This document shows, piece after piece, positions 1 through 64,000 of a DNA stretch of 64,000 nt. Both the position numbers and the translations under genes were made by a program. The stretch comes from an uncultured Planctomycetota bacterium (lineage in GTDB: Bacteria; Planctomycetota; Planctomycetia; Isosphaerales; Isosphaeraceae). The stretch's first letter is position 1. The number at the start of each line of letters is the position of its first letter. The stretch spans positions 6,592,001-6,656,000 of the forward strand of contig CAVTTN010000002.1 in assembly GCA_963737655.1 (NCBI GenBank), written 5' to 3'. The notes beneath the pieces were generated by a model, which worked only from the letters and a program-made list of their open reading frames with translations, was not told where the DNA came from and did not search any database.

Positions 1-129
1 CGTCCCGTCGAGGAATCGAGGGGACGGGGGGTGAAAATTCAGGCCGATCCAGTCCGCGCCGGCCTCGGAGGCGGCGACGGCATCCTCCGGCGAGGTCAGC
101 CCGCAAATCTTGACGAGCGTGGGGTGCAT
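1..129 (-). CDS. trpF: Phosphoribosylanthranilate isomerase, N-terminal part (runs off window start)
   Basis: Manual translation [39 protein letters not shown] has the TrpF VKICG...GAD.IG..F...SPR signature; not in ORF track. Confidence 0.9.
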
Positions 130-223
130 GCAATGCACCGATCGGTTCGGATGTCGCCGAGCCCGCAACTTCTCCTCAAGGACATGCCCACGAGGACGTG
201 GGCATGCCACCCGAGACGGGTTC

Positions 224-559
224 TCAGACCGTCACTCCCAGGCGTTCGAGGGCGGCCTTGTACTTCGCCTCGGGCTGGAGGCCGACGATCCGATCGACTT
301 CCTTGCCGCCCTGGAAGAAGATCACCGCCGGGATGCCGCTGATCCGCAGGTTGGGCGGGGTCACGGCGTTCTGATCGGTGTCCATCTTGCCAATCTTGAC
401 CTTGCCGGAGTAGCTCTCGGCGAGCTTCTCGATGGTCGGTGCGAGCATCCGGCAGGGTCCGCACCACGGGGCCCAGAAATCGACGACGACCGGCGTCTCG
501 GACTCCAGGACTTCCGACTTCCAGTTGGCGTCGGTAAACTCCAGCACGTTCCCGGCCAT
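224..559 (-). CDS. trxA: Thioredoxin
   Basis: [10 protein letters not shown]...[11 protein letters not shown] active-site motif, 111 aa. Confidence 0.95.
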
Positions 560-658
560 GGCGTCTTCCCCGGACAGAGTTCTGGGTTCGTTCGTCGCGA
601 AACCCGACCGCCCCGGCGGCGATCGCCGGACCGGGGCGGGACTGGAGGTCATTATAAG

Positions 659-1843
659 TTGGGCGAAACCCGAGTCAACGGACCGAAGGCCGAGGCGGCA
701 CCCGCCGGGCCCTCCTGGCAAGACTGGATCGACCCGAGGCGGCTGGGCGTGATGAGGTCGATGCTGGGCTTCGTCCCGGTCGCGGCGGCCCTGAGCCTGG
801 CCGGCGTCTCCCCGTCGTTCCAGTTCATCGCCGCGTGCCTGGCCATCCTCCCCCTGGCCGGCATCATGGGCGAGGCGACCGAGAGGCTGGCCGAGAGGCT
901 CGGGCCGGGTGTTGGCGGCCTTCTCAACGCCACGTTCGGCAACGCGGCCGAGCTCATCATCGCCCTGTTCGCCCTCTCCCGGGGGCTGGACGACGTGGTC
1001 AAGGCCAGCCTGACCGGGAGCGTAATCGGCAATCTGCTGCTGGTGCTGGGCGGCAGCGCCCTGGCCGGCGGCTTGAAGTATCGGGTCCAGAGGTTCAACA
1101 AGACGGCCGCCGGTGTGGGAGGGACGCTGATGGCCCTGGCCGCCGTCTCGATGCTCGTCCCGGCCTTGTTCCATCGCCTGGTGGGGGGCGTCAAGACCGC
1201 ACCGGGCCTGGAGCATCGCCTGAGCGTTTCGGTGGCCATCCTCCTCCTGATCCTCTACGGCCTGAACCTGGTGTTCAGCCTGAAGACCCACAAGGACCTC
1301 TACAACCCGAAAGCCGACGACGGCGACCTGGAAGAGGAGCACGGAGGCCGCCACGCCTGGGGGATCCGTCGATCCTCGGCGGTCCTCGTCGTCGCGACTC
1401 TCCTCGTGGCGTGGATGAGCGAGATCCTGGTCGGCGCCGTCGAGTCGGCGGGGGAGGCGATGGGCCTGTCGGACCTCTTCATGGGCGTTTTCGTCCTGGC
1501 GATCATCGGGAACGCGGCCGAGCACTCGACGGCCCTGCTCATGGCCCGCAAGAACAAGATGGACCTGGCCGTGGGGATCGCGATGGGCTCGGCCCTTCAG
1601 ATCGCCCTGTTCGTGGCGCCGGTCCTGGTCCTCGCCAGTTATCTCCGCCCCTCGGGGCCGATGGACCTGCTGTTCACGCCCCTGGAGGTCGTCGCGGTGA
1701 TCCTTGCGGTGGTGATCGCCCGGATGGTGGCCGAGGACGGGGAGTCCAACTGGCTGGAAGGCGCCATGCTCCTGATGATCTACGCCCTGCTGGGCCTCGC
1801 GTTCTTCTTTCTGCCCGAAGCCGTCGGCCCCGCCCCGGGATGA
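659..1843 (+). CDS. cax: Ca2+/H+ antiporter (CaCA family)
   Basis: Alpha repeats GNAAE (TFGNAAE, IGNAAEH), many TM helices; TTG start after GGAGG is inferred. Confidence 0.9.
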
Positions 1844-1916
1844 CCGGGCCCTGGTCCCCCGGCGCTCGGATGCCTAACCTGGATGCTGCTCCCATGCACC
1901 CCGAGAGGAGGCGCCC

Positions 1917-2653
1917 ATGAATCGCGTCGCGAGATGGTGGCTGGCCCTGCTCGTCCTCGCCGCTCCGGCAGTCGCCCAGGACGCACCGAAGCCCGAGGAA
2001 AAGGAGGCGGCCAAGCCGAAGTCCCGGCCCAGGCGCCCGCGCACGAACCGATCGATCGCACCTACATGGGCCGGGAGATCGCCGATGTGATGAGCTACCT
2101 CGGCGCCGACTGGCTGATCCGCCCCGAGCGCGAGGACGAGGAACGGCCCGAGGCCATGCTCGACGCCCTGAAGCTCAAGCCGGGGGACGTCGTCGCCGAC
2201 GTCGGCGCGGGCGTGGGCTACACGAGCTTGAGGCTGGCGAAGCGGGTCGGGCCGAAGGGGACCGTCTACGCGACGGACATCCAGCCCCAGATGATCGCCA
2301 TGCTCAAGGACAACCTCAAACGGGCGAAGGTCGCGAACGTCAAGCCCGTCCTCTGCACCGGCGACGACCCGAAACTGCCCGAATCGGTCGTCGATCTGGC
2401 GATCATGATCGACGTCTACCACGAATGCGCGAACCCCGCGGCCACCCTGAAGGGGCTCCACAAGGCGCTGAAGCCCAAGGGCCGGCTCGTCCTGGTCGAG
2501 TTCCGCGCCGAGGACCCGGACGTCCCGATCAAGCCCGAGCACAAGATGACCGTCGAGCAGGTCCGCAAGGAGATCGAGCCCCAGGGCTTCGCCTTCAAGG
2601 AGCTCCAGGACTTCCTCCCCTGGCAACACATCATCATCTTCGAGAAGAAGTAG
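1917..2653 (+). CDS. Secreted class I SAM-dependent methyltransferase (frameshift at ~2048, probably a sequence error)
   Basis: ATG 1917 after GAGGAG gives signal peptide MNRVARWWLALLVLAAPAVAQ; one extra C joins it to the frame with motif I VADVGAGVGY. Confidence 0.8.
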
Positions 2654-2711
2654 GATGCGTGAAATGCGCCATCTTCCATTCGCGTCATGCGTGGGAATGG
2701 AAGATGGCGCA
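2650..2711. repeat. GTAG-type REP-like element with 17-bp hairpin between convergent genes
   Basis: GTAGGATGCGTGAAATGCGCC; perfect IR TGCGCCATCTTCCATTC (2665-2681) / GAATGGAAGATGGCGCA (2695-2711). Confidence 0.6.
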
Positions 2712-2722
2712 CCTCCGGCCCA

Positions 2723-3772
2723 TCACTTGAGGGTCGCCCGCCATTCCTCGTCCAGTTCCTGGACCGTCTTGCCGGTGAGGTCCTTGAACATTTCTTCCTT
2801 GTACGTCCCCTCGCGCATGGCGGCGTTGAGCTTGCGGACGAGGTCCTTGTCGTACTTCTCGGCGACGAAGGCGAGGAAGGCGGCGGTGGTCCGGTAACTG
2901 GCGTTGTAGCGGGCACGGTCGGCCCGAATGGGGCCGATCTTGCCGGGCTCGTATTTGAAGAATCGCACGTAATCCGCCACGCCCTCGACCAGCCAGCCGG
3001 GGTTCCGGCCTCGATAGCGCTGGACGATGTGCGTCGTCTCGTGGACCATCGCGCCGACGTCGTCGGGATGGCCCTTGAAGTAATCGACCGAGCCGGTGAT
3101 CCGGCCGCCTCCGGCCTCGGCCACGCCCTTGTAACTGGACTTGAAGGTCATCCGGATCGAGTGGGCGGGCTTGTACCCGTCGCTGCGGAGCTCCTCGTTA
3201 ATCATCGGGTAGGCCCGCTCGCAGGCTCCGGCGACTTTCTCGGCCCAGTCCTTCAGGTCCGGGGCGTCGGTCACGTCCACGGCGATCTCGATCGGGTACT
3301 TGAACGTCATCACCGGAGGGTCGGAGTCGACGGCGATCTCGCGGACGACCAGGGGATGAAGCTGCTCCCCCTCGGGCCGGATGCGCACGCTCTTCACCAT
3401 CTTCCCCGCCGCCTCACCCCGGGCCGAACCCTCGGCGAACCTCGCCAGGGGTTCGAACGCCTTGCCGTCGGCCGAGACCTCGAGCGATCCCGAATCGAGC
3501 CGATCGCCGCCGTCGGGCTTGCCCGACTTCACCGCCACGGCTTTCAGGGAGACGGGGCGCTCAAAGACCAGGGTGAACGAATCGTCGGCCCCGGGGTTTT
3601 TCTCGGAGGCGAAAAAGGTCGAGTCGTCGCCATCGAAGGCGAACTGGCGGACCTGCCGGGCGGAGGTCGCCAGCGAGCTTTCGACGGTCGCGGGGACGGA
3701 TCCGACGGGGCCCACGTCAAGATTCATCGCGACCGATGGCAAGAGGAAGCAAGCCGAGATGAGGCGAAGCAT
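2723..3772 (-). CDS. Secreted basic-secretory-protein-like zinc peptidase with N-terminal discoidin-like domain
   Basis: Signal peptide; HETTH (HExxH) and PGWLVEGVADYVR motifs. Confidence 0.75.
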   Translation of the reverse strand: MLRLISACFLLPSVAMNLDVGPVGSVPATVESSLATSARQVRQFAFDGDDSTFFASEKNPGADDSFTLVFERPVSLKAVAVKSGKPDGGDRLDSGSLEVSADGKAFEPLARFAEGSARGEAAGKMVKSVRIRPEGEQLHPLVVREIAVDSDPPVMTFKYPIEIAVDVTDAPDLKDWAEKVAGACERAYPMINEELRSDGYKPAHSIRMTFKSSYKGVAEAGGGRITGSVDYFKGHPDDVGAMVHETTHIVQRYRGRNPGWLVEGVADYVRFFKYEPGKIGPIRADRARYNASYRTTAAFLAFVAEKYDKDLVRKLNAAMREGTYKEEMFKDLTGKTVQELDEEWRATLK

Positions 3773-3944
3773 CAAGGACTCCGGAGGTTCGATCTCGTGA
3801 GTTTCGAAGGACGACGAACCGTGAAACCCGGAGCCCTCACCGGCGATGCGTCGCGAACGACGATCGAGACGCTTCGCCTCTCAGGAATTCCATCCCCGAG
3901 ATCGCTAACGGCATGGTGTCTCTCTCCGTCTCCGGTTCGTCACA

Positions 3945-4739
3945 TCATCTTACAGCCGATGCCTCGGGGGCGTCGAGGGACGGATCGGGCCAGCATTCGC
4001 GGGCGGTCCGCGCGACGATCCTCTTGCGGAGGGGCGCCCCGGCGAACGCCACGACGACCAGCCCGACGAAGAAGCCGAGGCACAGGGCCGTCCGGACGGC
4101 CTCCGGCGGGCGGCCTCGGCGCTCGATCAGGACGAGCGAGGCCGCGAAGGCGATCCCGAGGAGCAGCAAGGTCTGCGCGATCAGGACCGTCCGCACGCGG
4201 TTGTCCCAGATCCCCCGGACCCTCGGCCCGATCGGGGGCCACGAGCCGATCCGCCAGGCGTCGCGGGCCTCGGGGCCGATCCAGACCTTCACCCGCCCCG
4301 ACAGGGCCGCGATCGTCCCCATCGTCGAGACGATCAGGAAGGCGAACGAGGCCAGGAACAGGGCGATCCACGTCCCCAGCCACTGGCGGAGGACGGCCGC
4401 CGGGGCGCCGTTGGCCCCCTGCGCCAGTCCCACGATCAGGAGGACCGCGCCCAGCCCCGCCACCAGGCCGGTCAGGGCGACCTTGGCGAACCCCCACGAC
4501 GCCTGGAACAGGGCGCAGGCCCCGGCCCGTCGTCGATCCGGATCGGTCTTCGCCAGCCATCGGGCCGTCAGCAGGTCGTCCCAACCGAACTTCAGGCAGG
4601 CCACGACCACCCCGAGGATCGGGTTGTCCGTCGCCTCGAAAAGGACCACGCCGGCGATCAGCGGCAGCCATCGCCACAGACTCGGCGGACGGCGGGGCCG
4701 GGTCTCGGCCGGCTCCTCGGCGTTTTCGATCGAAAACAT
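3945..4739 (-). CDS. Hypothetical membrane protein
   Basis: Several hydrophobic segments; downstream of aminotransferase on the same strand. Confidence 0.6.
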   Translation of the reverse strand: MFSIENAEEPAETRPRRPPSLWRWLPLIAGVVLFEATDNPILGVVVACLKFGWDDLLTARWLAKTDPDRRRAGACALFQASWGFAKVALTGLVAGLGAVLLIVGLAQGANGAPAAVLRQWLGTWIALFLASFAFLIVSTMGTIAALSGRVKVWIGPEARDAWRIGSWPPIGPRVRGIWDNRVRTVLIAQTLLLLGIAFAASLVLIERRGRPPEAVRTALCLGFFVGLVVVAFAGAPLRKRIVARTARECWPDPSLDAPEASAVR

Positions 4740-4764
4740 GGTCAAAGATCGGCCCTCCGACCCC

Positions 4765-5933
4765 TCAGACGATCACCTGAAGCGTCCTCAGCCGAGCGAT
4801 GGCCCCATCCAGCGTCTCGTCCTTCTTGCAGAAGCAGAACCGGACGTATTGCCGGCCGAGGTCCGAGTTTCGATAGAAGCTCGAACCGGGCACCGAGGCC
4901 ACGCCGATTTCCTGGACGAGCCGCCTTGCGAATTCGACGTCGGATTCCGCGCCGAACGCGCCGATCTCGGCCATCACGTAGTAGGCGCCCTGGGGGAAAT
5001 CGAGGTCGAAGCCGATCTCCACGAGGGCCGAGCAGAGCTTGTCTCGCCTCGCCTGATAACCCGCCTTCAGTCGGTCGTAATACTCCCGAGGCATCCGGTA
5101 GGCGATCGCGCCGGCCTCCTGGAGCGGGGCGGCGGCGCCGATCGAGACGAAGTCGTGGAGCTGGCGGAACGCCTTGCTCATCGGAGGGGCGCGAGGATCG
5201 TCCCCACCCTCCAGCCCGTGACCGAGTACGTCTTGGACATCCCGCCGACCGTCACCGACCTCTCGCGCATCCCGTCCAGCGACGCGAGGCAGACGTGCTC
5301 TCGACCGTCGTAGAGGATGTGCTCATAAATTTCGTCCGTGATGGCAATGACGTCCCATTTCCGGCAGAGGGCGGCGACGTGCTCCAGCTCGCCTCGGGTG
5401 AAGACGGTGCCGGTGGGGTTGTTCGGGTTGCAGAGGACGATGGCCTTGGTGCGGTCGTTGAAGGCGGAGGCGAGCTCGTCGGGGTCGAACGTCCATCCCG
5501 GGGGACGCACCGGCACGAATCGCGGGGTCGCGCCGGCGAGGATGGCGTCGGGCCAGTAGTTCTCGTAGAAGGGCTGGGAGAGGATGACCTCGTCCCCGGG
5601 GTTGATCAGGGCCATCAGGGCGACGAGCATGGCCTCCGTGCTGCCGCAGGTGACGGTGATCTCGGACTCGGGATCAATGTCCAGGCCGAGGTGCCAGGCG
5701 GCATGCTCGGCGATGGCCTCGCGAAGGGGTCGGGCGCCCCAGGTGATCGCATACTGATTGATGTCGGCCTGGATGGCCCGGCAGGCGGCGTCCTTGATCT
5801 CGGCCGGGGCGGGAAAATCCGGCATGCCCTGGGCCAGGTTCACCGCTCCGTATTTCCGGGCCTCGACGGACATCCCTCGGATCACGCTCTCGGCGAAGAG
5901 TCCGGACTTCCGCGAGAGCAGGGGGGCTTGCAT
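4765..5933 (-). CDS. PLP-dependent aminotransferase class I/II (frameshift at ~5186, probably a homopolymer error)
   Basis: NLAQGMPDF, NPNNPTG, DEIY, SKTYSVTGWRVG; C-terminus continues in ORF 4765-5181 (VRFCFCK). Confidence 0.9.
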
Positions 5934-6408
5934 GGCGGGGAGCGGCTCCGGCGAGGTCTCGTTCGAGGAAGATCGGCCTTCCAGGTTAGTCGAACCGAGG
6001 CCGGAAGGGGAAGCGACGGGACTCGGCCTCGCTCCGATCTCCGGGTAGGATGGGCGGGTCGATCCCGCCGAGTCCGGCCGACGGGCGAAGGTGGATCGAT
6101 GACAATCGACGACCCCTGGAAGCGACGCATCGGGCCGCTTGGGCGACCTTCCCGGGGCCGCTGAAGGAGGCCGTGACGGGTTGAGGGTGGCGCGATCGGC
6201 CCGATCGTTGCGTCCGTCAGGTCCGGCGGATCGGGAACGGCGAGAGGCGGATCGGCGGGGATCGGCCGGGCCAGTCGTCGAGCGTCGGCCGATAGACCGG
6301 GAAAGAGGGCCGTCGGGCGTCGCGGGCGGTCGCGGATCGATCGAGTGGTCATGTCACGGACGGCCCCCGAGGCGCCAGCCGCGCCCAGGGGATCGGGAGG
6401 GTTCAAGG

Positions 6409-7299
6409 ATGGCATCGAGGCGCCAGGGCGGACGGTCGAATCGGCGGACGTTCCAGCCCGAGCCGGTCGGGCCCCTGGAGGCCCGGATCGTGCTCTCGCA
6501 GACCTACATCCCGCCGCTCCCCCAGCAACCGAGGGTCGTGACCCACGTGATCAAGGGCGGACACGCCGCCTACGTCCGGGACACCGATTTCGAACTCTAC
6601 GAGATTGACGTCGTGGGAGGCGGGACCGTCCATGCGGAGCCGATGTCCGGCGGCCGGGTCAAGCTGATTGTGAACGGAACGACCACGTCGAGCGAGCTTT
6701 CGATCAACCCGACGATCCGGGAGAGGCGTAAGGGAATCGCCCACACCTACCCGGGTCAATCGAAGGTCCAGGACAACGTGCTCCATGTCGGCGAAATCGA
6801 CGTGACCTCGGGCCAGATCGGCTCGATCCTGGGCTATCGAACGGCCGAGCTTTCCGGGGCGGTCACGATCCCGGGGACGGAGTCGGTCAGCCGGATCGCC
6901 TTCCAGTCGCTGGTGCCGGGGGCCTCGATCACCACGGGCGGGGACCTGGACACCTTCGACGTCTTCAACGATCTGACAATCGGTGGAGGCCCCGGGATCA
7001 ACGTGGGCCGGGACTTGAACTGGCTGAACGTCGGGGGGACCGTGACGGTCAATTCCGGGTCGTCGTTGGCCGTGGGTCGAGACATCGGCCTGAATGCCCA
7101 GGCTGCCAAAGGGACCGATCCGGGCGGTCAGGGGGCGGAGATCCTGGGCGACTTGGTCATCAATCCTGGGGGCAGCTTGACCGTCGGCCGGTCGCTGGAT
7201 GCCCAGTTCATCGTCCAGGGATCGGTCACCGGGGCCAGCCTGATCTCCATCCCCCAGGGCGGCACGAACTTCGTCTCCCGGGGCGGATTCACGAGCTGA
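6409..7299 (+). CDS. Planctomycete extracellular protein
   Basis: N-terminal RRTFQPEPVGPLEARIVLS export motif; Gly/Val/Thr-rich beta-repeat C-terminus. Confidence 0.7.
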   Translation: MASRRQGGRSNRRTFQPEPVGPLEARIVLSQTYIPPLPQQPRVVTHVIKGGHAAYVRDTDFELYEIDVVGGGTVHAEPMSGGRVKLIVNGTTTSSELSINPTIRERRKGIAHTYPGQSKVQDNVLHVGEIDVTSGQIGSILGYRTAELSGAVTIPGTESVSRIAFQSLVPGASITTGGDLDTFDVFNDLTIGGGPGINVGRDLNWLNVGGTVTVNSGSSLAVGRDIGLNAQAAKGTDPGGQGAEILGDLVINPGGSLTVGRSLDAQFIVQGSVTGASLISIPQGGTNFVSRGGFTS

Positions 7300-7306
7300 A
7301 TCCGGG

Positions 7307-7340
7307 GGCGGAGGGCGCGCGATTCGGCGCGCCCTCCGCC
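7307..7340. terminator. 14-bp GC hairpin between convergent genes
   Basis: GGCGGAGGGCGCGC-GATTCG-GCGCGCCCTCCGCC. Confidence 0.5.
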
Positions 7341-7347
7341 TCCTCGA

Positions 7348-8274
<927 letters not shown>

Positions 8275-8325
8275 CGGGCCATCCCTCGAGAAGGGCGGTG
8301 CGTTTCGGGTCGTGAGGGGATCGGA

Positions 8326-8559
8326 TCAGGAGGTCTGGCGGTAGACGTTGGTGTCGTCCTGGAATTCGTCGTCAACGATCGGGGTCTTGTCGATCGCTCC
8401 GCCGAGGGGCCTGCGGGCGTACCAGACGATTCCGGTGATCCCGGCGACGGAGAGCAAGGCGGCCAGGACCGTGTAGGCCACCGGATTCCCTCGGGAGAGT
8501 TCCCGGCCGAAGAGGACCAGGACGCGGAAGCCGGCTCGGGCGAGGAAGAATCGCCGCAT
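8326..8559 (-). CDS. Small membrane protein
   Basis: 77 aa with a TM segment, inside the minus-strand operon. Confidence 0.5.
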   Translation of the reverse strand: MRRFFLARAGFRVLVLFGRELSRGNPVAYTVLAALLSVAGITGIVWYARRPLGGAIDKTPIVDDEFQDDTNVYRQTS

Positions 8560-8584
8560 GGTCGGATCTCAGGCTCGGGGCGAA

Positions 8585-10837
8585 TCAGGGCCTGGCCTTC
8601 TCGGCCGGCGCGGCCTTCAACGGCAAGATGACCCGGATCAGGGTCGTCTGCTTGAGCTTCGGCTCGGCGCCGGCCCCGCCGAGGGCGAGCAAGGCTCCCG
8701 GGCCGTCGATCTCGGCCATGAGGATCGGCCGGTTGAGGTCGAGCTGGGCGGTGAGGTCGAGCCAGCGATACGCGAGGTTCGGGGTCAGGGCGCCTCGACT
8801 CCCCATTCCGTCGTGGAACAGCAACTGGCGGACGAGGTCAGGCCGGGAGGCTTCCGCCTGGGCGTCGTCCCCGGAGGTGTAAGGCCGGCCGTTGTAGTAG
8901 TAGATTTGCTGCCCCTGGTTGAGCTGGACCGCGTTGGGCAGGGTCTCCAGGAAGTTGCTCAAGGCCCGCGACTCCGACGGGTTGACCGTCGCGGTCTGGC
9001 CCGGGGCGAGCGTCCCGAGCGGATAGGCTTGTCGGCCGCACAGCAGCACGGCGTTCTTCATCGGTCGCTTCAGGGCGTTGGTGACAGTCCCCTCGATCCG
9101 GTCTGAGCCCGAGGCCGAGAGGTCCGAATCGAGCGCCTTGGCGGAGGACGGCGACATCCACCGACCGACGAAGCTCTTGGTGCTCCAGATCGGCACGCGG
9201 ACCCCGGAGAGAATCTCCGCCGAGGCTTCTGGCTCGTACGAGTAGCTGGCCCCCGGGAGCCCGACGCCGCCGCCGAATCCCGGATCGGTCGAGCCGAACC
9301 AGCTCATCAGGACCTCCGCGTTCGGCCCGGCCTTGGCGTCGGCGGGAGCGGTGACCCCCTGAGGCGGCTCGGCTTCGGGCGCCTGAGGGACGATCGTCAG
9401 CGAATAATCCCGATTCTGCGGGCTGAACAGGGTCAGCCAGGTCGTCCCCCGGACTCGCCCGGCCGTCTGGTCCACGTCCACCACGTCCACCTTGTTGATC
9501 CGAAGCTCGGTCCCTTTCAGGTAATACGCCGCGCCATAGGCCAGGGCGCTGACGGCGATCACGATCGTCGGGAAGGTGATCCAGGTCATCTCCATGCGCT
9601 TGACGACCTTGCGGAGGAAGAGGTAGTCGCCGGGGCCGATCAGGAGGATATAGAGGAAGACGAAGAACGCGACCCAGCCGAACGGGACGAGCTTCACGCC
9701 GGGGAAGCGTTCCAGACTGCCGTGGAGTGCGGTGGACAGGTCGCTCGACGCCGGTCGATAGAAGGCCCCCACCGGCTGGGCGATCGTCCCGGAGGCGTCG
9801 CTGGCTCGGCCGCGGAGGTCCAGGGCCTTGTCCCAGAAGAGCTTCCGATCTTCCCAGGTCGAGAACGGCTTCTCATCCACGTCCAGCCCAATCACCGTGA
9901 CCCGGCCGAAGCCATAGGGCCCGCGAACGACCAGGGGCGTGGCGACCGAGGCCGCCAGGGGCACGCCGCCCCGCGCCTCCCAACCCTGGAGCTGGGTGAC
10001 CTGGATGTCTCCCGCGGGGATCGGATGGGTCCGAGACTCGGCGAAGAGCTCGATCGGGCCGCGGTCGGTCAACTTCAGCCGGCCCGCCGGGACCGCGGGG
10101 AGGGCCTCGGCCAGCGGCCCTTCGACCACCTTCTGCCAGTTCCGACCCACGGCCACGACCAGATGGCCTCCGCCGGCCACCCATCTCAGGAGCGCCGCCG
10201 CCTTGCCGGACTGGGCGAGGTTGTCCAGGAACACCGAGTCGTTGGTGTCGATCACGATCGAGTCGGCCCCGTCGAAGCCGATCCATCGGCCGGGGAGTCC
10301 GTCCCTCCGGCGGATCGGCTGGACCATCAGCCAGGGGGTCAGCCCCGGGCCGTTCCCGCTGAACTTCGGGAGGGTCGCCATGTCGCCCACGCCCTGGGGA
10401 TTGCCGGCCGTGAGGACCAGCGACGCCTCGGCCCCCAGCGACTCGACATTCCCCCCGTTCCAGCCCGCCTTCGGCCGGCCCCTGGCGTCGAGGATCCTCA
10501 GCCCGAGGTCATTCCCCCGGGCGCTGGGCCTCCCGTAGACGAGCATCGTCCGCATTTCATTCCGGGGGATCTCCTGGAGCCGGAAGACCATTCTCGTGCC
10601 GGTCCCGGAGTCGTCGGCCGCGCCGACCTCGACGAACCCGGAAAACGGCTCGGCGCCGGCCTTCAGGTCGACCCAGATCGGCGTCCACGTCCCCGTCTTG
10701 TACTGGCCGTCGCGGGTGCCGTCGCCGTAGCCGACCCGAACGTTCTCGATCGTGACCGCGGGAGGCGCGGCGGCCCGAGCCGAACCCGTCAGGCCGACGG
10801 CGAGGAACAGGCCCAGGAACCATCGGTCCAGTCTCAT
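8585..10837 (-). CDS. Membrane-anchored protein with GATase-like domain, ABC-associated
   Basis: Signal peptide, L.RWVAGGGHLVV and YGFGRVTV motifs, two central TM helices. Confidence 0.7.
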   Translation of the reverse strand: MRLDRWFLGLFLAVGLTGSARAAAPPAVTIENVRVGYGDGTRDGQYKTGTWTPIWVDLKAGAEPFSGFVEVGAADDSGTGTRMVFRLQEIPRNEMRTMLVYGRPSARGNDLGLRILDARGRPKAGWNGGNVESLGAEASLVLTAGNPQGVGDMATLPKFSGNGPGLTPWLMVQPIRRRDGLPGRWIGFDGADSIVIDTNDSVFLDNLAQSGKAAALLRWVAGGGHLVVAVGRNWQKVVEGPLAEALPAVPAGRLKLTDRGPIELFAESRTHPIPAGDIQVTQLQGWEARGGVPLAASVATPLVVRGPYGFGRVTVIGLDVDEKPFSTWEDRKLFWDKALDLRGRASDASGTIAQPVGAFYRPASSDLSTALHGSLERFPGVKLVPFGWVAFFVFLYILLIGPGDYLFLRKVVKRMEMTWITFPTIVIAVSALAYGAAYYLKGTELRINKVDVVDVDQTAGRVRGTTWLTLFSPQNRDYSLTIVPQAPEAEPPQGVTAPADAKAGPNAEVLMSWFGSTDPGFGGGVGLPGASYSYEPEASAEILSGVRVPIWSTKSFVGRWMSPSSAKALDSDLSASGSDRIEGTVTNALKRPMKNAVLLCGRQAYPLGTLAPGQTATVNPSESRALSNFLETLPNAVQLNQGQQIYYYNGRPYTSGDDAQAEASRPDLVRQLLFHDGMGSRGALTPNLAYRWLDLTAQLDLNRPILMAEIDGPGALLALGGAGAEPKLKQTTLIRVILPLKAAPAEKARP

Positions 10838-10876
10838 GGTCTCTCGCGGCCTCCGCCAGCTTGAAGAGTGGGCAGT

Positions 10877-11203
10877 TCAAGGCTTCTCGGCCGGGTCGCA
10901 ACCGCAAGGGACTTTTCCGCAGCCTCCGGGGCAGGCCCGGCCGTACTTGGTTCGAACGGCCTGATCGAGGTCGATCCCCCGGAGGTTGGCGAGCGTGGCG
11001 AGCCAGGCGAGCACGTCGGCCATCTCCAGGGCGAGTTCCTCGTCGGTCCCCGAGCGCAGGGCGGTGGCCAGTTCGCCGAACTCCTCGGTCAGCCAGAGAA
11101 ACGTCGCCGCGTCGCCGCGGGCGGCATCCTTGGCCCCGTAGAGCTCGCGAATCCGGGCCTGGAGGCCCCGAAGTGTCAGCCCGTCGGTCGATTCTTCGTC
11201 CAT
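10877..11203 (-). CDS. MazG-like nucleotide pyrophosphohydrolase
   Basis: LTEEFGEL...EMADVLAWL; Cys-rich tail. Confidence 0.85.
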   Translation of the reverse strand: MDEESTDGLTLRGLQARIRELYGAKDAARGDAATFLWLTEEFGELATALRSGTDEELALEMADVLAWLATLANLRGIDLDQAVRTKYGRACPGGCGKVPCGCDPAEKP

Positions 11204-11291
11204 CGCGTGGAAATCTTAAAAGATTCGTCCCGGAGTTGCAAACCCCGTCAGGTTTCTCGCGACGCGTGGATTGCATCCAAGCATCGCGAAG

Positions 11292-11840
11292 TCAGGGCGC
11301 GATGGGGCGGTAAATCTTGACGCTCCCGCCCTTCTGGAGCTCCGACATGACGATCGTGGCCTGGGTCACGGTCAAATTCGGCTTGCCATCGGGTCCGCTG
11401 GCGTTCTGGTGGAGGATGGTGAGGCTCTTTCCCTTGGGCCCGACCGCCGAGACGATCGCCGAGTGATGCGGGAACTTCCTCCGGGTGATGATCAGGCTGG
11501 GTTGTCCGCAATCGTCCACGACCCGGCGCTGTTCCTTGAAGGTGGCCTTCTCGAACTGGACGATATCCCCCGGACGGGCCTCTTTGGCCGACTTCACCGG
11601 CGTCCCCCAGAGGTATTCGCCGTCCGCCGCGGGCTCGCGAAGCACCTTGGCCCCGGCCTCGCGAAGGGCTTCCTGGATGAAGGTCGAGCAGACCCCGTCG
11701 CCGACCTGCTCGCCCAGCTTCGACCGGGCGAACGCGACGACCTTCGGGTTGAAGTCCTCGGGCGGGTCGTCGGCCCCGGCCAACGAGGCGACGAGGGTCG
11801 AGGCCGCGACGACGATCAGGGGGACGACCCGCCTCATCAC
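11292..11840 (-). CDS. Secreted papain-fold (CHAP/NlpC-P60-like) protein
   Basis: Signal peptide; VGDGVC, PHHSAIV, ILHQN putative Cys-His-Gln triad. Confidence 0.6.
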   Translation of the reverse strand: MMRRVVPLIVVAASTLVASLAGADDPPEDFNPKVVAFARSKLGEQVGDGVCSTFIQEALREAGAKVLREPAADGEYLWGTPVKSAKEARPGDIVQFEKATFKEQRRVVDDCGQPSLIITRRKFPHHSAIVSAVGPKGKSLTILHQNASGPDGKPNLTVTQATIVMSELQKGGSVKIYRPIAP

Positions 11841-12451
11841 AGCTCCTCCGCATCGGGCCAGCGATCGGCCAGGGTGAAGAGTCGGGCGATCGGCACCTCG
11901 AACCCCGGCAGGAGGGGGGTGCGGTAGACCTCGGCCTGGCCGAGGATGCGCTCGGAGTTCGCGGGGATTTCGACGACAGTCATGATCCTCTGGAACCGAT
12001 CGACGATCCAGTATTCCTGGGTGCCAATCTCGCCATACTCGGCCCGCTTCGTCTCATAGTCCCTCTTCCGGTTCCGCTTCCCGGCGGAGACGAACTCGAC
12101 GATGATCGTCGGAGGATCGTCGGGGCCGGGCAAACGCCCCAGCCCGGCCCAGATCACGCGGTCGGCCCTTCGGCGGTTCCGCGTCAGATAGATCGTCTCC
12201 TCGGGGATGGTGAAATCGAGGGCGGCCCCCAGGGGATGGTGTTCCTGATAAGCCCGAAGCCAGTAGCCCAGCTCCTCGTTCGGGTCGCGTTCCTTCCGCA
12301 GGGGACTCGGGGCCACGACGAGTACCTCGTTGATGAGTTCATAACGCCAACCTTCCTCGAACTCGGCGGCGTCGAACTCCTCGGGCGAGAGGAGGATGCC
12401 GGCGGACCGGGGGCCGAGCTCAAGCCGATCGATGAGAGTTGCGGTCGCCAT
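11837..12451 (-). CDS. Uma2 family endonuclease
   Basis: YELINEVL, RRADRV, IVEFVS, KRAEY..IG..EYWIVD. Confidence 0.9.
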   Translation of the reverse strand: MATATLIDRLELGPRSAGILLSPEEFDAAEFEEGWRYELINEVLVVAPSPLRKERDPNEELGYWLRAYQEHHPLGAALDFTIPEETIYLTRNRRRADRVIWAGLGRLPGPDDPPTIIVEFVSAGKRNRKRDYETKRAEYGEIGTQEYWIVDRFQRIMTVVEIPANSERILGQAEVYRTPLLPGFEVPIARLFTLADRWPDAEEL

Positions 12452-12526
12452 GAATTCAGGTCCCTTCGGGGTCGGCCGGCGGGGGGGACGTCGCCCCGGG
12501 CACGAGTGCCGGCCCGCCGCTATGCC

Positions 12527-13264
12527 TCAAGGGCGCGGTTTCGTCCGGAAAACCAGTCTCAGCGCCATGGCCCCCTGCGAATCCGGGCCCTCCCCCAGCC
12601 TGACCCCGGCCACGGCCAGGCCAAGTTCCGGATGGAAAGCCTGGACCTTGTACTGTCCGGGAGGCATTCCCAGGGGCAACCGGAATGACCCGTCCTTCGC
12701 GGTCCTGGTGTAATTCGGGTTCGGGACCACCGAGCAGTGTCCCAGCGGGATGGGATGGATATCGCAGGTAATCGGGACGTTTGCGAAGGGCTTTGTAAAG
12801 GTCTTCTCCCACCGATCGATGTTCGGAGGAAGAGTGAAACCGTACTCCGGCTCGCGAGGCGAGAGGAAATGGATGGAATGAGCTTCTTTCTCCTCGATCT
12901 CGACCACGACCGGCTGGCCGACGACCGCGACGAAGCTCTCGGGCACGAGACGGCCGCCCCGCACCTTGGCCTTCACGGGTTCGAGGGCGCCCGGGAACGT
13001 GACCGCGTCCGTCGCCGACAGATAGACGACCGCATCGGCCACCGGCCCATCCTCGCCGTCGGCCGATTCGGTCCGCACGTGACCGAAGATCGGGAACCGA
13101 TTCCCCAGCTTCGGGTCGATGAGACCGGCGACATGGCGGGAAGGCGGACTCTCCGGCTCGGGTCGCGCGGCGCCCGGCGGGTGACACCCTCCGAGGAGGG
13201 CGATCACCAGCACGAAAACCGCGCGATCCTTCGCGATTTCACCCAGGATGGTTGAGTCGCTCAC
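12527..13264 (-). CDS. Putative lipoprotein with carboxypeptidase-regulatory/cupredoxin-like domain
   Basis: GTG overlapping upstream stop; lipobox LLGGC; TCDIHP and PPGQYKVQAFHP. Confidence 0.6.
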   Translation of the reverse strand: MSDSTILGEIAKDRAVFVLVIALLGGCHPPGAARPEPESPPSRHVAGLIDPKLGNRFPIFGHVRTESADGEDGPVADAVVYLSATDAVTFPGALEPVKAKVRGGRLVPESFVAVVGQPVVVEIEEKEAHSIHFLSPREPEYGFTLPPNIDRWEKTFTKPFANVPITCDIHPIPLGHCSVVPNPNYTRTAKDGSFRLPLGMPPGQYKVQAFHPELGLAVAGVRLGEGPDSQGAMALRLVFRTKPRP

Positions 13265-16095
13265 TTTGCCTTGTCCATCTCCTCGCGGAGGGCCTTGGCG
13301 TCGGGGTGCTCGGGGTCGGCCTTGAGGATGGCGTCGAGCGTGGCCCTGGCCTCGTCGGTCTTCCCCTGGCCGATCAGGACCTTGGCGAGCTTGACCTTCA
13401 CGTCGTTGGGCTTCTTGACCTTCAACTCGATGGCGGTCCGGTACTCCTCGGAGGCGTCGGCGAATTTCTTCTCGGCGGAGAGGACGTCGGCGAGGAGGAC
13501 GTGGTTGGCCGGGTCGTAGACCTGGACGTAGAGGCATTCCAGGCCCCATCTCTCGGCCGCTTCGAGCTCGCCGTCCTTCAGGTGGTATTCGGCCAGGGTC
13601 TTCCTGACGGAGAGGTCGTCGGCGTCGTTGGCGGCGATCATCGCCAGGTCGTTCAGGAGCCCCTTGCGGTTCTTCTGGCGGAGGTGGACCCGGGCGAGGC
13701 CGGCGATCCACTTCGTCTGGGCCGGGTCGTCCTTGCGGGCCGTCTCGTACAGGCTCTCGGCCTCGTCGAGCTTGCCGGCCTTCATCTGCAGCTCGGCGAG
13801 GAGGTCGATCACTCGCTCGTTCGGTTCCTTGGGATCGAAGGCCGGCTCGATGACTTCCAGGGCCCCCGAGTTGTCGCCGATCGACTGGAGGAGCCGAGCC
13901 TTCACATACGAGGCGAGCGGGTGATGCGGCTTCAATTCCAGGGCCTTTTCGGCGAACGGGCGGGCGGCGCGGAGGTCTCTCCGGGCGAAGTGCTCGTAGG
14001 CCATCCTCGCGTTGAGGTCGGCGTCCTCGGGCTTGGCCTTGACCATCTGTTCGAGCTTCGAGAACGGGACCGGCTTCTCGTCCTCGACCCTCGTGCGGAT
14101 CGTCTTCACCACGCCGTCGAGGAACTTCAGGTACTCGGCCTCGAAGTCCTTCTTCTCGACGTTGAAGGAATCCTTGATCGCCTGGTCGGTGGTGAGCCCC
14201 CGCTTGTAGGCGCCGAGCATCTTGATGTTGGCGTCGGGGCCGAATCGCTTGACCATGTATTGAGCGTAAAGCTGGGCCTGGCAATAGGCCATCTGCCGCT
14301 CGTCGGCCTCGCTCGGGCGGATGAAGCCGAGGTTGATCGAGTCGAGGTTCAGGAGCTTCGTCCTCGACGGCACCCTCTCGAGCAACAGCTTGTTCCAGGT
14401 CTGCGGCCTCGGGCTCTGCTCCGACTCGACGGCCAGGGCCTCGGTGTACCAGTGGGGGATGTTGAAATCCGTCTGCTGGAGGTTGATGACGTGGGTCATC
14501 TCGTGGGTGATGACGCGGGCCCAGTTATAGGGCTTGGGCATGCTCCGCGTGCTGGCCATCGCGATGATCTTGCCGGTGCAGGCCCCGACGGTGGGGATGA
14601 AGGGCAGGCCGGTGGTCCGGCCGCTGAACCACTGGTGGTCCTTCATGATCTCGATCTTCGTCTTCGCCGGGAGACGGAAGCCCAGCCTCTTCGCCGCGTC
14701 CTCGTGGATCTGCTCCAGGTAGCGGCTCATATATTTGCCGAGCAATGCGTCCTGCCCGGGGAGGACGAGCACCTGATAATGCTCCGAATCGACCGGGGTG
14801 TACGAGGCCAGGTGCTTGAGGACTTTTTGCATGTTGTCGGCGCGGACGTTGAACGGGTCGGAGGCGAAGGCGGTCGTGAAGAGGTCGCCGGCCTCGTCCT
14901 CGCGGCCGATCTGCATGTAGAGCATCCCCAGGCCGATCTTGGTGTCGGCCCGGTCGGGGTCGCTGGCGATCGACTTGAGGAACGCACGCTCGGCCGAGTG
15001 GTACTTGCGGCGATCGGCCAGCCTCTCGCCCAGGGCGGCCCAGAAGGTGGCCGGCTTCGGGTTGATCGCGACGGCCACGGCCTCCGCCGCGCTGGCGCCG
15101 ACGGGATCGACGACCAGGCGGTAGGCCGCGGCCAGGCGGGCCAGGGCGTCCTCATCCTTCGGGTTCTCGGCCACGGCCTTCTTGGCCGATTCCAGGGCGT
15201 CGCGGAACCGTTCGTCGGAGATGTTCAGGTCGGCCAGGAGGATGTGGGCCGGCGCGTAGTGGGGGTTGATTTCCAGGGCGGACTCAGCTCTCTTGCGACC
15301 CGAAGCGAGCTTGTAGCCCTGCAAATCCGCCTCGCCAAGAGTGACGAGGATCTCGGGCGCCCCGGGGTTGATCTTCCGGGCGAGCGTCAATTCCTTCATC
15401 GCGGCCGGCTCGTTGTAGCCGGAGAGGAACAGCTTGGCCTCGAGCCACGGGGCCTGCCAGTAGGTCGGGTCGGTGCGGAGGGCGGCGTCGTAGAGGTCGT
15501 TGATCACCTCCTCGAGAGTATCCTTGAGGTCTTCGCCCCGTGCGTTCCGGCGATAATCGCGCTCGGCCGCCTGGCCGACGATCACCAGGGCCGGCGCGTT
15601 CCTCGACAGCGCCTTCGGGTCCTTGTTCTGATAGTCGATGAACCACTTGAACGCGGTGTCGGCCTCCTTGAGCTTCCCGGTCGATTCGAGGAGCCGGGCG
15701 AGGACCCATCTCGCGGCGACGTGGTCGTCCTTGATCTTGATCGCCGAATTCGCGAGCGCCTCGGCCCGGTCCCAGTGGCCTCGGTCGAATTCCAGGTCGG
15801 CGAGGCGGGCGGCGGCGTCGGGGTCGGGCTTTTCGCGCTCGGCGAAGGGCTTGAGGGCCTCGGCGGCCTTCTCGAGCTCGCCGGTGGAGGCGAGCGAGTC
15901 GGCCTTCCCGATGGCGGCCTTCACCTTCGCGGCGTCGTCGGGGGTGTCTTTCGCCAGGGCGTCGTAGGCTTCGAGGGCCTCGGCGTACTTGCCGGTCTGA
16001 AGGAGTTTGTGGGCGGCGTCGAAGCCGTCGGGCGGGGCGGCCGAGATCGGGCCGGCGAGAAGGAGAGAGAGGAAGGGGAGGGTCCAGCGTGCCAT
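13261..16095 (-). CDS. Secreted TPR protein with zincin (peptidase MA-like) domain
   Basis: Signal peptide MARWTLPFL; many TPRs; HEMTH...WYTEALA. Confidence 0.85.
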   Translation of the reverse strand: MARWTLPFLSLLLAGPISAAPPDGFDAAHKLLQTGKYAEALEAYDALAKDTPDDAAKVKAAIGKADSLASTGELEKAAEALKPFAEREKPDPDAAARLADLEFDRGHWDRAEALANSAIKIKDDHVAARWVLARLLESTGKLKEADTAFKWFIDYQNKDPKALSRNAPALVIVGQAAERDYRRNARGEDLKDTLEEVINDLYDAALRTDPTYWQAPWLEAKLFLSGYNEPAAMKELTLARKINPGAPEILVTLGEADLQGYKLASGRKRAESALEINPHYAPAHILLADLNISDERFRDALESAKKAVAENPKDEDALARLAAAYRLVVDPVGASAAEAVAVAINPKPATFWAALGERLADRRKYHSAERAFLKSIASDPDRADTKIGLGMLYMQIGREDEAGDLFTTAFASDPFNVRADNMQKVLKHLASYTPVDSEHYQVLVLPGQDALLGKYMSRYLEQIHEDAAKRLGFRLPAKTKIEIMKDHQWFSGRTTGLPFIPTVGACTGKIIAMASTRSMPKPYNWARVITHEMTHVINLQQTDFNIPHWYTEALAVESEQSPRPQTWNKLLLERVPSRTKLLNLDSINLGFIRPSEADERQMAYCQAQLYAQYMVKRFGPDANIKMLGAYKRGLTTDQAIKDSFNVEKKDFEAEYLKFLDGVVKTIRTRVEDEKPVPFSKLEQMVKAKPEDADLNARMAYEHFARRDLRAARPFAEKALELKPHHPLASYVKARLLQSIGDNSGALEVIEPAFDPKEPNERVIDLLAELQMKAGKLDEAESLYETARKDDPAQTKWIAGLARVHLRQKNRKGLLNDLAMIAANDADDLSVRKTLAEYHLKDGELEAAERWGLECLYVQVYDPANHVLLADVLSAEKKFADASEEYRTAIELKVKKPNDVKVKLAKVLIGQGKTDEARATLDAILKADPEHPDAKALREEMDKAK

Positions 16096-16307
16096 GCCGA
16101 CCTCGCTTGGGCTTGGATGGGCGTTCGCGTCGAGGAGGGGCCGACGGCATCGGGCCGGTTCACGTCCGTGGCCGGACCGTCGCCGTCGATTCTGCATTCC
16201 ATCTTAACGGAGGGCCGACGGCACGGGCTAGGGTGCGATTGCCGACCGGACGTTCGCACGCGATACTCGAACCAGCAATCGCCCCGAGCCCGAGCGGAGG
16301 ACCCATC

Positions 16308-16994
16308 GTGGCCACGATCACCGAATCGCGAGAGGAGCCGGCCGTTTCCGCCGAGGAGCTCACCCTCTCGGACCTCGAACGGATGTTCGGCCCGATGTCG
16401 ATCCGGAGGATTCGCCAGCAACCGGCCCCTGGAACGGCCACCGAGGCCGACGTCCTGGCGATCCATCGTCGAGAAAAGCGGCTCTGCGAGCTGGTCGACG
16501 GCGTCCTTGTGGAGAAGACCGTGGGAGCCGAAGAATCGTACCTGGCCGGGTGGCTCATCACCCTGTTGAACGTCTTCATCCGGCCCCGACGGCTCGGGAT
16601 CGCCCTCGGGGCCGACGGCATGTACCGGCTCGACCCCGGGTTGATCCGCGTCCCCGATGTTTCCTTCATCGCCGTCGACCGACTCCCGGGCCGGAAGTAT
16701 CCCCGAGAACCCGTCTGCTCGATCGTGCCCGACCTGGCCATCGAAGTCCTGAGTCGAGGGAACACACGACAGGAAATGGACCGCAAGCTCGCGGAGTATT
16801 TCGCCAGCGGGGTTCGCCTGGTCTGGTACATCGATCCGAAGACGGAGACCGCTCGGGTCTTCACGGCCGTCGATCAGTCGCGGGACGTTCCGAAGGGTGG
16901 GACGCTGGACGGCGGGGCCGTCCTGCCGGGCTTCGAGCTTTCCCTGCAAGAACTCTTCGCCGAGCCCCTGACCGAACCCCCGCAGAGCCAGTAA
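16308..16994 (+). CDS. Uma2 family endonuclease
   Basis: GTG after GGAGG; CELVDGVL, RVPDVSF, PDLAIEVLS, GVRLVWYIDP. Confidence 0.9.
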   Translation: MATITESREEPAVSAEELTLSDLERMFGPMSIRRIRQQPAPGTATEADVLAIHRREKRLCELVDGVLVEKTVGAEESYLAGWLITLLNVFIRPRRLGIALGADGMYRLDPGLIRVPDVSFIAVDRLPGRKYPREPVCSIVPDLAIEVLSRGNTRQEMDRKLAEYFASGVRLVWYIDPKTETARVFTAVDQSRDVPKGGTLDGGAVLPGFELSLQELFAEPLTEPPQSQ

Positions 16995-17008
16995 TCGGCC
17001 CGGTCCGA

Positions 17009-20000
17009 TCATCTCGCGAACGTAGGGGTCGCGAAGAGGAGGTCTTCGGCCAGGGCTCGGAAGTCGATTCGGTCGCGGAGGGGATCGAGGTCGGCGTCGC
17101 TCGTGAAATTGTCGCGGGATTCGGGGTTGCGGAAGTAGCCGACCGACTCGGCCAGGCGAAGGAGGGCCACGGCTCGGGCCTGGCGGGCGGGGTCGTGGGC
17201 CGAGGTAATCGCCATCACGCAGGCGGCGTTGTAGAGGAGGGATCCGTCCCGAGCCGCCGGTCCATCGACCAGCGATTCGGCCTCGGACGCGGCTCGCTCG
17301 GCCGAGCCGGAGAGGGCGAGGGTCCGGGCCCGGCGGACCTTCGTCGCGGGAATGTCGTCGGCGTCGGCCAGCTCGATGGCCTTCTCGCGGTCGCTGAGGG
17401 CCTCGGGGAACGCCCCGAGGTGTTCGAGGGCGTCGGCCCGGCGGGCGAACGATTTGCCGAGGATGTCTCGGGCCCGGGCCTGCGCCGGAAACCGCCGGAG
17501 AACGGGTTCCAAGACCGCGATCCCTCGGGTCAGCCGGCCTCTGGCCGAGGGGAAGTCGCCGGCCGTGAGGTCGAGACGAGCGAAGTTCAGGCACGTCCCC
17601 CCGAGCTCGACGGCGAAATTCGTCCGATCGGGATACTTCTCGATCAGGGCTTCGTAGTTCGACAGGGCCTCTTGGTATTCGCGACGGGCGGCCTCGACCT
17701 GACCCCTCTCGACCTGGAGGAGGCCGAGGTTCATGTGGGTCATCGCCACGAGGCCCCGATGGACCGGCTGATCGGGATGGTCCCGGGCGAGCTCCTCATA
17801 GATCTTCCGGGCCTCGCGATACGAGGCCTCCGCCTCGTCCAGGCGGTCGAGGTCGCCGAGGAAATTCCCGACGTTCATCAGGCTGATGGCGAGCTCCTGG
17901 CGTGATTCCACGACGTCCGGATGCTCCTCGGCCAGGGCCCGGCGAATGTCCCGGGATTCGATCCCGGTGGCCAGGGCCTCGGCGTTGCGATCGAGCGAGT
18001 AATAGAGGTTCGCGAGGTTGCTCAAGGTGGCGGCCAGCTCCGCGCGAAACATGACGTCGTTGGGGCTGCCTTCGACGAGGCTCCGACGGAGCTTCAGGGC
18101 CTCCTTGTGGGCCGCCTCGGCCTCGGCCAGCTTTCCTTCCTCGACCCGGAGGTTGGCCCTCATGTTGAAAGCGCGGGCCAGCCCTCTCTTGTGGCGAGGA
18201 GAGTCGGGGAACCGCTCGACGAGTCTCTTGCGGATCGCCAGGGCCTCGCGATTCTCGCGGTCGGCGTCGGCGGCCCGGCCCTTCTCGGAATCGAGGACGC
18301 AGAGGTTGTGGTGGACCCAGCCCAGGCCGTTCAGGGCGTCCTCGTTGTCGGGGTCCGTCGCGAGCCGTCCCGATTCCAGGCCGCCGGCCTTCCGGAATCG
18401 AGCCTCGGCCTCGTCGCTCCGCCCGAGCCCGGAGACCAGGTTCGCCAGAGCGATCTCGGTGTCGGCGAGCTTTCCCCGGACTTCGTCCCGGGCGGGATGC
18501 TCCGGGAATTCGCGGTCGAGCCGTTCGAAGGTGGTCTCGGCTCGGCGATAGGCCGTCTCGGCCTCGGCGGTCCGGCCAAGTTTTTCGAGGATGTCGCCGG
18601 CGTCGTAGCTGGCCGAGGCGGCGTCGGCCAGGGCCTCGGCCGAGTCGCTCTGGGGGCGAACGAACTCCTCGTGGAACTTCAAGGCCGCCTCGACGATCTC
18701 GCGCTGGGTCGCGTCCATCCCCCGGATGTCCGGCAGCTTCGGGACGACCTTGGCGAACATCGCCGAGACGACCTTGCGAGACTCCTCCAGGTTCCTCGCG
18801 GCCTGGTCTCGCTGGCCCCGGGCCTCTTCGGCAAAGCGGTCCGCCCGATCCTTTTGCGAGAGGGCCTCGGCCCTCTGGCGATCGATCAGGACGGTGCCCA
18901 CGCCGAGCGAGACGGTCGAGAGGACCAGCCCGACGGCCGCGACGGCCACCCTCGTCCGGTGCTTCCTCGCCCATCGGGCGACCCGGCCAAGGAGAGGCTC
19001 GGCGAAGGCCGAGACCGGCTCGTCGGCCATGAAGCGTTCGAGGTCCTCGGCGAGGGCCCTGGCCGAAGGGTAGCGGTCCTCGGTCCTCCGCGCCATGGCC
19101 TTCAAGACAATCGCCTCCAGGGCTCGGGGCACATCGCGGCGGACGTTTCGGGGCGCCGGGAACTCAGCCCGCCTGGCCCGGCTCATGGCCTCGATCGCGT
19201 CGCACCCCGAGATTGGCGCCCGGCCAGTCACGATCGCGTAGAGCGTCGCCCCGAGGCTGAAGATGTCGGAGAGGGGGCCGACCGAGTCGGTTCGCCCTTC
19301 GGCCTGCTCCGGGCTCATGAACGCCGGGGTGCCGACGACCGTCCCCGCGGCCGTCTCGGTCGAGCCTCCCGAGAGAGGCCGGAACGGGCCGTCGGTCAGG
19401 GTCGTCGCCAGGAGATCGGCGGCCTCCGGGGGCGGCTCGCCCTTGCCGGTGAGGACTTTCGCCAGGCCCCAATCGACCACCAACGTCTCGCCATACGGGC
19501 CCAGCATGATATTGCCCGGCTTCAGGTCGCGATGAACGATCCCCCGACTGTGGGCGTAGCCGATGGCCTCGCAGACGTCCACGAACCGGGAAAGGAGCTT
19601 GCGGAGGCCCAGGGACCCGCCGGCTGGATCGTCCTCGCCGGCCTGATAATGGGCGTTAATCGCGTCCCGGAGGCTCTCCCCGCGGACGAACCTCATCGCG
19701 TAGAACGGACGGCCCGAGACGTCGCGACCGAGCCCGTAAACCGGGACGATCCCGGGGTGTTCGAGCCGGCCGGTGACCTCGGCCTCCAGCAGGAACCGGC
19801 TTCGCGCCTCGGGGGAGTCGGCGAACCGCTCCTGGATCTCCTTCAAGGCCACCTCGCGGTTCAGTTCCTCGTCAATCGCGAGGCTCACCTGGCCGAGGGC
19901 GCCCCGGGCATGAGGGCGGACGATCCGATAGCGCGACCTCCCCGGTTCCGGCCCCTCGCGCCGGCCGGAGACGGAGGGATGGAACTGCGTCGCCTCGGGG

Positions 20001-20335
20001 TCGAGGCGGAAGGACGCAGCGACCCTCGCGATCCGCGAGGCGACCTCCTCTCGCGAGTCTCCCCAGGACTCCAGCTCGGGCGGGAAGCCCAGGGCTCGGA
20101 GGCTTTCCGAGGGGAGGCCGCCGTGGGCCTCCAGGTGGGCCTCGACCAGGGTCTCCAGCAAGTCCAACTGGCGCGGGGAGATGTCCCCTCCGGAGACCAG
20201 GGCTGGGCCGAGGCCCTCCGGGACGGTGGTCGCCCACGCGGCGGCGGCCTCGGCCAGCGACTCTCCGGCCACCAGGCCCACTTGCCGGGCAAGCAGGCCG
20301 AGAAGGAGATCGCGTCGGGCGTCGTTCGGGGGCAT
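17009..20335 (-). CDS. Eukaryotic-type Ser/Thr protein kinase with TPR domain
   Basis: VALK, HRDLKPGN, DWG, GTPAFMSPEQ, DIFSLG; TM segment then TPRs. Confidence 0.92.
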   Translation of the reverse strand: MPPNDARRDLLLGLLARQVGLVAGESLAEAAAAWATTVPEGLGPALVSGGDISPRQLDLLETLVEAHLEAHGGLPSESLRALGFPPELESWGDSREEVASRIARVAASFRLDPEATQFHPSVSGRREGPEPGRSRYRIVRPHARGALGQVSLAIDEELNREVALKEIQERFADSPEARSRFLLEAEVTGRLEHPGIVPVYGLGRDVSGRPFYAMRFVRGESLRDAINAHYQAGEDDPAGGSLGLRKLLSRFVDVCEAIGYAHSRGIVHRDLKPGNIMLGPYGETLVVDWGLAKVLTGKGEPPPEAADLLATTLTDGPFRPLSGGSTETAAGTVVGTPAFMSPEQAEGRTDSVGPLSDIFSLGATLYAIVTGRAPISGCDAIEAMSRARRAEFPAPRNVRRDVPRALEAIVLKAMARRTEDRYPSARALAEDLERFMADEPVSAFAEPLLGRVARWARKHRTRVAVAAVGLVLSTVSLGVGTVLIDRQRAEALSQKDRADRFAEEARGQRDQAARNLEESRKVVSAMFAKVVPKLPDIRGMDATQREIVEAALKFHEEFVRPQSDSAEALADAASASYDAGDILEKLGRTAEAETAYRRAETTFERLDREFPEHPARDEVRGKLADTEIALANLVSGLGRSDEAEARFRKAGGLESGRLATDPDNEDALNGLGWVHHNLCVLDSEKGRAADADRENREALAIRKRLVERFPDSPRHKRGLARAFNMRANLRVEEGKLAEAEAAHKEALKLRRSLVEGSPNDVMFRAELAATLSNLANLYYSLDRNAEALATGIESRDIRRALAEEHPDVVESRQELAISLMNVGNFLGDLDRLDEAEASYREARKIYEELARDHPDQPVHRGLVAMTHMNLGLLQVERGQVEAARREYQEALSNYEALIEKYPDRTNFAVELGGTCLNFARLDLTAGDFPSARGRLTRGIAVLEPVLRRFPAQARARDILGKSFARRADALEHLGAFPEALSDREKAIELADADDIPATKVRRARTLALSGSAERAASEAESLVDGPAARDGSLLYNAACVMAITSAHDPARQARAVALLRLAESVGYFRNPESRDNFTSDADLDPLRDRIDFRALAEDLLFATPTFAR

Positions 20336-20512
20336 CAGCCGCCTCCGCCCGGCCTTGAGGGCCGGGCTCTCGTTCGTCAACGATTGGTCGGGTTTGCGTT
20401 CGATCATCGCAAATACGCGACCCGGAGGCGAGCCGATTGGACCCCCTGGACCGTCCTGCTACAGTGGAGGGGATCGAACACTCTCCGGCACACGTCGAGG
20501 AGCGGGGCGGCC

Positions 20513-21337
20513 ATGACCAAGGCGGACGACGGCTACCGGCTCGTCCTGTTCGACCCTCCGGACGACCCAAAGGAGGTTCGCGACCTGCTCGCCCGAGTGA
20601 CCGGCGCCCATCCCACCGACGTGATGCAGTGGGTGGCTCGATCTCCTGGAATCTGGAACCGGAGCCTTACTCAAGGCCAGGCCCGAGACCTCCTTGACGG
20701 CCTCTTCGACCTCGGCCTGGCCGCCGAAGCCCGCCGCCCCGACCTCATCCCCAATCTCAGCCCGCCCCGGACGATTCACTCCGCCGCGTGCCTGGACGCC
20801 GGCCTCCGCATCGAGGGCCTGCGGGGCGAGCCGACCCACTGGGTCCCCTGGGACAAGGTCGAACTCGTCGTCGCAGGCCGGATCGCCGCCGAGGACGAGT
20901 TCCGCGACATCGTTCCCCCTTCCTGGGTCTCCTCGCTCTCGACCGGCCTGAATGCCCTCCTGAGAAGGCCGCAGATGGTCGCCCGAAGGCAACGGTCGAT
21001 CCGAATCCCCCGCGACCCGGTCGGTGAGGCGATCGTGGTCCGGAAAGATCCCCGGATCGCCTTCCGGTTCGTCGAGAACGCGATGAACTACGCCTCGATG
21101 GGCGAACTCCTCCGGCCCTCCGCGGCCGAGAACTTCCCCCTCTTCCTCAGACAGATCTGCGAGAGGGCCTGCGAGGCCTTCGTCACCCCGACCGCTCATG
21201 CCGTGATCGGTCGCGAGATCCAGGACGAGAGGATCGTCTTCCCTTCCTCGCAGGCCCTCCTCGAAGAAGCGACCCTCCGCCTCCTCTGGAGCTGGTATCG
21301 CCGAGACCGCGACGAAGAGGAGAGGACGCAAGAGTAG
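20513..21337 (+). CDS. Hypothetical protein
   Basis: ATG after GAGGAG; MTKADDGYRLVLFD..., typical codon usage. Confidence 0.7.
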   Translation: MTKADDGYRLVLFDPPDDPKEVRDLLARVTGAHPTDVMQWVARSPGIWNRSLTQGQARDLLDGLFDLGLAAEARRPDLIPNLSPPRTIHSAACLDAGLRIEGLRGEPTHWVPWDKVELVVAGRIAAEDEFRDIVPPSWVSSLSTGLNALLRRPQMVARRQRSIRIPRDPVGEAIVVRKDPRIAFRFVENAMNYASMGELLRPSAAENFPLFLRQICERACEAFVTPTAHAVIGREIQDERIVFPSSQALLEEATLRLLWSWYRRDRDEEERTQE

Positions 21338-21418
21338 GTGGCATGAAATGCACCTTCTTGACCCCTCCCCTCGGCCCTCGCCACCGACCCGGTTCGGCAG
21401 GAGGGGGGCATTCATGCA
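21334..21418. repeat. GTAG-type REP-like element between convergent genes
   Basis: GTAGGTGGCATGAAATGCACC with imperfect inverted partner GGCATTCATGC near 21407-21417. Confidence 0.5.
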
Positions 21419-21420
21419 CG

Positions 21421-22002
21421 TCACTTTTTCTTGTAACGGATCTCCATGAACTTGACCGGCTCCTTCCCGCCCTCGGGCAGGTGGTACTCGGTGAAGACCC
21501 GCTCGTTGTCCGCCTTGAAAGTTGTCACGAACTTCATCTTCATGGGCTCGCCGGTGGCGGGGTTCTCGAGTTCGGCGGTCATGGTCATCGTCTGCGAGGG
21601 CTCGTCATACGTCCCTTCAAGGGTGTCGATCCGGGTGGACATCGAGTCGAGCCAGGTGCCGACGTACTTGCCCTTCTTGGCGTCAAAGCCGGTCTGGGAG
21701 TGCCCCTCGAACGGCATCCCGGCGAACTCTCCCTTGAAGCTGCTGATCAGCCAGTGGCCGCCCAGGAGGCTGTTCGTCTCGACGGCCTTCGAAGTCATGG
21801 GCTTGGCCACTCCCGGCAGATACGTGGTGATGTCGGCGTCCCAGACGCCCACTTCCCGCGCCAGGACCTTGTGCTCCTTGAGCGTGGGCACCGCGGCGAC
21901 CGGGCCGGGCTCGTCCTTCGCCTTGGGCTCGTCCTTCGCCGTCGCCATCGCCGCGGTAAGGATCACCGATGTCAGCGCCGCACCGATCGTCGTACTCTTC
22001 AT
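21421..22002 (-). CDS. DUF1579 family secreted protein
   Basis: Signal peptide; EHKVL..EVGVW, PFEG..GFD..KGKYVGTW.DSM. Confidence 0.8.
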   Translation of the reverse strand: MKSTTIGAALTSVILTAAMATAKDEPKAKDEPGPVAAVPTLKEHKVLAREVGVWDADITTYLPGVAKPMTSKAVETNSLLGGHWLISSFKGEFAGMPFEGHSQTGFDAKKGKYVGTWLDSMSTRIDTLEGTYDEPSQTMTMTAELENPATGEPMKMKFVTTFKADNERVFTEYHLPEGGKEPVKFMEIRYKKK

Positions 22003-22295
22003 GACGGGCCTCCTTGAACAAAGAAACAGGCATTCCGCGGCGGTACTATGCCCGTTCGGCGACATTTTGTCCACTAGAAAATCGCGGATTCACCGGATCT
22101 TCGCGAGGAGGGGCCGTGGCCGCCGGCGTGTTGTGGATGGAATGACCGCAAACCGCACCCCTGACCGTAATGCAGGAAAGGACTTGGGGACGGCGGAACC
22201 CACGCCCACGAGACGCCGATGGCTTCCCCCTGGACCTCGCGCCTCGTATCCTGGCGGCCGGATCGGATGGGGTTCGAGCGATCGGGAGGCCGGGC

Positions 22296-23966
22296 GTGGA
22301 TCTCTGGATTCAGAGCTATGACCCCGTGGGGAACTGGCCGGTCTCGACGGCGATCGCGGCCATGCCGGTGGTCGTGTTGCTGGGCTTGCTCGGTTCGGGG
22401 AAGGTCGGCGCCTGGCAGGCCGCGGTGGCCGGGCTGGTCACCGCGATGGGAGCGGCGGTCTTCGCGTTCGGGATGCCCGCGCCGATGGTGTTTGCCGCCG
22501 CCGGCTATGGCGTGGTCTTCGCCGCGTTCCGCATCCTCTGGCTGATCGTCTCGGCCGTCTTTCTCTATGACATCGCGGTGACGACCGGGCAGTTCGACGT
22601 CATGAAAGCCTCGATCGCCGGCCTCTCGGGCGATCGAAGGCTCCAGGCGGTCCTGATCGCGTTCTCCTTCGGCGCGTTCATCGAGGGGGCGGCCGGTTTC
22701 GGGGCGCCGGTGGCGATCTCGGCGGCGTTCCTGGTCGGCCTGGGCTTCCGACCGTTCCAGGCGGCCCTCTTGTGCCTCGTGGCCAACACCGCGCCGGTGG
22801 CCTGGGGGGCGATCGGCACGCCGATCCGCACGTTGGCGACGGTCACCAGCCTGGACGTCGAGGCCCTGAGCGCCACCTCGGGCCGGATCTTGCCGATCCT
22901 GTCGCTGATCATCCCCTTCTGGCTGGTGAAGACGATGGCCTCGTGGCGGGACACGTGGGCCGTCTGGCCGGCACTGCTGGTGATGGGCGGGACGTTCGCC
23001 GGGGCCCAGTTCGCGTGGTCGAACTTCGTCGGCTTCGAGCTCGTGGACATCGTTTCGGCCGTGGCGAGCCTCCTGGCCGGAGTGATCCTGCTCAAGGTCT
23101 GGAAGCCGAAGACCCAGTGGCGGTTCCCCGAGGATCGGCCTCCCGAAGTCGGCGACGTCCCTCCGCCCAAACTCGAACCCTCGAAGGTCGTCCGGGCCTG
23201 GATGCCGTTCGTCTTGCTGTCGATCACCGTCCTGGTCTGGGGCGTGCCCCCGGTGAAAAAGGCGATGGACGCCCACTCGTCCTGGAAGCCGGAAATGCCC
23301 GGACTTCACCTCAAGATCGCCAAGGGAGCGGCCGTGACCGGCCACGACGAGCCGGTCGAAAAGGACCTGGAAAAGGCGGAGATGGACATCGTTCCCGTGA
23401 GCTCGACCGGGACGGCCGTGTTCCTCGCCGCCCTGCTCAGCGGGGCGCTGCTGGGGGTCCATCCGGCGAGGCTGGCGAGGATTTTCGCCGGGACGGTCGT
23501 GAGATTGGTCCCCGCGATGGCGGCGATCGTGGCCATGCTGGCGCTGGGGTTCGTCACGAAGTACTCGGGGATGGACGCCGTCCTCGGCCTGGCGTTCACC
23601 CGGACCGGGCCGATGCTCTACCCGATCTTCGGCACGATGCTCGGCTGGCTGGGCGTGGCCCTGACCGGTTCGGACACCTCCAGCAACGTCCTGTTCGGGA
23701 ACCTCCAGAAGGTCACGGCGACGAAGCTCGGGCTGAACCCGATCTTGATGGCCTCGGCCAACACCACCGGGGGCGTCATGGGCAAGATGATCGACGCGCA
23801 ATCGATCGTCGTCGCCGCCGCGGCCACCGGCGAGGGCGGCAAGGAGGGCGAATTGCTCCGGGCCGTCTTGTGGCACAGCGTGGCCCTGGCCTTGCTCGTG
23901 GGATTAATCGTCTGGAGCTATGCCCACTGGTTCCCTGGGATGGTCGCCGCCCCGGCGCCCCGGTGA
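22296..23966 (+). CDS. lldP: L-lactate permease
   Basis: FIEGAAGFGAP, NTAPVAWGAIG, LTGSDTSSN, GKMIDAQS motifs. Confidence 0.9.
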   Translation: MDLWIQSYDPVGNWPVSTAIAAMPVVVLLGLLGSGKVGAWQAAVAGLVTAMGAAVFAFGMPAPMVFAAAGYGVVFAAFRILWLIVSAVFLYDIAVTTGQFDVMKASIAGLSGDRRLQAVLIAFSFGAFIEGAAGFGAPVAISAAFLVGLGFRPFQAALLCLVANTAPVAWGAIGTPIRTLATVTSLDVEALSATSGRILPILSLIIPFWLVKTMASWRDTWAVWPALLVMGGTFAGAQFAWSNFVGFELVDIVSAVASLLAGVILLKVWKPKTQWRFPEDRPPEVGDVPPPKLEPSKVVRAWMPFVLLSITVLVWGVPPVKKAMDAHSSWKPEMPGLHLKIAKGAAVTGHDEPVEKDLEKAEMDIVPVSSTGTAVFLAALLSGALLGVHPARLARIFAGTVVRLVPAMAAIVAMLALGFVTKYSGMDAVLGLAFTRTGPMLYPIFGTMLGWLGVALTGSDTSSNVLFGNLQKVTATKLGLNPILMASANTTGGVMGKMIDAQSIVVAAAATGEGGKEGELLRAVLWHSVALALLVGLIVWSYAHWFPGMVAAPAPR

Positions 23967-24220
23967 GATCGGGGTTCGGCTCGGCAATTCCGAGATCCGT
24001 CCCGCAGGGGAGCCCCGGCCGGGCCGGCCCGGTTCGAACTCCGCGTCGAGAGCCGCGACGGCCGGACGTTCGCCGTCGAGCCGATCGAGATGACCCTGGA
24101 GTGAGCGGCCCTGGCGCGGATTCGCCTGGAACGGCGCCCGGGACGTGAGCGAGAATGGGGTCATCGATTCGCCCGGCCTCTCGATCGCGGTCCGGCGGTT
24201 TTTCGAGTAGCCGAGACGCC

Positions 24221-25204
24221 ATGAACCTCCTCCCCATGTTCGACGACGAGCCGCCCCCCCAGGCCGCCCGGCTTGGGCCGAAGCTTCGCGACCTGGCGGA
24301 GCAGGGGGTCTTTTTTGGAACGAGCTCCTGGAAATATGAAGGGTGGTTGGGCTCGATCTACTCGCCCGATCGCTACTCGACCCGAGGCAAGTTTTCTCAG
24401 GCGAAGTTCGATTCCGGTTGCCTTGCCGAGTATGCCGAGACCTTCCCGGTCGTCTGCGGCGACTTCAGCTTCTACCAGTTCCCGACCGATGCCTTCTGGT
24501 CGAAGCTTTTCGGCGAGACCCCCGATCGACTGCTCTTCGCGTTCAAGGTGCCCGAGGAACTGACCGTGGCCGAGTGGCCGAAGCATGCCCGGTACGGGGT
24601 CCGGGCCGGTCGGCCCAACTCGTCGTTCCTCGACCCTCGGCTGTTCGACCGGATGTTCGCCCGGCCGCTTTCGGCGTTCGGCGACCGCGTGGCGACGCTC
24701 ATCCTCGAATTCGGCACGTTCCCGAAACGCACGTTCGCCCGCCCCGACGACTTCCTCCGCCGGCTCGACCCGTTCCTCGCGAGCCTCCCCGGTGGATTTC
24801 GGTATGCGGTGGAAGTCCGCAACCCGGAGTTCCTCGGGACCGAGTATTTCGACGCGCTCTCTCGCCACAACGTCGCCCACGTCTTCAGTGCCTGGACGCG
24901 GATGCCCGAGATCGGCGACCAGATGGCGCTTCCCGGCGCGTTCTCGGCCGATTTCACCGTCGCGAGGGCCTTGCTCCGCCGGGGAAGGGCCTACGAGGAC
25001 GCCGTCTCGACCTTTCAGCCATATGAACGGGTGCAAGAGCCGAACGAGCCGGTCCGCCTCGCCCTGAAGACCCTGGCCGAACGCGCCCGGACCCTCCGTC
25101 GATCCACGTATTTATTTATCAATAACCGCCTGGAAGGCAACGCGCCGGGGACCATCGAGGCGGTGGTCTCGTCCCTGTCCGATGGCATGCCCGGGAAGAC
25201 GTAA
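24221..25204 (+). CDS. DUF72 family protein
   Basis: GTSSWKY..W, FAFKVP, YAVEVR, FINNRLEG. Confidence 0.85.
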   Translation: MNLLPMFDDEPPPQAARLGPKLRDLAEQGVFFGTSSWKYEGWLGSIYSPDRYSTRGKFSQAKFDSGCLAEYAETFPVVCGDFSFYQFPTDAFWSKLFGETPDRLLFAFKVPEELTVAEWPKHARYGVRAGRPNSSFLDPRLFDRMFARPLSAFGDRVATLILEFGTFPKRTFARPDDFLRRLDPFLASLPGGFRYAVEVRNPEFLGTEYFDALSRHNVAHVFSAWTRMPEIGDQMALPGAFSADFTVARALLRRGRAYEDAVSTFQPYERVQEPNEPVRLALKTLAERARTLRRSTYLFINNRLEGNAPGTIEAVVSSLSDGMPGKT

Positions 25205-25245
25205 GCCGGACAACCGGCCCTCGGCGTCCTGGCGGTTCGTCCCGT

Positions 25246-26538
25246 TCAAGGCTTCGCCAACTTCGGGTCTTCGACGACCATCAGGATCGGCCGATGCTCG
25301 GCGGACTCCCGGCTCGCGAAGTCGTATTCGAGGCGGTGGGGTTCCTTCCTCGACTCGTCCTCGAACCGGAGGAGGACTCCCGCCCTCCGGCCGTCGGCCT
25401 TCGGGTCGCGGATCGCCCCGGTCACGTCGAACGTCTTCCAGCCGACGGTCGGCTCGAACGGATGGGTCGAGATCGGGACGTCCGAGGCGGGGGGCTGCGA
25501 GGTCCAGGAAGTCTGTTCGCCCCACTCGCCCGAGATCGAGCGGACCTGGAGCGTCCCGGACGTCCCCGGCGCGTCCTTGATCTTCCGGCAGTAGACCGCC
25601 AGGACGAACCGGACTCCCGGATCGTCGCGGTCGAACCGGGGGACCTCGGGGAGGCCGATCAGGGCGCGGACCCCGCCGTCATAATTCCCCACGGCGAGAT
25701 TGTCCACGTCCCCCCGGCCCCAGCCGGGCAGGTAGGAGATCACCATCACGTCCTTCTCGACCGGCAGGGCGCGGATCGGTCGTCCCCCGAGGAGGTTGGC
25801 GAGGGAGGGTTCCATGGAGACGGTGGGGAAGTTGGCGCGGCCCCGGGGCGCCGGAGGGGCGCTCGGGCGGATTTCCTCGAAATATCTTGCCACAAAAGGC
25901 GCTTCGTCCTCCGATTTCGTGGCTTCGGCCGGTTTTTCGTCGGGCTTCTTCGGGGAGGGCGCGGTCGGCTCGATCGTGACCGCCAGGTCGTCGAACCAGG
26001 CCCGGCCGGAGCCCGTGAGCGCGGCTCGGACGAGGATCGAAGTCGTCCCTTCGGGCACGGCGATCGGCTCGCTTCGGAACTTCTTCCATGCCTGATCGCC
26101 TCGGACGACCGGAGTGCTGCCAAAGGCCACGAGCTTCTCGTCGGGACCCGGCCGAGCCCCCGGGGCCCAGCACTGGAGGCACACGTTCACGGCGTCGGCA
26201 TCGCGGGTCTTGATCCAGGCGGTGAGCCGAACCGTTTTTCCCGTCGGCACTTCCGTCAACGGCTGGGCCCAGTTGAATGCGATGGGCTGGGGCGGATCGG
26301 GACCTTCAAAGACGATGGCCAGGCTGGCCTTGCCGTCGTGCTTCTCGTCCGTGACGCGGGTCATCGCGAGGCCCTTGATCGGCTCCGGACCCTTCGCGGC
26401 GAACCAGATCGAAGGTTTGTCCCCCTTGCCCGCCTCGGCGCCGGGGTTCTGGAGGAGGTTTGCGGGCCTGTCGTCGGCCTGGCCGATGGCCACCAGGGTG
26501 ATCACGGCGAACGTCGAGGCCGTCCAAATTCGGATCAT
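25246..26538 (-). CDS. Secreted protein with CBM4/9-like and DNRLRE-like domains
   Basis: Signal peptide; NLLQNPGAE, AWFDDL; FASRE...RP.L tail. Confidence 0.65.
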   Translation of the reverse strand: MIRIWTASTFAVITLVAIGQADDRPANLLQNPGAEAGKGDKPSIWFAAKGPEPIKGLAMTRVTDEKHDGKASLAIVFEGPDPPQPIAFNWAQPLTEVPTGKTVRLTAWIKTRDADAVNVCLQCWAPGARPGPDEKLVAFGSTPVVRGDQAWKKFRSEPIAVPEGTTSILVRAALTGSGRAWFDDLAVTIEPTAPSPKKPDEKPAEATKSEDEAPFVARYFEEIRPSAPPAPRGRANFPTVSMEPSLANLLGGRPIRALPVEKDVMVISYLPGWGRGDVDNLAVGNYDGGVRALIGLPEVPRFDRDDPGVRFVLAVYCRKIKDAPGTSGTLQVRSISGEWGEQTSWTSQPPASDVPISTHPFEPTVGWKTFDVTGAIRDPKADGRRAGVLLRFEDESRKEPHRLEYDFASRESAEHRPILMVVEDPKLAKP

Positions 26539-26867
26539 CGCGGCTCCCTCACAGAAGGGGTCGGGGCCCGGTTCAGGGCCAGGGCCGGGTCGAGGATGAA
26601 CTTCGGCGACGTGTTTTCCAGGGCCGCCGGGCGGATTCGCCTCGGAGGGGTCGGGGCCGATCGGGCCCAGACCCCGACGGCGATCACCGAGGCCGCCCCG
26701 GCCATGGCCAGGACGATTTTCGCGAGCCTGGCCGACCTCCGGGGGGCCCGGGGCAGGGCGGCAAGGATTCGGTCCTCAAGTCCCTCCGGGATCGTCGGTT
26801 GTGGGAGACCGCGGAGGGCTTCTTCGAGCGGGTCGGGGGCCGGGAACCGCCTCGGCGGGCCGTCCAT
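26535..26867 (-). CDS. Putative small anti-sigma factor
   Basis: LEEALRGLP...LEDRIL then a single TM; follows ECF sigma. Confidence 0.55.
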   Translation of the reverse strand: MDGPPRRFPAPDPLEEALRGLPQPTIPEGLEDRILAALPRAPRRSARLAKIVLAMAGAASVIAVGVWARSAPTPPRRIRPAALENTSPKFILDPALALNRAPTPSVREPR

Positions 26868-27402
26868 CGTCGTGGTCCTCCGCGTTCAGGGTCGCCCGGA
26901 GTCGGGCCAGCGCCCGGCTCGTCCGCCATTTGACAGTGCCGACCGGCTCGCCCAGGACCTCGGCCGCCTGGCGGAAGCTCAGGCCCTGGTAGTAGTGAAG
27001 GATCACGGCCAGCCTCTCGGGCGGCTCCAACGCCCCGACGGCCGAGGCCAGCCCCCGGGCCGACTCAAGAGCGGCGAGCGGTCTCGAAGGGTCCAGGTCG
27101 TCGGCCTCGGAGCGAGCGGCGAGGGTCTCGGCCGCCTCGATCCGGCATCGGGTCCGCCGGGCATCCAGGGCCTTCCTCAGAGCGATCCGGTGGAGCCAGG
27201 TCGCCACCGAAGCCTCGCCCCGGAACCCCCGCCGGGCCTTCCAGGCCGCCGCAAAGGTTTCCTGGGTCAGATCTTCGGCCAGGGAGACATCCCCCGTCAG
27301 GTGAACGAGGAAACGGTAGACAGCCGACGAATGGTCGCGGACGATTTCGGCGGCCCCTCCTCGCTCGTCGTCGCGATCGCCCACGAGCGGACTCCCGGTC
27401 AC
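26776..27402 (-). CDS. ECF RNA polymerase sigma factor
   Basis: AEDLTQETF, TWLHRIA (region 2); GTVKWRTSRA (region 4). Confidence 0.9.
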   Translation of the reverse strand: MTGSPLVGDRDDERGGAAEIVRDHSSAVYRFLVHLTGDVSLAEDLTQETFAAAWKARRGFRGEASVATWLHRIALRKALDARRTRCRIEAAETLAARSEADDLDPSRPLAALESARGLASAVGALEPPERLAVILHYYQGLSFRQAAEVLGEPVGTVKWRTSRALARLRATLNAEDHDDGRPAEAVPGPRPARRSPPRSPTTDDPGGT

Positions 27403-27714
27403 GCCGGCCGGTCCGAGACGCCGGCCTCCTCGACCTTAGACGGCCGGCAGCCCCGGGGTGTTGGCGCCCTTCGGGTGCGAACCTGGAGGAGAATCCCGGG
27501 GTCGGTCAGTCGGAGGCAGAAAAAATCCTCCGCGGCCCCTTGCCGAAGGGTCGGGGGTCGATGTAGGATTCCTCCTGCCCGAAGCGTTTGCCGTTCCCCG
27601 CGCGCCGTTTCGAGACGACGACGACCGCCGGCGAATCGTTGCCAACCTCGTCGCGGTCGTCCGCGGAAAGGCCCGGCGCCGAGGAAGAAAATCGGGCGGC
27701 GGGCGGGAATGATC

Positions 27715-27742
27715 TTGCATCGACGGAGTTCGGCGTTATAGT
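27715..27742 (+). promoter_or_regulatory. Sigma70-like promoter of the tRNA-tuf operon
   Basis: TTGCAT-N16-TATAGT, 24 nt before tRNA-Thr. Confidence 0.55.
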
Positions 27743-27766
27743 AAGGAATTTCACGGCCCGCGGATC

Positions 27767-27839
27767 GCTGGCGTAGCTCAATCGGCAGAGCACCGGTTTT
27801 GTAAACCGACGGTTGTGAGTTCGACTCTCACCGCCAGCT
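27767..27839 (+). tRNA. tRNA-Thr(TGT)
   Basis: GCTGGCG...CGCCAGC-T; anticodon loop TTTGTAA. Confidence 0.93.
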
Positions 27840-27920
27840 CTGGTCCGGGAGCGCCGTCGAGGTGGTCCCGGGCAGATGACCCCGGCCTTTGAGGGAGGCC
27901 CCCGCAGACCCCTCCGACCC

Positions 27921-28002
27921 GGGTGGATACCCAAGTGGCTAAAGGGGCCAGACTGTAAATCTGGTGGCTATGCCTTCGCAGGTTCGAATCCTGCTCCACC
28001 CA
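27921..28002 (+). tRNA. tRNA-Tyr(GTA)
   Basis: GGGTGGA...TCCACCC-A; loop CTGTAAA; long variable arm. Confidence 0.95.
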
Positions 28003-28141
28003 ATCCCGGGGCGAGACGCCGGGACGGATCGCCGGACCGACCGGGACGGACGGAACCCCAAGGACACGACCCCGCGAGACCCGACCTCCCACGATCGATC
28101 GGCCGCGGAGTTCCGCCCGACCGGGCCGAGCCAGACCGAAC

Positions 28142-28212
28142 GCGGGTGTAACTCAATGGTAGAGTACCTGCCTTCCAAGCAGGCAACGTGGGTTCGATTC
28201 CCATCACCCGCT
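28142..28212 (+). tRNA. tRNA-Gly(TCC)
   Basis: GCGGGTG...CACCCGC-T; loop CTTCCAA. Confidence 0.95.
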
Positions 28213-28335
28213 CTGATCTGACGTGACGAGAGACGGGCCCCGCCAGTCCCGGAACGAGGCCCAACCCGAAGAGCTGGAGAAGAGAGACGCAACCGACCCT
28301 CCCCAAATCACGCGGCAAGCGTCCCACGCACCGCG

Positions 28336-28408
<73 letters not shown>

Positions 28409-28599
28409 TTTGGTTCCTTCGCCCCGATCACAGCAGAGCAGCGCAGACGTCCCGGCGGCCCCTCCGCGATCGATTCCGCCGCCCCGCCCGGAGACGTTGT
28501 TTTCCCCGAGGACCCGAGGGGCGGCCGGGTGGGGTGCCCGCCCCCCCAACAGAGGACGCCGCGAGGCGTCGCCCGACGCAACGCAAGGCAGGAGTAACG

Positions 28600-29808
<1,209 letters not shown>

Positions 29809-29821
29809 TCCAGAGCCGGAA

Positions 29822-29910
29822 AGTGCCGAGTGCCGAGTGCTGAGGCAAGACCCGAGGGACCGACCCCGTCCCGTCTTCACTCGGCACTCGGCACTCCGCA
29901 CCCAGCACTC
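29822..29910. repeat. Heptamer (AGTGCCG) inverted-repeat hairpin
   Basis: AGTGCCGAGTGCCGAGTGCTGAG ... GTCTTCACTCGGCACTCGGCACTCCGCACCCAGCACT. Confidence 0.75.
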
Positions 29911-29925
29911 TTCAGGGGCGGGGCG

Positions 29926-30078
29926 ATGCGCGAATACGTCTGGCTGGAATGCACCTCGTGCGGCGAGCGGAACTATCGGACCCCGAAGGAGACGCGGGGG
30001 GCCGAGCGGCTCGACCTGAAGAAGTACTGCTCGAAGGAGCGGAAGCACACGTCCCACAAGGAATCCCGGAAGAAGTAA
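29926..30078 (+). CDS. rpmG: 50S ribosomal protein L33
   Basis: [17 protein letters not shown]...LKKYC...HTSHKE. Confidence 0.95.
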
Positions 30079-30140
30079 GAATCGAGAGAATCCCGGGCCG
30101 GTCGGCGGCGATTTTGGGCCGTCGGCCGGTCCGTATCGTG

Positions 30141-30213
30141 ACGAGCGTAGCTCAATTGGTAGAGCAGCGGTCTCCAAAACCGCAGGTTGGGGGTTCGATT
30201 CCCTCCGCTCGTG
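30141..30213 (+). tRNA. tRNA-Trp(CCA)
   Basis: ACGAGCG...CGCTCGT-G; loop CTCCAAA; usual position before secE. Confidence 0.95.
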
Positions 30214-30297
30214 CCTCGGGGAAGGGTGGAATCCGCACCCGGCACGTCCGCTCCGCCTCCGCTCCAGCCCCAGCACTTTTCCGGTCGGGTGGCCGCC

Positions 30298-30828
30298 ATG
30301 GGTAAAGTTAAAGACGAAGCGCCGGCGAAGTCGGCCAAGGGTTCGCCGAAGGGCTCGTCGCTCCGCAAGACCGGAGGCCGGGTCGTCTCGTTCGTCGCGA
30401 ACCTGGCGAGCACCCAGACGTTCAAGCCAACCCAGGGCAAGAACGCCCGCCTCTGGACGGGGGTCGGCCTCGGGGCGATCGTCGCCACGGGGCTGTACCA
30501 GCTCCACGAGCAGCAGCTCCAGGGGCAATATGGCCCGGCCGTCCGCCTGGGCATCCCGACGGCCCTGGGCCTGGCCTTCGGCTGGATGATCTGGCGGCTC
30601 GTTCAGTACCCGCCGTTCGCCGACTTCCTGATCGCCACCGAAGCGGAGATGAACAAGGTCTCCTGGACCAGCCGGGACGACCTCTACCGGGCCACGATCG
30701 TGGTCCTGGTGACCGTCCTGTTCCTGTCGGTCTACCTTTTCGGGGTCGATTTCCTCTGGTCCACGATGCTCCAGGCCATCGGCGTCCTCAAGTTCAAGAG
30801 CACGTCGCTGGGCGAGCAGGCGGGCTAG
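30298..30828 (+). CDS. secE: Preprotein translocase SecE
   Basis: [14 protein letters not shown] motif, three TMs. Confidence 0.93.
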
Positions 30829-30910
30829 CTCGCCTTGCCGAGTCGTCCCGCTTCGCCCCGAACGAGCCATCCTCCGATCGATCGTCCCTCCTTCCGTCCC
30901 GGGTCTCCTC

Positions 30911-31636
30911 ATGAGCCAGCCGACCGACGAGACCCACGACCCGAGCACCGCCCCCGGCGAGACTCCCGGCGGCCTCGGCCTGTCCAGCCCGTTCGAGATC
31001 GAGGAGCAGACGCCCGACGGAGGGCCGACGTCGCCTGCGGCCCCTCCGCCTGCGGCCCCCCCGGCGGCGCCCGAGCCCGACCCGGACGACGAGCCACCGC
31101 CGCAACTGGTCTGGTACGTGCTCAAGGTCCAGTCCAGTCGAGAGGATACGATCCGCGACGCCCTGGAGCGCCGGGTCAAGATCCAGGGCCTCCAGCGGTT
31201 CTTCGGCCGGATCGTGGTGCCCACCGAGAAGATCACCGAGATCCGCAATAACAAGAAGAAGGTCGTCGAGCGCAAGAGCTATCCCGGCTACATCATGGTC
31301 GAGATGGAACTCAACGAGAAGACCTGGTTCACGGTGAGGGAGACCCCCGGGGTCGGCGACTTCGTCGGGGCCCATGGCCAGCCGACGAAGATGACCCAGG
31401 CCGAGGTCGACCAGATGCTCGGCCAGCAGACGGCCGCCGAGACCGAATCGGCCCCGAAGGTGCGGATCGACGTCGAGCGGGGCGACCGCGTGAAGATCAA
31501 GGACGGCCCGTTCGAGAATTTCGAGGGGACCGTCGAGGAAGTCATCGAGCAGCGCGGCCTCGTGAAGGTCATGCTCATCATCTTCAACCGGCCCACGCCG
31601 GTGGACCTGGAATACTGGCAGGTGGAACGGATCTAA
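30911..31636 (+). CDS. nusG: Transcription termination/antitermination factor NusG with Pro/acidic N-terminal extension
   Basis: [29 protein letters not shown]. Confidence 0.96.
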
Positions 31637-31643
31637 GTTGCGC

Positions 31644-31743
31644 AGTGGGCAGTGGGCAGTGGGCAGTGGGCAGTGAAGACGAAGCGATCAAGCGGCCGCC
31701 ATTTCCGTCTTCACTGCCCACTGCCCACTGCCCACTGCCCACT
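31644..31743. repeat. Perfect 38-bp heptamer-armed inverted repeat
   Basis: (AGTGGGC)4AGTGAAGACG 31644-31681 / reverse complement 31706-31743. Confidence 0.9.
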
Positions 31744-31757
31744 CGCCGGAGGCGACG

Positions 31758-32183
31758 ATGGCGAAGGTGATGACGGCGAAGGTGAAGCTCCAGTGCCCGG
31801 GCGGCCAGGCCACGCCCGCGCCCCCGGTCGGCCCCGCGTTGGGCCAGCACGGGGTGAATATCGGCCAGTTCGTGATGCAGTTCAACGAGCGGACGAAGGA
31901 CATGAAGGGGACGACGATCCCCATCGAGATCACGATCTACAGCGATCGCTCCTTCGAGTTCATCACCAAGAGCCCGCCCGCGGCGGTCCTCCTGAAGCAG
32001 ACGGCCGGTATCGCCTCGGGCTCGGCCGAGCCCCACAAGACCAAGGTGGCGACGGTCACGGCCGAGCAGGTCCAGAAGATCGCCGAGACCAAGTTCCAGG
32101 ACCTCAACGCCCGGGACATGGAGCACGCCTGCCGGATCATCGCCGGGACCGCCCGGAGCATGGGCATCGACATCAAGGGGTGA
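31758..32183 (+). CDS. rplK: 50S ribosomal protein L11
   Basis: [27 protein letters not shown]. Confidence 0.98.
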
Positions 32184-32237
32184 ACCGGATGGCTTGGACC
32201 CTGATCTCTTGGATATCGCCCGCCACCGATCGGTGAC

Positions 32238-32309
32238 GGGCGGCGAGCTCAGTGGTCCGAGCAGGCTCCTTATCAGGGCCGGGTGAGGGTTCGATTCCCT
32301 CGCCGCCTA
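32238..32309 (+). tRNA. Atypical tRNA-Ile(TAT)-like cloverleaf
   Basis: Acceptor GGGCGGC/GCCGCCT + A73; D GCTC/GAGC; anticodon GGCTC-CTTATCA-GGGCC; T GAGGG-TTCGATT-CCCTC; non-canonical G8, C21, C37. Confidence 0.8.
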
Positions 32310-32407
32310 CTTCGAAGCGATCATCTCGCGCCGGCGCGACCGCCCGCCGGAACTCTCGCGAGGATTCCTCACATCGGCGGCAGCCCCCAACGAAGGGAGC
32401 GAACGGT

Positions 32408-33085
32408 TTGGCAGTCTATTCGAAGCGATTCCGGGCCCTGAAGGAGAAGGTCAAGCCCGACCCTCTCCCCCTGGCCGAGGCCGTCAAGCAGCTCAAGACC
32501 TTCGGGACGACGAAGTTCAACCAGACCGTGGAGGTCTCGACGAACCTCGGGATCGACCCGAAGCAGAGCGATCAGAACGTCCGCGGCTCGGTGGCGCTGC
32601 CCCACGGGATCGGCAAGGCGGTCCGGGTGGCGGTGTTCGCCCAGGGGGACAACGCCGAGAAGGCCCGGGCCGCCGGCGCGGACATCGTCGGCGGGGATGA
32701 CCTGGCCCAGAAGATCAAGGGCGGGTTCATGGATTTCGACGTGGCCCTGGCCACGCCGGACATGATGGGCGTCGTCGGCCCCCTGGGCCGCGTCCTGGGT
32801 CCCCGAGGCCTGATGCCCAGCCCCCGCTCGGGCACCGTGACCACCGACATCACCTCCGGCGTGAAGGAATTCAAGGCCGGCAAGATCGAGTTCCGGTCGG
32901 ACAAGGGCGGCAACGTCGCGGCGCCGGTCGGCAAGATCAACTTCAGCGAGGAGCAACTGGTCGAGAACATCCAGACGTTCCTCAACCACCTCCGCTCGGT
33001 CAAGCCGACGGCCGCCAAGGGCACGTACATCCGATCGATCACCATCTCGGCCACCATGAGCCCGGGCATCCGGGTGCTGGCCTAA
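32408..33085 (+). CDS. rplA: 50S ribosomal protein L1
   Basis: TTG start; [22 protein letters not shown]. Confidence 0.97.
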
Positions 33086-33094
33086 GGGAGGGCG

Positions 33095-33199
33095 GAGTGG
33101 GCGGTGGGCCGTGGGCAGTGGGCAGTTGAAGAGGATAGGGAGAGACCGGTCTTTGCTTTCGTCTTCAACTGCCCACTGCCCACGGCCCACCGCCCACTC
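33095..33199. repeat. Perfect 38-bp heptamer-armed inverted repeat with mirrored variants
   Basis: GAGTGGGCGGTGGGCCGTGGGCAGTGGGCAGTTGAAGA 33095-33132 / exact reverse complement 33162-33199. Confidence 0.9.
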
Positions 33200-33205
33200 T
33201 CAACG

Positions 33206-33760
33206 ATGAGCAAATACGTCAAAGAATTGATGATGGATCAGTTCAAGGCCGAGCTCAACGGCTCGCGGTCGGTGCTGATCCTGGATTTCAAGGGGCTGGA
33301 CGCGGTCTCGGAGAATAAGCTCCGCCTGGACCTGCGCAAGAAGAAGATCCACATGAGGGCGGTGAAGAACACGTTGGCCCGGCGGGTCTTCGCCGACGCG
33401 GGCATCCACGGCCTGGACGCGGTCCTCAGCGGCCCGAGCGTGGCCGTCTGGGGCGGAGACGGCGTGGCCGAGCTGGCCAAGGAGCTGTTCGACCAGGTCA
33501 AGAAGCTGAAGAAGCCGGCGATCAAGGGCGGCGCGGTCGATGGCGTGGTGATCGGCCCGGCCCAGGTCGAGGACATCACCAAGCTGCCGAGCCGCGAGGC
33601 CCTGATCGGCCGGGTGGTCAGCCTGGCCCTGGCGCCGGCGGCCCGCGTGGTGTCCCTGGCCAACGCCCCGGCCTCCGGCCTGCTGGGCCAGTTGAAAACG
33701 CTGGCCGAGCCGAAGGACGGCGAAGGCGGCGAGGCGGCCCCGGCCGCCGAAGGCGCCTGA
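33206..33760 (+). CDS. rplJ: 50S ribosomal protein L10
   Basis: VKNTLARR, LSGPS, KLPSREAL. Confidence 0.96.
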   Translation: MSKYVKELMMDQFKAELNGSRSVLILDFKGLDAVSENKLRLDLRKKKIHMRAVKNTLARRVFADAGIHGLDAVLSGPSVAVWGGDGVAELAKELFDQVKKLKKPAIKGGAVDGVVIGPAQVEDITKLPSREALIGRVVSLALAPAARVVSLANAPASGLLGQLKTLAEPKDGEGGEAAPAAEGA

Positions 33761-33890
33761 TCGGCCGACCGGCCTCCCTCTCCTCTTCCCTCGACATTCC
33801 CAGGGCCCGACGAATCGGGCCCGGTGAGTATTCTCGAACGACCGTGCGAACCCCGCACCCCTCCCGCACGAAGAAAGGATCGCAGACGCG

Positions 33891-34298
33891 ATGGCCACCG
33901 CCGAGATGACCAGCTTCGCCGACAACATCAAGACCCTGGGCGACTCGATCGTCAAGCTGACGGTCCTGGAGGCCAAGAGCCTCGGGGATTACCTGGAGAC
34001 GGTCCACGGGATCAAGGCCGCCGCCGTCGCGGCCGGCCCGGCCGTGGCCGCCCCGGTCGCCGTCGCCGCCGAGCCGGTGGCCGAGAAGACCGAGTTCGAC
34101 GTCCACCTCGAGAACTTCGGGGCCCAGAAGATCAACGTGATCAAGGTCGTCCGCGCCGCCACCGGCCTGGGCCTGAAGGAGGCCAAGGACCTGGTCGAGT
34201 CCGCCCCCAAGGCGATCAAGACCGGGATCTCCAAGGCCGACGCCGAGAAGCTCGTCAAGGAGCTCCAGGAGTCCGGGGCCACGGCCTCGGTCAAGTAA
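33891..34298 (+). CDS. rplL: 50S ribosomal protein L7/L12
   Basis: [26 protein letters not shown]. Confidence 0.98.
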
Positions 34299-34613
34299 TC
34301 GAACCCCCCTCCGCCTCTCGATCCGGCCGACGGCCCGCCGCCCCCTCCTCGCGAGGGGCCCGGCGGGCAGGTCGGCGACACCCCCCGAATCCCTCGCCCC
34401 GGCGATGGGCCCTCCCCACTTGCGGGGCGGGTCGGCCCGCCGGGGTGCTCTGGCGCGCGGGGAATCCTTCGGGACGATCGTGGATCATGCCCCCTCTCCT
34501 CCCGGGCCGGGACCGACCGACCGACCGGATCGGATTTGACGTGACCTCCGCGACCGCCCTCGCCCCCGTCCGAACCGCCGAGCCGATCATCTCCCCTTGA
34601 GGAGCGCGACGAT

Positions 34614-38318
<3,705 letters not shown>

Positions 38319-38414
38319 GATCCGATTCCGACCCCCTCGGCCTCGACCCTCCCGCGAGGGTCGGGCCGGGGACGATTCGATGCCCGAAGGACCGTCCGGA
38401 TCGGAGGGTACCTC

Positions 38415-38771
38415 ATGAAGACGACGACCCTGACACGGCCCGAGCAGGAAGAGCTGGATCGGATCTATCGGGAGGGCGGTCTTCGGGTCATGGCTTCACC
38501 CCACGTCCACTACGACGATCCGATCTGTCCACATCCGGGGTGTGGGCACCGCATGGAGTGGATCGATTTCAAGCTCGAACTCCACGGCGATCCCGAGGAG
38601 GGCTATCGGCCCCTGGTCCGCTCCTGGTGGGAGGGGACGGGGTTCGCGGGGCGTTGCCCGTCCTGCTCGGGCTGGATTCGATTCACGACCCTCGGGATGA
38701 AGGCCGAACGCGAGGAGGGGGCCGCCCCCCGTCTCCCGGAGGGCTGGGCGACCATCGCCCAGTTCGCTTGA
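38415..38771 (+). CDS. Hypothetical putative Zn-binding protein
   Basis: GGAGG RBS; CPHPGC and CPSC; paralog at 52029-52393. Confidence 0.75.
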   Translation: MKTTTLTRPEQEELDRIYREGGLRVMASPHVHYDDPICPHPGCGHRMEWIDFKLELHGDPEEGYRPLVRSWWEGTGFAGRCPSCSGWIRFTTLGMKAEREEGAAPRLPEGWATIAQFA

Positions 38772-38795
38772 CGCCGACGGTCCTCGTGCGGGTTG

Positions 38796-38832
38796 AGCGC
38801 CGTAAGGTGGATGAAATCCACCTTACGGCGCT
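38796..38832. repeat. REP-like 17-bp perfect hairpin between convergent genes
   Basis: AGCGCCGTAAGGTGGAT-GAA-ATCCACCTTACGGCGCT. Confidence 0.7.
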
Positions 38833-38862
38833 GAACACATCCTGAGGTCCGTCGGGAGACGA

Positions 38863-39072
38863 TCAGTGGCCCGAGCCGGCTCCTCCGGCGGTGCCGGCTC
38901 CGCCAGCTCCCCCGGTCCCGGTGCCCCCTGCGCCGGCGCCGGCCCTTGTCCCGGTGGTGCCGGTCCCGTTCCCGGTGGTGCCGGTCCCGGCGTTGTCTCC
39001 GCAACCGGACCTCGGGGGCATCGCGAGGACGCTCAGGAGGAGCGCCGCCCGAAGCGTGAATTTCCTCGACAT
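38863..39072 (-). CDS. Small Gly/Thr/Ala-rich putative lipoprotein
   Basis: Signal-like N-terminus, SGC, then GTGTTG repeats. Confidence 0.55.
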   Translation of the reverse strand: MSRKFTLRAALLLSVLAMPPRSGCGDNAGTGTTGNGTGTTGTRAGAGAGGTGTGGAGGAGTAGGAGSGH

Positions 39073-39318
39073 GTTCGCGATCTCCGCTCGGTCCGATCTG
39101 CCCTCGCGGACGGACTGAGACCCACCCTGCGAGGAGCGGGCTGCCCCATCAGGCGATCCTTATGCCAGACCGGGGCCGGCGTGTGACCCGTTGCGGATCG
39201 CGGGCGGCCCCGTCAAACTCGGCCCAGAGCCTGCATCTCGCCGCGTCTAGCCATGCTGCGGCACGGGGATCGCACGGACCGTGCGGCCCGGACCCTTTTC
39301 CTGGCTCTCGGAGGATCG

Positions 39319-40026
39319 TTGACCGTGGCCGTGGACTACATGAGCTTGCTCCGGTTGCTCGATGGGATCAACTGGCTTTTCGACTTCCAGACCGGCGGCA
39401 AGAAGCGGCCGGTGTTCTTCGATGTCGAGACGACCCGCCCCGAGCTTCGCGGGCTCGATCGCGCGTTCCCCGAGATCCGCGAGGAAGTGCTCGCCCTGAT
39501 GCCCGACAAGGCGGCCATCCCCCGCTATCACGACCTCGACCGGATGCAGGACTACATCTCCGGCGCCGTCGATCCGGACAAGAGCTGGAAGGTCTTCTAC
39601 CTGTTCGCGATGGGCGAGAAGCCCGAGGCCAACCGCGCGAGATGCCCGAAGACGGCCGAGGCGCTGGACCACGTCCCCGGGCTGTTCCAGGCGTTCTTCT
39701 CGATCCTCGAAGGGGGCAAGTCGGTGCCGGCCCACTGCGGTCCGTATCGCGGTTATTTGCGATACCACCTCGGCCTGATCGTCCCCGAGGAGGCCCCGCC
39801 TTCCATCCGGATCAAGGACCAGCATTACACCTGGAAGGAAGGCGAGAGCATCCTGTTCGACGACAGTTGGAACCACGAGGTCTTCAACAAGTCGCCCGGG
39901 GATCGCGTGGTCCTGATCGTGGACATCCGCCGGCCGATGGCCGCGCCGTTCCACCTCCTCAACCGCACGGTCGAATCGGTGATGAGGGCCGTCTACGGCA
40001 AGCAGATCCTCAAGAAGCTGGCGTGA
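39319..40026 (+). CDS. Aspartyl/asparaginyl beta-hydroxylase family protein
   Basis: FFSIL, H.GPY.G.LRYHLGL, FDDSWNHEV, RVVLIVD. Confidence 0.88.
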   Translation: MTVAVDYMSLLRLLDGINWLFDFQTGGKKRPVFFDVETTRPELRGLDRAFPEIREEVLALMPDKAAIPRYHDLDRMQDYISGAVDPDKSWKVFYLFAMGEKPEANRARCPKTAEALDHVPGLFQAFFSILEGGKSVPAHCGPYRGYLRYHLGLIVPEEAPPSIRIKDQHYTWKEGESILFDDSWNHEVFNKSPGDRVVLIVDIRRPMAAPFHLLNRTVESVMRAVYGKQILKKLA

Positions 40027-40037
40027 GCGCGGTCCGG

Positions 40038-40610
40038 TCAGTCCAGGAGGATCACCCCTTTGGACTCGGCGTTGACCATCCGATGCATGACCTCCCCGGG
40101 GATGCCCTTGAGGGCGATCCGGGTCTCGTCGATCCAGGCCGGGTAGATGCCTCGGACCTTCAGGTAATAGATCACCAGCGAGGTAATCACCAGGACCGGG
40201 CAGGCGATCCCGAGCACGGGCGCCTCGTAGGCGATGGCGACGCCCAGGGCGACCAACCCGGTCAGGAAGATGGCCCAGTTGATCGCCAGCCACTGCATCC
40301 GCGACGACGACGCCTGAGGAGAGACGAAGAAGGTGACCCGACCCTTCTTGCGGACGATCATGTAAACGATCAATAAAATCAGAATATTAAGCAAGATAAG
40401 CAAGTAAATCCAGGATCTGGCCCAGACGAACGTCTTCTGGATGGGGATGTTGCCGCCTTCCTGCCCGGTGTAGACGCAGATGTCCGGGAGGGTCGAGCCG
40501 ATCGGGACGACCAGGCATCCGTCCTCGATGCGGAAGGGGGAGGTATCCCCGAGATTCAGGGCGAAGACGGGCTCCGCCGAGGGGGCGTCATACGGGTTGA
40601 AGTCTTTCAT
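40038..40610 (-). CDS. Hypothetical membrane protein
   Basis: NPYDAP N-terminal motif, LPDICV, TM helices. Confidence 0.7.
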   Translation of the reverse strand: MKDFNPYDAPSAEPVFALNLGDTSPFRIEDGCLVVPIGSTLPDICVYTGQEGGNIPIQKTFVWARSWIYLLILLNILILLIVYMIVRKKGRVTFFVSPQASSSRMQWLAINWAIFLTGLVALGVAIAYEAPVLGIACPVLVITSLVIYYLKVRGIYPAWIDETRIALKGIPGEVMHRMVNAESKGVILLD

Positions 40611-40807
40611 CGAGCCATTCCCTGGTGACGATCGACGGAGGCGGAGCGTCCCCCGCTCGCCGTCCTCAATTCGGAAGTCCCCAGGCTACCCGAGCCGTCC
40701 AGCCGGAGGAAGGCGCGACCCTCGGCCGGGCTTGACCGAGGCCGAATCCGGGTCGAAAATCGCTCCGGGCTTCGGCCCCGAAACCGACGGCCCCGAGGAG
40801 CCCTCTC

Positions 40808-41431
40808 ATGGCGACGGTCCACCCGCGAATCGGGCCGGCCGACCACGGCCGGAAGATGACCCTCGACGAGTTCGAGGAGGCCGACGAGGAACCCGGTCAC
40901 CGCTACGAACTGGCCCGGGGGAGGCTGGAAGTCTCGGATGTCGCCAACGATTCCCATGCGCAGATCATCCACAACGTTCATGAAGGCTTGAGCCTCCATC
41001 GACGGGACCATCCGGGCCGGATTCACCGCTTCGTTCAAGGGAGCGACGTCCAACTGATCATCCCCGACCTGGAATCGGAGCGCCATCCCGACCTCGGCGT
41101 GATCTTTCGAGGGACGCCCCCGAACGCCCGGGGCCGAGTCCTGCCGTCTCTGGTCGTCGAGGTCGTCTCGCCGGGTCGCGAGGCCCGCGACCGGGATTAT
41201 CGGGCGAAGCGGGAGGAATACCTCGTCTTCGGCATCCGGGGATACTGGATCGTTGATCCCGAAATGCGACGGATCACCCTCCTCGTTCGTCGAGAGGCCC
41301 CCGAGGGCGAGGGATGGGCCGAACGGGCCTTCCGGGACGGGGAGATCGTCGAGAGCCCCTTGCTGCCGGGCCTCGCCATGGCCGTCTCGTCGCTCCGGAT
41401 CGACGTCGATCCGGCCGGCGGGGCTTCGTGA
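40808..41431 (+). CDS. Uma2 family endonuclease
   Basis: IGPADHGRKM, YELARG, PDL, VEVVS, KREEY...YWIVD. Confidence 0.9.
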   Translation: MATVHPRIGPADHGRKMTLDEFEEADEEPGHRYELARGRLEVSDVANDSHAQIIHNVHEGLSLHRRDHPGRIHRFVQGSDVQLIIPDLESERHPDLGVIFRGTPPNARGRVLPSLVVEVVSPGREARDRDYRAKREEYLVFGIRGYWIVDPEMRRITLLVRREAPEGEGWAERAFRDGEIVESPLLPGLAMAVSSLRIDVDPAGGAS

Positions 41432-41565
41432 TGCCCGGAATCCCTCGGTCCTGGGAAGATAAGATTGGAGAAGGATGTCTCTGAGTGATATAACGCATCG
41501 GCGCGATGCGGCGTGGCCGGGTTGGCAGGGCCGGCCGGCGAGATCCAGGCTTCCGGGGGATTCCG

Positions 41566-43070
41566 ATGATCAGGGCATCCGGGTTCAGGGCGATGGTCGT
41601 TGTCCTCGCGGTCGCGGGCCTCGGCTCGTCGGCCCTCGCCCAGCAGAAGGCGAGCATCCACTACGGAGAGCTCCTGAAGAGGGTCCCCGACGGCGCCAAC
41701 GCCATGATGCTGGTGGACGTCGACGGCCTGCTCAACAGCAAGCTGGGCCTCCGGGAGCGATGGCGGGACGACTACCTGAAGGCCCAGTCCCGCGGGATGC
41801 TCTTCCCCGGCAACGTCTCGAAGATGCTCGTGACGAGCCAGTACGACCTCCGCGAATCGACCGAGACCTGGCAGATCACGCTGGCCCAGATGGCCCAGGG
41901 CGCCAGCCTCGGCGGGATCCAGAAGCGGGAGAACGGCTTCTCGGACCAGATCGGGGACGTCCCGGTCGTCTGGAGCCGAGGAATCTGTACTTCTTCAAGG
42001 CGAGCGACGAGATCCTCGGCGTGGCGGCCCCCGCCGATCGCCAGAGGATGGCCCGATGGCTCCGGGGCACCTTGCTGAAGCCCCGGGACGTCCCGCCCAG
42101 GTACGCCGACAGCGCCGTGTTCCTCGCCGATCGCGGCTCGCAGATCGTCCTGGCGATCGACCTGGCCGATGCCGTCTCGCCCGCCCTGGTCGAGCAGAGG
42201 CTCAAGGCCAGCGACATCCTCAAACGGGGCGTCTACGACCCCCAGATCGTCGCCCAGAGGCTCGTCAGCCTGAGGTCCGCCTACTTCGCGATCACCGTCG
42301 GCGAGACGATCGAGGGCAAGATCAAGCTGGATTTCGGGCTGCCGGCGGATTACCTCATCGCGATCGCCAAGGACATGCTCAAGTTGGCGCTGGATGACGC
42401 CGGCGCCACCCTGCCGGACCTGAACCGCTGGCGGACCTCGGGCAAGGACACCTCGATCATCCTGGAAGGCCCCCTGACCGAGGAATCGACCCGGCGCATC
42501 CTCAGCCTGGTCCAGCCGCCGATGATGTCGCACGATTCCTTCGGCGATCCGTCGCGGAACGCGCTGCCCGAAGCGGCGAAGGCCGCCCCGGCGCCGGCCC
42601 GGGAGCCGCTGTCCCACGTCGAGGCCCAGAAGCGCTACTTCCGGGCCGTGGTCGACCTCCTGGAGGGCCTCAGGAATCAGAGGGCCGAGACCGCCGCCTC
42701 GATGAGGCTGTGGTACGACCGCTACGCCAAGAGGATCGACGAGCTGCCGATCGTGGACGTCGATGCGGACCTCCTGGACTTCGGCGGCCTGGCGAGCAAG
42801 ACCCTCCGCGAGATGTCCCTGGGCATCAACTATGCGAGGAACGACCAGGTGTACCGGATCGCCGGGACGCCGAACGTCGGCGGGGTGGTGGTCGCCGGCT
42901 ACGGCTACTACGGGGGCGGAGGGACGGACAAGGCGTACGACGCCTCGGTCATCAAGAAGCAGTCCAACGCCGTGCTCAACACCCAGCTCGACGCCACCTG
43001 GAAGGGCATCGACCAGGCCGTGGCCGACATGAAGCGGAAGCTGGTCGAGCGGTACAAGGTGGAATTCTGA
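41566..43070 (+). CDS. Secreted hypothetical protein (frameshift at ~41976, probably a sequence error)
   Basis: Signal peptide in ORF 41506 frame; one extra C (AGCC->AGCCC) joins it to the 41475-43070 frame. Confidence 0.7.
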
Positions 43071-43129
43071 GCGGGCCCGGCCCCGCCCCGGGAAAGATCG
43101 GAAAATCCGCGAACGGGCCCGATTTTTCC

Positions 43130-43158
43130 TTGAGTTCGGCGCCGGGATCGCATAGGAT
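43130..43158 (+). promoter_or_regulatory. Sigma70-like promoter dedicated to rpoC
   Basis: TTGAGT-N17-TAGGAT about 400 nt before rpoC. Confidence 0.55.
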
Positions 43159-43558
43159 CGTCAGGAAGCGACACCATCGGCTGGTTGACCCGGGGCCGCT
43201 CGTGCCGAGATTCCGACCGACAGACCATCCCGGGGCCGCCCGCGGGCCCCGGCGTCCCGCGATTGTGTCCGGCCAGGAGGACGCCGGTGCTGACCCAGGG
43301 GTAAAGGACGACCTTGACGACCGCGTCGACCCCCTCATCCGGGGGGGACGGCCCGCGGTCGTGCTCGCGTTTCCGCGACCTGGGCCGGCCCGAGGCCCCC
43401 GGATCTAGACCCACCGAACCGAATCGAACTTGGGCGCGACCGATGGCCTCGGTGATGGAAGGCGCGGCCCTCTCCGGCCCGCGCCGCCCTCTCCAATCCA
43501 ATCACCCCGCGAAAACGGCACCCCCAGACCTCGTTGCAGAGGAGAGTGTCTCGTGAGC

Positions 43559-47840
<4,282 letters not shown>

Positions 47841-47855
47841 CCGCAGGATTCCATC

Positions 47856-47910
47856 CCTCGGGGGCACCCCGGCGACTCATCGCGCCGGGGATGCCCCCGA
47901 GGCGCTTTCT
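47856..47910 (+). terminator. Probable rpoC terminator hairpin
   Basis: CCTCGGGGGCA-CCCCGGCG...CGCCGGGG-A-TGCCCCCGAGG then TTTCT. Confidence 0.55.
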
Positions 47911-47928
47911 CACCAAAAGAGGGCGGCG

Positions 47929-48255
47929 ATGCCGTTGACCATCCGGCCCGAGATCGCTCCTCTGAGGATCGATGAGGACGGCGTGGTCCGGGTGGGCCCG
48001 ACCCGGGTCACGATCGATTCGATCGTCGGGGCTTACCACGAGGGCTTCTCGGCCGAGGAGATCGCCGAGCAGTACCCCGCCGTCGAGATCGGCGACGTCT
48101 CCTCCGCCCTCGCCTACTACCTCCGCCATCGGGCCGAGCTCGACGCCTATCTCGAAGGTCGAGGGCGCGACGCCCAGGCCGTCCGCCAAACCTACGAAGC
48201 CCGATTCCCGCCCGGTCCGGGCCTCCGCCAGAGGCTCCAGGCCCGCCGCGGGTAG
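47929..48255 (+). CDS. DUF433 family antitoxin
   Basis: [12 protein letters not shown]...[11 protein letters not shown]...ALAYY. Confidence 0.85.
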
Positions 48256-48264
48256 GAGGGCCGC

Positions 48265-48615
48265 GTGCTCCGATTCCGGGCCGACGAGAACTTCAACAAC
48301 ATCATCGTCCGCGGCCTCCGTCGCCGTTCGCCCGCCATCGACGTCGCCCGCGTCCAGGACGTCGGTCTTGGAGGAGCGGACGACCCGACGATCCTCGAAT
48401 GGGCGACGACCGAAGATCGGATCGTCCTGACCCATGACGTCAACACGATGACGGCTTACGCGATCGACCGGATCGACCGGGGCTTGCCGACCTCGGGAGT
48501 CGTGCAGGTCTCCCGTCACCTTTCGCTGGCCTCGATCCTCGACGACCTGATCTTACTGGCCGAGTTGGGGACCCCGGGGGATTTCGAGGATCCCATCCGC
48601 TACTTGCCCCTTTGA
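48265..48615 (+). CDS. DUF5615 PIN-like toxin
   Basis: RFRADENF, DDPTILEWA, RIVLTHD; paired with DUF433. Confidence 0.85.
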   Translation: MLRFRADENFNNIIVRGLRRRSPAIDVARVQDVGLGGADDPTILEWATTEDRIVLTHDVNTMTAYAIDRIDRGLPTSGVVQVSRHLSLASILDDLILLAELGTPGDFEDPIRYLPL

Positions 48616-48616
48616 C

Positions 48617-48808
48617 TCAGCGTCCGTCCTGGCGCTGCCGGAGGCGGAGCGAGAGCTCCTCGTGGAAGAGTTGCTCCAGACCCTCCCTCCCTCCCCCGAC
48701 GAGCCGACCGACGAGCCATTCGAGGCCGAGCTGGATCGTCGGTTCGAGGAATTCGTCCGCGACCCGTCCTCCGCGATCCCCTGGTCCGAAATCCGCCGAC
48801 CGCGATAG
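48617..48808 (+). pseudogene. 5'-truncated addiction-module antitoxin (TIGR02574-like)
   Basis: Manual translation ..VLALPEAERELLVEELLQTL...AELDRRFEEF...AIPWSEIR* with no start codon. Confidence 0.65.
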
Positions 48809-48817
48809 GCTCCCGTC

Positions 48818-49063
48818 ATGGCCGCGATGGTCTCGTTTCATCGCCTGGCTCTGGAGGAATACCGCACCGCAGAGCGCTGGTACGCGAGGCGGAGCGGGGC
48901 CGCCCGCCGACGGTTCGAGGACGAGGTCGACAGGGCGGTCGGGCGAATTGCGGAATCGCCGGAACGATGGCCGGCGTTCGGTCGTCATCACCGCTGGGTG
49001 CGCGGCTTCCGGTTTCCCTCCATCGTCGAGTCGATGGAGCTTCCGGACCGACGACGGCCCTGA
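48818..49063 (+). pseudogene. ParE/RelE-family toxin, degenerate and 3'-truncated
   Basis: FHRLALEEY..AERWY...F..EVDRAV..IAESPERWP...RFP; ends early against SRPBCC gene. Confidence 0.65.
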
Positions 49064-49071
49064 CGACTTGC

Positions 49072-49896
49072 TCACTCGCTCGTGATCGTCTCCGCCGGCC
49101 TGGGGAAGCGTTCCTCGATCCACGCTTGCCACCGCGGTGACTCGCGGGCGACGGTCCCGGCCGCGTGGTCGCCGTAGAGGTAGAGGTTCAGCGCGACCAT
49201 GCTCTGGCCGCCGAAGTGGACGGCTCCCACGGCCGCGACGCCCGGCCCCGGCGTGTCGAGCCTCACCAGGGCGTCGTACGGACTCTCGCTGAGGTACTCC
49301 ACCTCGCCCCCGAGCGCCGGGACGCCCTCGGGCGTCGTCCAGCGCTGCCCGACGCTCGCGCCTTTCAGCCCCAGGGCCGAGGTCAGCGATTCCCAGGCCT
49401 CCGCCTCCGTACCCGGGGCGGAAGCCATCTTCTGCATGATCGCCGAGCGTTCGCCGCGGAAGTGCGTGAGATAGATCCTCAGGGTGCGCAGGAAGGCCGG
49501 CCACCCGGATTCGGTGCCTTCCAGCTGGTGGTCCCATTCGTCCGTGCTGGCGAAATGGCTATGGACGATGCGGACGATGCAGAGGCCCCCGCCGATCGCC
49601 TCGACGGTCCACTCGTTCGCGATGGGCGGCGAGCCGGGGACCCAGCACCCGGACAGCGTCGCCCACTTTCGCGGCGGTTCACAGGCCGTCACCGCGGAGC
49701 GGGACTCCATGCCCGGCCCGAAGCTCAACTTCACCGCGACGGGCTTGCCGTCGCTCTCCTCGATCTCGGCCGGGACGAACCAGGAGGAGATCCCCGGCCC
49801 GGTGGCGATCGCCTGCCAGACTTCCTCCGGAGTGCCGGGGACCTCGACCTCGACCTGGACGGAACGGCGTCCGGAAGCTTCTTTCTTCACGCTCAT
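49072..49896 (-). CDS. SRPBCC (AHSA1-like) domain protein
   Basis: VPGTPEEVWQAIATGPGISSWF; GWPAFL. Confidence 0.85.
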   Translation of the reverse strand: MSVKKEASGRRSVQVEVEVPGTPEEVWQAIATGPGISSWFVPAEIEESDGKPVAVKLSFGPGMESRSAVTACEPPRKWATLSGCWVPGSPPIANEWTVEAIGGGLCIVRIVHSHFASTDEWDHQLEGTESGWPAFLRTLRIYLTHFRGERSAIMQKMASAPGTEAEAWESLTSALGLKGASVGQRWTTPEGVPALGGEVEYLSESPYDALVRLDTPGPGVAAVGAVHFGGQSMVALNLYLYGDHAAGTVARESPRWQAWIEERFPRPAETITSE

Positions 49897-50495
49897 GACG
49901 GCTCCTTGGGATCGGATTTCTGCGGTAAAGGGTGCGCCACGATCACCAGGCGATGCACGCGGCCACCGGGGGCAGATTCGTCGTGATATTTCGAAACGAG
50001 CTTCGCGATGGCCTCGGTCAGTTCCTGGCTGAACGCGGCCCGGTCCTCCGCCGACCGGAAGCGGACCTCCGCATCCACCGAGAGGGTCGCCAGGCCCTTG
50101 CCCGCCTCCTTCGCCCGACGAATGAGGTCGCCCACCTCGCGGACGACCCGCGCGCCCAGGGCGATCAGATAGCTCGCGGAGAGCCGGTCGGCTTCCCGCT
50201 TCGGATCGACGGCGACCGGGCCCAGGGCGCCCGGCGAGACGACGTAGGAGGCCGCCGTCGCCACGAGCAGGCGTTCCGTCAGCCCGCCCCACGGACGCTC
50301 CTCGGCCAGCCGCACCAACCCATGAGCCTCCAGAGCATGCAGATGATAGTTGACCTTCTGCCGGGCCAGGCCGACCCTCTTGGCCAACGTCGCGGCCGAA
50401 GCAGGAACGGCCAGCTCGGAGAGCAAACGGCTCCGGATCGGCTCCAGGGCCACCGTCGCCACCGCCGGATCCTCGATGACCTGGATGTCGAGCAT
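49893..50495 (-). CDS. ArsR-like HTH transcriptional regulator
   Basis: LEPIRSRLL...SAATLA...RQKVNYHLHALEAHGLV. Confidence 0.88.
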   Translation of the reverse strand: MLDIQVIEDPAVATVALEPIRSRLLSELAVPASAATLAKRVGLARQKVNYHLHALEAHGLVRLAEERPWGGLTERLLVATAASYVVSPGALGPVAVDPKREADRLSASYLIALGARVVREVGDLIRRAKEAGKGLATLSVDAEVRFRSAEDRAAFSQELTEAIAKLVSKYHDESAPGGRVHRLVIVAHPLPQKSDPKEPS

Positions 50496-50501
50496 GAGCC
50501 A

Positions 50502-50531
50502 AGGGTAGCCTTGACAATAAATGTTGTCAAG
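50502..50531 (-). promoter_or_regulatory. Leaderless promoter with palindromic operator
   Basis: Minus strand TTGACA-N17-TACCCT-N6-ATG; IR CTTGACAA-N6-TTGTCAAG (50510-50531). Confidence 0.7.
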
Positions 50532-50810
50532 CTAGAATCGAGGCATTTTTCGCCGAAATCGCGGGACGATGGCGTGCGGCGGGGTCGTGAAGCTCGCGCG
50601 AGTCCTCCGCCTCCGGCCGCCGGTCGGACCGTCGCGTGCAACGGCCCGGCGTGCTTCGGTATGATCGACGGTGAAGCGGGCTCCCGGCCACCGTCCGACC
50701 GACCGACCGGCGTCCCGGTCGGCGGGACGCCGCTCCCATCCGGGCGGAAGCGGGAGTCGTCGAGGATTTCGAGGGCAGCTCCGCGATCTACCCCTGGGAG
50801 GAGGTCGAAG

Positions 50811-51935
50811 ATGGCGTCACCCGGCCCGTTGCGCGAGGAACCCCGAGGGATGACGCTGGCGGACCTCGTGGCGGCGGTCGTGGGGAGTGCGGTGGGCCTG
50901 GCGGTGTTGCGGGGCGTCGGACTGTTCGAGGTCGCCTCGTACCCCGGGAGGGTTCGTGCGGTCGTGATCGGGCTGCGGGTGGGGCTGGTCGGCTCGTTCG
51001 CCCTCTCGACGGTGACCCTGGCCCGCCGCGGGAGGTTCGGCGGGGCGATTCGGCCGACAGACTGGTTGGCGATCCTCCCGGCGACGTTCCTCGTCGAATA
51101 CCTGTTCCCGCCCGGCCTGGACTTCGGGGGCTGGCTGGCCTCGAAGCTCCATGTCCCGTTCGCCGCGATGTCCTGGATCGTGAGGGGAGGCGCCGTCCTG
51201 ATCGCCCTGGTCGCGGCGAGCCTGGCGGCGGCCCTGGTCCGGAGGAAGCGGGGCGGGGCCTTTCCTCTCCTCGTGCTGGCCGTCGGTGTGTCGGCGATCC
51301 ACTGGGCGGCGACGGACCTCGCCTTCTTCGAGGGGTTGAGGCTCTTCCGGCCGGTCGTCGCGTCCCTGTCGCGGATCTTCGATTCTCGCCCCTCGGATTA
51401 CTTCTACAACGAGGCGTTGCTGGCGATGGCGAGGCTCCCCGAGGGCGTGTTCCGCGGGGTGCCCACGGTCGCGACGCTCCTGGCGATCCTCCGGGGTCGA
51501 GGCCGGTCGTGGGCCTGGTCGGACTGGGCCTCGGCGGCGACGGGCCCGGCGACCTGGGCTTCCGTGATCGTCGTGAGTCGCTCGTTCGTCCCGCTAACGA
51601 GCACCGATGGGATCGTTTTCGCGGCCTATGTCGCGACCTCCGCCGCCCTGTCGATGCTGGTCGTCGCCCTCCTCGGGCCGCTCTGGACGCGCCTCTTCGC
51701 CCCGGGACATGATGAGGGACGAACGTCGCCAGCCCCGCCTCTCCGCCTCAGCCCGGCCGATCATGGCCGCACCATGACCCTGGAGGAGTGCGCCGACGCC
51801 GAGGAAGCGGAAGGCTATCGCGATGAGCTCGCCCGGGGGGGCCTCGAAGTGACCGAAGTCCCGGCCGAGAAGGGCCCCGGCTACGGCCGTTACGCGGGGG
51901 AAGCGACCGCCGCCCCGGCCGAGGCGGCGGAGTAA
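50811..51935 (+). CDS. Chimeric membrane protein fused to Uma2 N-terminus and RpoC C-terminal tail
   Basis: Paralog of 52738-53670; ends PLRLSPADHGRTM... then [23 protein letters not shown]. Confidence 0.75.
   Translation: MASPGPLREEPRGMTLADLVAAVVGSAVGLAVLRGVGLFEVASYPGRVRAVVIGLRVGLVGSFALSTVTLARRGRFGGAIRPTDWLAILPATFLVEYLFPPGLDFGGWLASKLHVPFAAMSWIVRGGAVLIALVAASLAAALVRRKRGGAFPLLVLAVGVSAIHWAATDLAFFEGLRLFRPVVASLSRIFDSRPSDYFYNEALLAMARLPEGVFRGVPTVATLLAILRGRGRSWAWSDWASAATGPATWASVIVVSRSFVPLTSTDGIVFAAYVATSAALSMLVVALLGPLWTRLFAPGHDEGRTSPAPPLRLSPADHGRTMTLEECADAEEAEGYRDELARGGLEVTEVPAEKGPGYGRYAGEATAAPAEAAE
51864..51935 (+). repeat. Diverged direct repeat of the rpoC 3' end (47766-47840)
   Basis: 26-nt identity GCCGAGAAGGGCCCCGGCTACGGCCG, similarity continues to TAA. 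Confidence 0.9.
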
Positions 51936-52028
51936 TCAGCGGGAGAATTCGGCGATCCGCGAAAGACATCCGGCCGGCGCCCTGGCAAAGCGATGGAGGC
52001 GGGCCGGCATCGTTTTCGTCCGTGGCGG

Positions 52029-52393
52029 TCAGGTGATCTGGGCGACCGTCCACCAAGGCTCGGGCCGATGGGGGAGGCCGGCGGCCTCCTCGTCGTCGCA
52101 GGCGCCCAGGCCGAGCGTGTAGAACCGGACCCATCCCCCGTAGGAGGGGCATCGACCGACGAATCCGGCGCCCTCCCACCCGGATCGGACGAGCGGATTT
52201 TTGACCTCCTCGGGGTCGCCGTGCAACTCCAGCTTGAAATCCATCCACTCGAATCGCCGGCCAGAGCCGGCGGGGGGACAGGCCGGGTCGTCATCGTGGC
52301 CATGAGGGGAAGCCATCGCTTGCAGCCCGCCCTCGCGATAGTATCGGTCGAGCCCTCGAGCTCGGGACGTGACGCCGTCGCCCGTCGGGACAT
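52029..52393 (-). pseudogene. Degenerate paralog of 38415-38771 Zn-binding protein
   Basis: Shares YREGGL, MASPH, DFKLELHGDPEE, GRCPS; frameshift near 52345 and two Cys lost. Confidence 0.75.
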
Positions 52394-52737
52394 GATGGAC
52401 CCCCGGGGCCCTCGGATGATTCGCTCGGGGACCAGGCCCCTCGCTCCGGGGATTTTCTCCCGAGGACCGGGGACGGGGAAGTCCGCCGTCCCTCGCGGTC
52501 CCGTCGCGATGGAACCGGAGTGGGACCTCCGGTATGTTGAGAATCCGGGTGGAGATGCGTCCGGGGTCGAGCGATGGCGAATCCCATCCAAAACGTCAGG
52601 GACGTCCACGAGCGGACGGCCACGCTCAGCCTCCTGGAACAGGAAGGCTTCCCGGCCTACTTCAACCTGGCCGAGGCGGGAGGCGCGGAGGATTTCGAGG
52701 GCCCGTTCCGCTCTCTGCCCCTGTGAGGAGGTCGAAG

Positions 52738-53670
52738 ATGTCCGTAGCCAGTCCGGCGTGGGCGGAGCCCCGGGGGATGACCCTGGCGGACCTCGCGGCC
52801 CTGGTCGTGGGGTGCGCGGGGGGGATGGCCACGCTCAAGGTCGCGGGCTACTTCCAGATCGCCTCATTCCCGGCCTCGGCCCGGCCGTTCCTGATCCTCG
52901 TCCAGGCCGGGATGATCGCGGGGGTCGGCCTGACCGCGGTGGCCCTGGCCCGGCGGTGGCGGTACGGGGGCACGGCCCGCCCGACGGAGTGGATGGCGAT
53001 CCTGGCCGCGGATTTCCTCCTCCAACGCCTCGCCCCCACCTTCGGCCGGTACGTCGCGGCGTGGGCCTCGCTCTCGGTTTGGGATTACGAGCCGCTGGCC
53101 TGGCGGGTGGCGGGGATGGCGACCCTGGCCGCGATCGTCGCGGTGGTCCTGGCGGGGATCCTCCGCCGGTGGTCCCCGGGCGCCGTGACGACCCTCCTCC
53201 TGGCCGCGGCCCCGGCCGCCCTCCTCTGGGGGACCGCCCCGGCGGTGTACAACTTCCATGAATCGCTGTTCGGGCCCGTGGGTCGCTGGGTCGAGGGCCT
53301 CGCCGGGGCCCAGCGGAAGGGCCTGGCGTCCGACGTGACCATGGCCCTGGGGCGGCTCCCCCAGGGGATCGTCTACGGCCTGCCGACGGTCGCCTCGCTC
53401 CTGACGATCCTCCGGGGGCGGAGCCGGTCGTGGGCCTGGTCGGACTGGGCCTCGGCCGCCACGGGCCTGCTCGTCTGGTCGGCGTGGGTCGGCACCACCC
53501 ATTCCTGGGGCATCCATTCGACGAACGAAGCGATCGTCTTCGCCGTCTACCTGGCGGTCGTCGGCGGCGTGACGCTCCTGATCGTCCTGCGTCTCGGCCC
53601 GGTCTGGAACCGCCTGTTCCATCCGGGCCAACCTGAGAAACGAACGTCACCAGCCCCGACCGAGGACTGA
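52738..53670 (+). CDS. Hypothetical multi-TM membrane protein
   Basis: EPRGMTLADL, RPTEW, RSWAWSDWASAATG shared with 50811 copy. Confidence 0.75.
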   Translation: MSVASPAWAEPRGMTLADLAALVVGCAGGMATLKVAGYFQIASFPASARPFLILVQAGMIAGVGLTAVALARRWRYGGTARPTEWMAILAADFLLQRLAPTFGRYVAAWASLSVWDYEPLAWRVAGMATLAAIVAVVLAGILRRWSPGAVTTLLLAAAPAALLWGTAPAVYNFHESLFGPVGRWVEGLAGAQRKGLASDVTMALGRLPQGIVYGLPTVASLLTILRGRSRSWAWSDWASAATGLLVWSAWVGTTHSWGIHSTNEAIVFAVYLAVVGGVTLLIVLRLGPVWNRLFHPGQPEKRTSPAPTED

Positions 53671-53675
53671 TCCGC

Positions 53676-54302
53676 ATGGCCGCCATCGCCCCGCCTCTCC
53701 GCCTCGGCCCGGCCGATCATGGCCGCACCATGACCCTGGAGGAGTTCCAGGATGCCGAGGAATCCGAGGGATATCGGTATGAGCTGGCCCGAGGAGTCCT
53801 TGAAGTGACGTTCGTGCCCGGCGAGCCCCACGGCCTGATCGTCTGCTGGTTCTATGATGCGATCAGCGAATACCGGAGGCGTCATCCGGGCGTGATCCAT
53901 CGGTATGGAGGCGCCTCGGAATATCGGCTCTGGCTGCCGATCATGGTTTCGGGGCGAAACCCCGACGTGGCTCTGTCGCTGGCGAACACGCCGAGAGATC
54001 TTCGCGGTTCTCGCCCGCCGAGCCTGGCCGTCGAGGTGGTCTCCTCCGGGGATGAAGCCCGGACCCGTGATTATGTCACCAAGCGCGAGGAATACCTGGC
54101 GTTTGGGCTCCGCGAATACTGGATCGTCGATCGGTTCGAGCGCAAAATCACGGTCCTGATCCGCGACGGCGACTCGTGGGTCGAGCGCGTGTTCGTCGAT
54201 GGCCAATCCGCCGAGGGGCTGGTCCTCCCGGGGTTCTCCGTGGCCGTTTCGGAGATCTGGCCGGAAGGCGATGATGAGGACGACCGAGGGGCGGTGTCGT
54301 GA
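53676..54302 (+). CDS. Uma2 family endonuclease
   Basis: LGPADHGRTM, YELARG, NPDV, VEVVS, EYWIVD. Confidence 0.9.
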   Translation: MAAIAPPLRLGPADHGRTMTLEEFQDAEESEGYRYELARGVLEVTFVPGEPHGLIVCWFYDAISEYRRRHPGVIHRYGGASEYRLWLPIMVSGRNPDVALSLANTPRDLRGSRPPSLAVEVVSSGDEARTRDYVTKREEYLAFGLREYWIVDRFERKITVLIRDGDSWVERVFVDGQSAEGLVLPGFSVAVSEIWPEGDDEDDRGAVS

Positions 54303-54949
54303 GGCGTCCCGCGACCGCCGATCGGGCTCGATCTCGCTTGATCGCCCTGAATGCCGAGATCCGAGGGTGCCGGGCGTGCCATCTCCGGGGGTTCCTGGAT
54401 GAGGCCGAGTCCGTGCCGATCGTCCGCGACCCCGAGCCGGATGGCCCGGTCCCGCGGATCTTGCTGGTGGGCCAGGCCCCCGGCCTCCGGGCCACGATCA
54501 CCGACCGGCCGTTCGCCGGGATCTCGGGCGAGAAGCTCCGCTCCTGGTTCGAGAAGGGGGGCATCCCTCGCCAGGACTTCTGGAAGACGATCCACTTCGC
54601 CGCCGTGACCCGGTGCTACCCGGGACGACTCCCCGGGGCCCGCGGCGATCGCGTGCCGACCCCGGCCGAACAGGCGATCTGCCGGCCCTGGCTCGAAGAA
54701 ACGATCGCCGTCGTCCGGCCCGAGATCGTCCTGCTCGTCGGCCTCCTGGCGATCCGCACGTTCCTCGGACCCGTGAAGACGCTTTCGAGCGTGGTCGGGA
54801 CCGGGGAGGTCCGCGATGGCGTGAAGTTCCTGCCGCTGCCCCATCCCTCGGGGGTCAGCCGGTGGCTGAATGACCCGGCGAACCTGGAGGCCGTGGATCG
54901 GGCGACGGCGATCCTCCGGGGGTGGGTGGACGCCCTGGAGATCCGGTGA
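54299..54949 (+). CDS. Uracil-DNA glycosylase family protein
   Basis: CRAC, GQAPG, RCYP, CRPWL, PHPS. Confidence 0.88.
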   Translation: MRRPATADRARSRLIALNAEIRGCRACHLRGFLDEAESVPIVRDPEPDGPVPRILLVGQAPGLRATITDRPFAGISGEKLRSWFEKGGIPRQDFWKTIHFAAVTRCYPGRLPGARGDRVPTPAEQAICRPWLEETIAVVRPEIVLLVGLLAIRTFLGPVKTLSSVVGTGEVRDGVKFLPLPHPSGVSRWLNDPANLEAVDRATAILRGWVDALEIR

Positions 54950-56131
54950 TCGCCGGCCCGTTTCCTCGGTGTTCCTTGAAGGTCTCGACCAATCGATCCG
55001 TGGCCGCCGTCCAGCGATAGTTGGCGGCGATCTCGCGGCCGGTCTCGGCCCTCCATCGGCGCTCCTCGGGGCGGTCGAGGAGGTTCCGGAGCGTCTGGGC
55101 GATCGCCTCCTCGCTCTCGGGGTCGAAATACCAGCCGGCGTCGCCCGCGACTTCGGGCAGGGCGGTCGAGTTGGCCAGGGCCACGGGGCAGCCCCGGGCC
55201 ATCGCCTCGACGGCGGGGATGCCGAAGCTCTCGCAGAGCGACGGGAAGACCAGGGCGGCGGCCTCCGAATAAATCGCGGCCAGGGAGCGGCCCTGGCGGT
55301 ATCCGGGCGTCTTGACGATCGCCTTCGGGCCGATCTTCGCGGCGGCCGTTCGGAGCGACTCCGCCTCGCTGTCCGAGCCGTCCCCGACGAGGACCACGGC
55401 GAGCGATCCGTCGCGGACCTCCGGCAATCGCCCGGCCGCCCCGAGGAGCTTCGCGAGGTTCTTCCTCGCCTGGAAGTTGGCGACCGAGAGCAGATAGGGC
55501 ATCTCCGGAGCGAGCCCGAGGTCGGTCCTCACGGCCTGGCGCTCGCGATCGGTCGGAGGCTCGAAGAAGAGGTCGTCGGCGCCGTTGGGGACGTGGGCGA
55601 CCTTGTCCCGGCACTCGGGGAACTCGTCCAGGAGCCGGTCGGTGTTGAACTTCGAGACCGAGAGGACCAGGGAGGCCATCGCGAAGGCCCGGGCGAGCTT
55701 TCGCTTGCGACGAGGCCCCCGAATCGTATGTCCTGGAGGACGTCGTGGCTGGTCACCGCCAGCTTCGCCTTCCTCGTGGGGACGGCGTACTCGGCCGGGC
55801 AATAGATCCATTCGGATTGGCCGGCCCAGAGGTCGATCGGCGGCCAGGAGACGAGCCTCCAGGCGCGGAGGGCGTTGCGGGTCGTCAACGGCAGCTCCCG
55901 GCGGGGCAGGGGGTCGAGCCCTTCCCAGAACGCCAGGCCGTCGGGCTGGGAGATCCGTCCGGAAACGGCCCGGAGCGCCACGTCGGGCCGGTTGGCGAGG
56001 TTGCGGAGCTGGGCCAGGGCGTGACGGGTCACTCCCGTGGGGCCTCGGCAGGCGTCCATGTCGTAGAAGAGGGCCACCCGGACCGCCCTCGGATCGCCCC
56101 CTGCCGCCATCGTCTCCGCCTCCTCGGTCAT
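54855..56131 (-). CDS. Glycosyltransferase family 4 (frameshift at ~55718, probably a homopolymer error)
   Basis: RKN, FPSLCESFGIPAVEAMARG; N-terminus in ORF 55529-56377 frame. Confidence 0.85.
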
Positions 56132-56379
56132 CGCCCGAAGAACACCCAGCCCAGGCAGACCAGCAACCCCAGCCCGACCCCGATCAGGAGCCACGCGGGC
56201 AGGCGCCTCGGCGAGTCCTCCCGAGAGAGGTACTTGCCGCAATCCGGGCACCTCTCGGCGTCGTGGTAGACCGGCTCGCCGCACCAGGGGCAGGGGTCCG
56301 TCTCGTCGTCCTCGTCGTCCCGGTCCTCGTCGTCGGGGGCTTCGCGATCGTCGAGGTCGTCGTCGGCGTCGTTCCACAT
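56128..56379 (-). CDS. Zinc-ribbon membrane protein with acidic N-terminus
   Basis: CPWC...CPDC then TM helix. Confidence 0.75.
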   Translation of the reverse strand: MWNDADDDLDDREAPDDEDRDDEDDETDPCPWCGEPVYHDAERCPDCGKYLSREDSPRRLPAWLLIGVGLGLLVCLGWVFFGR

Positions 56380-56592
56380 CGGCCGGCCCTCCGTCGGCGA
56401 CGATCGTAGAGGAGAGGCCGAGCGGGCGTCAACCGGGCAACTCTTCCGACGGCGACCTGGCGGTTTGCGACGACCAGAGAAAATTTGACTTTTGTATAGG
56501 AGCGGGTAAGCTGCGGTGGACGATTCCGCGCCCGGCGAGTCCATGGCTCCAGGTTTTCCTCGCGGGATGCTCTCTTCGAAAGGGTTCGCACC

Positions 56593-59235
56593 ATGCTTCG
56601 TTCTCTGGACTCGAGGAAGAGGGGTCGGGCCCGGAAGACGAGGCCGATGGTCGAGGCCCTGGAAGCGAAGCAGCTGCTCGCGGCGTTCGTCGTGACGACC
56701 GCCGCCGACACCGGCGTCGGCTCGCTCCGCCAGGCGATCTCGGATGCCAATGCCAACCCGGGCTACGACGCGATCACCTTCAACATCCCCGGAGGGGGCG
56801 TCCAGACGATCACGCCGACGACCCCTCTGCCCGACGTGACCGACCCGACGCTGATCGACGCGACCACGCAGCCCGGGTATGCCGGGACCCCGCTGATCCA
56901 GCTCAACGGCGGCAACATCTTCTACAACCTGCCTTACTACCCGCCGAATTATCCGATCCCCAACGTCAACGGCCTGACGCTCGCCGGCGGGGAGAGCACG
57001 GTCAAGGGCCTGGACATCAACCGCTTCTCCGGCTACGGGATCGGCCTCTCGGGCGACGGCAACACGATCTCCGGGGACTTCATCGGCACCGACCCGACCG
57101 GCACCCGGTCCCAGGGCAACTCCAACGGCGGGATTTACTCGGAGACCCGGGAGAACCAGATCGGCGGCTCGGGCGCCGCCAACCGCAACCTGATCTCGGG
57201 CAACGGCGGGTACGGGATCACCCTGGCCTCGGCCGGCAACCTGCCGACGAACAACCGGGTCCAGGGCAACTTCATCGGCACCGACGTGACCGGCTCGAAC
57301 GACCTGGGCAACCTCCAGGGGGGGATCAACGTCCAGTCCTCGGGCAACCTGATCGGAGGGCAGGCGGCGGTCCTGGCCAACACGATCGCGTTCAACGGCG
57401 GGGCGGGCGTCCAGGTCGGCTATTACGGCTACCAGCAGAACGTCAACGGCAACGCGATCCTCGGCAACTCGATCTATCAGAACATCGGGCTGGGGATCGA
57501 CATCGGGTACACGGGCGTCTCGAACTACAATTACGGCAGCTACAGCCCGAACCGCGGGATCAACTTCCCGACCCTGGCCTCGGCCTACCCCGTCAGCGGG
57601 GGGACGGCCGTCGAGGGCACGTATTCGGGCATCCCCGACAGCTTCTACCGGATCGAGTTCTTCGCCAACCAGGCGCCCGACCCCTCGGGCTACGGCCAGG
57701 GCCAGACGTTCCTGGGATCGACGTCCGTCCTGACCGACGACTCGGGCAACGCCGAGATCTTCACGACGCTGACCAACCGCGTCCCGGCCGGCGAGTACCT
57801 CACGGCCACGGCCACCGACTCGCTGAACGACACCTCGGAGTTCTCCAAGGCGATCCCCATCTCCTCGACGGCCAAGGCCGACGTCTCGGTCGCCTTCACC
57901 AGCCCGGGGACGCCGTTGACCCTCGGCAGCGATCTGGTCTACGTCCTGAGCGTGAGCAACTCCGGCCCGAGCCGGGCCACCAACGTGACGCTGACCGACC
58001 CGCTCCCCTCGGGCGTCTCGTTCGTGTCGGCCAACCCGACCCAGGGCACCGCCGACGTGTCCAACGGGACCGTCACGGTGAACTTCGGGACGCTCGACAG
58101 CGGGAGCACGGCCGGCCTGGTCCTGGTCGTCCATCCCACGGTCGTGGCGCCGATCACCAACACGGTGACGGTCAAGGCCGACCAGCCCGACCCGATGCCG
58201 GCCAACAACTCCGCCTCTCAGACCGTGGTGACGGTCCCCGTCCCGCCGACGGACCTCTCGGTCCTGGTCACGGCCGCCCCCCCGGCGGTGGCCCTGGGCC
58301 AGGATCTCACCTACGTCGTCGAGGTCGCGAACTTCGGCCCCTCGCCGGCCTCGGGGGTGACGGTCACGGACAACCTCCCCTCCGCCGCCTCGGTCCTCTC
58401 CTCCAAGAGCACCCAGGGCACCACGTCCATCTCCAACGGGGTGCTCACGGCGAACCTCGGCATCCTGCCGGTCGGCTCCACCGCGCTGATCACCATCGTG
58501 CTCCAGCCCGGGGCCATCGGCCTGGCGGTCAGCCAGGCGACCGTCACCTCCGACCAGGCCGACGACAACATCGTGAACAACGTCTCGGCCCTGAGCACCC
58601 CCGTCGTCGCCAACACCTTGCCTCCCTCGGTCCTCGGCCAGACGCTGAAGGTCTCCGGCCAGTCGATCACCGCCGTCGTCCTGAGCTTCGACAAGGACAT
58701 GAACGCGACGATGGCCGGCAACCTGGCGAACTACGCGATCCAGGACCTCGGCAACAAGAAGACGCCGAACTCCAGCGGCCCGGCCGTCTCCCTGGCCTCC
58801 GCCACGTATGACCCGGTCACCCGGAGCGTCACGCTCGTCCCCTCGTCCCCCCTGGCCGTCGGCCGGTTCTACCAGTTGACCGTGAACGGCCCCGGCGCCC
58901 CGGGGATCACCGACAACGGCGGCATCCCCCTGGACGGCGACCGCAACGGCCTGGCGGGCGGCATCTATACCTCGCTGTTCGGCCGGGGGACGCGGACCCA
59001 GCCCACCTCGCTCCAGATCGGCGCGACGGTCCCCCAGCCTCCCCCGAGCGGCTCGGGCTCGTCGAGCTCCTCAAGCTCCTCGACCTCCACGAATTCCTCG
59101 ACCTCCACGACCACCTCCGGCTCCACGACGACCACCAAGACCAGGCACAAGCTCGTCCACCACGACAAGTCCACGACGACGGTCACCCTGACGAAGGCCC
59201 ACGCCCCGAAGCCTCACCATCGGGCCAAAGGCTGA
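56593..59235 (+). CDS. Planctomycete surface protein (beta-helix plus two DUF11 domains), copy 1
   Basis: [13 protein letters not shown] export motif; GSLRQAI, GNFIGTD repeats; N.GPS.A..VT.TD.LP. Confidence 0.85.
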
Positions 59236-59293
59236 GCCCACCGGAATCGCCCGGCCGACGCCTACCGGTCCGTTTCCTTCACGTCTGGCCGTG

Positions 59294-59539
59294 GAAACGG
59301 GGACTGGCTCCGGGCGTACCCGCCCGGTGCCTGTCCCCCTTTCTGCGGCCAGACACGCGGGACGGGGCAGTGGGCAGTGGGCAGTGGGCAGTGGGCAGTG
59401 GGCAGTGGGCAGTGGGCAGTGGGCAGTGGGCAGTGGGCAGTGGGCAGTGGGCGGTGGGCAGCGGGCAGTGCCTGTCCCCCTTACCGCGGCCAGACACGCG
59501 GGACAGTGCGGGGGACTCCGCCGGAGCCGTCCCCTTTTC
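59294..59539. repeat. Composite repeat: GGGGAC/GTCCCC REP-like hairpins, 37-bp direct repeat and (GGGCAGT)15 array
   Basis: Array 59365-59469; direct repeat GTGCCTGTCCCCCTT...GCGGCCAGACACGCGGGAC at 59327-59363 and 59468-59504. Confidence 0.85.
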
Positions 59540-59680
59540 CCTCGCCCTGACGACTCTGCAATCGCCCTGGTTCGGTGGGGGCGTTGACTTGTGAGAAGAG
59601 AGCGATTTGGTTACATTCACAGGCGAACGCGCCAGGAAATTTGCGTATTTGAACGTAGATGCCGTCGAAAGGATGGGTTC

Positions 59681-62266
59681 ATGCCTGTCGTCCACGACTC
59701 GAAGGGGCGGCGACGCGTGCGGCCGAGTGTCGAGGCCCTCGAATCGAGGAGACTCCTCGCGTCGTTCGTGGTCACGAACACGGCGGACACCGGCGATGGC
59801 TCCCTCCGGCAGGCGATCCTGGACGCCGACGCGAACCCGGGGCTCGATACCATCTCCTTCGACATCCCCGGCGGAGGCGTCCGGACGATCGCCCCGACGA
59901 CCCCTCTTCCCGACGTGACCGACCCGGCGGTCATCGACGGCACCACCGAGCCCGGATATTCCGGGACCCCTCGGATCGAGCTCGATGGCGGGAACATCTT
60001 CCTGGGCGGGCCCGAAGCCTCCGAGGACATCCCCGTCCCCAGCGTCAACGGCCTGACGCTCGCCGGGGGGGACAGCCTGGTCAAGGGGCTGGACATCAAC
60101 CGCTTCTCCGGCTACGGGATCGGCCTCTCGGGCGACGGCAACACGATCTCCGGCAATTTCCTCGGCACCGACCCGACCGGCGCCCTCGCCGAGGGCAACG
60201 GCCTGGGCGGTCTGTTCGCCGAAACCCTGAACAACCAGATCGGCGGCCCCGTCGCCTCCGATCGCAACGTGATCTCGGGCAACGACGGGTACGGGATCGT
60301 CCTGGCGTCGCAGGGGGGCATGCCTACCCACGACCAGGTCCAGGGGAATTTTATTGGGACCGACGCCACCGGCGTCAAAGACCTGGGCAACGCCTACGAC
60401 GGGATCAACATCGAATCCTCCGACAACTTGATCGGCGGCGAGTCGGCGGCCCTGGCCAACACGATCGCCTTCAACGGCCGGGTGGGCGTCCAGGTCGGCT
60501 ACTACAACATTCAAACAGGCGTGGACGGCAACGCGATCCTCGGCAATTCGATCTTCTCGGACGTCGGGCTCGGCATCGCCCTGGGATACCCGAGCCCGAT
60601 CCAGCAACCGCCGGTCGGGTCCGGCCCGAATCGGGGCATAAGTACCCCCCAACTGACCTCGGCCTATTCGGTCAACGGCGGGACGGCCGTCGAGGGCCTG
60701 TACCTGGGGACCCCGAACACGACGTATCGGATCGAGCTCTTCGCCGACACCGCGCCTGACCCCTCGGGCTACGGCCAGGGCCGGACGTTCCTCGGCGCGA
60801 CCGACGTGACCACCGACTCCTCGGGCCGGGCCGACGTCTTCGCGACCGTCCCCACCGGCTCCCTCGCCGGAGAATACCTGAGCGACACCGCGACCGACCC
60901 CCGGAACGACACCTCGGAGTTCGCCCCGACGCTCCCGATCCTCTCGGCGCCGACGGCCGACCTGTCGGCGAGCGAGGCGGGCTCCCCGATGACGATCCCG
61001 GCCGGCGGCGACATCGCCTACATCCTGTCCGCCGCGAGCGCCGGGCCGAACCGGGCCACGAACGTGACCCTGAGCGACGTCCTGCCGTCGGGGGTGACGT
61101 TCGTGTCGGCCAACCCGACCCAGGGCACCGCAACGTTCGCCAACGGGACGGTCACGGCGAACTTCGGCACGCTGGACAACGGACAGAGCGCCGGCCTGGT
61201 CCTGGTCGTCCGGCCCTCGCAGGTCCAGCCGATCACGAACACGGTGACGGTCCGGGCGGACCAGGCCGACCCGAATCCTGCGAACGACACCGCGACGGTG
61301 ACGACCACCACGCTGCCACCCCCTCCGGCGGACCTCTCCGTCCTGGTGACCGCGGCGCCTCCCGCCATTGCCCTCGGCCAGACGCTCACCTACTCCATCG
61401 CCGTGACGAATGATGGCCCGTCGCCGGCCTCCGGAGTGGTCGTCACCAACGTCCTGCCCGCCGGCTCCTCGGTGATCTCCTCCCAGAGCACGCAGGGGAG
61501 CCTCTCGACGGCCAACGGCACGATCACCGCGAGCCTGGGCCTCCTCGCGCCGGGCGCCTCGGCCCTGATCACCATCGTGGTGAAGCCGGGGGCCGAGGGG
61601 ACGGCCGTGGACTCGGCCACCGTCTCGGCCGACCAACCCGACAACAACCTCGCGAACAACACCTCGGTGCTGGCCTCGCCCGTGGCCGCCGGCCCGACGC
61701 CGGCGCCCGACACGACGGCGCCGACGGTCCTCGCCCAGAAGCTGACCCTCTCGGGCCGGGCGATCACGTCGATTGTTCTGACATATGACAAGGCGATGGC
61801 GGCGGCCACGGTCGGGAACCTGGCGAACTACACGATCCGGGATCTCGGCGCGAAGGGGACGACCTCGGCGACCGGGCCGAAGGTGCCCCTGGCCTCGGCG
61901 ACGTTCGACCCGGCGACGGAGACCGTCACCCTGGTGCCGAGGAAGCCGCTGGCGATCGGCCGGTTCTACGAGCTGATCCTCGACGGCCCGAGGACCCCCG
62001 GGATCACCGACGCCTCGGTAATCCCCCTGGACGGCGACCGCAACGGCCTGGCCGACGGCATCTATACCTCGCTCTTCGGCCGGGGGACGCCGACCCGCCC
62101 GAACTCGCTCCAGATCGGCGCGACGGTCCCCCAGCCTCCCCCGGGCTCCTCGACCACCACCACCAGGACCAGGAACAAGCTCGTCCACCACGACGAGTCC
62201 ACGACGAGGGTCTCCCCGGCCAGGGTCCACACCCCGAAGGCCCGGCATCCCCGGGCGACCGGCTGA
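59681..62266 (+). CDS. Planctomycete surface protein (beta-helix plus DUF11), copy 2
   Basis: [13 protein letters not shown]; co-linear paralog of 56593-59235. Confidence 0.85.
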
Positions 62267-63008
62267 GAGGGCTATGATTACAGATTTTCATAACTTTGTT
62301 TTTAGAAATAAGAAATATTAACGAATTGTGTGGTATCGCGGGCGCCTCGGCACGAGCGGCGAGACGGGGCCGCGGGATCGCGACGGCGCCCGGTCCCCGG
62401 CGCGGCCGACTCGGGGTTGCGGGGCGACCAGGAAGGATGGGAGGTACGCATCAACCCTGATCTTGGGCGCGAATTAGCGTTCATTGATTCGCGTCATCAA
62501 ATCTCAGGAAAACTAAGAGTCAGCAAGGGTGCCCCGCCGGGAAGTTGACAACACTTTTCGTCGAAAAATCGCGAAAAGGGCGGAAATCAGGCTGGATTCG
62601 CGTGTACAACGGCCCGTGCGCGAACCTTGTACCGCATGTTTGCATTTAAAAATGCAAAAGTCGCAAATCCCGTGATTTAGGTGGGATGCGGCGAGTCGCC
62701 GCGCGACCCGATCGGCCCGGAATGGCTCGTAAATCCCGAACACCGCGGGGCCCGCGATCCGTCCACGATTTTTCGATCGATTGCATGATCTCATCGCGAT
62801 TCGAAGCATGAAGAGTGCGAGGCCGACGGATTGGGTGATCGTCGGGGCCGCCGGTCGCGATGATCCTGGGTAAGCATCTTCCGAGAGGTTTCGACCGGAA
62901 GGATGTTGAGTGACGCGGTTTCCGAAGACGGAACCCGCGCCACCCGAGACCCTTCGGAGGAATCTCCCACCGAGAAGGAAACGACGCGAGAAGAAAGCGG
63001 CCAGGACC

Positions 63009-63036
63009 TTGACACCCCCGACCGGCGCGGTATATT
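63009..63036 (+). promoter_or_regulatory. Sigma70-like promoter of the str operon
   Basis: TTGACA-N16-TATATT, 110 nt before rpsL. Confidence 0.6.
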
Positions 63037-63146
63037 ACACGCTTCGCGACTCGTCCGAACGGGCCGGATCGTCGATCGCCCGATGGATAACCGACCAGGA
63101 ACGCATGCCCTTCCCGGGCGGCGGAGATCACGGAACGCCCGATTTT

Positions 63147-63560
63147 ATGCCCACGATCAACCAGCTCGTCCGCAAGCCGCGCCGTCCCGTGGTCTACAAG
63201 ACCAAGTCCCCGGTGCTGGAGGCCTGCCCGTTCAAGAGGGGCGTGTGCCTTCAGGTCAAGACGATGACGCCGAAGAAGCCGAACTCGGCCTTGCGGAAGG
63301 TCGCCCGCGTGCGACTCTCCAACGGCAAGGAGGTCACGGCGTACATCGGCGGCGAGGGGCACAACCTCCAGGAGCACTCGATCGTCCTGGTCCGGGGCGG
63401 CCGGGTCCGCGACCTGCCGGGCGTCCGCTACCACATCGTCCGGGGCGTCCTCGACTCCCTGGGCGTGGGCGACCGCAAGCAGGCCCGCTCCAAGTACGGG
63501 GCCCCGAAGAAGGCCGCCGCCCCCGCCAAGGGTGCCAAGGGTGGTGCCAAGAAGAAGTAA
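63147..63560 (+). CDS. rpsL: 30S ribosomal protein S12
   Basis: [30 protein letters not shown]. Confidence 0.99.
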
Positions 63561-63646
63561 CCCACGGACCGGATTGACCCCTCCCGACCTCCGAAGAAGG
63601 CCGACGGCCCGTCCCGACCCGGGCCGTCGTCGAGGACGCCGCTGAC

Positions 63647-64000
63647 ATGGCCCGCAAGTTCACCGCCAGCAAGGCCCAGCTCAAGCCCGACCCCCGCTTC
63701 GGCTCGAAGCTGGCCAGCAAGTTCATCAACTGCCTGATGCGCGACGGCAAAAAATCCGTGGCCCAGCGCGTCTTCTACGAGGCCATGGACCTCATCGAGA
63801 AGCGCCTGCCCAACGAGAACCCGATCGACGTCTTCACCCGGGCCGTCGAGAACGTGATGCCCGTCATCGAGGTCCGCTCCAAGAGGGTAGGCGGCGCCAC
63901 GTATCAGGTCCCGATGCAGGTCCGCAAGAACCGCCAGCAGACCCTGGCCATCCGCTGGGTCCTGCTCTCCGCCCGCGAGAAGAAGGGCCGGCCGATGGCC
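63647..64000 (+). CDS. rpsG: 30S ribosomal protein S7 (partial, runs off window end)
   Basis: Manual translation [15 protein letters not shown]...[15 protein letters not shown]. Confidence 0.97.

Follow-up and report, generated by a model that had tools for sequence, protein, structure and literature searches.

A tRNA-Ile(UAU) gene between rplK and rplA in Isosphaeraceae, and signs that the copy of one genome may be failing

The spacer between rplK and rplA in an uncultured bacterium of the Isosphaeraceae holds a genuine member of a vertically inherited family of tRNA-Ile(UAU) genes, which a minority of Isosphaeraceae carry at this site. On balance, the copy studied here is probably a redundant gene that has been freshly crippled or strongly weakened, the first step of its loss. 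A first-pass annotation of the DNA had described a cloverleaf with altered invariant positions here, and had proposed either a TilS-independent AUA decoder with a remodelled core or a tRNA mimic acting on the expression of L1. The cloverleaf itself stands, and what had been built upon it is upheld in part by the relatives and the remainder of the genome.

Coordinates are positions in the window, the whole 64,000-nt stretch of DNA that was analyzed, unless a contig or locus is named. The source assembly (G000) consists of three contigs totaling 7.6 Mb with zero runs of N; other G and L numbers denote genomes and loci of relatives.

The Spacer tRNA and Its Neighbors

The gene order at the locus is tRNA-Trp, a presumed secE, nusG, rplK, rplA and rplJ. 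The frames on either side of the tRNA are L11 and L1 according to Pfam (Table 1), and the element is indeed inserted between rplK and rplA as first described.

Table 1. Features of the rplK-rplA region, in window coordinates.
Feature	Position	Strand	Basis or remark
rplK (L11), upstream neighbor	31758..32183	+	PF03946 104.5 bits, PF00298 97.4 bits
Short motif TTGGATATCGCCCGCC	32209..32224	+	about 14-29 nt upstream of the tRNA; aligned flanks
tRNA-Ile(UAU) gene	32238..32309	+	ARAGORN; Rfam 48.0 bits; orthologues and covariation
G8 of the tRNA	32245
C21 of the tRNA	32258
Anticodon TAT	32271-32273
C37 of the tRNA	32274
Conserved rplA leader motifs	32331..32402	+	alignments of relatives; distinct from the tRNA
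Leader part CCGGCGCGACCGCCCGCCGG	32331-32350
Leader part GGCGGCAGC	32376-32384
Leader part GGGAGCG	32396-32402
rplA (L1), TTG start, downstream neighbor	32408..33085	+	PF00687 233.2 bits; tblastn

Direct reading and ARAGORN, which calls tRNA-Ile(tat) at 32238-32310, recover the cloverleaf exactly as claimed, with stems of 7/4/5/5 bp and two G-U pairs. The acceptor stem GGGCGGC/GCCGCCT comprises 7 bp including G1-U72, and is followed by the D stem GCTC/GAGC with the D loop AGTGGTCC. The anticodon stem GGCTC/GGGCC (5 bp, including U30-G40) carries the loop CTTATCA, and a variable loop of 4 nt (GGGT) leads to the T arm GAGGG-TTCGATT-CCCTC and the discriminator A73. All 21 stem pairs are intact, and no CCA is encoded.

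The three departures from near-invariant positions reported by the first-pass annotation, G8, C21 and C37, are all read in the sequence. As measured against a canonical elongator tRNA, the gene has the expected stems, the GG of the D loop, a T loop of the form TTCRANY and U33, but lacks the U8-A14 pair and a purine at position 37. The loop reads U36-C37-A38 in place of the 36-UAA-38 that permits t6A37 and that is found in 19 of the 21 family members aligned below.

The identity elements of E. coli tRNA-Ile are A73, C4:G69, U12:A23 and C29:G41. All four occur here, the three pairs just as had been claimed, and they are invariant or nearly so in the alignment of 21 sequences. The pairs are shared with the tRNA-Ile(GAU) of the source genome and absent from both of its tRNA(CAU) genes.

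A sensitive scan with the Rfam model RF00005 gave 48.0 bits with an E-value of 9.4e-9, against a gathering score of 29, while the default gathering scan missed the gene at 32238-32309 altogether. This is a warning for annotation, in that default covariance-model filters miss the spacer tRNA-Ile(UAU). The gene ranks 42nd by score of 44 tRNA matches in the genome. The two matches below it are a truncated copy of tRNA-Lys (33.2 bits) and an odd tRNA-like sequence of 88 nt (39.5 bits), and the spacer tRNA has the lowest covariance-model score of all full-length canonical tRNAs in the source genome.

A Vertically Inherited Family

A 73-nt BLAST query matched 28 of 101 family genomes (the source genome counted), and 15 of those matches are genes called tRNA-Ile(tat) by ARAGORN. 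It is flanked by L11 and L1 in the source genome and in nine other loci, L003-L011. A separate sweep covered 80 rplK loci of species-representative genomes, 65 with an Isosphaeraceae-like L11 and 15 as outgroup. The spacer tRNA turned up in 10 of the 65, while the 15 loci from more distant planctomycetes had none; eight of these ten holders duplicate L003-L011, which leaves L070 and L075 as additions. Four further copies, all between L11 and L1, came from a pattern scan of metagenome contigs. Besides the source genome, then, 11 species loci of Isosphaeraceae and 4 metagenome contigs have the tRNA in this spacer.

An alignment of 21 distinct sequences (16 spacer copies, two from Tundrisphaera and three from tRNA arrays) provides position-by-position conservation and a test of covariation. 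Pairing is maintained in 97.7% of stem cells, compared to 42-52% in controls with slid partners. Both sides have changed at 8 of the 21 stem pairs, and the covariation score was reached by 0 of 500 shuffles. The source tRNA is identical to each of L003, L004 and L005 at 68 of 72 positions (94%, or about four differences), whereas the spacer around it matches the same loci at only 26/54 to 32/61 positions upstream and about 65/98 downstream. The anticodon loop of the family, CTTATAA (U33, UAU, A37 and A38), is perfect in 15 of 16 spacer copies.

Conservation with covariation in relatives places the element far beyond chance, and a tRNA so much better conserved than its flanks, with covarying stems, argues for purifying selection on the gene. 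What purifying selection maintains in the spacer family is a cloverleaf whose anticodon loop is canonical, and it has acted for most of the time since the holder lineages split. The copy in the source genome belongs to this family by orthologous position, similarity and stem covariation, and the view of it as a tRNA-Ile(UAU)-type gene with selected stems is upheld.

Separate Histories of G8, C21, and C37

The three unusual positions do not share a history. C21 occurs in 8 of the 21 aligned sequences, all of which except the source copy are otherwise canonical. It is thus a tolerated trait of the lineage, which already accommodates a non-canonical 8-14-21 triple. G8 is confined to the source genome (1 of 21; 19 sequences have T8 and one C8), and across the tree it is seen only on a C21 background. 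Among 222 tRNAs parsed from the source genome and the fetched loci, U8-A14-A21 is present 140 times and G8-A14-C21 once.

C37 is found in two of the 21 sequences, the remaining 19 having A37, and 15 of the 16 spacer copies combine U8 or C8 with A37. The second C37 copy belongs to Tundrisphaera lichenicola P12, an independent complete genome, where it lies co-directionally between sufB and sufD (locus L012, 1501-1572, minus strand). The congeneric copy at L013, also between suf genes, has A37. A37->C must therefore have arisen twice, as L012 carries C37 while its sister copy keeps A37. Within the source genome a purine occupies position 37 in 42 of 44 tRNAs, and the spacer tRNA-Ile(UAU) is the only one with C37. 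The altered alleles also score lower: spacer orthologues with U8 and A37 reach 59.3-66.2 bits with RF00005, 11-18 bits above the source copy, and L013 scores 52.8 bits vs. 43.6 for L012.

The proposal of a selected, remodelled core therefore divides. Selection on the stems is borne out by the 97.7% pairing, but selection on the changed invariants is not, with relatives sharing C21 while G8 is private and C37 appears in two of 21 sequences.

AUA Decoding in the Source Genome

In E. coli, t6A37 is important for isoleucylation by IleRS, the UAU anticodon is a poor substrate of the Trp-type enzyme, and tRNA-Ile(UAU) misreads AUG on the ribosome (Taniguchi et al., 2013, PMC3575796). The motif 36-UAA-38 is completely conserved in about 3630 bacterial tRNAs that decode ANN codons (PMC13276492).

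The suggestion that the spacer tRNA provides a TilS-independent route to AUA runs counter to the gene content of the genome, in which both tilS and tRNA(CAU) were found. A tilS gene is recognized by TIGR02432 at 165.9 bits (cut-off 93.6), with the PP-loop family PF01171 matching the same ORF; its neighbors are not conserved housekeeping genes. Among 101 family genomes, 96 have the gene, as do all 41 of those of high quality. Two non-initiator tRNA(CAU) genes accompany it, at C2:1417550-1417623 and, with an intron, at C2:3573862-3574191 (L112:1478-1807).

ARAGORN found only one of the two. The second came from custom split-tRNA scans, which superseded a whole-genome run of ARAGORN in intron mode (195 calls, mostly spurious). 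A group I intron of about 257 nt, with 48.9 bits for RF00028 (cut-off 50), splits it immediately behind CAT. T. lichenicola, S. acidiphila and a congener have nearly the same exons, and the gene is matched in 96 of 101 family genomes, seemingly without the intron in G004. The tRNA of this intron-bearing gene is a candidate substrate of TilS, and we infer that one CAU tRNA serves that enzyme.

The IleRS of the source genome has the motif KCERCW, whose R-C-W aligns with R888-C889-W890 of S. aureus and puts Trp at the wobble-stacking site. The same Trp motif is found in four relatives, including one in which tilS was not detected (G032, see below). Features that set apart TilS-independent decoding of the Mycoplasma mobile type are missing: tilS is there, the wobble-stacking residue is Trp and neither Arg nor Lys, and the spacer tRNA has no A37.

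Demand for AUA decoding is very low. In 4253 GC3-filtered frames, a filter that drops low-GC3 genes and so under-counts ATA in foreign genes, ATA is the rarest sense codon (278 of 1,499,582 codons, or 0.45% of Ile codons), and in these frames ATG is 86 times more frequent. The two ATA occurrences pointed out earlier do lie in reading frames, that at 60638 (plus strand) within an open frame of 892 codons with GC3 of 0.91, and that at 55727-55729 (minus strand) within one of 299 codons.

A Probable First Step of Gene Loss

In the explanation we favor, the family would act as a minor decoder of a very rare codon. The spacer tRNA would probably be transcribed together with the ribosomal protein genes or beside them, RNase P and 3' processing would free it from the transcript, and its function would be redundant with the standard route through TilS and tRNA(CAU). 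The IleRS of the host is moreover of the Trp type, for which UAU anticodons are poor substrates in E. coli. Repeated loss in the family would be explained by redundancy, by the very small number of codons to be read and by the danger that AUG is misread.

Against this background, U8->G and A37->C would be recent substitutions private to the source allele. Both fall at near-invariant positions outside the stems. With G8 the U8-A14 tertiary pair would be gone. C37 would destroy the 36-UAA-38 determinant of t6A37, a modification that matters for charging by IleRS and for pairing with A-U-rich codons. Private changes at just these determinants make the copy most likely crippled or strongly weakened, and not redesigned. 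Intact stems and some four differences from the nearest relatives have no statistical power to separate early decay from tolerated change, and the recurrence of A37->C hints at something beyond random decay.

The copy resembles decaying redundant tRNA genes in being a dispensable isoacceptor with private changes at universally conserved positions, the lowest score among canonical tRNAs and orthologues that have been lost repeatedly. It differs from tRNA pseudogenes in having no broken stem and 94% identity to functional-looking orthologues; as a pseudogene it would have to be very young. It may be that the first step of a gene loss is seen here, as part of a family-wide series of canonical copy, hit copy and empty spacer.

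Alternative Readings

Could the same changes have been selected for? The gene might still decode AUA, with a core (G8 with C21) and a loop (C37) that selection has remodelled; for instance, a tRNA without t6A that binds more weakly might read AUA and misread AUG less. We regard this as unlikely, while acknowledging that the stems are intact, that the isoleucine identity pairs are kept and that C21 in eight copies implies a triple that was flexible already. A37->C also recurs in T. lichenicola P12, another genome with tilS and an intron-bearing tRNA(CAU), and tRNA arrays in the family hold alternative 8-14-21 combinations (G-G-C 9, C-C-G 7 and A-U-A 5 of the 222 tRNAs). These arrays, however, change position 14 together with position 8, whereas the source copy keeps A14 and its combination is unique among the 222. 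C37 would moreover abolish a motif that is completely conserved in bacterial ANN-decoding tRNAs (PMC13276492). The deficit in Rfam score and the presence of tilS and tRNA(CAU), which render the function dispensable, weigh in the same direction.

The recurrence of A37->C lends itself to a more specific conjecture, which we hold to be doubtful. The change would be repeatedly selected in intra-operonic tRNA-Ile(UAU) genes of tilS-positive Isosphaeraceae, giving a tRNA without t6A that would be either a weakly binding AUA decoder, curbing misincorporation of isoleucine at the 86-fold commoner AUG, or non-decoding punctuation, cut by RNase P and RNase Z to uncouple the cistrons.

It is slightly less probable still that the cloverleaf serves mainly as a processing or regulatory signal, either as a site where RNase P and RNase Z cut the rplK and rplA messages apart or as a mimic of tRNA to which L1 responds. 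The shape would then be maintained, and the decoding positions could change freely. The family is co-directional with its neighbors in two operon settings, rplK-tRNA-rplA and sufB-tRNA-sufD of Tundrisphaera, and both C37 copies are intra-operonic. A promoter and terminator scan of 31600-33250, which is uninformative for planctomycete promoters, returned zero sites around the tRNA and no sigma-70 consensus. Yet a perfect CTTATAA in 15 of 16 spacer copies is not expected if shape alone mattered. In addition, 70 of the 80 related loci, among them the sister locus L034, have no tRNA in the spacer, implying that expression of L1 is independent of it. Presence of the tRNA is thus not linked to rplA across relatives, and the idea of an L1 regulator becomes unlikely, all the more as a separate conserved leader, which precedes rplA with or without a tRNA, is the better candidate for L1 control.

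Least probable of all is that G8, C37 or both are assembly or base-calling errors in an ordinary U8/A37 tRNA-Ile(UAU) gene: both changes are private and at positions invariant in the nearest relatives, and the best public sequencing run contains 0.10 of the sampled words (contigs from public runs gave the rplK and rplA coding parts of relatives and next to nothing over the tRNA), but two substitution errors 29 nt apart would be unusual in an N-free assembly of 7.6 Mb in three contigs, and the independent complete genome of T. lichenicola P12 demonstrates that alleles with A37->C exist in nature.

Scattered Distribution and Probable Repeated Loss

Two outcomes had been named by the first-pass annotation as speaking against its own reading. 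Absence from relatives is what the 70 empty spacers among 80 loci display, while stem-breaking decay of the remaining copies is not seen.

A quick maximum-likelihood tree, built by a brief search from the three short proteins NusG, L11 and L1, covered 68 of 81 loci; the other 13 were dropped as one protein was short or missing. On this tree the ten holders require nine changes, at least five of which are forced by well-supported branches, and they are no more clustered than under shuffled labels (198 of 500). Locus L034, the sister of the holder L033, groups with the source genome (support 98 and 99), and its spacer, of about the same length, contains nothing that resembles a tRNA. At a blastn E-value of 1e-3, no tRNA remnants were detected in the spacers of L032, L034, L036, L044, L054, L066, L068, L071 or L105. 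As the position and sequence of the spacer tRNA are orthologous among holders, their scatter is most simply read as presence in the ancestor followed by repeated loss.

The opposite outcome may be represented by G032 (13.7 Mb in five contigs; 85% complete; loci L010, L167 and L172). This genome has a canonical spacer tRNA-Ile(UAU) scoring 63.2 bits and an IleRS of the Trp type. Within its 85% complete assembly, neither the family model nor the TilS domain of the source genome matched a tilS gene, and the intron-bearing tRNA(CAU) has no counterpart, the sole match being the T arm of a tRNA-Arg. A single incomplete genome, G032 is a possible lead for a completed natural switch to decoding AUA with UAU alone. 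Since it seems to rely on the spacer tRNA, the argument from Trp to poor charging of UAU is weak within this family.

Relation to Known Systems

That Planctomycetes can have both tRNA-Ile(UAU) and tilS has been published before. In the paper by Taniguchi et al. (2013, PMC3575796), the bacteria with both genes in Supplementary Table S1 include Rhodopirellula baltica SH1 and Planctomyces limnophilus DSM 3776, and the authors read such coexistence as redundant AUA decoding or a transition state. The source genome is another tilS-positive planctomycete with a UAU isoleucine tRNA, and the Trp of its IleRS at the wobble-stacking site is shared with Cyanothece and Ferrimonas (PMC3575796). It belongs to another family, the Isosphaeraceae, in which the tRNA has a fixed site between rplK and rplA, and the G8 and C37 of its copy are not described in that paper.

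The characterized TilS-independent decoder, tRNA-Ile2(UAU) of M. mobile, shares the UAU anticodon and the AUA target. M. mobile, however, lacks tilS and has t6A37 in its tRNA and Arg865 in its IleRS (PMC3575796); here tilS is present, C37 makes t6A impossible and the IleRS has Trp. A limited full-text literature search returned no relevant account of tRNA-Ile(UAU) in Isosphaeraceae or of any tRNA located between rplK and rplA.

Adding the Isosphaeraceae to the planctomycetes that keep a UAU isoleucine tRNA beside TilS is modest on its own. Together with G032, the family becomes a useful natural system for the transition-state model of AUA decoding of Taniguchi et al. Several by-products may be worth more, namely the intron-bearing tRNAs, the odd tRNA arrays, the rplA leader and the possible loss of tilS.

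Leader and Hairpins Around rplK and rplA

Related forms of the short upstream motif, TTGATATCCGCCCGTC, precede the tRNA in the aligned flanks of relatives, and the TTGGATATCGCCCGCC type may be a promoter or processing signal. Downstream, the motifs of the rplA leader are retained by relatives whether or not the spacer holds a tRNA. The exact core GCGACCGCCCG occurs in 54 of 77 rplA leaders and in none of those from distant planctomycetes. It forms a hairpin loop able to pair with the downstream GGCGGCAGC, and a hairpin containing GGAG follows. An Rfam scan of 32331-32402 gave no match, and by eye no clear mimicry was found between the leader and the L1 stalk of the 23S rRNA of the source genome (located with RF02541). 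The leader is a candidate L1 autoregulatory element of Isosphaeraceae.

Long near-perfect hairpins with tandem GTGGGCA/GGGCAGT heptamers lie after nusG (31644-31743) and after rplA (33095-33199). They draw spurious matches to many microRNA models at 40-58 bits, under the cut-offs of those models, and are possibly terminators or a REP-like repeat family.

Further Observations on tRNA Genes

Neither an initiator-like tRNA nor a counterpart of the initiator-like genes of T. lichenicola was found in the source assembly, and a search for the motif GGGYTCATAACCC retrieved no tRNA in the source genome or relatives; the initiator-like tRNAs of the family carry TGGCTCATAACCA arms. Those of T. lichenicola have a U1xU72 mismatch or U1-A72, a GAGC/GCTC D stem and a GGCTCATAACC anticodon arm, and one is located on a 181-kb second contig. 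An initiator-like paralogue in T. lichenicola P12 (L163) has the anticodon loop CTAATCC and is apparently a degenerate copy.

Nor were tRNA-Val(GAC) and tRNA-Ser(CGA) found in the assembly, although three rRNA operons are present. Either the assembly has gaps or the missing genes are unusual. An assembly without an initiator-type tRNA makes for an incomplete census. An intact tRNA-Lys(UUU) was not found in it. A tRNA-Lys(UUU) at C2:3626925-3627295 has an insert of about 298 nt in its anticodon loop, with no RF00028 match at an E-value of 0.01. Through their introns, two essential-looking tRNAs of the source genome evade standard tRNA finders.

The odd 88-nt tRNA-like sequence lies at C2:52382-52469 and has an encoded CCA, a long anticodon arm and a pyrimidine at position 37; ARAGORN calls it Leu(aag), and Rfam gives it 39.5 bits. 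An ARAGORN call of tRNA-Ala(ggc) at 53089-53177 has no Rfam support and was set aside as what looks like a GC-rich false positive. The truncated tRNA-Lys(CUU) copy at C2:1543087-1543157 and a 3' copy of tRNA-Ser(UGA) near C2:4658943 look like attachment-site duplications of integrated elements.

Finally, many relatives have dense arrays of 10-20 tRNA genes, at L014, L015, L017, L018, L021-L027, L030 and L031. Position 8 of their tRNAs is often other than U, and to the three non-canonical 8-14-21 combinations given above they add A-A-G (9 of 222). In three arrays tRNA-Ile(UAU) stands beside Lys(UUU) and Ile(GAU).
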